Notes under the pieces: generated by a model
What the model was told of the DNA's origin: nothing
Databases searched by the model: none
What the model saw: the letters and a program-made list of their open reading frames with translations, nothing else
Made by a program: the position numbers and the translations under genes
Assembly: GCA_948560265.1 (NCBI GenBank)
Contig: CAOXTD010000009.1
Coordinates: 271-64,270 of the forward strand
Origin: an uncultured Clostridia bacterium
GTDB lineage: Bacteria; Bacillota; Clostridia; TANB77; CAG-508
Reading direction: 5' to 3'
DNA: 64,000 nt
Shown here: positions 1 to 64,000 of the stretch, piece by piece
Numbering within the stretch: position 1 is the first letter of the stretch
How the letters are laid out: each line of letters begins with the position of its first letter

Positions 1-146
1 GCTAAATTATGTAATTTTGAATTATCATTAAGATTATATAACTTAGCTCCATTTTTAAATAAATATGTATTAAAAAATGACAGAATGTATACTTTTTTCT
101 TAAAAAGTGATATAATAAAATTTAAAATTATAAAAAGGAGGACAAA

Positions 147-458
147 ATGAAAGATTCTTTAAAGCAATGGACGCAAGACCTTGTACAAGCATCAAATGCC
201 TTAGAAAGGAATACTTCAGACTTAAAAAGAAGATATTTTTTAAAGAATATAGAAAGATTTAATCAAATTGCATCTACTATTAGGGGAAGTAGGGGCTCTT
301 TCGGAACGGGATATCCTTTTTATGCTTTATCAGAAGAACTGCAAGGTCCGATTCCTGTAATTTTAGAGCAAATTAGATACAATGATGAGCTTATTGAATA
401 TGCAGAAAATAGTAAACATGACCAGTGGATATGTGAAGAGTGTCTGAGTCGAAGCTAG
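147..458 (+). CDS. hypothetical protein; N-terminal piece of an ORF split by an in-frame TAG (ends ...WICEECLSRS*)
   Basis: ORF with an upstream AGGAGG. It is in the same frame as ORF 465-1166, separated only by TAG AAA AAA. Confidence 0.5.
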   Translation: MKDSLKQWTQDLVQASNALERNTSDLKRRYFLKNIERFNQIASTIRGSRGSFGTGYPFYALSEELQGPIPVILEQIRYNDELIEYAENSKHDQWICEECLSRS

Positions 459-464
459 AAAAAA

Positions 465-1166
465 ATGCCAAATTTAAAACAAGTGTGTAAGCCTTGTCCT
501 AATATGGATAGTGAGCTAAAACCAAGAAAGATAATTAATAGATTACCAGATATTGATATGTGGATGGTTTGTGAAGATGGATGTCTAGAAGAGGCAAAAG
601 TTCAACTAGCAGAAGCATTAAAGAGACATCATATATCACCTTCTGATATAAGGCCAGTTCGAAGTATTATGGAAGTAGAGCAAATTATAGAAACTTTAGG
701 AAAAGGAGAAATGCCTGAACAATTTTTACCAGTAGATGTACACATTATGGAATATTCCAAAATGAAGGAGTTAATACGTGCAGTGCCCAAAGCATTACAA
801 CAGGCAAAAGCAGAGGGAAAAATTCCATATTTGCCGATTTCACCAGTATCCTATAGAAAAGTATGGGAATATGATGAGGCATATAATTTTATTTATGATT
901 TTTTATCTGCATTCACGCCATTTAATTTTGAACGAGATTTGGAGCAAGTAGTAAGTGATACAAGAACTACAATTGCAAGGAGCTATACAGCATCTGAATT
1001 ATATACATTTTTAGTAGCTGCAGCTACTCCTGCTAATAGAAGAAGGTTTAGAACAACGCCAGAATTAGGAGAGAAATTTTTTCAAAAAGTGTCTGCATGG
1101 AAAAGACAAAAGAATAAACAAACTGTAATAAAAACTAGTGAAGAGGAGGCGCATGGATATAGATAA
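465..1166 (+). CDS. hypothetical protein, possible nucleotidyltransferase-fold (LPDIDMWMV); probably continues ORF 147-458
   Basis: 233-aa ORF. Its CKPC near the N-terminus pairs with CEEC at the end of the previous ORF to give a zinc-ribbon-like CxxC-N14-CxxC. Confidence 0.5.
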   Translation: MPNLKQVCKPCPNMDSELKPRKIINRLPDIDMWMVCEDGCLEEAKVQLAEALKRHHISPSDIRPVRSIMEVEQIIETLGKGEMPEQFLPVDVHIMEYSKMKELIRAVPKALQQAKAEGKIPYLPISPVSYRKVWEYDEAYNFIYDFLSAFTPFNFERDLEQVVSDTRTTIARSYTASELYTFLVAAATPANRRRFRTTPELGEKFFQKVSAWKRQKNKQTVIKTSEEEAHGYR

Positions 1167-2058
1167 AATAAAGAGAATAGATTTACATGTCCATACTAAT
1201 TTGTCAGATGGAGAATTATCACCTAAAGAAGTTATTGATAAAGCAGTACAGAATCAGGTTTCTGTTATAGCAATTGCAGACCATGATACATTAGAAGCTT
1301 ATACAGAAGAATTATATCAATATGCAAGTAGTAAAAATATTAAAATTATTTGTGCTGTCGAAATATCAACTAAGATTGAGAAGTTAGGAATTCATATATT
1401 AGGATATCATTTTGATATTAACAATCAAGAGTTAAGAAATAGATTATTTTCTATTAGAAATGCTAGACATAATTATTTATACAAAGTATCTGCAATATTA
1501 AAGGAATTGGGATATGATATAAATATAGATAAGTTAGACAAAATAGATGCAGTAACGAAAGCTCATATTGCCTTAGATATAATTGAAAATATGCAAAATG
1601 AAGAACTTCTTTTAAAAAAGTTTGGACATATTCCTACAAAGGGAGAATTTATAGAAACGGTTATGAATGAGGGGTGTCCAGCTTATGTACAGAAAGAGGC
1701 AATAACTCCAAAGGATGCTGCTAAACTAATTAGAAAAGCAGGTGGAAAAGTAGTTCTAGCACATCCAGTAGCATATCAATATGAAGATAATTTGACAGAC
1801 AAAGAAATCCTAGAAATTGTAGAAGAAATACAACCAGATGGAATAGAAGCAAATTATATTTATATTAATCGTTATAATCAGAAAATAAATGATATACAGA
1901 AATGGAGAGAAGTCGCAAAGGCAAATAATTTGATGACAACAATTGGTTCTGATTTTCATAATAGTGATGGAATTAGACCAGAAATTGGATTAATAAATGA
2001 GGAAGTTATATTAACTGAGAGTGAAATAAAAGAAATGATCAACAAGCTAGAAAATTAA
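1153..2058 (+). CDS. PHP-domain phosphoesterase (TrpH/YciV-like)
   Basis: IDLHVHTNLSDG and IAIADHDT motifs. GAGGAGG lies before the ATG at 1153. Confidence 0.85.
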   Translation: MDIDKIKRIDLHVHTNLSDGELSPKEVIDKAVQNQVSVIAIADHDTLEAYTEELYQYASSKNIKIICAVEISTKIEKLGIHILGYHFDINNQELRNRLFSIRNARHNYLYKVSAILKELGYDINIDKLDKIDAVTKAHIALDIIENMQNEELLLKKFGHIPTKGEFIETVMNEGCPAYVQKEAITPKDAAKLIRKAGGKVVLAHPVAYQYEDNLTDKEILEIVEEIQPDGIEANYIYINRYNQKINDIQKWREVAKANNLMTTIGSDFHNSDGIRPEIGLINEEVILTESEIKEMINKLEN

Positions 2059-2078
2059 AAGTTCTAGCTTGTTTTAAG
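2041..2078. terminator. bidirectional intrinsic terminator between the PHP gene and spoIVA
   Basis: Perfect 12-bp stem AACAAGCTAGAA/TTCTAGCTTGTT with a 9-nt loop and flanking A/T runs. Confidence 0.7.
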
Positions 2079-2079
2079 T

Positions 2080-3561
2080 TTAAAGTATAATACAGATCAA
2101 TCCGCCGCTACCCTCGTTGACAATACGTTCTAAAGTTTCTTGCAATTTTGCTTGTGCTTCTTCGGGCATTCTAGATAATTTATTCTGTAAACCTTCATTA
2201 ACTAATTCGTGTAAATTTTTTCCAAAAATATTAGATTCCCAAATTTTCTTAGGATCTGACTCAAATTCAGAAAGAAGATAATTTACTAAATCTTCTGATT
2301 GCTTTTCACTTCCCACAATAGGAGAAACTTCGGTTTCAATATCAGCTCTTATCATGTGAATACTAGGAGCTTTAGCTTTTAATTTAACACCAAATCTAGA
2401 GCCTTGTTTTACCATTTCAGGTTCTTCTAATAGAAGTTCATCAATAGAAGGTGTTACAATACCATAACCTGTTGCTTTGACTTCTTCTAGAGCATAAGCA
2501 ATTTTATCATATTGTTTCTTGGTTTGTGCAAATTCTGTAATCGTACTAAATAGAGCGCCCTCATCATTAATTTCTACACCAGATATTTCAGTTAATACTT
2601 TATAGAATAGTTCATCCATTAATTGAATGGAAATATTGACACTACCTTCGCCAAGACGAATTTCATCTAAAGTTGTTTTTGTAATAACTTGTGTATTTTG
2701 CAGTTGAGAAATACCACTATCTACTTGTTTCAAAATATGAATATCTGTAAATGCAGTTTGAATTTCAGAATACAATTCTTTTTTTAGCCAGTGGTCATCA
2801 CAAAGACCATCTACCCATCTTGGAAAATTCAAATTAATAGTTTCAATTGGAAATTCATATAGAATTTTACTAAAGATATAGTCAATATCTTCTAAATCTA
2901 GATGAGCACAATCTGTTGGGATAACAGAAACTTGATATTTGTCTTCTAACTTTTTAGCTAAAGCTTTGGTATAGTCAGAAAATGGATCATCACTATTTAA
3001 AACAATGACAAATGGCTTATTCAATTCTTGTAATTCTTTTACAACTCGTTCTTCAGCAGCAATGTAGTCCTCACGAGGAATGTCTGTTACACTACCATCA
3101 GTAGTTACTAAAATACCAATAGTAGAATGTTCAGTAATTACCTTACGAGTACCCATTTCAGCTGCTTCTTCAAATGGTATTTCTTCTTCAAACCAAGGTG
3201 TTTTTACCATACGAGGCATGTCGTCTTCTAGATATCCAATTGCATTATTAACTAAATAACCAACACAATCTACTAGTCTGGTTTTAAATTTTAGATTTTC
3301 ACCAATTGTAATTTCAACAGCTTCATTTGGAATAAATTTAGGTTCAGTAGTCATAATAGTTCTTCCACCAGCACTTTGTGGTAGTTCGTCACGAGCTCTT
3401 TCTTTTTTGTATTCATTGTCAATGTTTGGAATAACAAGCAAATCCATAAAGTTTTTAATAAAAGTAGATTTACCAGTACGAACAGGACCAACTACGCCAA
3501 CGTAAATGTCGCCATCAGTACGTAAAGCTATATCTTGATATAATTTTAAATTCTCTTCCAT
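2080..3561 (-). CDS. spoIVA: stage IV sporulation protein A
   Basis: 493 aa. N-terminus YQDIALRTDGDIYVGVVGPVRTGKSTFIK (Walker A) is typical of SpoIVA. Confidence 0.95.
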   Translation of the reverse strand: MEENLKLYQDIALRTDGDIYVGVVGPVRTGKSTFIKNFMDLLVIPNIDNEYKKERARDELPQSAGGRTIMTTEPKFIPNEAVEITIGENLKFKTRLVDCVGYLVNNAIGYLEDDMPRMVKTPWFEEEIPFEEAAEMGTRKVITEHSTIGILVTTDGSVTDIPREDYIAAEERVVKELQELNKPFVIVLNSDDPFSDYTKALAKKLEDKYQVSVIPTDCAHLDLEDIDYIFSKILYEFPIETINLNFPRWVDGLCDDHWLKKELYSEIQTAFTDIHILKQVDSGISQLQNTQVITKTTLDEIRLGEGSVNISIQLMDELFYKVLTEISGVEINDEGALFSTITEFAQTKKQYDKIAYALEEVKATGYGIVTPSIDELLLEEPEMVKQGSRFGVKLKAKAPSIHMIRADIETEVSPIVGSEKQSEDLVNYLLSEFESDPKKIWESNIFGKNLHELVNEGLQNKLSRMPEEAQAKLQETLERIVNEGSGGLICIIL

Positions 3562-3735
3562 GAATTATTTAACCCCCTCTAAGAAATGTTTGTACAAAAA
3601 ATCTTTAATTAATGTATATTAGACAGACTAAAAAGTATGACAAAAATGAAAAAATAATTTTAATGAAAAAATAATATACAAATTAAAAAAAGTAGTATAT
3701 AATGTAAAAAAGTATAATAAAGGAGGAAATAAAAG

Positions 3736-4353
3736 ATGGGAATAGCAGCATTAGTTTTAGGGATTATTGCGTTTGTATTAGCCATTACATTTGTGTTAGC
3801 ACCCCTTGGAGTGGTTTTAGCAGTAATTGGATTAATTTTAGGAATTGTAGATATCGTTAAGAAAGGAAAAACAGGAGAGAAAAAAGCAATTAGTCTTACA
3901 GGGCTTATCTTATGTGCAGTGATGTTTATTGTACTAATTGTAGAATCATTTTTTATATTAATAGCAGGAATTGCAATATATGACACAGTAAGCGATTATG
4001 ACTCTAATAGAAGTACAGCATCAATGGAGAAATCAGAAATTGAAACTTTCAATACAAAGTTTTCAGGCTATGAAGGAGATAAGAAAGGCTCAGATGTTAA
4101 AATATTGTTAAATAACATTAGCATTAACAATAGTTATAGTGAGCATGAAGTAGATGTATATTATAATGGACTAATGGAAGAACCAGATGAATTGAAGCAA
4201 AAAATAAGTGCAACACAAAAATATACTGTAGTATTGTATAAAGATATAGATGGATATGTTAATAGAGCATATATTATGCCAAATTATGGTAGTACAACCA
4301 ATAATAGCACAGTATCTAATAGCTTAACAAACAAAACAACAAATCTATTATAA
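3736..4353 (+). CDS. membrane protein, function unknown
   Basis: Two or three N-terminal TM helices followed by a polar S/T/N-rich domain; RBS GGAGG. Confidence 0.6.
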   Translation: MGIAALVLGIIAFVLAITFVLAPLGVVLAVIGLILGIVDIVKKGKTGEKKAISLTGLILCAVMFIVLIVESFFILIAGIAIYDTVSDYDSNRSTASMEKSEIETFNTKFSGYEGDKKGSDVKILLNNISINNSYSEHEVDVYYNGLMEEPDELKQKISATQKYTVVLYKDIDGYVNRAYIMPNYGSTTNNSTVSNSLTNKTTNLL

Positions 4354-4365
4354 AAGGAGAAACGA

Positions 4366-5212
4366 ATGGCAACAATTATTAATGGAAAAGAACTAGCAGC
4401 AAAAGTAAGATTGGAATTAAAAGAAGAAGTAGCAGAATTAAAAAGGAAAGGAATTCAGCCTAAACTAGCAGTTATTATGGTAGGAAATGATAGTGCATCA
4501 GCAGTATATGTGCGTAATAAAAGTAAAGCTTGTGACGAAATAGGAATTGCATTTGAAGAATTTTTATTAAAGGAAGATACAACAAGAGAAGAATTATTAA
4601 ATCTAATTGAAGAATTAAACAATAGAGAGGATGTTCATGGCATTTTATTACAAAGTCCAATTCCAAAACATCTAGATATTAGAGAAGCTTTTAATGCCAT
4701 TAGTTACAAAAAAGATGTTGATGGTTTTCATCCAATTAATGTAGGAAAATTAGCAATAGGAGAAGAGTGTTTTGTTTCATGCACACCAGCAGGTGTTATG
4801 AAAATGTTAGAAGAATATCATATTGAAACACAAGGAAAAAGTGCAGTTGTGATAGGAAGAAGCAATATTGTAGGAAGACCACTTGCACAATTGTTAATAA
4901 ATAGCAATGCAACTGTTACAGTTTGTCATTCCAAAACACAAAATATAGCAGAAATAACAAAGAAGGCAGACATTTTAGTAGCAGCTATTCGGAAAACCAA
5001 AATTTGTGACAGAAAATATGGTAAAAGAAGGAGCAGTTGTTATTGATGTAGGTATTAATAGAAAAGAAGAAGGCAAATTAGTAGGTGATGTAGACTTCGA
5101 AAATGTAGAAAACAAGGTGTCTTACATCACACCAGTACCAGGGGGAGTAGGACCTATGACAATTGCAATGTTAATGAACAATGTGGTTCTAGCAGCTAAA
5201 AAAGAAAACTAA
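4366..5212 (+). CDS. folD: bifunctional methylene-THF dehydrogenase/methenyl-THF cyclohydrolase FolD; frame broken by one extra C at 4990
   Basis: ORFs 4366-5046 and 5006-5212 join after skipping C4990 to give [30 protein letters not shown], a canonical FolD motif. Confidence 0.9.
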
Positions 5213-5248
5213 GAAATTCGGGGGCTTGATTTTATAGGAGGAAAACTT

Positions 5249-5890
5249 ATGAAAGTCATTTATCAAGCCAAAAAAAATTATCCAGAAAAATTAAAACATA
5301 TTTATGCACCGCCAGCAAAGTTATATTTGTTAGGTGATGAAACAATATTAAATAAGCCATCCATAGCTATCATTGGTTGTAGACAAGCAAGTGATTATGG
5401 CAAAAAGGTGGCTTTTCGTTTTGCCTATGAATTAGCAAAACAAGGAATTGTAGTAATCAGTGGGCTAGCCAGAGGAATAGATACTTATGGACACTTGGGA
5501 GCGGTAAAAGCTAATGGAAAAACGATTGCTGTTTTAGGAAGTGGATTTGCACATATTTATCCAGCAGAGAACAAGGGGGTATGCAGAGAGATTATTCAAA
5601 AAGGTGGAGCGATTGTAACAGAATATTCACCAGAGAGCAAACCAGAAAAAATGCACTTTCCAGCTAGAAATCGATTAATTAGCGGATTATCTAATGGAGT
5701 TCTAGTGGTAGAAGCAAAAGAAAAGAGTGGAACTCTTATAACAGTAGATTATGCACTAGACCAAGGAAAAGAAGTTTTTATCATTCCAGGTAATATTACA
5801 AACCCAAATTCTAATGGAACCAATAGTTTAATTCAACAAGGTGCTAAATTAGTTACAAAAGTAGAAGATATTTTGGTAGAATTACTTTAA
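5249..5890 (+). CDS. dprA: DNA-processing protein DprA/Smf, Rossmann-core-only form
   Basis: SGLARGIDTYGHLGA and FPARNRLISGLS motifs. At 213 aa it lacks the usual N- and C-terminal extensions. Confidence 0.8.
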   Translation: MKVIYQAKKNYPEKLKHIYAPPAKLYLLGDETILNKPSIAIIGCRQASDYGKKVAFRFAYELAKQGIVVISGLARGIDTYGHLGAVKANGKTIAVLGSGFAHIYPAENKGVCREIIQKGGAIVTEYSPESKPEKMHFPARNRLISGLSNGVLVVEAKEKSGTLITVDYALDQGKEVFIIPGNITNPNSNGTNSLIQQGAKLVTKVEDILVELL

Positions 5891-5971
5891 AAATCAAAAA
5901 AAATATGTTATAATAGGTGGCGAATGATAAATTCGGGGAAATAACGGAAGAAGGAAAGGAGATAAAAGGTA

Positions 5972-7375
5972 ATGGCTGACGAAACAACCAAAAAAACATC
6001 AACAGCTAAAAGTAGTGAAAAGAAGATAGCAACAGGAAGTACAAAAAGGATAGTACAAAGTAGAAGCTCCTCTACAGCGGGAAAAAAGAATACTACTAAA
6101 AAAGAAAGCACGACAAAAGCTACTACTAAAGTAGAGAAGAGTGCTCCAAAAACAACTAGAAAGAAAACTACTGTGGAGAATCAAGAAAAAAGTAAGAAAA
6201 CTACTTCCGCTAAAAAAGAAAGTGCACCTAAAAATGAAAAGACAACAAAGAAAACTACTTCTTCTGCTAAAAGTGAAGCTACTAAAAAGAAGACTACAAA
6301 AAAAGTAGAAAAACAAGAAAATATAGAATTAGAAGAAAAAAAGACGAAATCTACCACGCCTAAAAAAGGCAAACATTCTTTGGAACCTGAAGAAATATCT
6401 CAAGTAGAAAAGGCATTAGAAGAGGCAATAGAAGCTGCAAAGCAGGAAATTATAAAAAAGGCTAGAGAAGAAAATAAAATAGAAATTCCTACAATTGAAG
6501 AATTATTGAGAAAAGCAGGAATTACAGAAACAGATAGTTTGACTAATAAAAAAGATATCCCTAAAAGAGAAGAACTTTTATCTTTGGAAGATGATGAGGA
6601 GCTAGAGGCAGATGAGGATTTTGAAGAGATAGAAGAATTCGAAGATAAAGAGGAACTAGATGAAGACGACGATATAGACGAAGAAGAGGATATAGAGGAA
6701 GATTTAGAAGACGAATATTATGATGAAGATGAAGAGTTAGAAGATGAATATTATGATGAAGATGAAGAACTAGAGGACGAATATTACGACGAAGAGGATG
6801 ACGAGGAACTAGAAGACGAAGAAGACTATGAAGATGATGAAGAATTAGAAGAAGAGGAATATGAAGAGCCAACGACACGTCTTACAAAAAGAAGAGAAAG
6901 AGATATTGCAGAAGTTGTCAGAAAAGAAATGCAAAAGAATAAAAAAGTAGCTGATGTAGAACTTGGAAAAATTCATTCAAGAGTTTTTCAAAATATTTGC
7001 TTAGCAATAGTAGTTATGCTATATTTGAATTTTGTTGTTTTAGGATTTGTTAATATTGAAAATTCAGTTTTTGTTACAGACTTGAAAGTGTTTAGTGTTG
7101 CTCTTTTAGTGATTGCAGTTGGAATTTTTGAATATGCCTATAAAAAAGATAGTGGAAGACATACGCTTCATGGAATAGAGATTTTATTACTTGCTTTTAC
7201 AACAATGGGATTAATATATGTTAATTTAATGTGGCAAGGAAAATTTGTATATCTTGTAGCTTTAATTACTTTTATTTTTGCTATCTATTACGTAGCAAAA
7301 TCTATTATTGTTTATAAAAAGATGAAAAAGCAATATTTTATTGATGAGATGAAGAAAGTAATAAAGAGAAGATAG
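5972..7375 (+). CDS. highly charged membrane protein: K/T/S-rich N-terminus, D/E/Y-rich repeat centre, four C-terminal TM helices
   Basis: 467-aa ORF with extreme compositional segments; I recognise no family. Confidence 0.7.
   Translation: MADETTKKTSTAKSSEKKIATGSTKRIVQSRSSSTAGKKNTTKKESTTKATTKVEKSAPKTTRKKTTVENQEKSKKTTSAKKESAPKNEKTTKKTTSSAKSEATKKKTTKKVEKQENIELEEKKTKSTTPKKGKHSLEPEEISQVEKALEEAIEAAKQEIIKKAREENKIEIPTIEELLRKAGITETDSLTNKKDIPKREELLSLEDDEELEADEDFEEIEEFEDKEELDEDDDIDEEEDIEEDLEDEYYDEDEELEDEYYDEDEELEDEYYDEEDDEELEDEEDYEDDEELEEEEYEEPTTRLTKRRERDIAEVVRKEMQKNKKVADVELGKIHSRVFQNICLAIVVMLYLNFVVLGFVNIENSVFVTDLKVFSVALLVIAVGIFEYAYKKDSGRHTLHGIEILLLAFTTMGLIYVNLMWQGKFVYLVALITFIFAIYYVAKSIIVYKKMKKQYFIDEMKKVIKRR
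6704..6802 (+). repeat. 3 x 33-nt in-frame tandem repeat (encodes LEDEYYDEDEE)
   Basis: Units at 6704-6736, 6737-6769 and 6770-6802 are near-identical. Confidence 0.85.
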
Positions 7376-7388
7376 GAAGGAAATACAT

Positions 7389-8257
7389 ATGAATAGTATG
7401 ACAGGCTTTGGAAGGGCAAAATTAGAAAAAGAAGGAAGAGAATATTTAGTAGAAATTCGTTCAGTCAATCATAAATATACTGATATTACAGTAAAAGCAC
7501 CTCGTAACCTTTTATATTTAGAGGATAAAATTAGAAAAGCTATTTTACAAAGAGTAGCAAGGGGGAAATTTGATATTTTTATGCAAATTACGGCATAGAG
7601 GGAAAAAATGTTGTTATCAACAAAGAACTTGCCAAGGTATATATTCGAGAATTGACACAACTAGCGGAAGAAAATGATATTCCAAGTGGGCTTAGAGCAA
7701 GTGAAGTTTCCAAACTTCCAGATGTTATGAACATACAATTAGAAGAAGATAGCACAGAGACAATTTGGTTAGAACTTTTAGAATGTTTAGAGAACAGTAT
7801 AGATAATTTTGTTGAAATGAGAGCATTAGAAGGAAATAGAATCAAACAGGATTTAGCAGTACGTTTACAGAAAATTGCGAAAAATGTAGATGAGATTTCA
7901 GATCTTTCTACTGGACTTCTAGAAGAATATGTAGTAAAATTACAAGAAAGAATAAAAGAAGTTTTAAAAACAGATGTAGTAGATGAAACAAGATTAGCAC
8001 AAGAAATAGTTATTTATGCTGATAAATCTTCTATTGAAGAAGAAATAACAAGATTAAAAAGTCATATTGAGCAATTTGAAAAGTTGCTAGAGTCAGAAGA
8101 ACCTTGTGGAAAGAAATTAGACTTCTTAGTGCAAGAAATGAATAGGGAGACTAATACAATAGGCTCTAAATCAGGAAAATTAGAAATAACCAATTTAGTA
8201 ATAGACTTAAAAACACAAATTGAAGATATTAGAGAGCAAATACAAAATATTGAATAA
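7389..8257 (+). CDS. yicC: YicC/YloC-family stress-induced protein; frame broken (-1 type) near 7590-7593
   Basis: N-terminus MTGFGRA...VEIRSVNHKY and C-terminus KLDFLVQEMNRETNTIGSKS lie in frames 0 and 2. They join as ...FMQIT/GIEGKNVVINKEL. Confidence 0.85.
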
Positions 8258-8278
8258 ATAGAGGGGAAGAGTAAAATT

Positions 8279-8473
8279 ATGTTAGTAAAACCAACGGTAT
8301 TAGAATTATTAAATAAAGTAGATAATCGTTTTGAGTTAGTAACAATGACTGCTAAAAGAGCAAGACAGATAGCTGCAGGAAGTACTCCATTAACAAAAAA
8401 AGAAGAGCCATCTCCAGTATCTCTTGCTGCTGATGAAATTAATGAAGGTAAAGTAGTAGCAGTAGAAGAATAA
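8279..8473 (+). CDS. rpoZ: DNA-directed RNA polymerase subunit omega
   Basis: 64 aa with NRFELVTMTAKRARQI. Confidence 0.9.
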   Translation: MLVKPTVLELLNKVDNRFELVTMTAKRARQIAAGSTPLTKKEEPSPVSLAADEINEGKVVAVEE

Positions 8474-8497
8474 TTAGAAATAAAGAGGAAGAAAAGT

Positions 8498-9058
8498 ATG
8501 AAAAAGAAACATATTATATCTTTATGTGGAGAACTTGCAAGTGGAAAAGGAACTGTGTCTAGACTTTTAGCAGAAAAGTTAGAATTTGGTATTTATTGCA
8601 ATGGAGATTATGCAAGAAGTTTAGCAAAAGAACTAGGAATGGATATTACAGCTTTTAATGTATATGTAAAAGAACATCCAGAAATTGATAGGCAGATTGA
8701 GCAAAATGCTAGAGAATATGCAAAAGAGCATGAAAATTTTGTTATAGATGCTAGACTAGGGTGGTATGCTGTACCAGAATCTTTTAAAGTGTACTTAAAA
8801 GTGGATATTAATGAAGCTGCAAGAAGAGCTTTTTATGATGTGAAGCGCAAATCATCAGAAAATTTGCAGTCCATAGAAGAGCAAAAGATAGATATGCAAA
8901 AGCGCTATCAATTAGAAAATGAAAGATATTATAACTTATATGGTGTAAGAAAAGAAGATGAATCTAATTATGATATTGTTATTGACACAACAAATATGAC
9001 GGCAGAGCAAGTAACAGATATTATTATTCAAGAATACGAAAAATGGTTAAAAAGTTAA
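8498..9058 (+). CDS. cytidylate-kinase-like (AAA/NMP kinase) family protein
   Basis: P-loop CGELASGKGT; 186 aa; NMP-kinase-like layout. Confidence 0.7.
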   Translation: MKKKHIISLCGELASGKGTVSRLLAEKLEFGIYCNGDYARSLAKELGMDITAFNVYVKEHPEIDRQIEQNAREYAKEHENFVIDARLGWYAVPESFKVYLKVDINEAARRAFYDVKRKSSENLQSIEEQKIDMQKRYQLENERYYNLYGVRKEDESNYDIVIDTTNMTAEQVTDIIIQEYEKWLKS

Positions 9059-9060
9059 GA

Positions 9061-9084
9061 AGCAAGGGAAACCTTGCTTTTCTT
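9061..9084 (+). terminator. intrinsic terminator
   Basis: AGCAAGG-gaaa-CCTTGCT followed by TTTCTT. Confidence 0.55.
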
Positions 9085-9124
9085 GTACGATTTTGATAAA
9101 ATGTGGAAAGTTAGGAGTATCCTC

Positions 9125-11381
9125 ATGATAGCAGAAGTTATTTTAAACAATAATAGTAAGCAATTGAATAGAGTATTTGACTATCAAATTCCAGAATGTA
9201 TGGTTTCCAAAGTGAAAATTGGAAGCCGTGTTTTGGTGCCTTTTGCTAATCGCAGAGAACCAGAGGAAGGCTTTGTAGTAAATATTAAAGAAACATCTAG
9301 CTATCAAGTAAAAGATATTAAACAAGTAGATGAAATAGAATATATCAGCAACAAAGATATAGAGTTGGCAAAGTGGATGGCAAGAAGGTATTTTTGCAAT
9401 ATATCTGATTGCATTAAGTTAATGTTGCCACCAGGAACCACTACTAAAGTGATAGAAAATCGAGTAAAAGAAAAAAGTGCTTGGTTTGTCTATATAAAGA
9501 GAGAGGAAGAAGAAATAGAGAGAGCAATTGAAAGCAAACTGATAAAATCAGACAAACAAATTAGAGCATTACGCTTTTTATTAGAAAATGAAGGAGTGTT
9601 AGTAACTGACTTAGAAGTATTTGCAGATGTAAGTAGAAGTGTTATTAACACTCTAGAAAAAAATGGATATATAGAAATCATTGAGAAGCAAGTAGAAAGA
9701 AATCCTTTTGTCCATAAAGTGATAGAAAAAGAGCAAGATTTGGTATTAACATCAGAACAAAATCAAGCCTATCAAACAATTAGTGATAGTATGGAAGATT
9801 GTTTCTATTCAGAATTTTTACTATTTGGAATAACTGGTTCACGGAAAGACAGAAGTGTATTTACAATTAATTGAAAAGGCATTAAAAGAAGAAAAATCTA
9901 GTATTATGCTAGTACCAGAGATTTCTTTGACACCACAAACAGTAGATAGATTTATTGCACGTTTTGGAGAAGAGAAAATAGCAGTTTTACATAGCAAATT
10001 ATCAGTAGGAGAAAGGTATGATCAGTGGAACAAAATTAGGCAAGGAAAAGCAAAGATAGTAATTGGAGCACGTTCAGCAATTTTTGCGCCAGTATCTAAT
10101 TTAGGTATTATCATTATTGATGAAGAACATGATAGTTCTTATAAATCAGAAACAAATCCAAGATATCATGCAAAAGAAATTGCAAGATATATGGCAAAAG
10201 AAAATAATGTGCCATTAGTGTTGGGCAGTGCTACACCAGACTTGGAGTCATATTACCGCACACAAACAGAAGAAATTAGCTTATTGGAATTAACAAAAAG
10301 GGCAAATCAAGCAAGTCTTCCAGATATAGAAATAGTAGATTTGAGACAAGAATTACAAGCAGGTAACAAATCTATGATAAGTGGAAAACTACATCAAGCT
10401 ATTAAACAGAATTTACAGAATAAAAAGCAAACGATCCTGTTCTTAAATCGTAGGGGATTTTCAACTTTTGTAATGTGCAGAGAATGTGGGGAGGCAATTA
10501 GATGTAAAAATTGTAACATTACTATGACATATCATGCAAATAGTAAAAAGCTAAGATGTCATTGCTGTGGATATGAAATGCCATCCGTTACCAAGTGTCC
10601 AGGGTGCCATAGCGAAAATATCCGCTATTTTGGGGCAGGTACGCAAAAATTAGAAGAGCAAATCCATTTACTGTTCCCAGAGGCTAAAATAATTAGAATG
10701 GATGTAGATACTGTTACCAAAAAGAATTCACACGAAATGATTTTGAATCAATTTAAAAATGAGGATATTGATATTTTAATTGGAACACAAATGGTGGTCA
10801 AAGGACATCATTTCCCAAACGTTACTTTAGTAGGGGTTATTGCAGCAGATAGTAGTTTGAATATAGATGATTTTAGAGCAAATGAAAGAACATTTCAGTT
10901 GTTAACCCAAGTAGCAGGAAGAGCAGGAAGAGAAAAAGAAAAAGGAAAGGTTATTATTCAAACATACAATCCAGACAACTTTAGTATAGAGTGTAGTAAA
11001 AAACAAGATTATCATTTGTTTTATGATACAGAGATAATGATGAGAAAACAATTGAAATATCCGCCTTTTTGCGATATAATAGTAATTGGAATAAGTAGCG
11101 AAAAAGAATTAGATGGAAAAAATATTACACAAAATTTACATACATATCTAAAAAACAGAGTATTACAAGAAAATTTGGGAATTATATTATATAAAGGGAT
11201 GCCATCACCAATTGATAAAATGAAAAATAAATATCGTTTTAGAATTATTATTAAATGCAAGTTTGATGATAATATGATAGAGGTTATGCAGGATGTTTTA
11301 GAGCAATATGAAAATATGAAAGAAAGTAAAAAGGAAGGCAATAGGGTAATTATAGATTTAAACCCAAATAGTTGGGTATAA
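9125..11381 (+). CDS. priA: primosomal replication protein N' (PriA helicase); frame broken by one extra C at 9842 inside the Walker A motif
   Basis: Skipping C9842 restores LLFGITGSGKTEVYLQLIEKAL. The Cys-rich zinc region CRECG...CKNC...CHCCG...CPGC is present. AGGAG lies before the ATG at 9125. Confidence 0.9.
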
Positions 11382-11402
11382 AAAAATCGGGAGGCAAGAT
11401 AT

Positions 11403-11882
11403 ATGGCAATTAGAATGATTAGGGAAAATGGAGATGAAATTTTAAGAAAAAAAGCAAGAGAAGTAGAAGTAGTTGATGACAAAATCAGACAGATACTAGA
11501 GGATATGGTAGAAACCATGCATAAGTTTAATGGAGTTGGATTAGCAGGTCCACAAATTGGAATTTTAAAAAGATTAGTAGTAATTGATCTTTATGATGAT
11601 AATGGACCTATTAAATTAGTGAATCCAAAAATTGTTGAACAAAAAGGAGAACAAGAGGTAGAAGAAGGATGCTTGAGTTTTCCTAATCAATATGCAAAGT
11701 TGATTCGTCCAGCACAAGTAACTATGGAAGCTTTGAACGAAAATGGAGAAAAGATTACGATAGAAGCGGAAGGGTTATTAGCACAAGCGATTTCACATGA
11801 ACTAGACCATTTAGAAGGAATTTTGTTTGTAGATAAAATGATACCAGGAACTATGGAATATACAGAGCCTGAGAAAGAGTAA
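11403..11882 (+). CDS. def: peptide deformylase
   Basis: GVGLAGPQIG, EGCLSFP and HELDHLEG motifs. Confidence 0.95.
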   Translation: MAIRMIRENGDEILRKKAREVEVVDDKIRQILEDMVETMHKFNGVGLAGPQIGILKRLVVIDLYDDNGPIKLVNPKIVEQKGEQEVEEGCLSFPNQYAKLIRPAQVTMEALNENGEKITIEAEGLLAQAISHELDHLEGILFVDKMIPGTMEYTEPEKE

Positions 11883-11920
11883 TGTAATAAAAAGATAGTA
11901 GAGAATATGAAATTTTTTTA

Positions 11921-11968
11921 TTGACATATTACAATATATATTGATAAAATAAAATACAATGTTATACT
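11921..11968 (+). promoter_or_regulatory. sigma-A-like promoter(s) in the def-fmt spacer
   Basis: TTGACA (11921-26), 17 nt, then TG-ATAAAAT. An overlapping TTGATA-N16-TATACT is also present. Confidence 0.4.
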
Positions 11969-12121
11969 GGAAGCCTTCTAAAGAGGAAAATGAAGAATTG
12001 ATATAATATAAAAGAAATTGAAAAAAATTACCTTTTCAGTTTCTTTTGTTTTATCTTGCAACTTATCAAAATATCTGTTAAAATACCAATAAAATGATAC
12101 AAGGAAGAAGGAAAATAAATA

Positions 12122-13117
12122 ATGCTTAATATTGTATTTATGGGAACGCCAGACTTTGCAGAAAAATCTTTGAAAAGTTTAATAGAAGCAAAATATAACA
12201 TTTTAGCAGTTGTTACTAATCCAGATAAGCCACAAGGAAGAGGAATGAAACTAGTTGCTTCTCCAGTGAAACAATATGCACTTTTAAAAGAAATTCCAGT
12301 TTATCAGCCGGAAAAAGTAAGAAATAATACAGAGTTTATAGAAGAAATGAAAAGGCTAAATCCAGATATTATCTGTGTAGTAGCCTATGGAAAAATTTTG
12401 CCACAAGAATTATTAGACATTCCAAAACTTGGATGTATTAATGTACATGGATCTCTTTTACCAAAATATAGAGGAGCTGCGCCAATTCAATGGGCAGTTT
12501 TAAATGGAGAAAAAATAACAGGAGTTACTACCATGTATATGGATGCAGGTATGGATACTGGTGATATGATTTTAAAAGAAGAAATTGCAATTGGAGAAGA
12601 CGAAACAACAGGAGAACTTTGGGATAGATTAAGTCAAATAGGTGGAGAGATATTAGTAAAAACCTTAAAGTTAATAGAAGAGGGAAAAGCACCAAGAGAA
12701 AAGCAAGGGGAAGACTTTAGTATGGCACCAATGCTAAAAAAAGAAATGGCGCAAATAGATTGGGAAAATCAAACGGCTGAACAAATTCATGATTTAGTAA
12801 GAGGATTAAATCCAATTATGGGAAGTTATACTTTTTTAGGAGATAAGAAGCTGAAGTTTTGGAAGGTAAAAAATCTTACTAATTCAGAGTTTTTACAAGT
12901 ATATGAAGAAATGAAAGAGTATGAATATAAGTTAAAAGAAATTATATCAGGTACTGTTTTACTAGCAGACGCAAAACAAGGATTATATATTAAAGCAAAA
13001 GAGGGCATTATTCAGGTGTTAGAAATACAAGGAGAGAATGCAAAAAGAATGGAAGTATTTGACTTTTTGAGAGGAACTCAAATTTTAGCTGGAACAGTAT
13101 TAGAAAGCATTTGTTAA
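12122..13117 (+). CDS. fmt: methionyl-tRNA formyltransferase
   Basis: IVFMGTPDFA and HGSLLPKYRGAAPIQWA motifs. Confidence 0.95.
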   Translation: MLNIVFMGTPDFAEKSLKSLIEAKYNILAVVTNPDKPQGRGMKLVASPVKQYALLKEIPVYQPEKVRNNTEFIEEMKRLNPDIICVVAYGKILPQELLDIPKLGCINVHGSLLPKYRGAAPIQWAVLNGEKITGVTTMYMDAGMDTGDMILKEEIAIGEDETTGELWDRLSQIGGEILVKTLKLIEEGKAPREKQGEDFSMAPMLKKEMAQIDWENQTAEQIHDLVRGLNPIMGSYTFLGDKKLKFWKVKNLTNSEFLQVYEEMKEYEYKLKEIISGTVLLADAKQGLYIKAKEGIIQVLEIQGENAKRMEVFDFLRGTQILAGTVLESIC

Positions 13118-13121
13118 TTAG

Positions 13122-13172
13122 AAATCTTGTAATATTATATTTTTTGTTTATAATATTACAAGATTTTTTATG
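13122..13172 (+). terminator. intrinsic terminator after fmt
   Basis: 18-bp stem AAATCTTGTAATATTATA/TATAATATTACAAGATTT followed by a T-run. Confidence 0.75.
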
Positions 13173-13255
13173 AAAAAACAGTTGTAAAAATTCAGCAGAA
13201 TTGATATACTTATACCATATTAAAAATCTTTTTATAAGAAGAAGGAGGAGATTTT

Positions 13256-13678
13256 ATGGAAGAAGAAAACAAAGAAGTGGTTGCACAAGAAAATAATGGA
13301 GAAGTATCTTTAGAAAATAATACAAATATTAGAATTGCAGATGATGTAATTGCAGTAATTGCAGGAGTTGCAGTAGCAGAAGTACCTGGGGTAGCAGAAA
13401 TGTCAGGAGGCTTTGCAGGAGGTATTTCAGAAGTACTTAGTGGTAAGAAAAACTTGTCAAAAGGAATTAAAGTAGAATCAGGAGAAAAAGAAACTAGAAT
13501 AGATGTTAATATTATTGTAGAATATGGCATTAGAATTCCAGATGTGGCTTTTGAGATTCAGAACAAAGTAAAAGTTGCAGTAGAAAAAATGACTGGATTA
13601 AAAGTTGTAGAAGTAAATGTTCATATTCAAGGTGTTAGCACACAAAATATGGAAAACAATAATACAAATAATAACTAG
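13256..13678 (+). CDS. Asp23/Gls24-family alkaline shock protein
   Basis: IADDVIAVIAGVAVAEVPGV and VNVHIQGV are typical of the family. Confidence 0.9.
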   Translation: MEEENKEVVAQENNGEVSLENNTNIRIADDVIAVIAGVAVAEVPGVAEMSGGFAGGISEVLSGKKNLSKGIKVESGEKETRIDVNIIVEYGIRIPDVAFEIQNKVKVAVEKMTGLKVVEVNVHIQGVSTQNMENNNTNNN

Positions 13679-13745
13679 AAGAAAAAGGCACGAGGAATTT
13701 CTTGTGCCTCTGATTTCTATATTAGGAATAAATGGAGGAACCAAT

Positions 13746-14303
13746 ATGAAACTATTAGACAAAATAGGATTAGCACTATTTTCTACTTTAGTATTAATAT
13801 TAGCAATTGTTACTTGTTTAATGATTTTTGGATGGCTTGATACAGATTTAGTACATAATTTTGTGGATGCAGGAGTTCATGGACAAGTTTCTTCTAGTGT
13901 TTTACTTGTTGTTTGCATGATATTAATATTATTAGCAATTAAATGTATCTTTTTTGATTCTCATTCAAAACAAGAAATAGACTATAAAAATGGAATTTTA
14001 TTAGAAAATTCAGATGGAAAGCTTTTAATTACAAAAGATACGTTAGAAAATTTAGTAAATGGTGTGGCAAAAGGTTTTGAAGGTGCTGAGAATATTACTA
14101 CTAGAGTAGAATTAGATAAAGAAAATCATGTAATAGTATTTGTAAATTTGAGTGTAAAAGAAAATGCAATTATTAAAGAATTGTCAACAAATTTACAAAC
14201 AAAAATCAAAACAACTATTAAGAAAACATCAGATTTAGAAGTAAAAGAAGTAAATATAAAAGTAAAAGATATTGAACCAGTAAAAACAATAATTCAAGAA
14301 TAA
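13746..14303 (+). CDS. alkaline-shock-response membrane anchor (AmaP-like)
   Basis: Two N-terminal TM helices; sits downstream of asp23; GGAGG before the ATG at 13746. Confidence 0.65.
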   Translation: MKLLDKIGLALFSTLVLILAIVTCLMIFGWLDTDLVHNFVDAGVHGQVSSSVLLVVCMILILLAIKCIFFDSHSKQEIDYKNGILLENSDGKLLITKDTLENLVNGVAKGFEGAENITTRVELDKENHVIVFVNLSVKENAIIKELSTNLQTKIKTTIKKTSDLEVKEVNIKVKDIEPVKTIIQE

Positions 14304-14316
14304 AGGAGGCCATAAA

Positions 14317-14532
14317 ATGGATGGTTTTACAATATTTTGGAACAAATATGGAGGAGCCATTGTTGGTTTAATTGTTGGAATTTTTTTAGCTATTTTAATT
14401 GTGTTTACAAATTTTTATAAAATAATTCTTGCAATAGCACTTGTTATTGTATGTATTTGGGTAGGAAGCTATGTGCAACGCAATAAAGAAGCAGTAAAAG
14501 AAAAAACCAAGAATTTTATTGATAAATTATAA
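14317..14532 (+). CDS. small integral membrane protein (DUF2273-like)
   Basis: 71 aa, two TM helices; conserved partner in the asp23 cluster. Confidence 0.65.
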   Translation: MDGFTIFWNKYGGAIVGLIVGIFLAILIVFTNFYKIILAIALVIVCIWVGSYVQRNKEAVKEKTKNFIDKL

Positions 14533-14574
14533 AATAGAGCCATAGAGAAAAAGTAAAGGAGTTCATACATAAAA

Positions 14575-14991
14575 ATGACGAGGTCAGAAGGAAGAAATTT
14601 AGCATTCGAATTGCTATATAGTCTAGAAATCCAAAAAGTGGAAAAAGAGGAACAAGAAGAGCAAATTCAATTGTTTTTGCAAGAAAATACAATTGAAGAA
14701 AAAAATGTAGTAGAATATATCAAACAGACAATTAATGGAATTACTCTTGAAAAAGCAGAAATTGAAAAAATGATTTCTCAAAATTTAAAAGAAAAATGGG
14801 ATATCAATAGAATTTCTAAAGTAAATTTAGCATTACTAAAGCTTGGAATTTATGAAATGTTATATAGCAAATTACCATATAAAGTAGTAGTAAACGAAGT
14901 AGTAGAATTGGCAAAAAAGTATGGAGAAGACAGTTCGCCATCTTTTGTTAATGGAATTTTAGCTAATATTATTAAACAGAAAGGCTTATAA
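14575..14991 (+). CDS. nusB: transcription antitermination factor NusB
   Basis: RSEGRNLAFELLY... and SPSFVNGILANI. Confidence 0.9.
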   Translation: MTRSEGRNLAFELLYSLEIQKVEKEEQEEQIQLFLQENTIEEKNVVEYIKQTINGITLEKAEIEKMISQNLKEKWDINRISKVNLALLKLGIYEMLYSKLPYKVVVNEVVELAKKYGEDSSPSFVNGILANIIKQKGL

Positions 14992-14999
14992 AAGAGGAT

Positions 15000-16196
15000 A
15001 TGATATATAATCCAATTAGTGTTACAGAATTAAATAAGTACATAAAAGGAAAGTTTGAAGAAGACGAATATTTTGCAAATGTATTAGTAGAAGGTGAAAT
15101 TTCCAATTATAAGCATCACTATACAGGACATTTGTATTTTACTTTAAAAGATGAGAATTCTTTAATTAAGTGTATTATGTTTAAAACTTATACAGGTCAT
15201 TTGGAATTCGAACCAAAAGATGGAATGAAAGTAATGATTTTAGGTAGCGTTTCTATTTTTGAGAGAGATGGTACTTATCAGTTATACGCAAAAGCAATGA
15301 AGCCTTTAGGCATGGTTGGAGATTTAAGGGCAGCATATGAGGAATTAAAGAAAAAGCTAGAAAAAGAAGGTCTTTTTGATGAAGAACATAAAAAAAAGAT
15401 ACCAACTTATCCAAAAGTGATTGGAGTTTTAACTTCTAATACAGGTGCAGTTATTCGTGATATTATTAATGTTTCTACAAGAAGAAATCCTAATGTAGTA
15501 ATTAGATTATTTCCTGTACCTGTTCAAGGGGAGGGGGCTGCTGAGAAGATTGCTAAAGGTATTAAATTTATGAATGAACAAAAACTAGCAGATGTATTAA
15601 TTCTTGCTAGAGGCGGAGGTTCATTAGAAGATTTATGGTCATTTAATGAAGAAATTGTTGCTAGAGCAATTTATGAATCAAAATTGCCAATTATTTCAGC
15701 AGTAGGACATGAAACTGATTTTACCATTTCTGACTTTGTAGCAGATTTAAGAGCTCCAACGCCTTCGGCTGCAGCTGAACTTGCAGTTCCAGACATAGAA
15801 GAATTGAAATTAAAGATAATAGGGTATGAAAATCGTTTAAAACAGGCACTGATTCAAAAAGTGCAATTAATGAGGCTACAGTATGAAAAATGTATGCAAA
15901 GTAGAGTATTTACTCAGCCATTGCAGAAGATTAATGAACAATATATGATGATAGATATGAAATTAAAAGTAATGGAACACAGCATTTTACAAAAATTGCA
16001 AATAGAAAAGAGTAGTTTTCAAAAATTAGTTTTGCAATTAGATACATTAAGCCCTTTGAAAATTTTATCAAGAGGTTATGGAATTGTATATAAAGAGGAA
16101 AACAGAGTAAAAAACATTGCACAGTTAACTGTAAACGATAAAGTAACGATTCGCTTACAAGATGGAGAAGCAAAAGCAAAAATTATAGAAGAATAG
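15000..16196 (+). CDS. xseA: exodeoxyribonuclease VII large subunit
   Basis: OB-fold N-terminus GEISNYKHHYTGHLYFTLKD; ARGGGSLEDLW and GHETDFT motifs. Confidence 0.95.
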   Translation: MIYNPISVTELNKYIKGKFEEDEYFANVLVEGEISNYKHHYTGHLYFTLKDENSLIKCIMFKTYTGHLEFEPKDGMKVMILGSVSIFERDGTYQLYAKAMKPLGMVGDLRAAYEELKKKLEKEGLFDEEHKKKIPTYPKVIGVLTSNTGAVIRDIINVSTRRNPNVVIRLFPVPVQGEGAAEKIAKGIKFMNEQKLADVLILARGGGSLEDLWSFNEEIVARAIYESKLPIISAVGHETDFTISDFVADLRAPTPSAAAELAVPDIEELKLKIIGYENRLKQALIQKVQLMRLQYEKCMQSRVFTQPLQKINEQYMMIDMKLKVMEHSILQKLQIEKSSFQKLVLQLDTLSPLKILSRGYGIVYKEENRVKNIAQLTVNDKVTIRLQDGEAKAKIIEE

Positions 16197-16261
16197 AAAA
16201 CTAAAAGAAGAGGAAAGAAAGGAGAAATATCAATTCGCAAAAATTGATATTAACCAATAAG

Positions 16262-16765
16262 ATGAGTAAATCAACCAGAAATATTTTGATACTAGTTTTA
16301 ATAGGATTATTAGTAATAGGAATAGCAGTGGCAGTATATGGACACTTAAAAACAGAACCAATAGAAGCAAATGTCAGTAAAGAGAATATTCTAGATAATG
16401 CAAATAAAGGTCTAGAAAACTTTATAAATGACATTTTTGATGAAAATGATATAGCAAATAATGAACAAAGTACTGAGGAAAAAAAGGAAAATCAAACTAC
16501 TAGTACACAAAATCCTGGTACTCAAAATGATGTACAAGATACTAATATAGTAGAAAATCAAATAACTCCAGGAGAAAAGAAGGCCTTAGAATTTGTAAAA
16601 ACAGAATGGAAAAAAGAGTGGGGAAGTTTAGAAGGAGTATCATTTAATAATGAAAGTATTCAAAGTGATGGAAAATATATTGTTTCTGTCAATGATAGTA
16701 AAACAACAAGAGTACTTCGTCGTTATATAGTAGATACGATTACAGGAGTAGTAGAAGAAAAGTAA
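16262..16765 (+). CDS. membrane-anchored hypothetical protein inserted between xseA and xseB
   Basis: One N-terminal TM helix followed by a polar domain. Confidence 0.5.
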   Translation: MSKSTRNILILVLIGLLVIGIAVAVYGHLKTEPIEANVSKENILDNANKGLENFINDIFDENDIANNEQSTEEKKENQTTSTQNPGTQNDVQDTNIVENQITPGEKKALEFVKTEWKKEWGSLEGVSFNNESIQSDGKYIVSVNDSKTTRVLRRYIVDTITGVVEEK

Positions 16766-16784
16766 AATGGGAGGAAAAAACTAT

Positions 16785-17018
16785 ATGGAAAATAAAGGCT
16801 TGCCTTTTGAGGAAGCTATGAAGCAATTAGAGAATGTTGCAGCAGAACTAGAAAAAGGTGATTTAAACTTAGATGAGTCAGTTGCAAAGTTCGAAGAGGG
16901 CATGAAACTATCTAAACAATGTAGTAAGTTATTAGAAGATGCAGAAAAAAGAATTACTATTCTATTAAAAGATGGAGATAGTGTTAAAGAAGAAAATTTT
17001 ATACAGGAAGAGGAATAA
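16785..17018 (+). CDS. xseB: exodeoxyribonuclease VII small subunit
   Basis: FEEAMKQLENVAAELEKGDLNLDESVAKFEEGMKL. Confidence 0.9.
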   Translation: MENKGLPFEEAMKQLENVAAELEKGDLNLDESVAKFEEGMKLSKQCSKLLEDAEKRITILLKDGDSVKEENFIQEEE

Positions 17019-17024
17019 AAGAAA

Positions 17025-17468
17025 ATGCAGGGGATTGTTGCGTTTATTAGAGAATATAGATATATTATTGTGCCTTTTTTGGTATGGTTTGGAATTCAAT
17101 TATTTAAATTTCTTTATGATATTGTAAAAGAAAAAAAATTTAACTTTAAAAGACTTATGCAAGCAGGAGGAATGCCAAGTTCACACTCAGCAGTAGTGGT
17201 AGCATTAACTACTATGATAGCAAAAGCGGAGGGATTAACATCTCCTTTATTTGGTGTATCCCTTATTTTTTCTTTTGTTGTTATGTATGATGCAGCAGGT
17301 GTAAGAAGAGCAGCAGGAAAACAAGCGAAGTTGTTAAATAAAATTGTAGAAACTCCAGGATTAAGTGGAGTAGAAGTTTCAGAAAGATTAGTGGAAGTTT
17401 TAGGACATACACCAGTACAAGTTTTTGTAGGTGCATTTATTGGACTAATTGTGGGAATAATCATTTAG
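17025..17468 (+). CDS. divergent PAP2-family membrane protein (DUF212-like)
   Basis: GGMPSSHSA and YDAAGVRR motifs. Confidence 0.8.
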   Translation: MQGIVAFIREYRYIIVPFLVWFGIQLFKFLYDIVKEKKFNFKRLMQAGGMPSSHSAVVVALTTMIAKAEGLTSPLFGVSLIFSFVVMYDAAGVRRAAGKQAKLLNKIVETPGLSGVEVSERLVEVLGHTPVQVFVGAFIGLIVGIII

Positions 17469-17530
17469 TGTCAGGTTGGGGACGTTCCTTTTTCTGACAA
17501 AAGTGTCATACTGGGGACATACCTTGAAAA
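17468..17530 (+). repeat. dispersed hairpin element, copy a (double unit)
   Basis: TAG|TGTCAGGTTGGGGACGTTCCTTTTTCTGACA followed by a second unit TGTCATACTGGGGACATACC. Starts at the stop codon of the upstream gene. Confidence 0.8.
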
Positions 17531-17551
17531 GATTAAAAGGAGGAACCTTAA

Positions 17552-19213
17552 ATGGAAGATGTAGATATTGCAAGAAATACGAAGCTAGAAAGAATTTCTA
17601 AAATAGCACAAGACTTAGGAATTCAGGAAGAAGAATTAGAACAATATGGAAAATACAAAGCAAAGATTTCTCCAGAAGTATATAAGCGATTAGAGAATAA
17701 AGAAAATGGAAAGTTAATTTTAGTAACAGCAATTAATCCTACTCCTTTAGGAGAAGGAAAAACTACTATGGCAATTGGACTAGCTGATGGCTTAAGAAAA
17801 ATAGGAAAAAAGGCAGTTCTTGCATTAAGAGAGCCTTCTTTAGGACCTGTGTTTGGAATTAAAGGTGGAGCTACTGGTGGAGGTCATAGCCAAATAGCTC
17901 CAATGGAAGATATCAACTTGCATTTTACAGGGGATATTCATGCTATTACTTCAGCAAATAATTTACTTTCTGCTATGATAGATAATCATATTTATTTCGG
18001 AAATGAGTTAGGTTTTGATAGAGTAGTATGGAAAAGATGTGTAGACTTAAATGATAGACAATTAAGAAAAGTAGATACAGGTTTATCAGAAGAAAAAAAC
18101 ATTGTACCAAGAATGGATGGATTTGATATTTCTGTTGCTTCTGAAATTATGGCAATTTTTTGCTTAGCAACTGATATAGAAGATTTAAAAAGGAGAATTG
18201 GAAATATTATTGTTGGTTATACTAAGGATAATAAACCAATTACAGCCAGAGATTTAAAAGCAGAAGGTAGTATGACTGTTTTATTAAAAGATGCAATCAA
18301 TCCAAATTTAGTGCAAACTTTAGAAAAAACACCTGCAATTGTTCATGGTGGACCATTTGCTAATATTGCTCATGGTTGTAATAGTGTAATTGCTACAAAA
18401 CTAGCTTTAAAATTAGGGGATTATGTTGTTACAGAGGCAGGATTTGGAGCAGATTTGGGAGCAGAAAAATTCTTAGATATTAAATGTAGAAAAGCAAATT
18501 TAAAGCCTGATGTGGTTGTTTGCGTAGCAACTATGAAAGCTTTGAAATATCATGGTGGAATGCCAAAAGAGGACTTAAATCAAGAGAGTGTAGAATATTT
18601 AGAAAAAGGTTTTGAAAACTTAGAAAGACATGTAGACAATTTGAAAAATCGCTATGGTTTAAATGTAGTAGTGGCAATTAATAAATATACACAAGATACA
18701 AAGGAAGAAGTAGAATTTTTACAAAATAAACTAAAAGAAAAAGAAATAGAATTAAGTTTAGTAGAAAGCTGGGAAAAAGGTGGAGATGGTGCTACTGATT
18801 TAGCAGAACAAATTGTAAGCTTAGTGGACAAACAAGAAGATTTCAAATTTGCATATGAACTACAAGAAAGTATAGAAAATAAAATTAAGGCTGTGGCACA
18901 AAAAGTATATGGAGCGCAAGATGTGGAGTATACTGAGGAAGCCAAAAAACACATTGAGGAAATTGAAAAATTAGGATATGGTAATTTACCAGTATGTATT
19001 GCAAAAACACAGTATTCTTTCTCAGATGACCCTAAAAATTTAGAATGTAAAGAGCCATTTAACATTCATGTACAAGATGTGGTGCTAAGAGCAGGTGCAG
19101 AATTTGTAGTAGTGCTAACAGGAAAGATTATGACAATGCCAGGTCTTCCAAAAGTTCCAGCTGCTGAGAAAATTGATTTAGACGAAAAAAATAATATTAT
19201 AGGAATATTTTAA
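17552..19213 (+). CDS. fhs: formate--tetrahydrofolate ligase
   Basis: 553 aa; TPLGEGKTT and FANIAHGCNS motifs. Confidence 0.97.
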   Translation: MEDVDIARNTKLERISKIAQDLGIQEEELEQYGKYKAKISPEVYKRLENKENGKLILVTAINPTPLGEGKTTMAIGLADGLRKIGKKAVLALREPSLGPVFGIKGGATGGGHSQIAPMEDINLHFTGDIHAITSANNLLSAMIDNHIYFGNELGFDRVVWKRCVDLNDRQLRKVDTGLSEEKNIVPRMDGFDISVASEIMAIFCLATDIEDLKRRIGNIIVGYTKDNKPITARDLKAEGSMTVLLKDAINPNLVQTLEKTPAIVHGGPFANIAHGCNSVIATKLALKLGDYVVTEAGFGADLGAEKFLDIKCRKANLKPDVVVCVATMKALKYHGGMPKEDLNQESVEYLEKGFENLERHVDNLKNRYGLNVVVAINKYTQDTKEEVEFLQNKLKEKEIELSLVESWEKGGDGATDLAEQIVSLVDKQEDFKFAYELQESIENKIKAVAQKVYGAQDVEYTEEAKKHIEEIEKLGYGNLPVCIAKTQYSFSDDPKNLECKEPFNIHVQDVVLRAGAEFVVVLTGKIMTMPGLPKVPAAEKIDLDEKNNIIGIF

Positions 19214-19283
19214 ATTTGAATAAATACACCAATTCTGGTTAAAATAAACATAACAGATTTTAACGGAAAGTGGTGTATTTTTT

Positions 19284-19985
19284 ATGTTCAAAAAAGTAGT
19301 TGAAAATAAAAGAAGAATGTGGGCAATGGTAATCATAACGCTAGCTTTTAGTGTATTCTTTTCCTATCATATTTTTATCAGAAATAGTCAAACAGAGGCA
19401 TTATCTAAATATGGCTCTAGAGGTGATGAAGTAAGGCAAATTCAAACAAAATTAAAAAGATGGGGATATTACAGTGGAAATATTGATGGCATTTATGGAA
19501 GCCAAACACAAGCAGCTGTTAGATGGTTTCAGTCTAAAAATGGATTAACAGTAGATGGCATTGCAGGAAAAAATACCTTAAAAGCAATGGGAATTATGAA
19601 TTCTAGTAATAGTTCCAGCTCAGGAGCTACTACTTCCAATGACCTAAACTTATTAGCAAGGCTTGTGTATGGAGAAGCGAGAGGAGAGCCATATTCTGGA
19701 CAAGTTGCAGTAGCTGCAGTTGTATTAAACCGCGTAAGAAGTAGTTCTTTTCCGAATACTGTATCAGGAGTAATTTATCAAAGAGGGGCTTTTGATGTGG
19801 TATCAGATGGACAGATTAATTTAACACCAAATGATACAGCTAGAAAAGCTGCTCAAGATGCATTGAATGGTTGGGATCCATCTTATGGTGCAATTTACTA
19901 TTTTAATCCAAGTACAGCAACGAATAAATGGATTTGGTCAAGACCAATGACAGTAACAATTGGTAGACATAGATTTTGTAAGTAG
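19284..19985 (+). CDS. spore cortex-lytic / cell-wall hydrolase (SleB/CwlJ-like) with a PG-binding domain
   Basis: The PG_binding_1-like segment is IQTKLKRWGYYSGNIDGIYGSQT. The hydrolase_2-like segment is LARLVYGEARGEPY...AVVLNRV. Confidence 0.85.
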   Translation: MFKKVVENKRRMWAMVIITLAFSVFFSYHIFIRNSQTEALSKYGSRGDEVRQIQTKLKRWGYYSGNIDGIYGSQTQAAVRWFQSKNGLTVDGIAGKNTLKAMGIMNSSNSSSSGATTSNDLNLLARLVYGEARGEPYSGQVAVAAVVLNRVRSSSFPNTVSGVIYQRGAFDVVSDGQINLTPNDTARKAAQDALNGWDPSYGAIYYFNPSTATNKWIWSRPMTVTIGRHRFCK

Positions 19986-20081
19986 AAATAAAAAATGAAA
20001 ATGTATTGATATTTTATGATATACATTGATAAAATGTTATGAAGATTGAAATGCAAAAGAAAAAGGAGGAAATGTATTAAA

Positions 20082-21032
20082 ATGAAACAAAGATTAAGGA
20101 ATTCTACTGGTATAACTCTAGTAGCCTTGGTAGTAACAATAGTAGTGTTATTGATTTTAGCAGGAATCACAATAATGTATACTATGGGAGATAATAGTAT
20201 CTTCAAAAAAGCTCAAGAAGCAAAAGACAAAACAGAAGAAGCTGTAAAAAATGAACAAGAATATATGAATTCTATTGACAACATGGTAAATGGATATATT
20301 GATGGGACAGGGAATGGAGAAGGAAATACTACAACAGAACCAGAAAATCCATGGGAGAAAATAGATAGAATAGCGAAAGCAATAGCAAATGACGAAAGTA
20401 TTACCAATAATTCAACACAAGCAACAGGCACAACGGAAAAAGGTGAAAGCTATGATATTAAAGTAGGAGATACTTTGGAAGTAGAATATAATGGAGAAAT
20501 CAGAAGAGTAAGAATATTAGGATTTAAACATGACGATTTAGTAGACAAAACAGTGTATGGAGGAACACACGAAAAGGCAAGTATTAGTTTTGAATTTTTA
20601 GATTTCATGACAGGTAACACATATATGGCAATGAATACAACTAATACAAATACAAATGGTTGGGCGGCAACACAAATGAGAAAAGACCTAAACGGATACT
20701 CAAATGGAAATGCAACGCAAAGTGGAGCTATCGGAGGATTAGCAGCAAGTGAGGTAGTAAATGCAGGATATCAAAGTGGAGCATACGGATTTTGTATAGG
20801 AAGTGAAGGAAGTCAGTATAAATATTACCAAGGAGTAACAGAAGAATGGAATGGTATAAGTAAGGATTGCCAAAAGAGACCTAACTCTATAGAGGGAACG
20901 AATGATTGGTGGCTTCGTTCACCTTATTTTGACAGTAGTGATAGTTTCTGCGACGTTAAATATGATGGTGGTGCTAATGATAGTAGTAGTGCGCATTATA
21001 ACAGTAGCGTGGCTCCCGGTTTTTGCATCTAG
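20082..21032 (+). CDS. secreted protein with a pilin-like N-terminal leader/hydrophobic segment and a C-terminal WWLRSP-type domain (DUF6273-like)
   Basis: N-terminus MKQRLRNSTG-ITLVALVVTIVVLLILAGI has no Glu at +5. C-terminus carries NDWWLRSPY. Confidence 0.65.
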   Translation: MKQRLRNSTGITLVALVVTIVVLLILAGITIMYTMGDNSIFKKAQEAKDKTEEAVKNEQEYMNSIDNMVNGYIDGTGNGEGNTTTEPENPWEKIDRIAKAIANDESITNNSTQATGTTEKGESYDIKVGDTLEVEYNGEIRRVRILGFKHDDLVDKTVYGGTHEKASISFEFLDFMTGNTYMAMNTTNTNTNGWAATQMRKDLNGYSNGNATQSGAIGGLAASEVVNAGYQSGAYGFCIGSEGSQYKYYQGVTEEWNGISKDCQKRPNSIEGTNDWWLRSPYFDSSDSFCDVKYDGGANDSSSAHYNSSVAPGFCI

Positions 21033-21051
21033 TGTAAAGGAATGCGGGACA

Positions 21052-21126
21052 GAGGCATGTAAATTTTTATGGAATTTGAAAATATTGAGGGCATGTAAAA
21101 ATTTTTGTGTAATTTGAAAATATATT
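21052..21126 (+). repeat. imperfect tandem duplication (about 35-40 nt x 2)
   Basis: GAGGCATGTAAATTTTTATGGAATTTGAAAATATT next to GAGGGCATGTAAAAATTTTTGTGTAATTTGAAAATATATT. Confidence 0.5.
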
Positions 21127-21133
21127 GAAAAAG

Positions 21134-21170
21134 AACTACCTTATGATAAAATAAATATCATAAGGTAGTT
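21134..21170. terminator. bidirectional terminator (pilin-like gene / engB)
   Basis: 14-bp stem AACTACCTTATGAT/ATCATAAGGTAGTT with T-runs on both strands. Confidence 0.7.
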
Positions 21171-21196
21171 TGACTTTTGTGATTTTAAACTATATG

Positions 21197-21778
21197 TTAA
21201 AAATATTTTTCTAATTCTTCCCAAACTTTCTCTGTATAAACTTTTCGTTCACTAGAAAAAGGAAGGAAGGTCATATCTTTTAATGGATTTAATAATTCTT
21301 GTAAATGTTCTACTGTACTATCCACCTTAGTAATAGCAATTTTATCAGCTTTATTAGCAATTACTAAACAAGGTAGATTGGTTTTAAAAATATAATCATA
21401 CATTAATTTATCATTCATTGTTGGCTCATGACGAATATCAATGACAAAAATAATTAAGGCAATCTTTTTACTTTTTTGTAAATATTCTTCAATAAAATTA
21501 CCAATCTTAGCTTGCTCTTGCTTAGACATTTTACTATAGCCATAACCAGGTAAATCTACTAAGTAGAATAAGTTATCCATGTTATAAAAATTAATCTGTC
21601 TTGTTTTTCCAGGTTCACTACTAGTTCTTGCTAATTTTTTACGATTTACTAAAGTATTAATAAAAGATGATTTGCCTACATTAGATTTTCCTACGAGTAC
21701 AATTTCAGGTAAGTCATCTTGTGGATATTGTTTTGGACTAACAGCAGATACAGTTAATACTGGATTTTTAATTAGCAT
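21197..21778 (-). CDS. engB: ribosome-biogenesis GTPase YihA/YsxC (EngB)
   Basis: GKSNVGKSS, DLPGYG and NKADK motifs. Confidence 0.9.
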   Translation of the reverse strand: MLIKNPVLTVSAVSPKQYPQDDLPEIVLVGKSNVGKSSFINTLVNRKKLARTSSEPGKTRQINFYNMDNLFYLVDLPGYGYSKMSKQEQAKIGNFIEEYLQKSKKIALIIFVIDIRHEPTMNDKLMYDYIFKTNLPCLVIANKADKIAITKVDSTVEHLQELLNPLKDMTFLPFSSERKVYTEKVWEELEKYF

Positions 21779-21797
21779 AAGTTCTCCTTCTATTTTT

Positions 21798-23084
21798 CTA
21801 TTTTTTAGGCATCAACACTTTTGTTCCACCCATATATGGCCATAATACTTCAGGAATTGTAATGCTTCCATCTTCTTGATAATGATTTTCTAAAAATGCA
21901 ATTAACATACGAGGAGGAGCAACTACTGTATTATTCAAAGTATGTGCATAATAATTTCCTTTTTCTCCTTTAACACGAATACCTAAACGTCTAGCCTGAG
22001 CATCTGTTAAGTTAGAGCAACTACCTACTTCAAAATATTTTTGTTGTCTTGGGCTCCAAGCCTCAACATCACAACTTTTAGCTTTTAAATCAGCCAAATC
22101 ACCACTACAACACTCTAAAGTACGAACTGGAATATCCATACTTCTAAATAACTCAACTGTATAAGACCATAATTTATCATACCATTCCCAACTATCTTCT
22201 GGCTCACAAACAACTATCATTTCTTGTTTTTCAAATTGATGAATACGATAAACACCACGCTCTTCAATACCATGTGCACCTTTTTCCTTTCTAAAACAAG
22301 GAGAATAAGATGTCATAGAATATGGAAGCTCGCTTTTTGGAAGTAATTGCTCTTTAAATTTACCAATCATAGAGTGTTCACTAGTACCAATTAAATACAA
22401 GTCTTCCCCTTCGATTTTATACATCATAGCATCCATTTCTTCAAAGCTCATAACGCCAGTTACTACATTGCTACGAATCATAAAAGGTGGAACACAATAA
22501 GTAAAGCCTTTATTAATCATGAAATCTCTTGCATAAGAAATTACCGCTGAATGAAGTCTTGCAATATCCCCCATTAAGTAATAAAAACCATTACCAGCAA
22601 CTCTACGAGCACTATCTAAATCAATACCATTGAAACTCTCCATAATATCTGTATGGTAAGGAATTTCATAATTTGGTACAACTGGTTCTCCAAACTTTTC
22701 AATTTCCACATTTTCACTATCATCTTTTCCAATAGGAACAGACTCATGAATGATATTAGGAATTTTCATCATTCTTTCTTTAATTTGATTAGCAAAATCT
22801 TCTTCCAAAGCTTCATTTTCTGTTAAACTTTGATTAATCTCTTGCACTTTTGTTTTTATCTTTTCAGCTTCTTCCTTTTGCCCTTGTTTCATCAAATTAC
22901 CAATTTCACTACTTAGCGAATTACGACTGCTACGCAATTCATCACCTTTCAAAGTAGCTTCACGTTTCTTTTTGTCTAACTCTAAAACTTCGTCAACAAG
23001 CACTAATTTATGCTCTTGAAATTTTTTCTTCATGTTTTCTTTTACCAATTCTGGATTTTCTCTTAACAATTTAATGTCAATCAT
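21798..23084 (-). CDS. serS: serine--tRNA ligase
   Basis: 428 aa; MIDIKLLRENPE... followed by class II motifs. Confidence 0.97.
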   Translation of the reverse strand: MIDIKLLRENPELVKENMKKKFQEHKLVLVDEVLELDKKKREATLKGDELRSSRNSLSSEIGNLMKQGQKEEAEKIKTKVQEINQSLTENEALEEDFANQIKERMMKIPNIIHESVPIGKDDSENVEIEKFGEPVVPNYEIPYHTDIMESFNGIDLDSARRVAGNGFYYLMGDIARLHSAVISYARDFMINKGFTYCVPPFMIRSNVVTGVMSFEEMDAMMYKIEGEDLYLIGTSEHSMIGKFKEQLLPKSELPYSMTSYSPCFRKEKGAHGIEERGVYRIHQFEKQEMIVVCEPEDSWEWYDKLWSYTVELFRSMDIPVRTLECCSGDLADLKAKSCDVEAWSPRQQKYFEVGSCSNLTDAQARRLGIRVKGEKGNYYAHTLNNTVVAPPRMLIAFLENHYQEDGSITIPEVLWPYMGGTKVLMPKK

Positions 23085-23105
23085 TCAAATAACCTCCTTC
23101 TAATT

Positions 23106-23137
23106 TGTCGCACTTGGGGACGTTAGTTTATGCGACA
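23106..23137 (+). repeat. dispersed hairpin element, copy g (inside the serS 5' leader, opposite orientation to serS)
   Basis: TGTCGCAC-TTGGGGACGTTAGTTTA-TGCGACA. Confidence 0.75.
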
Positions 23138-23189
23138 TTATTTTTATATTAGTTAAACTAACAACCCAAAAATGCCATGTGTTTTCCGT

Positions 23190-23460
23190 ATAACAAACAA
23201 AAATCCCCGCCCAAAAATAAGGGCGAGGTATATTTCTCACGGTACCACCTTAATTATTTGCAAAATAGAATAACCTTATGTTATAATAACCAAACACAAG
23301 AAAACTAAATAGCAAATATCTTGTAATGCTGATAACCAAGCATCAAACGGTTTTGCTCTTCACAAAAAACTTTGAGAGTGGATTCATAAGAACTTTTAAA
23401 CTATTTTCACCAACCATAGTCTCTCTAATTAAAAGAAATTTACTACTAATCTCTCATCCA
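23190..23460 (-). promoter_or_regulatory. T-box leader (Ser) upstream of serS
   Basis: On the minus strand: AATTAAGGTGGTACCGTGAG T-box, terminator CCTCGCCC-ttattttt-GGGCGGGG plus a U-run, AGAGA/AGTA stem I elements, and a candidate specifier GAA-UCC-A. Confidence 0.85.
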
Positions 23461-23594
23461 TGTTTTTAATATTATGTTACTTATTGTAACACCATATTCT
23501 CAAAAAATCAATAATTTAGAAATAATTTTATGAATTGTATGAAAATTTTTAACAGAGGGTAAAATTAAAAAAGAAAAGGAGCAAAGGAAAAGAT

Positions 23595-24443
23595 ATGGAA
23601 GTTACATGGGAATTTATTAAATTTATATTCTATTCTGGGCTAATTGTAGTCATTTCGAAATATGCCTTAGTTCCAGTTTTAAGAAAATTAGCAGAAAGCT
23701 TAAATTTAAAACCTAAAACCGTAGGAAATATTGCAGGGATTGCTACTTCTGTACCAGAACTATTAACTGTTTCTTTTTCAGCAGTTACAGGACTAATTAG
23801 TGCTAGTGCATATAATATTATTAGCTCTAACATCATTAATAGTATACAATACTTATTTGCTATTTTCATGAACAAAAATCAAAAGCATTTGCGAAATAGA
23901 GCATTAAAAATAGACTTAGTTTTAGTAGCATTAACAATTGTCATTCCTATTATCATGATAGCAATAGATATGGAATTTTCGATTAGCATTGTTCCTGCAT
24001 TTATATTACTATTTGTGTTTTTCTACTTCATTAATCATAACAGCCATAAGGTGTATTTGAATAAAATAACAGAAGAAGAGCGAAAAATTGAAGAGGAAGA
24101 GAAATGGGTAAGAGGTAAAAAGAAGATTATGCTAAAATATACAATATTACTTCTTATCATAAGTATTTTGCTATATGCAATTGGAAACTCGCTAAGTAAT
24201 ACACTAGAGAACTTATGCTTACAGTTTCAAATTCCACAACTAGTAATAGGCATTCTGTTAGGTTTTATCACTAGTATTCCAGAGCTGATTACTTTTTTTG
24301 AAGCACAAAAACATCATAAACAACAAGAGAATGGAGAAGATGGTGTAATAGAAGCAACTAGTAATCTTTTAACTTCTAACATTTTAAACTTATTTGCTAT
24401 ACAATCTATTGGAATTTTAATATTTCACTTTTTTGGAGGATAA
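23595..24443 (+). CDS. CaCA-family cation/Ca2+ antiporter (YrbG-like)
   Basis: Two alpha-repeat motifs (GIATSVPELLT and ITSIPELITFFEA); multi-TM. Confidence 0.75.
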   Translation: MEVTWEFIKFIFYSGLIVVISKYALVPVLRKLAESLNLKPKTVGNIAGIATSVPELLTVSFSAVTGLISASAYNIISSNIINSIQYLFAIFMNKNQKHLRNRALKIDLVLVALTIVIPIIMIAIDMEFSISIVPAFILLFVFFYFINHNSHKVYLNKITEEERKIEEEEKWVRGKKKIMLKYTILLLIISILLYAIGNSLSNTLENLCLQFQIPQLVIGILLGFITSIPELITFFEAQKHHKQQENGEDGVIEATSNLLTSNILNLFAIQSIGILIFHFFGG

Positions 24444-24528
24444 TAATTACAATTTTTTCCTAATTCTGAATAGAAATAGAAAAAATGAATAAAATTTTAT
24501 TAAATATTCAGAGTAGAAAGGAAAAAAT

Positions 24529-24801
24529 ATGGAAGGATACTTAAAAGAAGAGAAAATTTCTGATAAAACAGAAGAAGAGAAAAAAGTTGAGCTTATTATG
24601 AGCGTTTTAAAAACAAAGAGCGAGCTAGATTTAGCAATTAAAAATTTCGAAACAGCAGAAAAAGGATTAGTAGATTACTACACTTATCAGATTAAAGCAA
24701 GTAAGAGCAAATTAGATTTTTTAGTAAGTAAAGCAAGGGATAAGGGAATTTCACTCAATATGATACAAGAATTATATTTTAGAAGAAATCAGGTAGGATA
24801 A
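24529..24801 (+). CDS. DUF2508 (YaaL-like) protein
   Basis: 90-aa helical protein directly upstream of bofA, as in Bacillus yaaL-bofA. Confidence 0.7.
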   Translation: MEGYLKEEKISDKTEEEKKVELIMSVLKTKSELDLAIKNFETAEKGLVDYYTYQIKASKSKLDFLVSKARDKGISLNMIQELYFRRNQVG

Positions 24802-24856
24802 GTTATATTTGTCCAAGTTTTGTCATAACTATTAGTAAAAGGTAGGGTGATAAAAC

Positions 24857-25118
24857 TTGGATTTTTCTACGGTTATGATTATTGTAGGATGTATGATTGG
24901 TTTATGGATTGTAGGAAAAATATTTTCTATTCCATTAAAAGCGATTTTTAAATTAGTAATGAATTCTATTTTAGGAGGACTTCTCATTTTTATAATTAAT
25001 CTAATAGGAGGAGCATTTTCATTTCATATTGGGCTTAATGTAGGTACATCACTTTTAGTAGGTATTTTAGGAATACCACGGTGCTATTTTATTAATTATA
25101 TTGAAAATATTTATATAA
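24857..25118 (+). CDS. bofA: sigma-K processing regulator BofA; frame broken by one extra C at 25079
   Basis: Skipping C25079 gives ...LLVGILGIPGAILLIILKIFI* ending at 25118, a typical BofA C-terminus. As sequenced the ORF runs on into the GC-rich islet. Confidence 0.8.
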
Positions 25119-25123
25119 AAAAC

Positions 25124-25152
25124 GAGCAGGAAGGGCAAAGCCCTTCCTGCTC
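25124..25152. terminator. GC-rich hairpin terminator (bofA / excisionase-like ORF)
   Basis: Perfect 12-bp stem GAGCAGGAAGGG/CCCTTCCTGCTC with a 5-nt loop. A-run upstream, which is a T-run on the minus strand. Confidence 0.8.
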
Positions 25153-25168
25153 ATTGGTGCTTATTGTT

Positions 25169-25390
25169 TTACTTCTCAATAAAGCGAGGAATCCGCTTAA
25201 ACGGCTTTTTCTGCCGTTGATGCTGTTGCTGCTTCCTCACCATCTGGACATAGCCCTTGCACGCAGTAGTGCGAGAGGGAATCCGCCCCATGGGTTCGAA
25301 AGCAGGAGCTGCTGCGTCACGCTTGATCTGGTCAACGACCGATTGCGTAGACATACCGAAGATGACTGAAAGTTCCCGCGTAGGATCCAT
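25169..25390 (-). CDS. small excisionase/HTH_17-like DNA-binding protein, compositionally foreign (GC-rich)
   Basis: GGAGG lies 8 nt before the ATG. The segment ELSVIFGMSTQSVVDQIKRDAAAPAFEPMGRI fits the HTH ...P-A-x-x-x-G-R pattern of Xis/AlpA-type proteins. The ORF uses CGG four times. Confidence 0.5.
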   Translation of the reverse strand: MDPTRELSVIFGMSTQSVVDQIKRDAAAPAFEPMGRIPSRTTACKGYVQMVRKQQQHQRQKKPFKRIPRFIEK

Positions 25391-25515
25391 AAAACTAACC
25401 TCCAAAATTTATACTATTGCACTAAGCAATTGTACCCACTATTATATATCAAAAAGGAAGAAATGTCAAAGTGATAGTAAGGGAAGTAAGAAAAGAAAAC
25501 ACTTTAAAAAAATAC

Positions 25516-25543
25516 TTGACAAAACAAAAATTTGGTATATAAT
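25516..25543 (+). promoter_or_regulatory. sigma-A-like promoter of recN
   Basis: TTGACA-N16-TATAAT. Confidence 0.5.
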
Positions 25544-25552
25544 AGCAATATA

Positions 25553-25566
25553 CAAACAATAATTCG
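25553..25566. promoter_or_regulatory. possible LexA (Cheo-type) box
   Basis: The reverse complement CGAATTATTGTTTG differs from CGAAC-N4-GTTCG at 2 positions. It sits between the -10 and the RBS of recN, an SOS gene. Confidence 0.3.
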
Positions 25567-25583
25567 TATAAAAGGAGGCTGTT

Positions 25584-27206
25584 ATGATAACCACTTTACA
25601 TATTGAAAATGTAGGAATAATCAACGATTTGTCCATTAATTTGAATGAGGGCTTTAATGTATTAACAGGTGAAACAGGAGCTGGTAAAACATTAATTATT
25701 GGCTCACTTGCTATTCTAGCAGGAGGTAGATTTTCTAAAGAGATGATACGAAATGGAGAAAACTATTCTTTCATTGAGGCTAATTTTTATTGTCCAAATC
25801 ATGAGCAATCTATAGAAGGAAATATCATTATTTCAAGAGAGATACATAGTAATGGTAGAAGCTCTTGTAAAATTAATGGGCGTTTAGCAACAGTCAACGA
25901 ATTAAAAGAATTAATGTCACAAATTATTGATATTCATGGGCAACATGATAGTCAACTTATTTTAAACCAAGCAAAACATATCACTTACTTAGATAGTTTT
26001 ATAGGAAAAGAACTAGAAAAGGAATTAAACAGCTATCAAGAGAAGTTAAGAGAATACAAGAATTTGAAACAAGAACTAAAAAATACCTATGGAGAAGAAC
26101 AAGAAAAAGAAAGAAGACTTGACTTACTTCGCTATCAAGCAGAAGAAATAGAAAATGCTAAATTAAAACCTACAGAAGAAACAGAATTGGAAGAAAAACA
26201 TAAAATGATGCAAAATGCAGAAAAGTTAAAAGAAAATTTAACACAAATTGATAATGAACTAAATGAAGTTGCAGTAACAGCAATTAGCAATGCTATTCGT
26301 AGTTTAGAAAAAATTCAAGATTGTGGTCAAGAATATGACGAAAAGTTAAGCATTTTAAAAAGCAGTTATTATGATATCCAAGAATTAGCAAGAGATTTTA
26401 GCAGTATGAAAGAAAATATTGACTTTGATGATACTCAAAGAAACAAAATTGAAAGTCGTTTAGACTGTATTTACTCTTTAAAAAGAAAATATGGAAATAC
26501 CATAAAAGAAATACTAGCATATGGAGAAAAGGTAGCAGAAGAAATTCATAAAATTGAAAATTTAGACGAATATCATACTAAAATAAAGAAACAAATAGAA
26601 CAGCTCAAAGAACAAATGCAAGAAATTGCAACTAGAATGAGTAAATTAAGAAAACAATATGCCAAAGTACTATCTGAAAAAGTGAACAATCAACTAAAAG
26701 AATTAGAAATGATAAACGCTAAATTTGAAGTACAAATACTAGAGGAGAATAGCTTTAATGAAAATGGAACAGATAATGTAGAATTTATGATTTGTACCAA
26801 TGTAGGAGAAGGAATGAAACCACTTAGCAAAATTGCATCAGGTGGAGAAATGGCAAGAATCATGCTTGCTATCAAAAATGTTCTAGCAGATGTAGATGAA
26901 GTAGGAACATTAGTGTTTGACGAAATAGATACTGGAATTAGTGGAAAAGCAGGACAAGCAGTAGGAGAAAAGATGAAAGAGATTGCGAAAAACCATCAAG
27001 TCATTTGTATTACGCATTTACCAGCTATTGCAGCAAAAGGAGATTATAATTACTATATTCATAAACAGACAAAAGAAAATAAAACATATACCAATATCAA
27101 ACAACTAAACGAAGAAGAAACTATTGAAGAAATTGCAAGAATTTCTTCAGGAGAAATTACTGAAATTGCAAAAGCACATGCAAAAGAGCTAAGAAAAGCT
27201 AGTTAA
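25584..27206 (+). CDS. recN: DNA repair protein RecN
   Basis: GETGAGKT Walker A, coiled-coil centre, SGGEMARIMLA signature and FDEIDTGISG. Confidence 0.95.
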   Translation: MITTLHIENVGIINDLSINLNEGFNVLTGETGAGKTLIIGSLAILAGGRFSKEMIRNGENYSFIEANFYCPNHEQSIEGNIIISREIHSNGRSSCKINGRLATVNELKELMSQIIDIHGQHDSQLILNQAKHITYLDSFIGKELEKELNSYQEKLREYKNLKQELKNTYGEEQEKERRLDLLRYQAEEIENAKLKPTEETELEEKHKMMQNAEKLKENLTQIDNELNEVAVTAISNAIRSLEKIQDCGQEYDEKLSILKSSYYDIQELARDFSSMKENIDFDDTQRNKIESRLDCIYSLKRKYGNTIKEILAYGEKVAEEIHKIENLDEYHTKIKKQIEQLKEQMQEIATRMSKLRKQYAKVLSEKVNNQLKELEMINAKFEVQILEENSFNENGTDNVEFMICTNVGEGMKPLSKIASGGEMARIMLAIKNVLADVDEVGTLVFDEIDTGISGKAGQAVGEKMKEIAKNHQVICITHLPAIAAKGDYNYYIHKQTKENKTYTNIKQLNEEETIEEIARISSGEITEIAKAHAKELRKAS

Positions 27207-27643
27207 GAAGGATATCAAAATATCGTATTGACAGAGTTTTGCGAATTACATATAATAGAATTGTCCAAGGCAATTCAGGAGTATCAAAACAATAAAGAAA
27301 ATGAGATGTTACAATGGATGATGTTTTTGGATAATCCAGATAATGAGGAGATAGTAGCCATTATGGAAGAAAATAAAGATATCAAAGAAGCTAAAAAGAA
27401 TTAGACAAAATAACGCAAGACGAAATCTTATGGAAAGAAGCCTTTGATATTGAAATTACAAGAATGGACAATGAACAATTTCTTGAAGATGCTGAAAATA
27501 GAGGAATAAAAAAAGGAATACAGCAAGTCAGAAGTGAAGCAAAATTAGAAACTGCCAAGAAGATGTTAGAAGAAAAAGCATCTATAGAATTCATTATAAA
27601 AGTGACAGGTCTGACTAAAGAAGAAATTGAAGAACTAAAATGA
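27207..27643 (+). pseudogene. 3' remnant of an Rpn-family recombination-promoting nuclease/putative transposase gene (N-terminal nuclease domain missing, plus 1 frameshift)
   Basis: FCELHIIELSKA...LQWMMFLDNP... then, after a frame change near 27395-27402, ELDKITQDEILWKEAFDIE...RGIKKGIQQ...AKKMLEEKASIEFIIKVTGLTKEEIEELK*. No start codon; it abuts the recN stop. Confidence 0.7.
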
Positions 27644-27786
27644 TTTATTATTAAATAGAAAAAGTATTATCACAAGTAGCGACAGGCGAAAGGGATAATG
27701 CTTTTCATTTTAAATACTTCTAATCATTATTCTATACCTCATTCATAATTATGAAAAAATTATTAAGTAAAGAGTAAAAATATATA

Positions 27787-27816
27787 TTGACATATTATAA
27801 AACAATATGTTATAAA
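27787..27816 (+). promoter_or_regulatory. sigma-A-like promoter upstream of the second pilin-like gene
   Basis: TTGACA-N18-(TGT)TATAAA. Confidence 0.45.
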
Positions 27817-27911
27817 ATAAGAAAAGAGTATTTAGAATAAAATGAAACAAAAATGTAAATACTAAAAGTACACAGGAGGAAATGAAAAAATGAGAGAAAA
27901 AAATTTAAACC

Positions 27912-37299: not shown

Positions 37300-38655
37300 T
37301 TAATAATAGATTTCAAATTGTTGTCTAAAATATTCAGCATCTTTGGTTGTGAATAAGTTTAAGTTATTATTTCTTTTCAAAATTTGTCTTACTTCCCATA
37401 ATCCAAGTCCACTATTCGTTTTTCTTGATTTCGTAGAATAAGATTTTTCAAAAATCTTTTCTGTATTAATCGTTTTATCTAAGTAAGTATTTTCAATTAC
37501 CATAAGAAAACGATGTCTAGAATCTTCTTTACGAAAAGTAACATGAATAATTTTATCTTTACATTCAATGGCAGCTTCAATAGCATTATCCATTAAAATA
37601 CCTAGAATTCTTGTAAACTCATAAATTTTTAAATAATGTTCTAAATCATTTAAGTCCATAAAAATGCCTAAATTAATTTGAATACCATTTTCATCAGCAC
37701 GGTGATATTTAGCTGCCATAACATTATAAATAGCAGGATTATTAATAACAGTTGGACTTAAGGCAGTTAAGTTATTAACACGGTTACAATCTTGTAATAA
37801 TTGACGATAATATTTTTCGAGTCCTTCTAAATCTTTTTTATCAATGTAACCACCAAGACCTTGTACAATATTGTGAAAATCATGTTTGAAACCTCTCATA
37901 TTATCATGTAACAAGATTAAAGTTTTATTATATAATTGAGCTTCTTCTAAACTTTGAGAAGTAGTATTCAATTTATTCGTGTTAATTAAACTATACATAC
38001 TAATAAAGAAATAAGCAGATAAACTTAAAATACTAAGTATAGTAATTGCAACAGGCATTTTATCACTATAAAATGCTAATATATAAAATTGGGAACAAAT
38101 AGAGATAATACCTAATATAGCATTTATAATAAATAGTATTCTATTTTTCTTTGTCATATTTTCTAAACTAATATGAAATTTACAATAACGAATAATTCTG
38201 TATAATAAGTAAGTGCAAAAATAAATACCAACAGTAAAAATAATCCTATAGAAAGGTGCAGTCATAATTAATTCATAAGAAATATGCAGAGCGGTAAAAC
38301 AGAGTCTAAATATAAACTGTTCTAAAATACTAACAAGGGATAATCCAATAAATTCAGCAATAAAAGACTTAATCCAAGAAGTGTTCAAAATAAACTTGAT
38401 TAAAATTAACATAAAAGCTAAATTCAATACACTGCCATATGGATCAGGAATGAAAGTTCTAATAATATAACCAATAATTCCCCAAACAAGAACATAAAGA
38501 ACTTTTCTTTTTCTAGTCGTTTTAATATCTAAAATAGTAGTGAACAATAACATATTCACTATAGCATCTACAAAGTAAATAGGAAAACATAAAATAGTAG
38601 TTAATATTTCATTTGGTGTTGTTAACGCTGTCCACACAGTTTGGAATATTTCCAT
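37300..38655 (-). CDS. agrC: AgrC-like sensor histidine kinase (HPK10/GHKL)
   Basis: Six or seven TM helices at the N-terminus, FKHDFHN H-box, ILMDNAIEA N-box, GLGLW G-box. Confidence 0.85.
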   Translation of the reverse strand: MEIFQTVWTALTTPNEILTTILCFPIYFVDAIVNMLLFTTILDIKTTRKRKVLYVLVWGIIGYIIRTFIPDPYGSVLNLAFMLILIKFILNTSWIKSFIAEFIGLSLVSILEQFIFRLCFTALHISYELIMTAPFYRIIFTVGIYFCTYLLYRIIRYCKFHISLENMTKKNRILFIINAILGIISICSQFYILAFYSDKMPVAITILSILSLSAYFFISMYSLINTNKLNTTSQSLEEAQLYNKTLILLHDNMRGFKHDFHNIVQGLGGYIDKKDLEGLEKYYRQLLQDCNRVNNLTALSPTVINNPAIYNVMAAKYHRADENGIQINLGIFMDLNDLEHYLKIYEFTRILGILMDNAIEAAIECKDKIIHVTFRKEDSRHRFLMVIENTYLDKTINTEKIFEKSYSTKSRKTNSGLGLWEVRQILKRNNNLNLFTTKDAEYFRQQFEIYY

Positions 38656-39355
38656 AGTTTAATACCTCCATTAATTGGCTTTTATATTTAGGACCAATAT
38701 AACATTTTAAATCCTGATTATTGTTAAGAAAAATAGAATTATTTGTAATATCGATGTCGGTTATTTTCTTTGTATTAACAATATAAGATTTATGACACTG
38801 TACAAATTGGTGTGGTAACTGAGGAAGAATTTTCTTAAAAGAGCTATAGCTTTCATAATCTCTTGTGTCGGTGTGAAAAATAACTTTCATGCCATCTTTT
38901 TGAATATATTGAATTCCATCTTGCTTAATAATAGTTTTATTATTATCTAACCTTACAAATTGGGTATCGTCTCCAAACATATCATCAACTAAACGATCTA
39001 TAGTGTCTAATAATCTTTCTATAGTAACAGGTTTGGATAAATAATCAAAAGTTTTGTATTTATAAGCAATCAAACCATATTCTAAATGACCAGTAGTAAA
39101 AATAATATAAACATTTTTATCTTGTTTCCTAATTAAATTAGCTAAGTCTAATCCCGTTACTTTGGCTTTCAAATCGATATCTAAAATAACAACATTAACA
39201 GAGTGATGCTTAACATAATTGACTAAATCGCCAGGTTCTGTAGTGCTTAAGACAATTTGCGCCTCTAAACCTCTAGCTATAAAAGCAGATTCTAAAAGTT
39301 TTTCTAATCTATTAAGGGCATTCGAATTATCATCGCATATTACAAAATCTAACAT
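38609..39355 (-). CDS. agrA: AgrA-like LytTR-family response regulator
   Basis: Receiver domain (ICDDN...LDIDL) plus a LytTR C-terminus (QCHKSYIVN). Confidence 0.9.
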   Translation of the reverse strand: MLDFVICDDNSNALNRLEKLLESAFIARGLEAQIVLSTTEPGDLVNYVKHHSVNVVILDIDLKAKVTGLDLANLIRKQDKNVYIIFTTGHLEYGLIAYKYKTFDYLSKPVTIERLLDTIDRLVDDMFGDDTQFVRLDNNKTIIKQDGIQYIQKDGMKVIFHTDTRDYESYSSFKKILPQLPHQFVQCHKSYIVNTKKITDIDITNNSIFLNNNQDLKCYIGPKYKSQLMEVLNYGNIPNCVDSVNNTK

Positions 39356-39673
39356 TAATTTTATCCTCCGTATCTATTATATAATTAGAAATACTCTAAA
39401 TAAAAAAGTTCGACAAAAAAGAACGACATTACCTAAATTTTTCCAATTATAGTATAAATATAATCTAAAAGAAAAACAATGTCAAGATGTTTTGAAAAAA
39501 ATATTTTTATGTCGAATATAAAAGAAAAAGGTAGAAATAAAAAGTAAAAAAATGGTAATTAGAGGGTAAAGAATTACTGCATATATTAAGCTTTAAGTTA
39601 ATAAACAAAGTTCTAGTAATAACTTATGAAATTTTTCATAAAATGAAACAAAGTGAGTAGAAAGGATGATTTT

Positions 39674-40501
39674 ATGAAAAGAATACTCCAAGATAATGTA
39701 AAGATAGTTACTGCTATTGCAGTTACAGTAGGGTTATTGTTATTTACTTTTATCGTTGCTCAAACAAATCAGCAAAAAGATACTATTACAACAAGTGGAA
39801 CTTCGACCTTAAGCAACAAAAAGATAGGATGGGGCATTAAAAGAGAAGACAATCATAAACAACCAGATGTAGGAAGTCTTAACAAAAGAATTATTGAACA
39901 ATATGATGGAATTTGCATGGGAAATCCAGAAATGCCATATGTTTATTTGACCTTTGATAATGGTTATGAAGCAGGATATACCGAGAAAATTCTAGCAGTA
40001 TTAAAAGAAAATCAAGTACCAGCAGCTTTTTTTATTACAGGTCACTATGTTAATTCGCAACCAGAACTTGTAAAAAAAATGATAGATGAAGGGCATACAG
40101 TAGGAAACCACACAGTTAATCACAAAAGTATGCCAGATATTAGTGATGATCAAATTAAAACAGAAATGATGGACTTGCATAAATCTATTTACGAGAAATT
40201 CGGATATGAAATGAAATATACAAGACCACCAAAAGGAGAATATAGCGAAAGAACTATAGCATGTACGAATTCTTTAGGATATAAAACGGTTATGTGGTCT
40301 TTTGCTTATGATGATTGGGATGAAAATAAACAAGGAAGAGAAGAATATGGCAAAAAGAAAATCTTAGACAATGTACATAATGGAGCAGTTCTTTTATTAC
40401 ATGGAACCTCAAAGGACAATAGTAATATTTTAGACGAATGTATTAAAGAGATTAAGAAAATGGGCTATGAATTTAGAAGTTTAGACCAATTTCAAAGATA
40501 A
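39674..40501 (+). CDS. polysaccharide deacetylase-family sporulation protein (PdaA/PdaB-like)
   Basis: LTFDNGYE, FFITGHY, GNHTVNH and LLLHG motifs. Confidence 0.85.
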   Translation: MKRILQDNVKIVTAIAVTVGLLLFTFIVAQTNQQKDTITTSGTSTLSNKKIGWGIKREDNHKQPDVGSLNKRIIEQYDGICMGNPEMPYVYLTFDNGYEAGYTEKILAVLKENQVPAAFFITGHYVNSQPELVKKMIDEGHTVGNHTVNHKSMPDISDDQIKTEMMDLHKSIYEKFGYEMKYTRPPKGEYSERTIACTNSLGYKTVMWSFAYDDWDENKQGREEYGKKKILDNVHNGAVLLLHGTSKDNSNILDECIKEIKKMGYEFRSLDQFQR

Positions 40502-40515
40502 ATGACAAAAGGAAT

Positions 40516-40845
40516 ATGAGAAAGAAAGAGGCAATAACCATGAGAGAAAAAAGAACAAAAAGAATACCAAATAAAATTAACCGAATATTAGAGATACCAC
40601 AAGAAGTATCTTCTAATGTTCCAAAGATAACAGTACTTGGTTTTAAACAAATGCTGATTGAAAATTATAAGGCAATTTTAGAATACCAAGACTTCTACAT
40701 TCGCCTTAGCACAGAAATTGGTATCTTAAATATCAATGGGTTTAATTTGAATTTGAAAGAAATGACTACTGACGATTTGCAGATTAGTGGCAAAATAGAT
40801 AGTATTGACTTTGAAGCCATAGAAGATGATGAAAATGATACGTAA
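40516..40845 (+). CDS. yqfC: sporulation protein YqfC
   Basis: ITVLGFKQMLIENYKAILEYQDFYIRL; position upstream of yqfD. Confidence 0.85.
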   Translation: MRKKEAITMREKRTKRIPNKINRILEIPQEVSSNVPKITVLGFKQMLIENYKAILEYQDFYIRLSTEIGILNINGFNLNLKEMTTDDLQISGKIDSIDFEAIEDDENDT

Positions 40846-40859
40846 GTTAATGTTACATT

Positions 40860-42068
40860 ATGAAAATGAAAGGAAAGACGCAAATGTATTTTAAAATACT
40901 AATGGCATATCTTTTGGGATATGTTACGATAGAAGTAGAAGGATATTATATAGAAAGATTTATGAATATCTGTAACAACCAAAAAATATTTCTATGGAAC
41001 ATTAAAAGACCAAAGACAGCTATTATGAAGGTAAATATATCTGTTCAAGATTTTAAGAAAATAAAACCAATCGCCAAGAAAACCAAATGTAAAATTAAAA
41101 TAGATAATAAAAAGGGAATGCCATTTTTCTTTCACCGTTATCAAAAACGTAAGATATTTTTTATTTTCTTTTTGTTAGTTATCATAGGAACTATAGCATT
41201 ATCTAATTTTATTTGGAATATTGAAATTACAGGAACGGATAAAATAGACCCACAAGAAATTAAACAATTATTAGAGGAAAACGATTTTAAACTAGGAAAG
41301 ATGAAAGCATCAATAAACACAAAACAAGTTATTGACCAAATACGTTTGCAAAGAGCTGATATTGCATGGGTAGGAATTGAAATTAGTGGGACAAATGCCA
41401 CCGTTAAAATTGTAGAGGCAGATTTAAAACCAGATATCATACCAGAAGAAGAATATTGCAATTTAATAGCTACAAAAGAAGGAATGATTACAAAAATATC
41501 AGCCCAAAATGGTACTCCCCTAATAAGGGAAGGGGAGATTGTAAAAAAAGGCAGTGTGTTAGTAGGAGGGTGGCTAGAAGGAAAATATACTGGAACTCGA
41601 TATGTTCATGCAAATGGCGAAGTTCAGGCAAAAGTATGGTACTCTGAAAAGATAAAAATACCGTTCAATCAAGATAAAAAGGAGCTCACAGGAATCGAGG
41701 AAAAGAAATATTCCGTAAAGATAAATAATTTTGAAATAAATTTTGCAAAAAAGCTTCCCAAATTTGAAAATTATGATACAATAGAGTCAACTAAAAAGTT
41801 GAGATTATTTTCCGATTTTTATTTGCCAATTGAAGTGCATGAAAAAGTGTATCAAGAGTACCAAAAACAGCCAGTTTCTTATTCTTTGGAAGAGGCTAAG
41901 AAAATGGGAGAAGAGGAATTAAGCAAAAGACTAGAAGAGCAAATAGAAAACAAAGAGACCATCTTAGATAAGAAGGTAACAGAAACGCATACAGAAGAAT
42001 ATGTGGAAGTGGAAGTAATCTACGAGGTGCTTGAAAACATTGCGACAAAAGAAAAAATTGTGTTTTAA
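40860..42068 (+). CDS. yqfD: sporulation protein YqfD
   Basis: GYVTIEVEGYYIERFMN, a central TM helix and about 400 aa. Confidence 0.85.
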   Translation: MKMKGKTQMYFKILMAYLLGYVTIEVEGYYIERFMNICNNQKIFLWNIKRPKTAIMKVNISVQDFKKIKPIAKKTKCKIKIDNKKGMPFFFHRYQKRKIFFIFFLLVIIGTIALSNFIWNIEITGTDKIDPQEIKQLLEENDFKLGKMKASINTKQVIDQIRLQRADIAWVGIEISGTNATVKIVEADLKPDIIPEEEYCNLIATKEGMITKISAQNGTPLIREGEIVKKGSVLVGGWLEGKYTGTRYVHANGEVQAKVWYSEKIKIPFNQDKKELTGIEEKKYSVKINNFEINFAKKLPKFENYDTIESTKKLRLFSDFYLPIEVHEKVYQEYQKQPVSYSLEEAKKMGEEELSKRLEEQIENKETILDKKVTETHTEEYVEVEVIYEVLENIATKEKIVF

Positions 42069-42082
42069 AAAGGAGAAAAGCC

Positions 42083-43315
42083 ATGGAAGAAAGAAGCTTG
42101 AGAGTATACCAAGAGAAAACTTTTTTCTCTAAGATTAGCAATACATTAACAAAATTATTAACTCCAACTAAAGTTGGAATTAATGGAGTATTAATTTCAA
42201 TTAAAAGAAATAATGCTTTGAAAAATTTTGAGATATATAAAGAAAACGAAGATATAGAAGATCAAACAAAGCTAGAAGCAATTACTAAAAAATATGAAGA
42301 TATTTATGCTCTATACTTAGAATCTATTGACAAATATATCATGGATTCTATTTACAAAAAAGTAAAAAATGATACCGCTTCAGACTTTGAAAAAAATGCA
42401 TTATCACAATATTATGCAATTGTACATTTAAAAGAAACAGAGTATTTAGAGTATAAATATAAAAAGCAAATGTACTTATTAAATTTAGACTATGAAACAG
42501 TAGAGAATCTAAATAAACCAGCATTATCAGAAAGATATAAATTTTTATATAGTAGCCAAATGGAAAGCCTATATAAAGGTCTATTAAAACATTATTCTAT
42601 CAAACTTGCAGATAATTTAACACCGGGGGCAAAAGAGGATGTATTTAATAAAATCTTCTTTACTTTAGAAGAGTATATAGAAAATATTTTACCATTAAAA
42701 ATGGAGCAAGAACCTGAAAATAAGGTGTATAAGGAAATCGTAGAAGAATATAAAAGTTTTGAAAAATTCACAGTTGGTAAACTAGATCAAAATGATACTA
42801 TTGAGAAGAATATGATACTATTGGGCCTAAGTAGAAAGCTATTTACACATAGTTTACCATTAATTGTTGCAGAACAATGCTATGAAAAATTGTTAAATGA
42901 TGTGAGAAGTCTTATTGTAGATACAAAGGTAGCTCGTAAACAAGAAAAAGCATATACCTTATTAATTACTTTAATAGAAGAATACAATGTAAAATTATTA
43001 GCTACTAAAATTTATTGGGATAAGCCAGCATTAAGAGAAGAATACAAGGCATTTTGGAAACAATACCAAGAAACAAACAAGAAGAAAGATATCAACTACA
43101 TGGATTATCTTCAAGAAAAACAAGTACTATTCCTACGTAATGACTTGAAAAAATTACGTAGCAATGAGAATAAATATTATAAAATTATTCAATTCTATCA
43201 AGCGAAATTAGTAGCATTAGGTGCTATGAAAAATGTAAAAAATCATTGTATTTCTAGTGGTAAATATGTTAAGGCAGCAAATCAAGGAAAACATAGTTGT
43301 AAGAAGGTAAGTTAA
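42083..43315 (+). CDS. hypothetical all-helical K/E/Y-rich protein (410 aa), no family recognised
   Basis: Long ORF, translationally coupled to its neighbours; occupies the slot where phoH usually sits. Confidence 0.55.
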   Translation: MEERSLRVYQEKTFFSKISNTLTKLLTPTKVGINGVLISIKRNNALKNFEIYKENEDIEDQTKLEAITKKYEDIYALYLESIDKYIMDSIYKKVKNDTASDFEKNALSQYYAIVHLKETEYLEYKYKKQMYLLNLDYETVENLNKPALSERYKFLYSSQMESLYKGLLKHYSIKLADNLTPGAKEDVFNKIFFTLEEYIENILPLKMEQEPENKVYKEIVEEYKSFEKFTVGKLDQNDTIEKNMILLGLSRKLFTHSLPLIVAEQCYEKLLNDVRSLIVDTKVARKQEKAYTLLITLIEEYNVKLLATKIYWDKPALREEYKAFWKQYQETNKKKDINYMDYLQEKQVLFLRNDLKKLRSNENKYYKIIQFYQAKLVALGAMKNVKNHCISSGKYVKAANQGKHSCKKVS

Positions 43316-43316
43316 A

Positions 43317-43826
43317 ATGATTAAGATGGCAGAAGTCATATTTCAGGATATTCCAGAAAATAAGGAATATCAAGGATTAACAGAGAAAATAATACAAAAA
43401 TGCTTTGAGGTAGAGAAAATAAATCCTACCTCTTTGTATATTTGTGTCACTTTCACAACACCCAAAAATATTAGACAAGCTAACAAGCAGTATCGTGATA
43501 TTGATAAAGAGACCGACGTCTTATCTTTTCCTATGTTTGAGAAAGAAGAACTAGATAAAATGATAAAAAAACATACCTTAGAAGAATGGAAGCAAGAAAC
43601 AGAAAATGAAGTTTTACAAGAAATTCTAGGTGATATTATTATTTCTATAGCAAGAGTGAAAGAACAAGCAAAAGAATACGGACATTCTTTTGAAAGAGAA
43701 TTAGCATATATGTTAGTACATGGATTTTATCACTTAAGGGGTTATGACCACATGGAAGAAGAGGAAAAGAAAATCATGAGAGAAAAAGAAGAAAATGTTT
43801 TGGCACAGCTAGAAATTATGAGATAA
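43317..43826 (+). CDS. ybeY: rRNA maturation endoribonuclease YbeY
   Basis: HGFYHLRGYDH metal motif. Confidence 0.92.
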   Translation: MIKMAEVIFQDIPENKEYQGLTEKIIQKCFEVEKINPTSLYICVTFTTPKNIRQANKQYRDIDKETDVLSFPMFEKEELDKMIKKHTLEEWKQETENEVLQEILGDIIISIARVKEQAKEYGHSFERELAYMLVHGFYHLRGYDHMEEEEKKIMREKEENVLAQLEIMR

Positions 43827-43848
43827 ATAAAGCAGAAAGGGTGAAACA

Positions 43849-44625
43849 ATGAAAAAGGAAGCTGAAAACCAGCAAGAAAACAAAACAAAAGAAGAGAAAA
43901 TCAAGAATAAGAATTTTGCAGATGCATGGAAGAATGCTTTTAATGGGATTATTTATGCAACTACCACACAAGGGAATATCAAGAAACAATTAATCATTGC
44001 AGTTGTTGTAGTTATCATAAGTTTGTTTTTCAACCTTAGTAAAGCAGAATTTCTATGCTTTTTATTTACCATAGTGCTAATTCTTTTTGCAGAAATGGTA
44101 AATACAGCAATTGAAACAGTAGTAGATTTATATGTAGATGTTTATCATCCAAAAGCAAAAATAGCAAAAGATGTAGCAGCAGGAGGAGTCGTTATTACAA
44201 CAATTAATGCTGTTATTGTTGCCTATTTCTTATTCTTTGATAAAATATCAGACATAGGACTAAACTTTATTGCCAATGTTACCAATTCACCTGTACACTT
44301 AGCATTTTCAGTTATGATAGTTGTCATTATTGCAGTATTAGCATTAATTGCGTATGCTAAAACAAATAAACACAAAGGCTTAAATGCAAAATTTGTACCA
44401 AGTGGACATACTACTATAGCATTTGCAGCAACTACCATTATATGGCTTGTAACAGATAATATTGTTATTTTAATGTTAGCATTAGTTATGGCAATCTTAA
44501 TAGCAGAGAGTAGAGCAGCAGCAAAAGAACATAAACTATCTGAAATTGTTTTTAGTGGATGTTTTGGAACAGCAATGACATTAATTTTATATGGAATTGC
44601 TTATGCGGTGATTCAATTGCTATAG
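43849..44625 (+). CDS. dgkA: diacylglycerol/undecaprenol kinase (DgkA) fused to a PAP2 phosphatase domain
   Basis: N-terminal half carries AWKNAFNGIIYA...EMVNTAIE. C-terminal half carries PSGHT and SR-x5-H PAP2 motifs. Confidence 0.8.
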   Translation: MKKEAENQQENKTKEEKIKNKNFADAWKNAFNGIIYATTTQGNIKKQLIIAVVVVIISLFFNLSKAEFLCFLFTIVLILFAEMVNTAIETVVDLYVDVYHPKAKIAKDVAAGGVVITTINAVIVAYFLFFDKISDIGLNFIANVTNSPVHLAFSVMIVVIIAVLALIAYAKTNKHKGLNAKFVPSGHTTIAFAATTIIWLVTDNIVILMLALVMAILIAESRAAAKEHKLSEIVFSGCFGTAMTLILYGIAYAVIQLL

Positions 44626-44652
44626 TGTCAGGTTGGGGACAAACCTTTAATT
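44626..44652 (+). repeat. dispersed element, copy c (5' part only)
   Basis: TAG|TGTCAGGTTGGGGACAAACCTTT. The first 17 nt after the stop codon (TGTCAGGTTGGGGAC...) are identical to copies a and b. Confidence 0.6.
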
Positions 44653-44681
44653 GATACTAGATAAATATAGGAGGAAGTTAA

Positions 44682-45803
44682 ATGGGAGATGCCAGAAGAA
44701 TGCAAAAGAAAAGTGGAGCAAAAATTCTAATCATTATTTTAATCCTTCTTATTATTGCAGCAGGTAGCTTGTTAGCAGTGAAAATGATGCAGAATAAAGA
44801 AAGCGAAGAACAAATAGGTGCAGCAAATACTAACAAAAATGAAACACAAGAACCAAAGCAAGAAGAGAAGAAAGAGCCAAAAACTTTTGTGGGCAATGAA
44901 AGGCCAATTGCTTTTATGATAGATAATAACATTAATGCAATGCCACAAGCAGGACTAGAACAAGCAGATCTTATCTATGAAATTATTGTAGAAGGTGGCG
45001 AAACTAGATTAATGATGGTTATGAAAAATCAAAACTTAAAAAAGATTGGACCAATCAGAAGTTCTAGGCACTATTTCATAGACTATGCAATGGAAAATGA
45101 TGCTATCTATATCCACTATGGACATAGTCCGCAAGCAGGTTCGGATTTTACCAAGTTTGGAATAGACCATATAGAAGGTGTATATGACAGTGGAAACAAT
45201 TTTTGGAGAGATACAACTCGTTATGCACCACATAATGCCGTTATTTCTACAACTAACTTAGAGAAAGTTCTGAAAAATGAAGGTTTTAGAAGAACTACTA
45301 CAAAAGAGAATGTACTAAATTATACAGCAGAGGAAGTAGTATTAGAAGATAAAAAAGAAGTAGTAAAAGCAAGCAATACCAACACGACAAGTGAACCAAC
45401 AGAGAAAATAACGAACTTAGCAAATAGTGTAACTATCCCTTATTCTGCTTATAACACTGTGAAATATACTTACAACAAAGATACCAAAACATATACAAGA
45501 TATTCTAGAGATACTGTTCAAAAAGATTGGAATACAAATAAGGCAATCCAAGTAAAAAATATTATTATTACCAAATGCGAAAACTCTACCATTGATAGTT
45601 ATGGCAGACAAACCATTGATAATGTCAAAACTTTAGATGGATACTATATTACAAATGGCAAGTATATTCCAATTAAGTGCGAAAAAACGTCTAGAACTGC
45701 CCAGACAAAATATAAGGACTTACAAGGTAATGAAATAGAAGTAAATGATGGGAAGACTTTTATTCAAATTTGTCCAATCAATAGTAAGATTAGCTTTAAA
45801 TAA
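44682..45803 (+). CDS. DUF3048 (YerB-like) lipoprotein/secreted protein
   Basis: RPIAFMIDNNINAMPQAGLEQADLIYEIIVEGGETRLMMV. Confidence 0.8.
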   Translation: MGDARRMQKKSGAKILIIILILLIIAAGSLLAVKMMQNKESEEQIGAANTNKNETQEPKQEEKKEPKTFVGNERPIAFMIDNNINAMPQAGLEQADLIYEIIVEGGETRLMMVMKNQNLKKIGPIRSSRHYFIDYAMENDAIYIHYGHSPQAGSDFTKFGIDHIEGVYDSGNNFWRDTTRYAPHNAVISTTNLEKVLKNEGFRRTTTKENVLNYTAEEVVLEDKKEVVKASNTNTTSEPTEKITNLANSVTIPYSAYNTVKYTYNKDTKTYTRYSRDTVQKDWNTNKAIQVKNIIITKCENSTIDSYGRQTIDNVKTLDGYYITNGKYIPIKCEKTSRTAQTKYKDLQGNEIEVNDGKTFIQICPINSKISFK

Positions 45804-45813
45804 AATAAGTACG

Positions 45814-45850
45814 AGATAGCATTTCCGATGAATGCTATTTCTTTTTATTT
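45814..45850 (+). terminator. intrinsic terminator
   Basis: ATAGCAT-N9-ATGCTAT followed by TTCTTTTTATTT. Confidence 0.5.
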
Positions 45851-45962
45851 ATGCGAAAATAATAAAATAATCTGTCGAAATTTGTTGTGTAAAAACAATC
45901 CTTTTGATATAATAAACCTAGCAAAGAACCAATACAATATATTAAATATTGGAGGTAACAAT

Positions 45963-46460
45963 ATGAACGAAAATGAAGAAAAAAATTGTAATTGTATGGA
46001 CAAAAAATTAAAACAAGAAATGCAAGAAATTATGAACCAATATACACAAGTCAAGGACAATTTAATTCCTATTTTAAATGAAGTGCAAATGAAATATGGA
46101 TATATTCCACAAACTGCACAAAAAGAAATTTCTGAATATCTTAACATACCAATGGCTGAAATTTACGGAGTCATTACCTTTTATTCTCGATTCACCCTAA
46201 AACCAAAAGGAAAATATGCAATATCAGTATGCTTAGGGACAGCATGCTTTGTAAAAGGCTCTGAAAAATTGATGGAGCGTCTAAAACAAAGACTGAAAAT
46301 AGAAGAAGGAGAAACAACTCCAGACGGCAAATTTTCTATTGACAGTACACGTTGTGTAGGAGCTTGCGGCATAGCACCAGTATTTACAGTAAATGGAGAA
46401 GTATACGGCAGAGCAACAGTTAAAAAGCTAGATGAAGTATTAGATAAGCTAATGGAGTAG
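45963..46460 (+). CDS. hydC: NuoE-like [2Fe-2S] subunit of a bifurcating [FeFe]-hydrogenase (HydC/HndA)
   Basis: Thioredoxin-like 2Fe-2S pattern CLGTAC...CVGACG; GGAGG before the ATG at 45963. Confidence 0.85.
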   Translation: MNENEEKNCNCMDKKLKQEMQEIMNQYTQVKDNLIPILNEVQMKYGYIPQTAQKEISEYLNIPMAEIYGVITFYSRFTLKPKGKYAISVCLGTACFVKGSEKLMERLKQRLKIEEGETTPDGKFSIDSTRCVGACGIAPVFTVNGEVYGRATVKKLDEVLDKLME

Positions 46461-46492
46461 TGTTGGTTTAGGGACGTATCTTTAACTGACAC
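46460..46492 (+). repeat. dispersed hairpin element, copy e (diverged)
   Basis: GTGTTGGTT-TAGGGACGTATCTTT-AACTGACAC. The 9-bp stem includes 2 G-U pairs. Confidence 0.55.
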
Positions 46493-46509
46493 AGAATTAA
46501 GGAGGTAAC

Positions 46510-48366
46510 ATGGAAACTCTAGAAAAGATTAGAAAGATAAGAGAAGAAAAAAGAAAAGAATTAGACCTTCGTGTAAATAGCAATGTTGGAACAAGAGAAA
46601 AGCATATTTTAGTATGTCACGGAACAGGTTGTACTTCTTCAAAATCTCCACAAATTATTGAAAATTTTCGTAAAATTTTAGAAGAAAAGAAAATAGAAAA
46701 TGTACGTGTTGTTCAAACAGGGTGTTTTGGACTATGTGCAAAGGGGCCAATTGTCATTATCCGTCCAGAAGACACCTTTTATGCACAAGTATCACCAGAG
46801 GATTGTGAAGAGATTATCCAAACACATATTATAGAAGGCAAAATGGTGGAACGTTTACTTTGCCAAGATATCGACGGAAGCAAAGTGCAGAAATTAGATG
46901 ACCTTACCTTCTACAAAAAGCAAAGAAGAATTGCACTTCAAAATTGCGGAAAAATTAATCCAGAACAAATTGATGAATACATAGCCTTTGACGGATATAA
47001 AGCATTGGAAAAAGTGTTATTAGAAATGACACCAGAAGAAGTCATAGACACAATTGAAAAATCAGGTTTAAGGGGTAGAGGAGGAGCAGGTTTCCCAACA
47101 GGAAAGAAATGGGCTCTTACTAAAGCGGCAACTGGAAAGCAAAAATATGTTGTGTGCAATGCAGATGAAGGTGATCCAGGAGCTTTTATGGATAGAAGTA
47201 TTTTAGAAGGCGACCCACACTCTGTACTAGAAGCTATGATGATAGCAGGATACGCTATTGGAGCAAATCAAGGATACATTTATGTTAGAGCAGAATATCC
47301 AATTGCAGTAGAGAGATTTGGGGTGGCAATCAAGCAAGCAAGAGAATATGGAATACTTGGAAAAAATATTTTTGGAAGCAGCTTTGAATTTGATGTAGAC
47401 ATTAGACTAGGAGCAGGAGCATTTGTCTGCGGAGAAGAAACAGCGCTATTAGAATCAATTGAAGGAAAAAGAGGACAACCAAGAGTAAAGCCACCATATC
47501 CAGCCAATCAAGGTTTATGGCTTAAACCAACCTTAATCAATAATGTGGAAACATATGCCAATGTGACTAGAATTATTCTAAATGGAGCAGACTGGTATAG
47601 TAGCATTGGTACAGAGAACTCAAAAGGTACAAAAGTATTTGCATTAGGCGGAAATGTAGTTAATGTAGGACTAGTAGAAGTGCCAATGGGAACCACTTTA
47701 CGAGAAATTGTTTATGATATTGGTGGTGGAATTCCAAATGGCAGAGATTTTAAAGCTGCACAAACAGGAGGACCATCAGGAGGATGTATTCCAAAAGAGC
47801 ATTTAGATACTCCGATTGATTATGAGTCATTAAAAGAAATTGGCTCTATGATGGGGTCAGGTGGCTTAATTGTTATGGATGACACCAAATGTATGGTAAA
47901 TTTAGCAAAGTTCTATTTAAGCTTTACAGTAGATGAATCCTGTGGTAAATGTACTCCTTGCAGAATTGGAACAAAAAGAATGTTAGAATTATTGGAAAAA
48001 ATGACAACAGGAGAAGCGGAACCAGAAGATTTGAATAAATTAGAAGAATTAGCAGTGAATATTCCAAAAACAGCAATTTGTGGATTGGGGCAATCTGCAC
48101 CAAACCCTGTACTTTCAACTTTAAAATATTTTAGAGAAGAATATTTAGAACATGTGAAATACAAAGAATGCAAAACAGGGGAGTGTAAAGCTTTAGCAAA
48201 CATACAAATAGACAGTGAAAAATGTAAAGGTTGTGGAATGTGTAAGAGAAACTGCCCAGTAAATGCAATTGAAGGAGAACCAGGAAAAACACACAAGATA
48301 GATGAATCTACTTGCATCAAGTGTGGAACTTGTATTACGGTTTGTCCATTCCATGCGATTGGATAA
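46510..48366 (+). CDS. hydB: NuoF-like NADH/FMN/Fe-S subunit (HydB/HndC)
   Basis: GRGGAGFPTG and CGKCTPCR motifs, with C-terminal 2x[4Fe-4S] ferredoxin motifs. Confidence 0.9.
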   Translation: METLEKIRKIREEKRKELDLRVNSNVGTREKHILVCHGTGCTSSKSPQIIENFRKILEEKKIENVRVVQTGCFGLCAKGPIVIIRPEDTFYAQVSPEDCEEIIQTHIIEGKMVERLLCQDIDGSKVQKLDDLTFYKKQRRIALQNCGKINPEQIDEYIAFDGYKALEKVLLEMTPEEVIDTIEKSGLRGRGGAGFPTGKKWALTKAATGKQKYVVCNADEGDPGAFMDRSILEGDPHSVLEAMMIAGYAIGANQGYIYVRAEYPIAVERFGVAIKQAREYGILGKNIFGSSFEFDVDIRLGAGAFVCGEETALLESIEGKRGQPRVKPPYPANQGLWLKPTLINNVETYANVTRIILNGADWYSSIGTENSKGTKVFALGGNVVNVGLVEVPMGTTLREIVYDIGGGIPNGRDFKAAQTGGPSGGCIPKEHLDTPIDYESLKEIGSMMGSGGLIVMDDTKCMVNLAKFYLSFTVDESCGKCTPCRIGTKRMLELLEKMTTGEAEPEDLNKLEELAVNIPKTAICGLGQSAPNPVLSTLKYFREEYLEHVKYKECKTGECKALANIQIDSEKCKGCGMCKRNCPVNAIEGEPGKTHKIDESTCIKCGTCITVCPFHAIG

Positions 48367-48389
48367 GTAGAAAATTAGTAGGAGAAATT

Positions 48390-49703
48390 ATGATACAAAT
48401 AAATCCAAAAGATATTGAGCTATTTTCAGAGCAATATCATAAAGATGCTAAAAATCAAGAAATAGAAAAAGCAATTACTCAAAAAGGATTAGAAAAAGCG
48501 TGTCTAAATCAAAAGATAATAGAAGAAAATGAGTTTTCTTTTAATTTAGAACTATCAGAACCCAAAAGATATGATCAAAAAGAAAGTTTAAGATGTTGGA
48601 TTTTTGCAGGAATCAATATGATAAAAAGAAATATGGCACAAAATCTTAATATCAATGATTTAGAACTTGAGCTTTCAGACAATTATATTGCCTTTTTTGA
48701 TAAATTAGAAAAGTCAAATGATGTATATGAAAAAGCAATTCAGGCTAAAACGGAGGATATAGGGAAATTTACTAAGAGATTAGAAAACTGTGTAACAGAA
48801 TGTGGAAACTATATGACTTTCCTTACTATTTTAGAGAAATATGGCATCATACCACAAAATGCTATGAAGCAAGCAGTAGAAAGCAGAAATGCTGATAAAA
48901 TAACGTTACTATATAGAGAAAAAGTAAAAAAGGACATTTTTGAATTATTTCAAGCTAAAAAGGTAGAGAGCAAAAAAGAGTTAAGAAAAAAGAAGAAGCA
49001 GTATTTACAAGAAAACTATATCTTCTTAGCTAAAATTTTAGGAGAACCACCAACTAAATTTCAATATGGCTATGAGAATAAAGAAGGAAAAAAGGTTATA
49101 CTAAAAAATATGACACCATTAGAGTTCAAAGAGCAATTTTTAAGTATGAAAATGCAAGATTATATCTACCTAGAAAATTGCAAAGGGTGGGAATATGAGC
49201 AGAAAAGGATAGACACCACAGTAGAAAATGTATATAAAAAAAGTAGTGTAAAACTGATTAATATGCCAATAGAAGAACTAAAAAGAGCAACGATTGAACA
49301 ACTAAAAGACGGAGTACCTGTCTACATGGGAATTAACATGTTAAGAGATAGAAAATTAGATAGTGGTGTATTAGATATTAGGCTTTATAATTATGATGAG
49401 ATGTTAGGAAGAAAGAGACTGACGAAATATGAAGGTATTAAAATGAAAGAAAGGACATTACATCATTGGATGACTATAACAGGAGTATACTTAGAAGACG
49501 GAAAAGCAAAAAGGTGGAAAGTGGAAAATAGTTATGGGGAAACAGAAGGAATAAATGGCTATTTAGTTATGAATGATAACTATTTTGAAGAATATGTTAT
49601 GCAAGTAGTAGTGAACAAGAAATATTTAAAACCAAAGCAATTAGAACTAATCCAGAGGAAGGAAGAACATAGTTTGCAATACTACACTAAGGAAACTACA
49701 TAA
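48390..49703 (+). CDS. pepC: aminopeptidase C (C1-family, bleomycin hydrolase-like)
   Basis: RCWIFAG active-site Cys context, HWMTITG and ENSYG motifs. Confidence 0.88.
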   Translation: MIQINPKDIELFSEQYHKDAKNQEIEKAITQKGLEKACLNQKIIEENEFSFNLELSEPKRYDQKESLRCWIFAGINMIKRNMAQNLNINDLELELSDNYIAFFDKLEKSNDVYEKAIQAKTEDIGKFTKRLENCVTECGNYMTFLTILEKYGIIPQNAMKQAVESRNADKITLLYREKVKKDIFELFQAKKVESKKELRKKKKQYLQENYIFLAKILGEPPTKFQYGYENKEGKKVILKNMTPLEFKEQFLSMKMQDYIYLENCKGWEYEQKRIDTTVENVYKKSSVKLINMPIEELKRATIEQLKDGVPVYMGINMLRDRKLDSGVLDIRLYNYDEMLGRKRLTKYEGIKMKERTLHHWMTITGVYLEDGKAKRWKVENSYGETEGINGYLVMNDNYFEEYVMQVVVNKKYLKPKQLELIQRKEEHSLQYYTKETT

Positions 49704-49726
49704 TAGAAAAGAATGGGAGAGAGAAG

Positions 49727-50299
49727 ATGAAATATTTTAAGAAATTAGTAGGAGATAGAATTTATTTATCACCAAGAAATAGTCAAGATGTAGAATTATT
49801 TACTAAGTGGCTCAATGATTTTCAAGTAACGGATTATACAGGAAGAAGTGGCATCATTACAACACTAGAAGGAGAAAAGCAATATTTAGAACAATCAGCA
49901 GTAGAAGAAAATAGACACTTTGTAATTGTTACACTAGATAAAGATGAGATGATAGGAACAGTTAGTCTAGAAAGAATGAATCATATTAACAGACATGCAA
50001 TATTGGGCATATTTATTGGAGAAGAAGCCTATCGAAATGGAGGTTATGGAACAGAAGCAATTAATTTGATTTTAGACTATGGATTTAATTATCTGAATCT
50101 AAACTCTATTCAGCTAGATGTATATGCTTTTAATGAAAGAGCAATTGCTTGTTACAAGAAATGTGGTTTTCAAGAAGCAGGAAAAAGAAGAAAAGCTATT
50201 TTTGTAAACGGAAACTATTACGACATCATGCAAATGGATATTCTAAGAGAAGAGTTTGAGCAAGCAGGAAAAGAATATATACGTAATAAAAATGTGTAA
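49727..50299 (+). CDS. GNAT-family N-acetyltransferase (RimJ/RimL-like)
   Basis: RNGGYGTEA and AYKKCGF motifs. Confidence 0.85.
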   Translation: MKYFKKLVGDRIYLSPRNSQDVELFTKWLNDFQVTDYTGRSGIITTLEGEKQYLEQSAVEENRHFVIVTLDKDEMIGTVSLERMNHINRHAILGIFIGEEAYRNGGYGTEAINLILDYGFNYLNLNSIQLDVYAFNERAIACYKKCGFQEAGKRRKAIFVNGNYYDIMQMDILREEFEQAGKEYIRNKNV

Positions 50300-50326
50300 A
50301 AATGAATTTAGAAAGGAAGAGGTATT

Positions 50327-52081
50327 ATGGCAGAATTACCAAAAGTACACTTAACCATTGACAATAAAGAGGTAGAAGTTCAAAAAGGAACAACGATTTT
50401 ACAAGCTGCAAGACAAGCAAATATTGATATTCCTACACTTTGTTATTTAAAAGAAATTAACGCCATTGGTGATTGCAGAATGTGTATCACAGAAGTAGAA
50501 GGAAGAAAAGGATTTGCCACTTCTTGTATTCAGCAAGTAGAAGAAGGCATGGTAGTACATACGCATTCGCCAGCAGTAATTGAAGCGAGAAAGATGATAT
50601 TAGACTTGATTTTATCTAATCACCATCGTGATTGTCTAACTTGCACACGAAATGGAAATTGTGAATTACAAGCATTAGCAGTAAAATTCAATGTACAAAG
50701 TGTACGTTATGAAGGGGCTAAGAATGAACACAAAATAGACGATAGTTCACCATCTATTGTACGTGATTTCAATAAATGTATTTTATGTAGAAGATGTGTA
50801 TCAACTTGTAAAAAAGTACAAAAGGTTGGTGCTATTGATGCAGTAAATAGAGGCTTTACCTCTTGTATTTCAACAGTAGGAGACCATAGCTTAAATGATG
50901 TCAATTGTACTTTTTGTGGTCAATGCATTCAAGCATGTCCAACAGGTGCTTTACATGAAAAAGATTCCACTGAAGTAGTATGGGAAAAATTAAGAGACCC
51001 AGAAAGCTATGTCATTGTACAAACGGCACCAGCAGTAAGAGTAGCCTTAGGAGAAGAATTTGGTATGCCAATTGGTACCAATGTGACTGGTAAAATGGTA
51101 GCAGCTCTTCAAAGATTAGGCTTTGATAAAGTATTTGATACTAATACTGGAGCAGACTTTACTATTATGGAAGAAGGAACTGAATTTATCAAGCGTTTGC
51201 AAGTGAATGACCATCTTCCAATGATAACCTCTTGTAGCCCAGGTTGGGTAAGGTATATTGAAATGAATTATCCAGAAAACCTACAACACTTATCCAGCTG
51301 TAAATCTCCACATGAAATGTTTGGAGCACTTTTGAAGACATATTATGCAAGTAAGCAAAAAATAAATCCAGAGAAAATCTTTGTTGTTTCAGTGATGCCT
51401 TGCATTGCTAAAAAGTTTGAAAGACAAAGAGAAGAAATGAAAGATAATGGACTATATGATGTAGATGCAGTGCTAACAACAAGAGAATTGGCAAGAATGA
51501 TTAAACAAGCTAATATTGAATTTGTAGAATTAGAAGATGAAGTTTTTGATGATCCAATGGGAGAAGCAACAGGCGCTGCTGCTATCTTTGGTGTAACAGG
51601 TGGTGTGGCAGAGGCGGCACTAAGAAGTGTATCAGAAATCGTAACAGGAAAGCCATTAGAAAAAATAGAATTTGAAGAAGTAAGAGGACAAAAAGGAATC
51701 AAAAGAGCAACGATAAAAATAGGAGACCAAGAAGTAAAAGCTGTTGTAGCAAGTGGACTAGGCAATGCCAAAACCATTATGGAAGAAATTAAGTCAGGAA
51801 AAGCAGATTATCAGTTTGTAGAAATTATGGCATGCCCTGGTGGATGCATTATGGGTGGAGGACAACCGATTAAGAGTAGTAAAATTAGAGAAACAGTAAA
51901 TGTAGCTCAAAAACGTTCAGAAGCCATGTATAGCATTGATGAAAGAAGTGCTATAAGACTTTCTCATAAAAATCCAGTGTTACAAAAAATCTACAAGGAA
52001 TTTTTAGGAGAGCCAGGTGGACACCTAGCACATGAACTATTACATACACATTATGAAAAAAGAGAAAAATATAGGATTTAA
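50327..52081 (+). CDS. hydA: [FeFe]-hydrogenase catalytic subunit, multi-domain group-A type
   Basis: N-terminal 2Fe-2S and 4Fe-4S domains. H-cluster motifs are MPCIAKKFE and EIMACPGGCIMGGGQP, but motif 1 reads TSCSPGW. Confidence 0.9.
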   Translation: MAELPKVHLTIDNKEVEVQKGTTILQAARQANIDIPTLCYLKEINAIGDCRMCITEVEGRKGFATSCIQQVEEGMVVHTHSPAVIEARKMILDLILSNHHRDCLTCTRNGNCELQALAVKFNVQSVRYEGAKNEHKIDDSSPSIVRDFNKCILCRRCVSTCKKVQKVGAIDAVNRGFTSCISTVGDHSLNDVNCTFCGQCIQACPTGALHEKDSTEVVWEKLRDPESYVIVQTAPAVRVALGEEFGMPIGTNVTGKMVAALQRLGFDKVFDTNTGADFTIMEEGTEFIKRLQVNDHLPMITSCSPGWVRYIEMNYPENLQHLSSCKSPHEMFGALLKTYYASKQKINPEKIFVVSVMPCIAKKFERQREEMKDNGLYDVDAVLTTRELARMIKQANIEFVELEDEVFDDPMGEATGAAAIFGVTGGVAEAALRSVSEIVTGKPLEKIEFEEVRGQKGIKRATIKIGDQEVKAVVASGLGNAKTIMEEIKSGKADYQFVEIMACPGGCIMGGGQPIKSSKIRETVNVAQKRSEAMYSIDERSAIRLSHKNPVLQKIYKEFLGEPGGHLAHELLHTHYEKREKYRI

Positions 52082-52101
52082 AACTGGGAAGGGAGGTTTG
52101 T

Positions 52102-53007
52102 ATGGAAAATTTTAAATCAGGTTTTGTTTCTATTGTAGGAAGAACCAATGTGGGAAAATCTAGTATCTTAAATGATATGGTAGGGCAAAAGGTGGCAAGC
52201 GTAGCAAATAAGCCACAAACTACAAGAACAGCAATTAAAGCAATTGTCAATCGTGAACACTCTCAAATTATTTTTACAGATACACCAGGAATTCATAAGC
52301 CAAAATCAAAATTAGGTGATACTATGGTGGAAACAGCATGGGGAAGTATTCCTGATAGTGATGTAGTACTGTTTGTTGTGGAAGCTACCTCTAACGGAAT
52401 TGGTAAAGGCGACCAAATGATTTTAGATAAAATCAAAGAAGCAAAAGCACAAACCATTTTGGTTATTAATAAAATTGATTTGGTAAGCAAAGAGCAAATT
52501 TTTAAGATGATTGAGGCTTTTAAGGATGAATATCATTTTAAAGCAATTATTCCGATTTCTGCCTTAAAAGAATCTGATGTCGAAGTGATTTTAGAAGAAA
52601 TTGAGAAGAACTTAAAAGAAGGTCCTGCATATTATGATATAGAGGAATATACAGATCAAACTTTAAGAGATTTAGCAGCAGAAACGATACGAGAAAAAGC
52701 ACTAAAACTATTGAAAGATGAAGTGCCACATGGTATATTAATTGAAATAGAGAAAATGAAAAAGGGTAAAACAAGAGAAGAAAAGCCAATATTTAATATA
52801 GAAGCAACCATTTACTGCTTAAGAGAGTCCCACAAGGGAATTATCATTGGTAAAGGTGGAGCGATGCTGAAAAAGATTGGAACATATGCAAGAGAAGATT
52901 TAGAAAAAATGCTAGAAACACAAGTGAATTTGAAATTGTGGGTAAAAGTAAAAGAAGATTGGATTAATGATGAACATTTTGTGAAATTGTTTAAAAATAC
53001 AGATTGA
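52102..53007 (+). CDS. era: GTPase Era
   Basis: GRTNVGKSS, DTPG, NKID and a KH domain. Confidence 0.95.
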   Translation: MENFKSGFVSIVGRTNVGKSSILNDMVGQKVASVANKPQTTRTAIKAIVNREHSQIIFTDTPGIHKPKSKLGDTMVETAWGSIPDSDVVLFVVEATSNGIGKGDQMILDKIKEAKAQTILVINKIDLVSKEQIFKMIEAFKDEYHFKAIIPISALKESDVEVILEEIEKNLKEGPAYYDIEEYTDQTLRDLAAETIREKALKLLKDEVPHGILIEIEKMKKGKTREEKPIFNIEATIYCLRESHKGIIIGKGGAMLKKIGTYAREDLEKMLETQVNLKLWVKVKEDWINDEHFVKLFKNTD

Positions 53008-53033
53008 AAACTTAAACAAATGTTTTGGAAGCT

Positions 53034-53062
53034 ATTGACATAAATAAATATTAACGTTACAA
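53034..53062 (+). promoter_or_regulatory. sigma-A-like promoter for the small hydrophobic ORF
   Basis: TTGACA-N17-TACAAT. Confidence 0.55.
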
Positions 53063-53133
53063 TTGAAAATGAGGTTAGGAAAAGCAGAGTGTGGTTGCCA
53101 TCTCAACTTACATATGAAAGTGAGGTGGTGCAT

Positions 53134-53319
53134 ATGGTAGATATATTATTACAATTAATCATTTTACTTTTTTCTGCTCTAGTAGCAGTATCTATTATAG
53201 CATTTGCCTTGATTATAGCTTTAGTTATAATCAAGGCAAATAAAAACAATACACATCTCTGCCCGCTAGTAGAAGATGTGTATACATTCTCTATGGCAAC
53301 CACATTTTGTGGCTCCTAA
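53134..53319 (+). CDS. 61-aa hydrophobic peptide, candidate type I toxin
   Basis: GAGGTGG lies 6 nt before the ATG. In MVDILLQLIILLFSALVAVSIIAFALIIALVIIKANKNN... one clean TM helix is followed by a basic/polar tail. Confidence 0.5.
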   Translation: MVDILLQLIILLFSALVAVSIIAFALIIALVIIKANKNNTHLCPLVEDVYTFSMATTFCGS

Positions 53320-53324
53320 CTTCT
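53238..53324 (-). ncRNA. candidate cis-antisense RNA (antitoxin) overlapping the 3' end of ORF 53134-53319
   Basis: Bounded by a consensus minus-strand promoter (53331-53358) and a minus-strand hairpin ACACATCT/AGATGTGT followed by AUUGUUUUUAUUU. Confidence 0.4.
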
Positions 53325-53330
53325 ACTAAT

Positions 53331-53358
53331 ATTATAACATAAAATAATGCAATGTCAA
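53331..53358 (-). promoter_or_regulatory. consensus sigma-A promoter firing antisense into the small ORF
   Basis: The minus strand reads TTGACA-N16-TATAAT with an extended -10 TGT. Confidence 0.55.
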
Positions 53359-53453
53359 GAATTCAAAAAATTTCCAATATTAAAATCGAATAAAAAATGG
53401 AAAAAAGACCATCATAAATACAGAAGCATAAATAAAGAGGAGTTGAGGCACAT

Positions 53454-53615
53454 ATGATACAAAAACAGATGAAAGACTTAGCATGGAATACATTTAAACA
53501 AACTGGAGACATCAATACTTTTATGGAATTATTGCAAGTAGAAAATATGCAAAAAAATGGAATGTTTGAACCACAAGAAAATGCACAAGGAATTGAAAAA
53601 CAAATTAAGGACTAA
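53454..53615 (+). CDS. yqzL: YqzL-family small protein (not in the ORF track; 53 aa)
   Basis: Sequence MIQKQMKDLAWNTFKQTGDINTFMELLQVE...; sits between era and recO, as yqzL does in Bacillus. Confidence 0.7.
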   Translation: MIQKQMKDLAWNTFKQTGDINTFMELLQVENMQKNGMFEPQENAQGIEKQIKD

Positions 53616-53632
53616 AATAGAGGACTAACAAT

Positions 53633-54358
53633 ATGGGAATTATCAAAACAAAAGGAATTATTCTTTCAGAAAGTAATATGAATGATTTTGACAAGATGTT
53701 AACAATACTTACTCCCAATGGGAAAATAGGGTGTGCTGCAAAAGGGGCTAGAAAACCAAAAAGCCTCTTAATGGCAGGCACTCAATTTTTGTGTTTTGGT
53801 GAATATATGCTTTATCAAGGGACAAGCAGTTATCACATCAATTCTTGTGACACTATTGAACTTTTTTATCCTATTCGAACAGACTTAGATAAGTTAAAAT
53901 ATGCAGCACATGTTACTAAAATTATTAATGATGTAACAGATGAAAACCAAAATACATATCGCATTTTACAACTTTTTTTAAATACTTTATACATGATATC
54001 AGAAACAGATAAAGACTTAGACTTTATCCTTTCTGTATTTAAGTTAAGACTACTATGCTTATTAGGCTTTACTCCACAAATCAAAACTTGTACAAATTGT
54101 AAAACACAAGATAATATCACCCATTTCAGTATTAGAGACAATGGGTTTAAATGCGAGGCTTGTAGCAAGGTAGATAAAGGAGCAATTAAAATATCAGATT
54201 CTACGAAAACGGCTATGCAATACATTGTATTAGCAGATCCTAAAAAGATATTTTCCTTCCAAATTTCAGAGGAAAACTTGCAAGAGTTGAACTTGGTGAG
54301 TAATCTCTATTTTAATGAAAAGTTGGAAAAAGAATATAAGTTGGAAAACTTATTTTAA
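53633..54358 (+). CDS. recO: DNA repair protein RecO
   Basis: OB-fold N-terminus plus a Cys4 zinc motif CTNC...CEAC. Confidence 0.92.
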   Translation: MGIIKTKGIILSESNMNDFDKMLTILTPNGKIGCAAKGARKPKSLLMAGTQFLCFGEYMLYQGTSSYHINSCDTIELFYPIRTDLDKLKYAAHVTKIINDVTDENQNTYRILQLFLNTLYMISETDKDLDFILSVFKLRLLCLLGFTPQIKTCTNCKTQDNITHFSIRDNGFKCEACSKVDKGAIKISDSTKTAMQYIVLADPKKIFSFQISEENLQELNLVSNLYFNEKLEKEYKLENLF

Positions 54359-54378
54359 TTTAAAAACAATAAAAAGCA

Positions 54379-55578
54379 CTATGATAAGTGCTTTTGTTTT
54401 TGACAATTTACAGCCTTGCTAGCAGGACCTTCAACTATATGAAAATCTTTGCCGTTTAAAATATGCTCAAACAAAGAGTAAAGATTATTGGCAGCAACTT
54501 CTGCAGACCAATCTTGGGTAATAGTTTGATAAGCGTTTTTAGACAAAGTATTCCTCAAGTCTTTATTGTTAATAGCAAGTTTTACATTATTTTCTAATTC
54601 TAAATAGGAAGAGTATATTAAACCATTTTCTTTATGTTTAATTAAAAATGGTACTGAACCCATTTTTTGATTAGCAATGATAGTACAGCCTGCGTTCATT
54701 GCTTCATTTACAACAACGCCCCAACCTTCACGACTATCACTTGTACCAATAAAAATATTGGCATTTTCCATATAAGTATGAACTTTATCACTTGGTACTT
54801 GTCCTACAATTTCGATAACATCTTCTAAATTTTCCTTTTTTACCCTTTGACGCATCTTATCTTCTAACATTCCTGTACCTAACATTTTGATATGAAAAGA
54901 ATAATCCTGCTTTTTTAGGTTCCTAGCTAGTTTTAGAACAATCTCAGGGTGTTTCCAATGGATAAATCTAGCAACCCATACAATTTCAATCTTTTTCTTT
55001 TCTTCTTTCTTTTGCAATAACTGCTCTATATCATAATGAGTCGTTTCCAAAAAATACCCCCATTTATATATTTTATTGGGATACAAACCAAAGAAATTGA
55101 AGTCATTTGCGCCATAACCATTACAAGTTAGTAAATATAAGTTTTTATTCTTTCTATAGCGAATATGTCTGTTATAAAATAATTTCATTTTCTCTTTATC
55201 AAAAATTGTTTTAAAAAATCCATCAGGAAAAATGAAAATTCTTGCACGATAACGGAAAGTAATTTTATCTTGTTCTAATCTTTCTTCTATCAATTCATCT
55301 GTAGTTGAACCAATGATAACAATATCACTTTCTAAAGCTAATTTTTTAGCTTCTTCATAACTTTCGTCATTTTCATAGGCTCTTATTACAAAATCATATT
55401 CTTGGTCTAAATCTTTAAAACCTAAATCCAAACGCCACTGAAATATTTTCATGGTAGACACAAATTTAAAATCAGAACCTAATTTCTTTTGCATTTCCAA
55501 ACAAAATGGGACTTGATGATGTGTTAAAAAATTCGAAATAAATGTTATCTTCATAGAATTTTCATTCCTTTCCATCAA
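54379..55578 (-). CDS. GT4-family glycosyltransferase
   Basis: C-terminal EGWGVVVNEAMNAGC (E-x7-E region). Confidence 0.85.
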   Translation of the reverse strand: MMERNENSMKITFISNFLTHHQVPFCLEMQKKLGSDFKFVSTMKIFQWRLDLGFKDLDQEYDFVIRAYENDESYEEAKKLALESDIVIIGSTTDELIEERLEQDKITFRYRARIFIFPDGFFKTIFDKEKMKLFYNRHIRYRKNKNLYLLTCNGYGANDFNFFGLYPNKIYKWGYFLETTHYDIEQLLQKKEEKKKIEIVWVARFIHWKHPEIVLKLARNLKKQDYSFHIKMLGTGMLEDKMRQRVKKENLEDVIEIVGQVPSDKVHTYMENANIFIGTSDSREGWGVVVNEAMNAGCTIIANQKMGSVPFLIKHKENGLIYSSYLELENNVKLAINNKDLRNTLSKNAYQTITQDWSAEVAANNLYSLFEHILNGKDFHIVEGPASKAVNCQKQKHLS

Positions 55579-55692
55579 TTCTCTCCCATTATATCATAGC
55601 AAACTAAAATTGACAATAATTTGCTCAATATGCTATAATGCACTATATAAAAGATATATTTATAATTTGAATGTTAAAAGGAGATCGTAAAA

Positions 55693-64000: not shown

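Follow-up and report, generated by a model that had tools for sequence, protein, structure and literature searches.

Lying between era and yqzL/recO in the 64,000-nucleotide window (the whole stretch of DNA analysed here) is a ~350 bp cassette comprising a tiny membrane peptide ORF and a predicted convergent antisense RNA. Judging from comparison with its relatives, the locus is likely a copy of an unannotated family of chromosomal type I toxin-antitoxin-like cassettes from uncultured, AT-rich gut Clostridia. The elements follow a fixed order, with a LexA-type box, a near-consensus promoter, a 5′ UTR arm, an anti-SD/SD hairpin, and a hydrophobic ORF followed by a hairpin and U-tract suited to termination of the minus strand only, a 3′ arm, and finally a near-consensus promoter in convergent orientation. 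A search for homologues and synteny in relatives, as called for by the original prediction for this locus, yielded ~110 loci carrying the whole cassette with these features at matching relative positions, and their flanks were compared. This recurrence, together with the pairing and covariation observed relative to controls, argues that the features of the cassette do not arise from chance. The original prediction, made from the window alone, proposed a hydrophobic toxin gene, a convergent cis-antisense RNA, and a hok-like fold-back, and the comparative data support this arrangement, with the ORF, promoters, terminator, and fold-back all conserved.

The cassette family, its insertion sites and its peptide

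The suggestion that the cassette interrupts the era-yqzL-recO arrangement is borne out by the relative L012, in which the era-yqzL spacer is empty and 38 nt in length. Insertion sites differ among close relatives, with up to 3 copies found at different sites within a single MAG, and the two insertion sites compared showed no target-site duplications. The flanks of the cassette consist of housekeeping and repair genes, and the gut Clostridia that carry it, which include relatives such as Clostridium sp. CAG:508, come from humans, mice, rabbits, chickens, and ruminants. In most loci the core of the 3′ arm was fixed by the search patterns, so that its invariance is partly by construction, with the loci derived from the peptide (L001–L003 and L231–L245) being the unbiased ones. 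A scan of genomes with a 5′-arm…SD pattern returned almost entirely noise, L132 being the sole true locus.

The toxin ORF (53134–53319, plus strand, ATG start) encodes 61 aa in the window allele and is preceded by a 5′ UTR of ~64 nt (~53070 to 53133), the length originally estimated. The good ribosome binding site and the transmembrane helix described at the outset are both evident, with the SD, UGAGGUGG, at 53121–53128 and residues 3–33 forming an uninterrupted hydrophobic stretch. Across the family the peptide is 34–46 aa in length and is predicted to form a single uninterrupted hydrophobic helix, with homologues of 36–37 aa identified, and a canonical 36-aa form ending in …IISK before the stop. 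A profile search recovered at least 377 homologous protein clusters, every one of them unnamed. The case for a toxin hinged in part on whether the ORF is conserved in relatives, and it is kept as a hydrophobic peptide, with the invariant columns of the ORF corresponding to T at codon position 2, pairwise differences falling on codon positions 1, 2, and 3 in proportions of 33, 23, and 44%, and a strong SD accompanying amino-acid-level conservation across divergent subfamilies. The canonical peptides end in only …SK and do not carry the charged or bulky C-terminal cluster that is typical of many type I toxins.

Scans of both the 61-aa and the canonical peptide against Pfam, NCBIfam, and PADLOC returned nothing meaningful, and the peptide matched no known toxin family. 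Rfam at the gathering score gave a single match in the whole window, a glmS ribozyme outside the locus, and Rfam in E-value mode over 52950–53450 gave sub-threshold hairpin look-alikes only. Searches of phage, plasmid, and viral collections gave no match by DNA or protein; a lone viral-contig match to the 3′-arm pattern was discarded as chance, lying in 57% GC DNA with no HMM hit. Also discarded was a 76-aa, GTG-started ORF at 53089–53319 (public call P0001), as its upstream in-frame stretch is not conserved and the SD precedes the ATG at 53134. At the position of this upstream GTG, L002 carries ATG TAG, i.e. a stop.

The 61-aa ORF of the window is a 1-nt-deletion allele of the 36-aa peptide that reads through the old stop codon, with the canonical TAA now out of frame at 53244–53246. 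The transmembrane helix is preserved in full in its product, to which an unconserved tail of 28 aa is added. The size that had been described as TxpA-like is therefore accidental, the canonical form of the family being 36 aa, and the KANKNN motif, the polar tail, and the 61-aa length first taken as typical are products of this deletion allele rather than family features. An intra-ORF hairpin with 19-nt arms (53202–53241, plus strand) represents a quasi-palindrome perfected by the 1-nt deletion near 53235–53237. Across the family this hairpin is conserved with an internal loop and shows compensatory changes, and comparison of the window with L229 reveals a compensatory A-U to G-C change within it that is synonymous. 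The “KANK” frameshift arose independently in P0084/L231, with P0084 present on at least 24 contigs, and in L229/P0002 the tail is shifted by a further frameshift, suggesting that the tail is not under protein-level selection. The 5′ part of the toxin has been lost from 24 of ~90 distinct copies (about a quarter) through at least 4 independent deletions, with the SD, start codon, and N-terminus gone, and both promoters and the 3′/antisense part retained, a recurrent pattern that bears indirectly on the predicted toxicity of the peptide.

Promoters, antisense RNA and the 5′–3′ fold-back

The toxin promoter (TTGACA-17-TACAAT, plus strand, 11/12 match) is present as originally reported, with the coordinates shifted by one (53035–53063, not 53034–53062) and a predicted start at ~53070. 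It is among the two best promoter-like sites within 51500–55000, and ~28 of 31 distinct members conform to TTGAC[AT]-17-TA[TC]AAT. The convergent minus-strand promoter likewise stands, with TTGACA-16-TGnTATAAT at 53358–53331 matching 12/12 positions plus an extended -10, and all 31 distinct members examined retaining TTGAC[AT]-16/17-TATAAT.

The antisense (antitoxin) RNA, whose bounds are predicted from this promoter and the terminator, spans 53238–53324 on the minus strand (~85–89 nt) and would form two stem-loops, with a predicted fold of -26.7 kcal/mol (z = -3.5). Its intrinsic terminator (53238–53283, minus strand) agrees with the hairpin and U-tract first described, the stem being formed by 53283–53274 and 53258–53249, after which the minus strand reads UUGUUUUUAUUU. 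Compensatory changes occur in 5 of the 7 pairs of this stem, and a U-run of at least 6 of 9 follows the hairpin on the minus strand in 22/22 members, compared with 3/22 on the plus strand. The original estimate of an RNA of ~85 nt covering the last ~20 codons holds for the predicted size and bounds, whereas the overlap amounts to ~25 codons and applies to the window allele only; in canonical members the antisense RNA covers essentially the 3′ UTR alone. The antisense RNA matches the mRNA 3′ end with full complementarity, the 3′ arm included, and at its own 5′ end it runs in the sense of the mRNA 5′ arm rather than being its complement, as had been noted. With this sequence in common with the 5′ arm, its expected effect would be to open the fold-back and not to cover the ribosome binding site. 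On sequence alone, the antisense RNA might also have an activating effect.

The complementarity between the 5′ and 3′ ends of the mRNA is real, and at ~28 bp exceeds the 12–18 bp initially proposed. Residues 53084–53101 pair with 53293–53310 over 18 bp, 4 of which are G·U, and 53071–53080 pair with 53314–53323 over 10 bp, so that the first 31 nt of the toxin mRNA, predicted to run for ~255 nt from a sigma-A-type promoter, pair with its last 31 nt. The 5′ arm of this long-range helix (53071–53101, plus strand) reads GAGGUUAGGA, then AAA, then GCAGAGUGUGGUUGCCAU, and the minus strand of the 3′ arm (53293–53323, plus strand) gives the 5′ stem-loop of the antisense RNA. A plus-strand RNA of 276 nt folds at -105 kcal/mol, compared with -56 ± 4.8 kcal/mol for shuffles (z = -10.3). 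In an alignment of 22 sequences, 94% of cells are paired, compared with 34–55% in slid controls, with the observed covariation score attained by 0 of 500 shuffles. The 5′–3′ duplex ranges from -34 to -47 kcal/mol in all members and outperforms its minus-strand equivalent in 26 of 27. Variation in the 5′ arm is confined to A/G exchanges opposite U, a series from G-C through G·U to A-U is present across members, and variant 3′ arms co-vary with the 5′ arm, with the G·U and compensatory changes of the fold-back fitting the plus-strand RNA alone. The 22-mer at the core of the 3′ arm is identical in L001–L003, which were found through the peptide alone.

The anti-SD/SD hairpin (53098–53128, plus strand) joins the anti-SD CCAUCUCA (53098–53105) to the SD, with the helix extended on both sides in window-type members compared with L002-type members. 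The predicted unpaired probability of the window SD is 0.13 in the full-length RNA and 0.01 with the 3′ arm blocked. Blocking of the 3′ arm lowers predicted SD accessibility in 20 of 21 members and leaves it unchanged in one, with means of 0.23 vs 0.07.

The LexA-type box, repair genes and a possible mode of action

The toxin -35 hexamer is preceded, at a distance of 9 nt, by a LexA-type (Cheo-like) box, AAACAAATGTTT, at 53014–53025 (plus strand). Neither the box nor the linkage to DNA-repair genes featured in the earlier description of the locus. The box is one base off the clostridial LexA consensus GAACnnnnGTTT (PMC4234289), and binding by the LexA of this clade is putative. The identical 12–13-mer is found where an operator would lie in the recN promoter, both in the window and in ~18 of 19 related genomes. 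A PWM derived from recN gives the box a score above the background 99th percentile in 26 of the 30 distinct cassettes, and its distance ahead of the -35 hexamer is always 7–10 nt. Simple counts show no enrichment of the degenerate 12-mer, and no canonical GAACnnnnGTTY site occurs in the whole window; the significance of the box stems from its position and conservation, not its frequency. In recN of this clade the box lies over the core promoter, whereas in the cassette it lies upstream of the -35 hexamer, and repression by LexA is thus not assured. Given the recurrence of the box at the toxin promoter, to which LexA binding is predicted, the cassette is probably under SOS control. A search of the fetched loci for lexA, recA, and uvrB with which to calibrate the box returned only a prophage CI-like S24 repressor (L144) and a uvrB (L041), neither of which is usable for this purpose, with L041 belonging to an unrelated, GC-richer Clostridia MAG. 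The era gene has no terminator ahead of the cassette, so that upstream read-through could transcribe the toxin irrespective of LexA.

Cassettes are positioned, co-oriented, directly upstream of recO, ruvAB, recG, pcrA, radA, recD2, sbcCD-like genes, and ogg, with the antisense -35 hexamer lying 7–30 nt from the start of the co-oriented gene in most loci, which leaves no room for another promoter. L239–L242 have no co-oriented downstream gene, with a convergent rpsI in its place, and in L166 the same box and promoter precede an HDIG-ruvA operon without the toxin. The embedding of the cassette as a leader of a dozen different DNA-repair operons suggests that growth arrest is directly coupled to the induction of repair genes, a placement for which we know of no description in the case of tisB or dinQ.

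In the mechanism we propose, the antisense RNA would be made constitutively and would pair with the 3′ end of the mRNA, displacing the 5′ arm, which would then lengthen the anti-SD helix and tighten the block on translation, as in BsrG/SR4. The resulting duplex of mRNA and antisense RNA may be a target of RNase III-type decay. Upon DNA damage, cleavage of LexA would raise toxin transcription above the level of the antisense RNA, and the peptide would insert in the membrane and cause arrest of growth or division. Without plus-strand termination at the hairpin, the toxin transcript would continue through the repair genes that lie downstream, which in the window are yqzL-recO. Competition between the antisense RNA and the 5′ end of the mRNA for the 3′ arm represents a testable variant of antisense control.

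A broader proposal, which we advance tentatively and consider rather unlikely, is that the cassette is a movable SOS module through which DNA-repair genes of CAG-508-type gut Clostridia are brought under the LexA regulon. One LexA-controlled promoter would then drive both an arresting membrane peptide and read-through into the downstream repair gene, with the constitutive antisense RNA and convergent transcription setting the damage threshold. The 28-bp 5′–3′ stalk would serve as an RNase III processing site at which the toxin mRNA is cut from the operon transcript, and the quasi-palindrome near the end of the ORF could act as a mutational switch between short and long peptides.

Alternative explanations and comparison with known systems

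It is a serious possibility, although somewhat unlikely, that the window copy is a decaying remnant with an inactive 61-aa product, leaving no working toxin-antitoxin pair in the genome. The stop codon has been moved by the 1-nt deletion, the tail differs by the further frameshift in L229/P0002, and inactivation of the toxin is common across the family; however, the transmembrane segment is complete, the SD, the two promoters, and every RNA helix are undamaged, the synonymous compensatory change preserves hairpin and codons alike, and the wide spread of a like frameshift allele (P0084) in another subfamily indicates that such an allele may be tolerated or switchable. It is extremely improbable that the whole family represents a non-coding miniature inverted-repeat mobile element, with terminal repeats accounting for the fold-back and the ORF present by chance. 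Whilst the cassette has imperfect terminal inverted repeats of ~75 nt with both promoters inside, and occupies differing sites in close relatives, the differences between the arms preserve pairing in the plus-strand RNA only, the conservation of the peptide and the distribution of differences over codon positions point to a coding sequence, and neither target-site duplications (two insertion sites) nor copies among the phage, plasmid, and viral collections were found.

The LexA-type box ahead of the toxin promoter, the co-transcribed orientation with repair operons, and the single-helix hydrophobic peptide of 34–46 aa would also suit an SOS checkpoint effector of the clade, blocking division like Caulobacter SidA, B. 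subtilis YneA, and S. aureus SosA rather than acting as a selfish toxin, with the antisense RNA setting the induction threshold. SidA, YneA, and SosA are damage-induced small membrane proteins within the SOS regulon, and we know of none that is paired with a cis-antisense RNA, multi-copy, or site-variable. We regard such a role as unlikely, with the cassette reaching 3 copies per MAG at different sites, its site polymorphic between close relatives, the peptide start lost in ~1/4 of copies, which better fits a dispensable or costly gene, and the peptide showing no sequence similarity to SidA, YneA, SosA, or any other known division inhibitor. Alternatively, the cassette could be mainly a cis-regulatory leader or insulator of the downstream repair gene, in which the small ORF is a leader peptide or incidental, and the promoter, partial terminator, convergent promoter (through transcriptional interference), and RNase III-type stalk control read-through into yqzL-recO. 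This would accommodate the short distance from the antisense -35 hexamer to the co-oriented gene, the absence of plus-strand termination at the hairpin, the retention of both promoters and the 3′ part in toxin-deleted copies, and the L166 box and promoter driving HDIG-ruvA without a toxin. It is nevertheless decidedly improbable given the amino-acid-level conservation of the peptide across divergent subfamilies with its strong SD, the lack of a co-oriented downstream gene in L239–L242, and the combination of SD sequestration with a dedicated antisense RNA, which is a hallmark of toxin control and not of an attenuator.

Considered as a type I toxin-antitoxin-like locus, the cassette conforms to the general rule in Gram-positive families that the antitoxin is encoded convergently to the toxin mRNA, with an overlap at the 3′ end (PMC8594479). 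The txpA/RatA and bsrG/SR4 systems of B. subtilis are alike in their convergent 3′-overlapping RNAs, small hydrophobic toxin, and sequestered SD, with the likeness to SR4 extending to the predicted tightening of the SD helix upon binding of the 3′ end. No similarity to either system was found with Pfam, NCBIfam, or Rfam, the BsrG model scoring 11.2 bits against a cut-off of 55. Unlike these systems, the cassette does not lie in a prophage, its canonical antisense RNA covers the 3′ UTR rather than the ORF, and it possesses both the 28-bp 5′–3′ closure and the LexA-type box.

Long-distance 5′–3′ closure of the mRNA and SD sequestration are shared with hok/sok (E. coli, plasmid R1) and aapA1/IsoA1 (H. 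pylori), with the hok-type fold-back being an analogy of mechanism only. Neither system shows sequence similarity to the cassette. In both, the antitoxin targets the translation-initiation region at the 5′ end, and the mRNA has to be trimmed at its 3′ end for activation, whereas the antisense RNA of the cassette is complementary to the 3′ arm itself. Of the features of Hok, there is no match to the Hok model and no conserved mok-like leader ORF, and the antisense RNA lies at the 3′ end, not the 5′ leader. In Fst/RNAII (par), RNA I and RNA II interact via complementary 5′ repeats outside a shared terminator; the cassette has no match to the Fst model, and its antisense 5′ end repeats the sense of the mRNA 5′ arm instead of complementing it.

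The SOS-induced E. coli systems tisB/istR-1 and dinQ/agrB carry a LexA operator at the toxin promoter, of which the LexA-type box of the cassette is a putative counterpart, and resemble the cassette in the constitutive-looking antitoxin promoter and the small single-helix toxin (29 aa in TisB), with tisB under LexA control (PMC11951105). Their antitoxin genes are divergent and non-overlapping, on the 5′ side of the toxin, and the RNAs target the 5′ UTR in trans (PMC8594479), whereas the antisense RNA of the cassette is convergent with a 3′ overlap, and the box of the cassette lies upstream of the -35 hexamer. Both are Gram-negative systems and are not leaders of repair operons. Should the SOS link be true, the cassette would have no LexA-linked type I precedent among Gram-positive lineages that we know of.

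To our knowledge, type I systems in Clostridia have been established experimentally from C. difficile prophages only. These modules (CD2517.1/RCd8 etc.) consist of convergent overlapping genes, with toxins of 34–59 aa bearing an N-terminal transmembrane helix (PMC6563280). The cassette is similar in its Clostridia host, convergent overlap, and small transmembrane toxin. Going by their descriptions, the C. difficile toxins have Lys-rich C-termini, Sigma-B promoters, and prophage or CRISPR-adjacent positions, whereas the cassette is set apart by its …SK end, sigma-A-type promoters, LexA-type box, and repair-gene neighbours. The cassette also provides a covariance-ready RNA and peptide signature for the annotation of gut Clostridia genomes.

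The cassette and its relatives

The intergenic region between era (52102-53007) and the gene for a YqzL-like protein (53454-53615), with recO (53633-54358) beyond, contains a ~350-bp cassette whose parts largely agree with the original prediction. Reading of the sequence from 52700 to 53700 places the plus-strand toxin promoter (TTGACA-17-TACAAT) at 53035-53063, one base higher than first assigned, followed by a Shine-Dalgarno (SD) sequence (UGAGGUGG, 53121-53128) and an ATG-initiated ORF (53134-53319) which translates to the expected 61 aa product, MVDILLQLIILLFSALVAVSIIAFALIIALVIIKANKNNTHLCPLVEDVYTFSMATTFCGS. The convergent minus-strand promoter (TTGACA-16-TGnTATAAT, 53358-53331) is likewise present, as is the proposed minus-strand hairpin and U-tract (53283-53274 paired with 53258-53249, then UUGUUUUUAUUU), and folding of the predicted antisense RNA gives a pair of stem-loops (-26.7 kcal/mol, z = -3.5). 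Promoter-like sites in 51500-55000 are no more numerous than in shuffled sequences, with the two best sigma-70-type matches being the promoters of the cassette (12/12 and 11/12). The stretch from the era stop codon to the cassette (53008-53013) contains no terminator, and that from the cassette to yqzL (53359-53453) no promoter-like site, so expression of yqzL-recO probably depends on transcription through the cassette.

Homology searches with the 61 aa product return only short hydrophobic proteins of 36–37 aa, for example MIENILLQLIFLLFSALVAVSIIAFALIIALVIIMSK. The contigs encoding these homologues (loci L001-L003) hold the same parts in the order observed in the window: a promoter, a 5′ UTR with ...GGAAAAGCAGAGUGUGGUUGCCA, an SD (GGAGGUGGUG), a short ORF, a hairpin, GGCAACCACAUUUUGUGGCUCC, and a convergent promoter. 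Scans with patterns of the 3′ arm, the downstream half of the long-range 5′-3′ helix of the toxin mRNA, yielded 9 genome loci, 74 metagenome stretches, and then 89 further genome stretches, with an HMM of the whole element confirming 112 loci overall. All confirmed genome copies lie in MAGs of uncultured Clostridia or ‘Clostridium sp.’ from the gut of humans, mice, rabbits, chickens, deer, and goats, three of these MAGs carrying two or three copies each. The window itself (31% GC) encodes a RecN with 98% identity to that of two Clostridia MAGs and 78% to that of Clostridium sp. CAG:508. A profile of 18 peptides recovers 377 protein clusters (E ≤ 0.001), none bearing a functional name, and toxin and RNA family models do not match the cassette, which thus falls outside the named families.

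In layout, the cassette follows the Gram-positive type I systems whose antisense RNAs overlap at the 3′ end (PMC6563280), and the earlier interpretation as a toxin gene with a convergent antisense RNA is, with the corrections given here, supported as a real finding; we consider a peptide and cis-antisense module the clearly favoured description of these sequences. Together with its upstream box and downstream genes, the cassette is best seen as a new variant of type I toxin-antitoxin systems, probably controlled by the SOS response and placed as a leader ahead of DNA-repair genes.

Predicted folding of the mRNA and proposed pairing with the antisense RNA

The plus-strand RNA (53070-53345) folds at -105.3 kcal/mol, compared with -56 ± 4.8 kcal/mol in shuffles (z = -10.3). 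The proposed 5′-3′ fold-back is present, but its 12 bp proved too few, with helices of 18 bp (53084-53101 with 53293-53310) and 10 bp (53071-53080 with 53314-53323) containing four G·U pairs overall; such closure recalls hok/sok and aapA1/IsoA1. The duplex is predicted in 27/27 distinct members at -34 to -47 kcal/mol, and is stronger on the plus strand than its minus-strand equivalent in 26; in most loci, 18 nt at the core of the 3′ arm were dictated by the patterns used for searching, and the same helices are present in the peptide-derived loci L001-L003 and L231-L245, which are unbiased. In the 22-sequence alignment, paired cells amount to 94.4% against 34-55% in slid controls, with both-side changes at twelve pairs and a covariation score reached by 0/500 shuffles. 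Variation of the 5′ arm is restricted to A/G exchanges opposite U, and in the wider sample the arm pairs GGUUGCC/GGCAACC (n = 38), GGUUGCC/GGUAACC (n = 4, G·U), and GGUUACC/GGUAACC (n at least 2, A-U) form the G-C, G·U, A-U series through which compensatory changes usually pass. The outer helix varies among subfamilies with pairing kept (UUAGGA/UCCUAA, AUAAGGA/UCCUUAU, GCGAGGAG/CUCCUUGC, and GGUAAUCGG/CCGAUUACC). Judged by these comparisons, selection acts on the features of the plus-strand RNA. Both promoters conform to TTGAC[AT]-16/17/18-TA[TC]AAT in essentially all members, and the hairpin after the ORF is followed by a U-run (at least 6/9 U) on the minus strand in 22/22 members and on the plus strand in 3/22, which argues that this hairpin would terminate the antisense RNA and let the plus transcript pass.

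As proposed, the antisense RNA repeats the sequence of the 5′ arm; it is perfectly complementary to the 3′ arm, spacer, and terminator. Partition-function folds show the SD of the full-length mRNA to be mostly paired (mean probability unpaired 0.23), with this probability falling to 0.07 once the 3′ arm is kept from pairing; SD pairing rises in 20/21 members and is unchanged in one. The SD becomes more paired owing to an overlap: the two C's that begin the anti-SD (CCAUCUCA) also belong to the 5′ arm, so that freeing this arm would lengthen the anti-SD helix. This predicted tightening of the SD matches the logic described for bsrG/SR4, and the long duplex could additionally serve as a substrate for a double-strand RNase.

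Both RNA 5′ ends also carry an SD-like AGGAG/AAGGA 7-8 nt ahead of AUG/GUG-UGG-UUG-CC (53300-53321 minus; 53077-53100 plus), giving mini-ORFs (MWLP* on the window antisense RNA; MWLPPT* in the 5′ UTR of many members) which may be by-products of the inverted repeat, or stand-by or decoy ribosome sites. The sole Rfam family at gathering score in the window is the glmS ribozyme/riboswitch (RF00234, 91.6 bits; 31867-32025, minus).

Coding sequence, frameshift alleles, and toxin-less copies

Family peptides span 34-46 aa, with the consensus MIExxLLQLIxLLFxALVxxTIIAFALIIxLVxILSK. Invariant columns within the ORF of the 22-member alignment are T at codon position 2, and among 14 distinct 37-aa ORFs codon positions 1/2/3 take 33/23/44% of pairwise differences, with T at position 2 in 65% of codons 2-34. 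By these measures the family ORF is coding, and the 61-aa form is an allele of it. Alignment with the closest relatives shows that loss of one base and one substitution convert ATT ATT AGC AAA TAA (IISK*) to ATC AAG GCA AAT AAA (IKANK...), placing the former stop codon (53244-53246) out of frame, with the ORF continuing across the terminator hairpin and 3′ arm to 53319; as aligned, the window copy is a frameshift allele. A further frameshift separates the added tail from that of the relative L229 (protein P0002), which argues that the tail is not under protein-level selection. With the deletion and substitution, a hairpin that was interrupted becomes perfectly paired along arms of 19 nt (53202-53220 and 53223-53241), and a similar change arose separately in the HDIG/ruvAB subfamily (P0084/L231, ...AKIKANKNTISLL..., at least 24 contigs), that is, at least twice in all. 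We infer that the frameshift arose by template-switch correction of a quasi-palindrome, and this end of the ORF (53202-53241; also L229 and L231) may be a hotspot of mutation, or else a switch. Between the window and L229, a synonymous compensatory change (UUG/AUC versus UUA/AUU) preserves both the hairpin and the amino acids.

Roughly a quarter of the distinct, non-truncated copies (24 of ~90) lack the SD, start codon, and N-terminal half of the ORF, whilst retaining both promoters, the 3′ part, and the antisense region. Internal-deletion alleles missing the SD, start, and ~19 codons (L137, L140, L149, L158, L172, L186, L188, L189; L005, L152, L175) include one deletion between two ATGTG repeats (microhomology), found with four different left flanks, besides which at least three arose independently (L175, L152, L005); L204 and L144 carry a premature TAG. 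These recurrent losses are taken as signs that the peptide is costly. A divergent relative (L132, 7700-7950) has a four-codon ORF (MEKK*), an intact convergent promoter, and arms altered in step (GGUAAUCGG/CCGAUUACC and GUGUGGUUGCC/GGCAACCGCAC), and may be an RNA-only derivative.

LexA-type box, neighbouring genes, and mobility

A LexA-type box, AAACAAAWRTTT, is common to every subfamily and precedes the toxin -35 hexamer by 7-10 nt (53014-53025 in the window). Elsewhere in the window it is matched exactly just once, within the recN promoter spacer (TTGACA-AAACAAAAATTTGGTA-TATAAT, 25517-25544). The promoter region of recN (25517-25560; gene 25584-27206) carries two LexA-type boxes, AAACAAAAATTT in its -35/-10 spacer and CAAACAATAATTCG just past the -10 hexamer, both kept in ~18/19 related genomes, with more distant recN promoters carrying AAACAAATGTTTG and AAACAAATGTTCG, the latter identical to the toxin box of the window. 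From these boxes, the SOS operator of the clade is likely RAAC-N4-RTTY; LexA sites of clostridia follow the consensus GAACnnnnGTTT/C (PMC4234289). With a PWM of the recN boxes, 26/30 distinct cassettes exceed the 99th percentile of background scores, and we regard LexA control of the cassette as an even prospect. The box recalls tisB/istR-1, and the reviews consulted, PMC6563280 among them, mention no LexA-linked type I system in Gram-positives, although absence of mention is not proof.

The cassette is nearly always packed between co-oriented genes, with 7-30 nt from the antisense -35 hexamer to the next start codon. Downstream lie yqzL-recO in the window and era-yqzL-recO at further loci; an HDIG-like gene then ruvA-ruvB (at least 27 loci); pcrA (11); radA and sbcD-like genes (8 each); ruvA directly (7); recD2 (4); recG and ogg (3 each); clpC-like genes (2); holB and an sbcC-like gene (1 each); and, at a few loci, an unrelated gene or none. 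Four peptide-only locus sets show ruvAB, sbcCD-like, recG, and one non-repair context. As a qualitative pattern, the adjacency to repair genes is strong across these loci; functional coupling to them is an uncertain, rather unlikely extension of it. In locus L166, a cassette-type box and promoter (4940-5105) drive the HDIG-ruvA operon without the toxin or antisense part, likeness to the left end of the cassette ending at about the transcription start; a separate cassette, which lacks the box, lies between the HDIG gene and ruvA (5660-6010).

Insertion sites differ amongst close relatives, with the cassette between a hydrogenase gene and era in L001, L012, and L229, and between era and yqzL in the window; the corresponding empty sites are spacers of 20 nt in the window (52082-52101) and 38 nt in L012. 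In this comparison the box and promoter travel with the cassette, and no target-site duplication is seen at the compared sites. No copy was found in phage, plasmid, and viral collections. A 628-nt metagenome contig (L230) has the era 3′ end on its left, like the window, and on its right the sequence that precedes era in L001 and L012. Either this contig is a chimera assembled across the repeat, or its genome carries cassettes to both sides of era.
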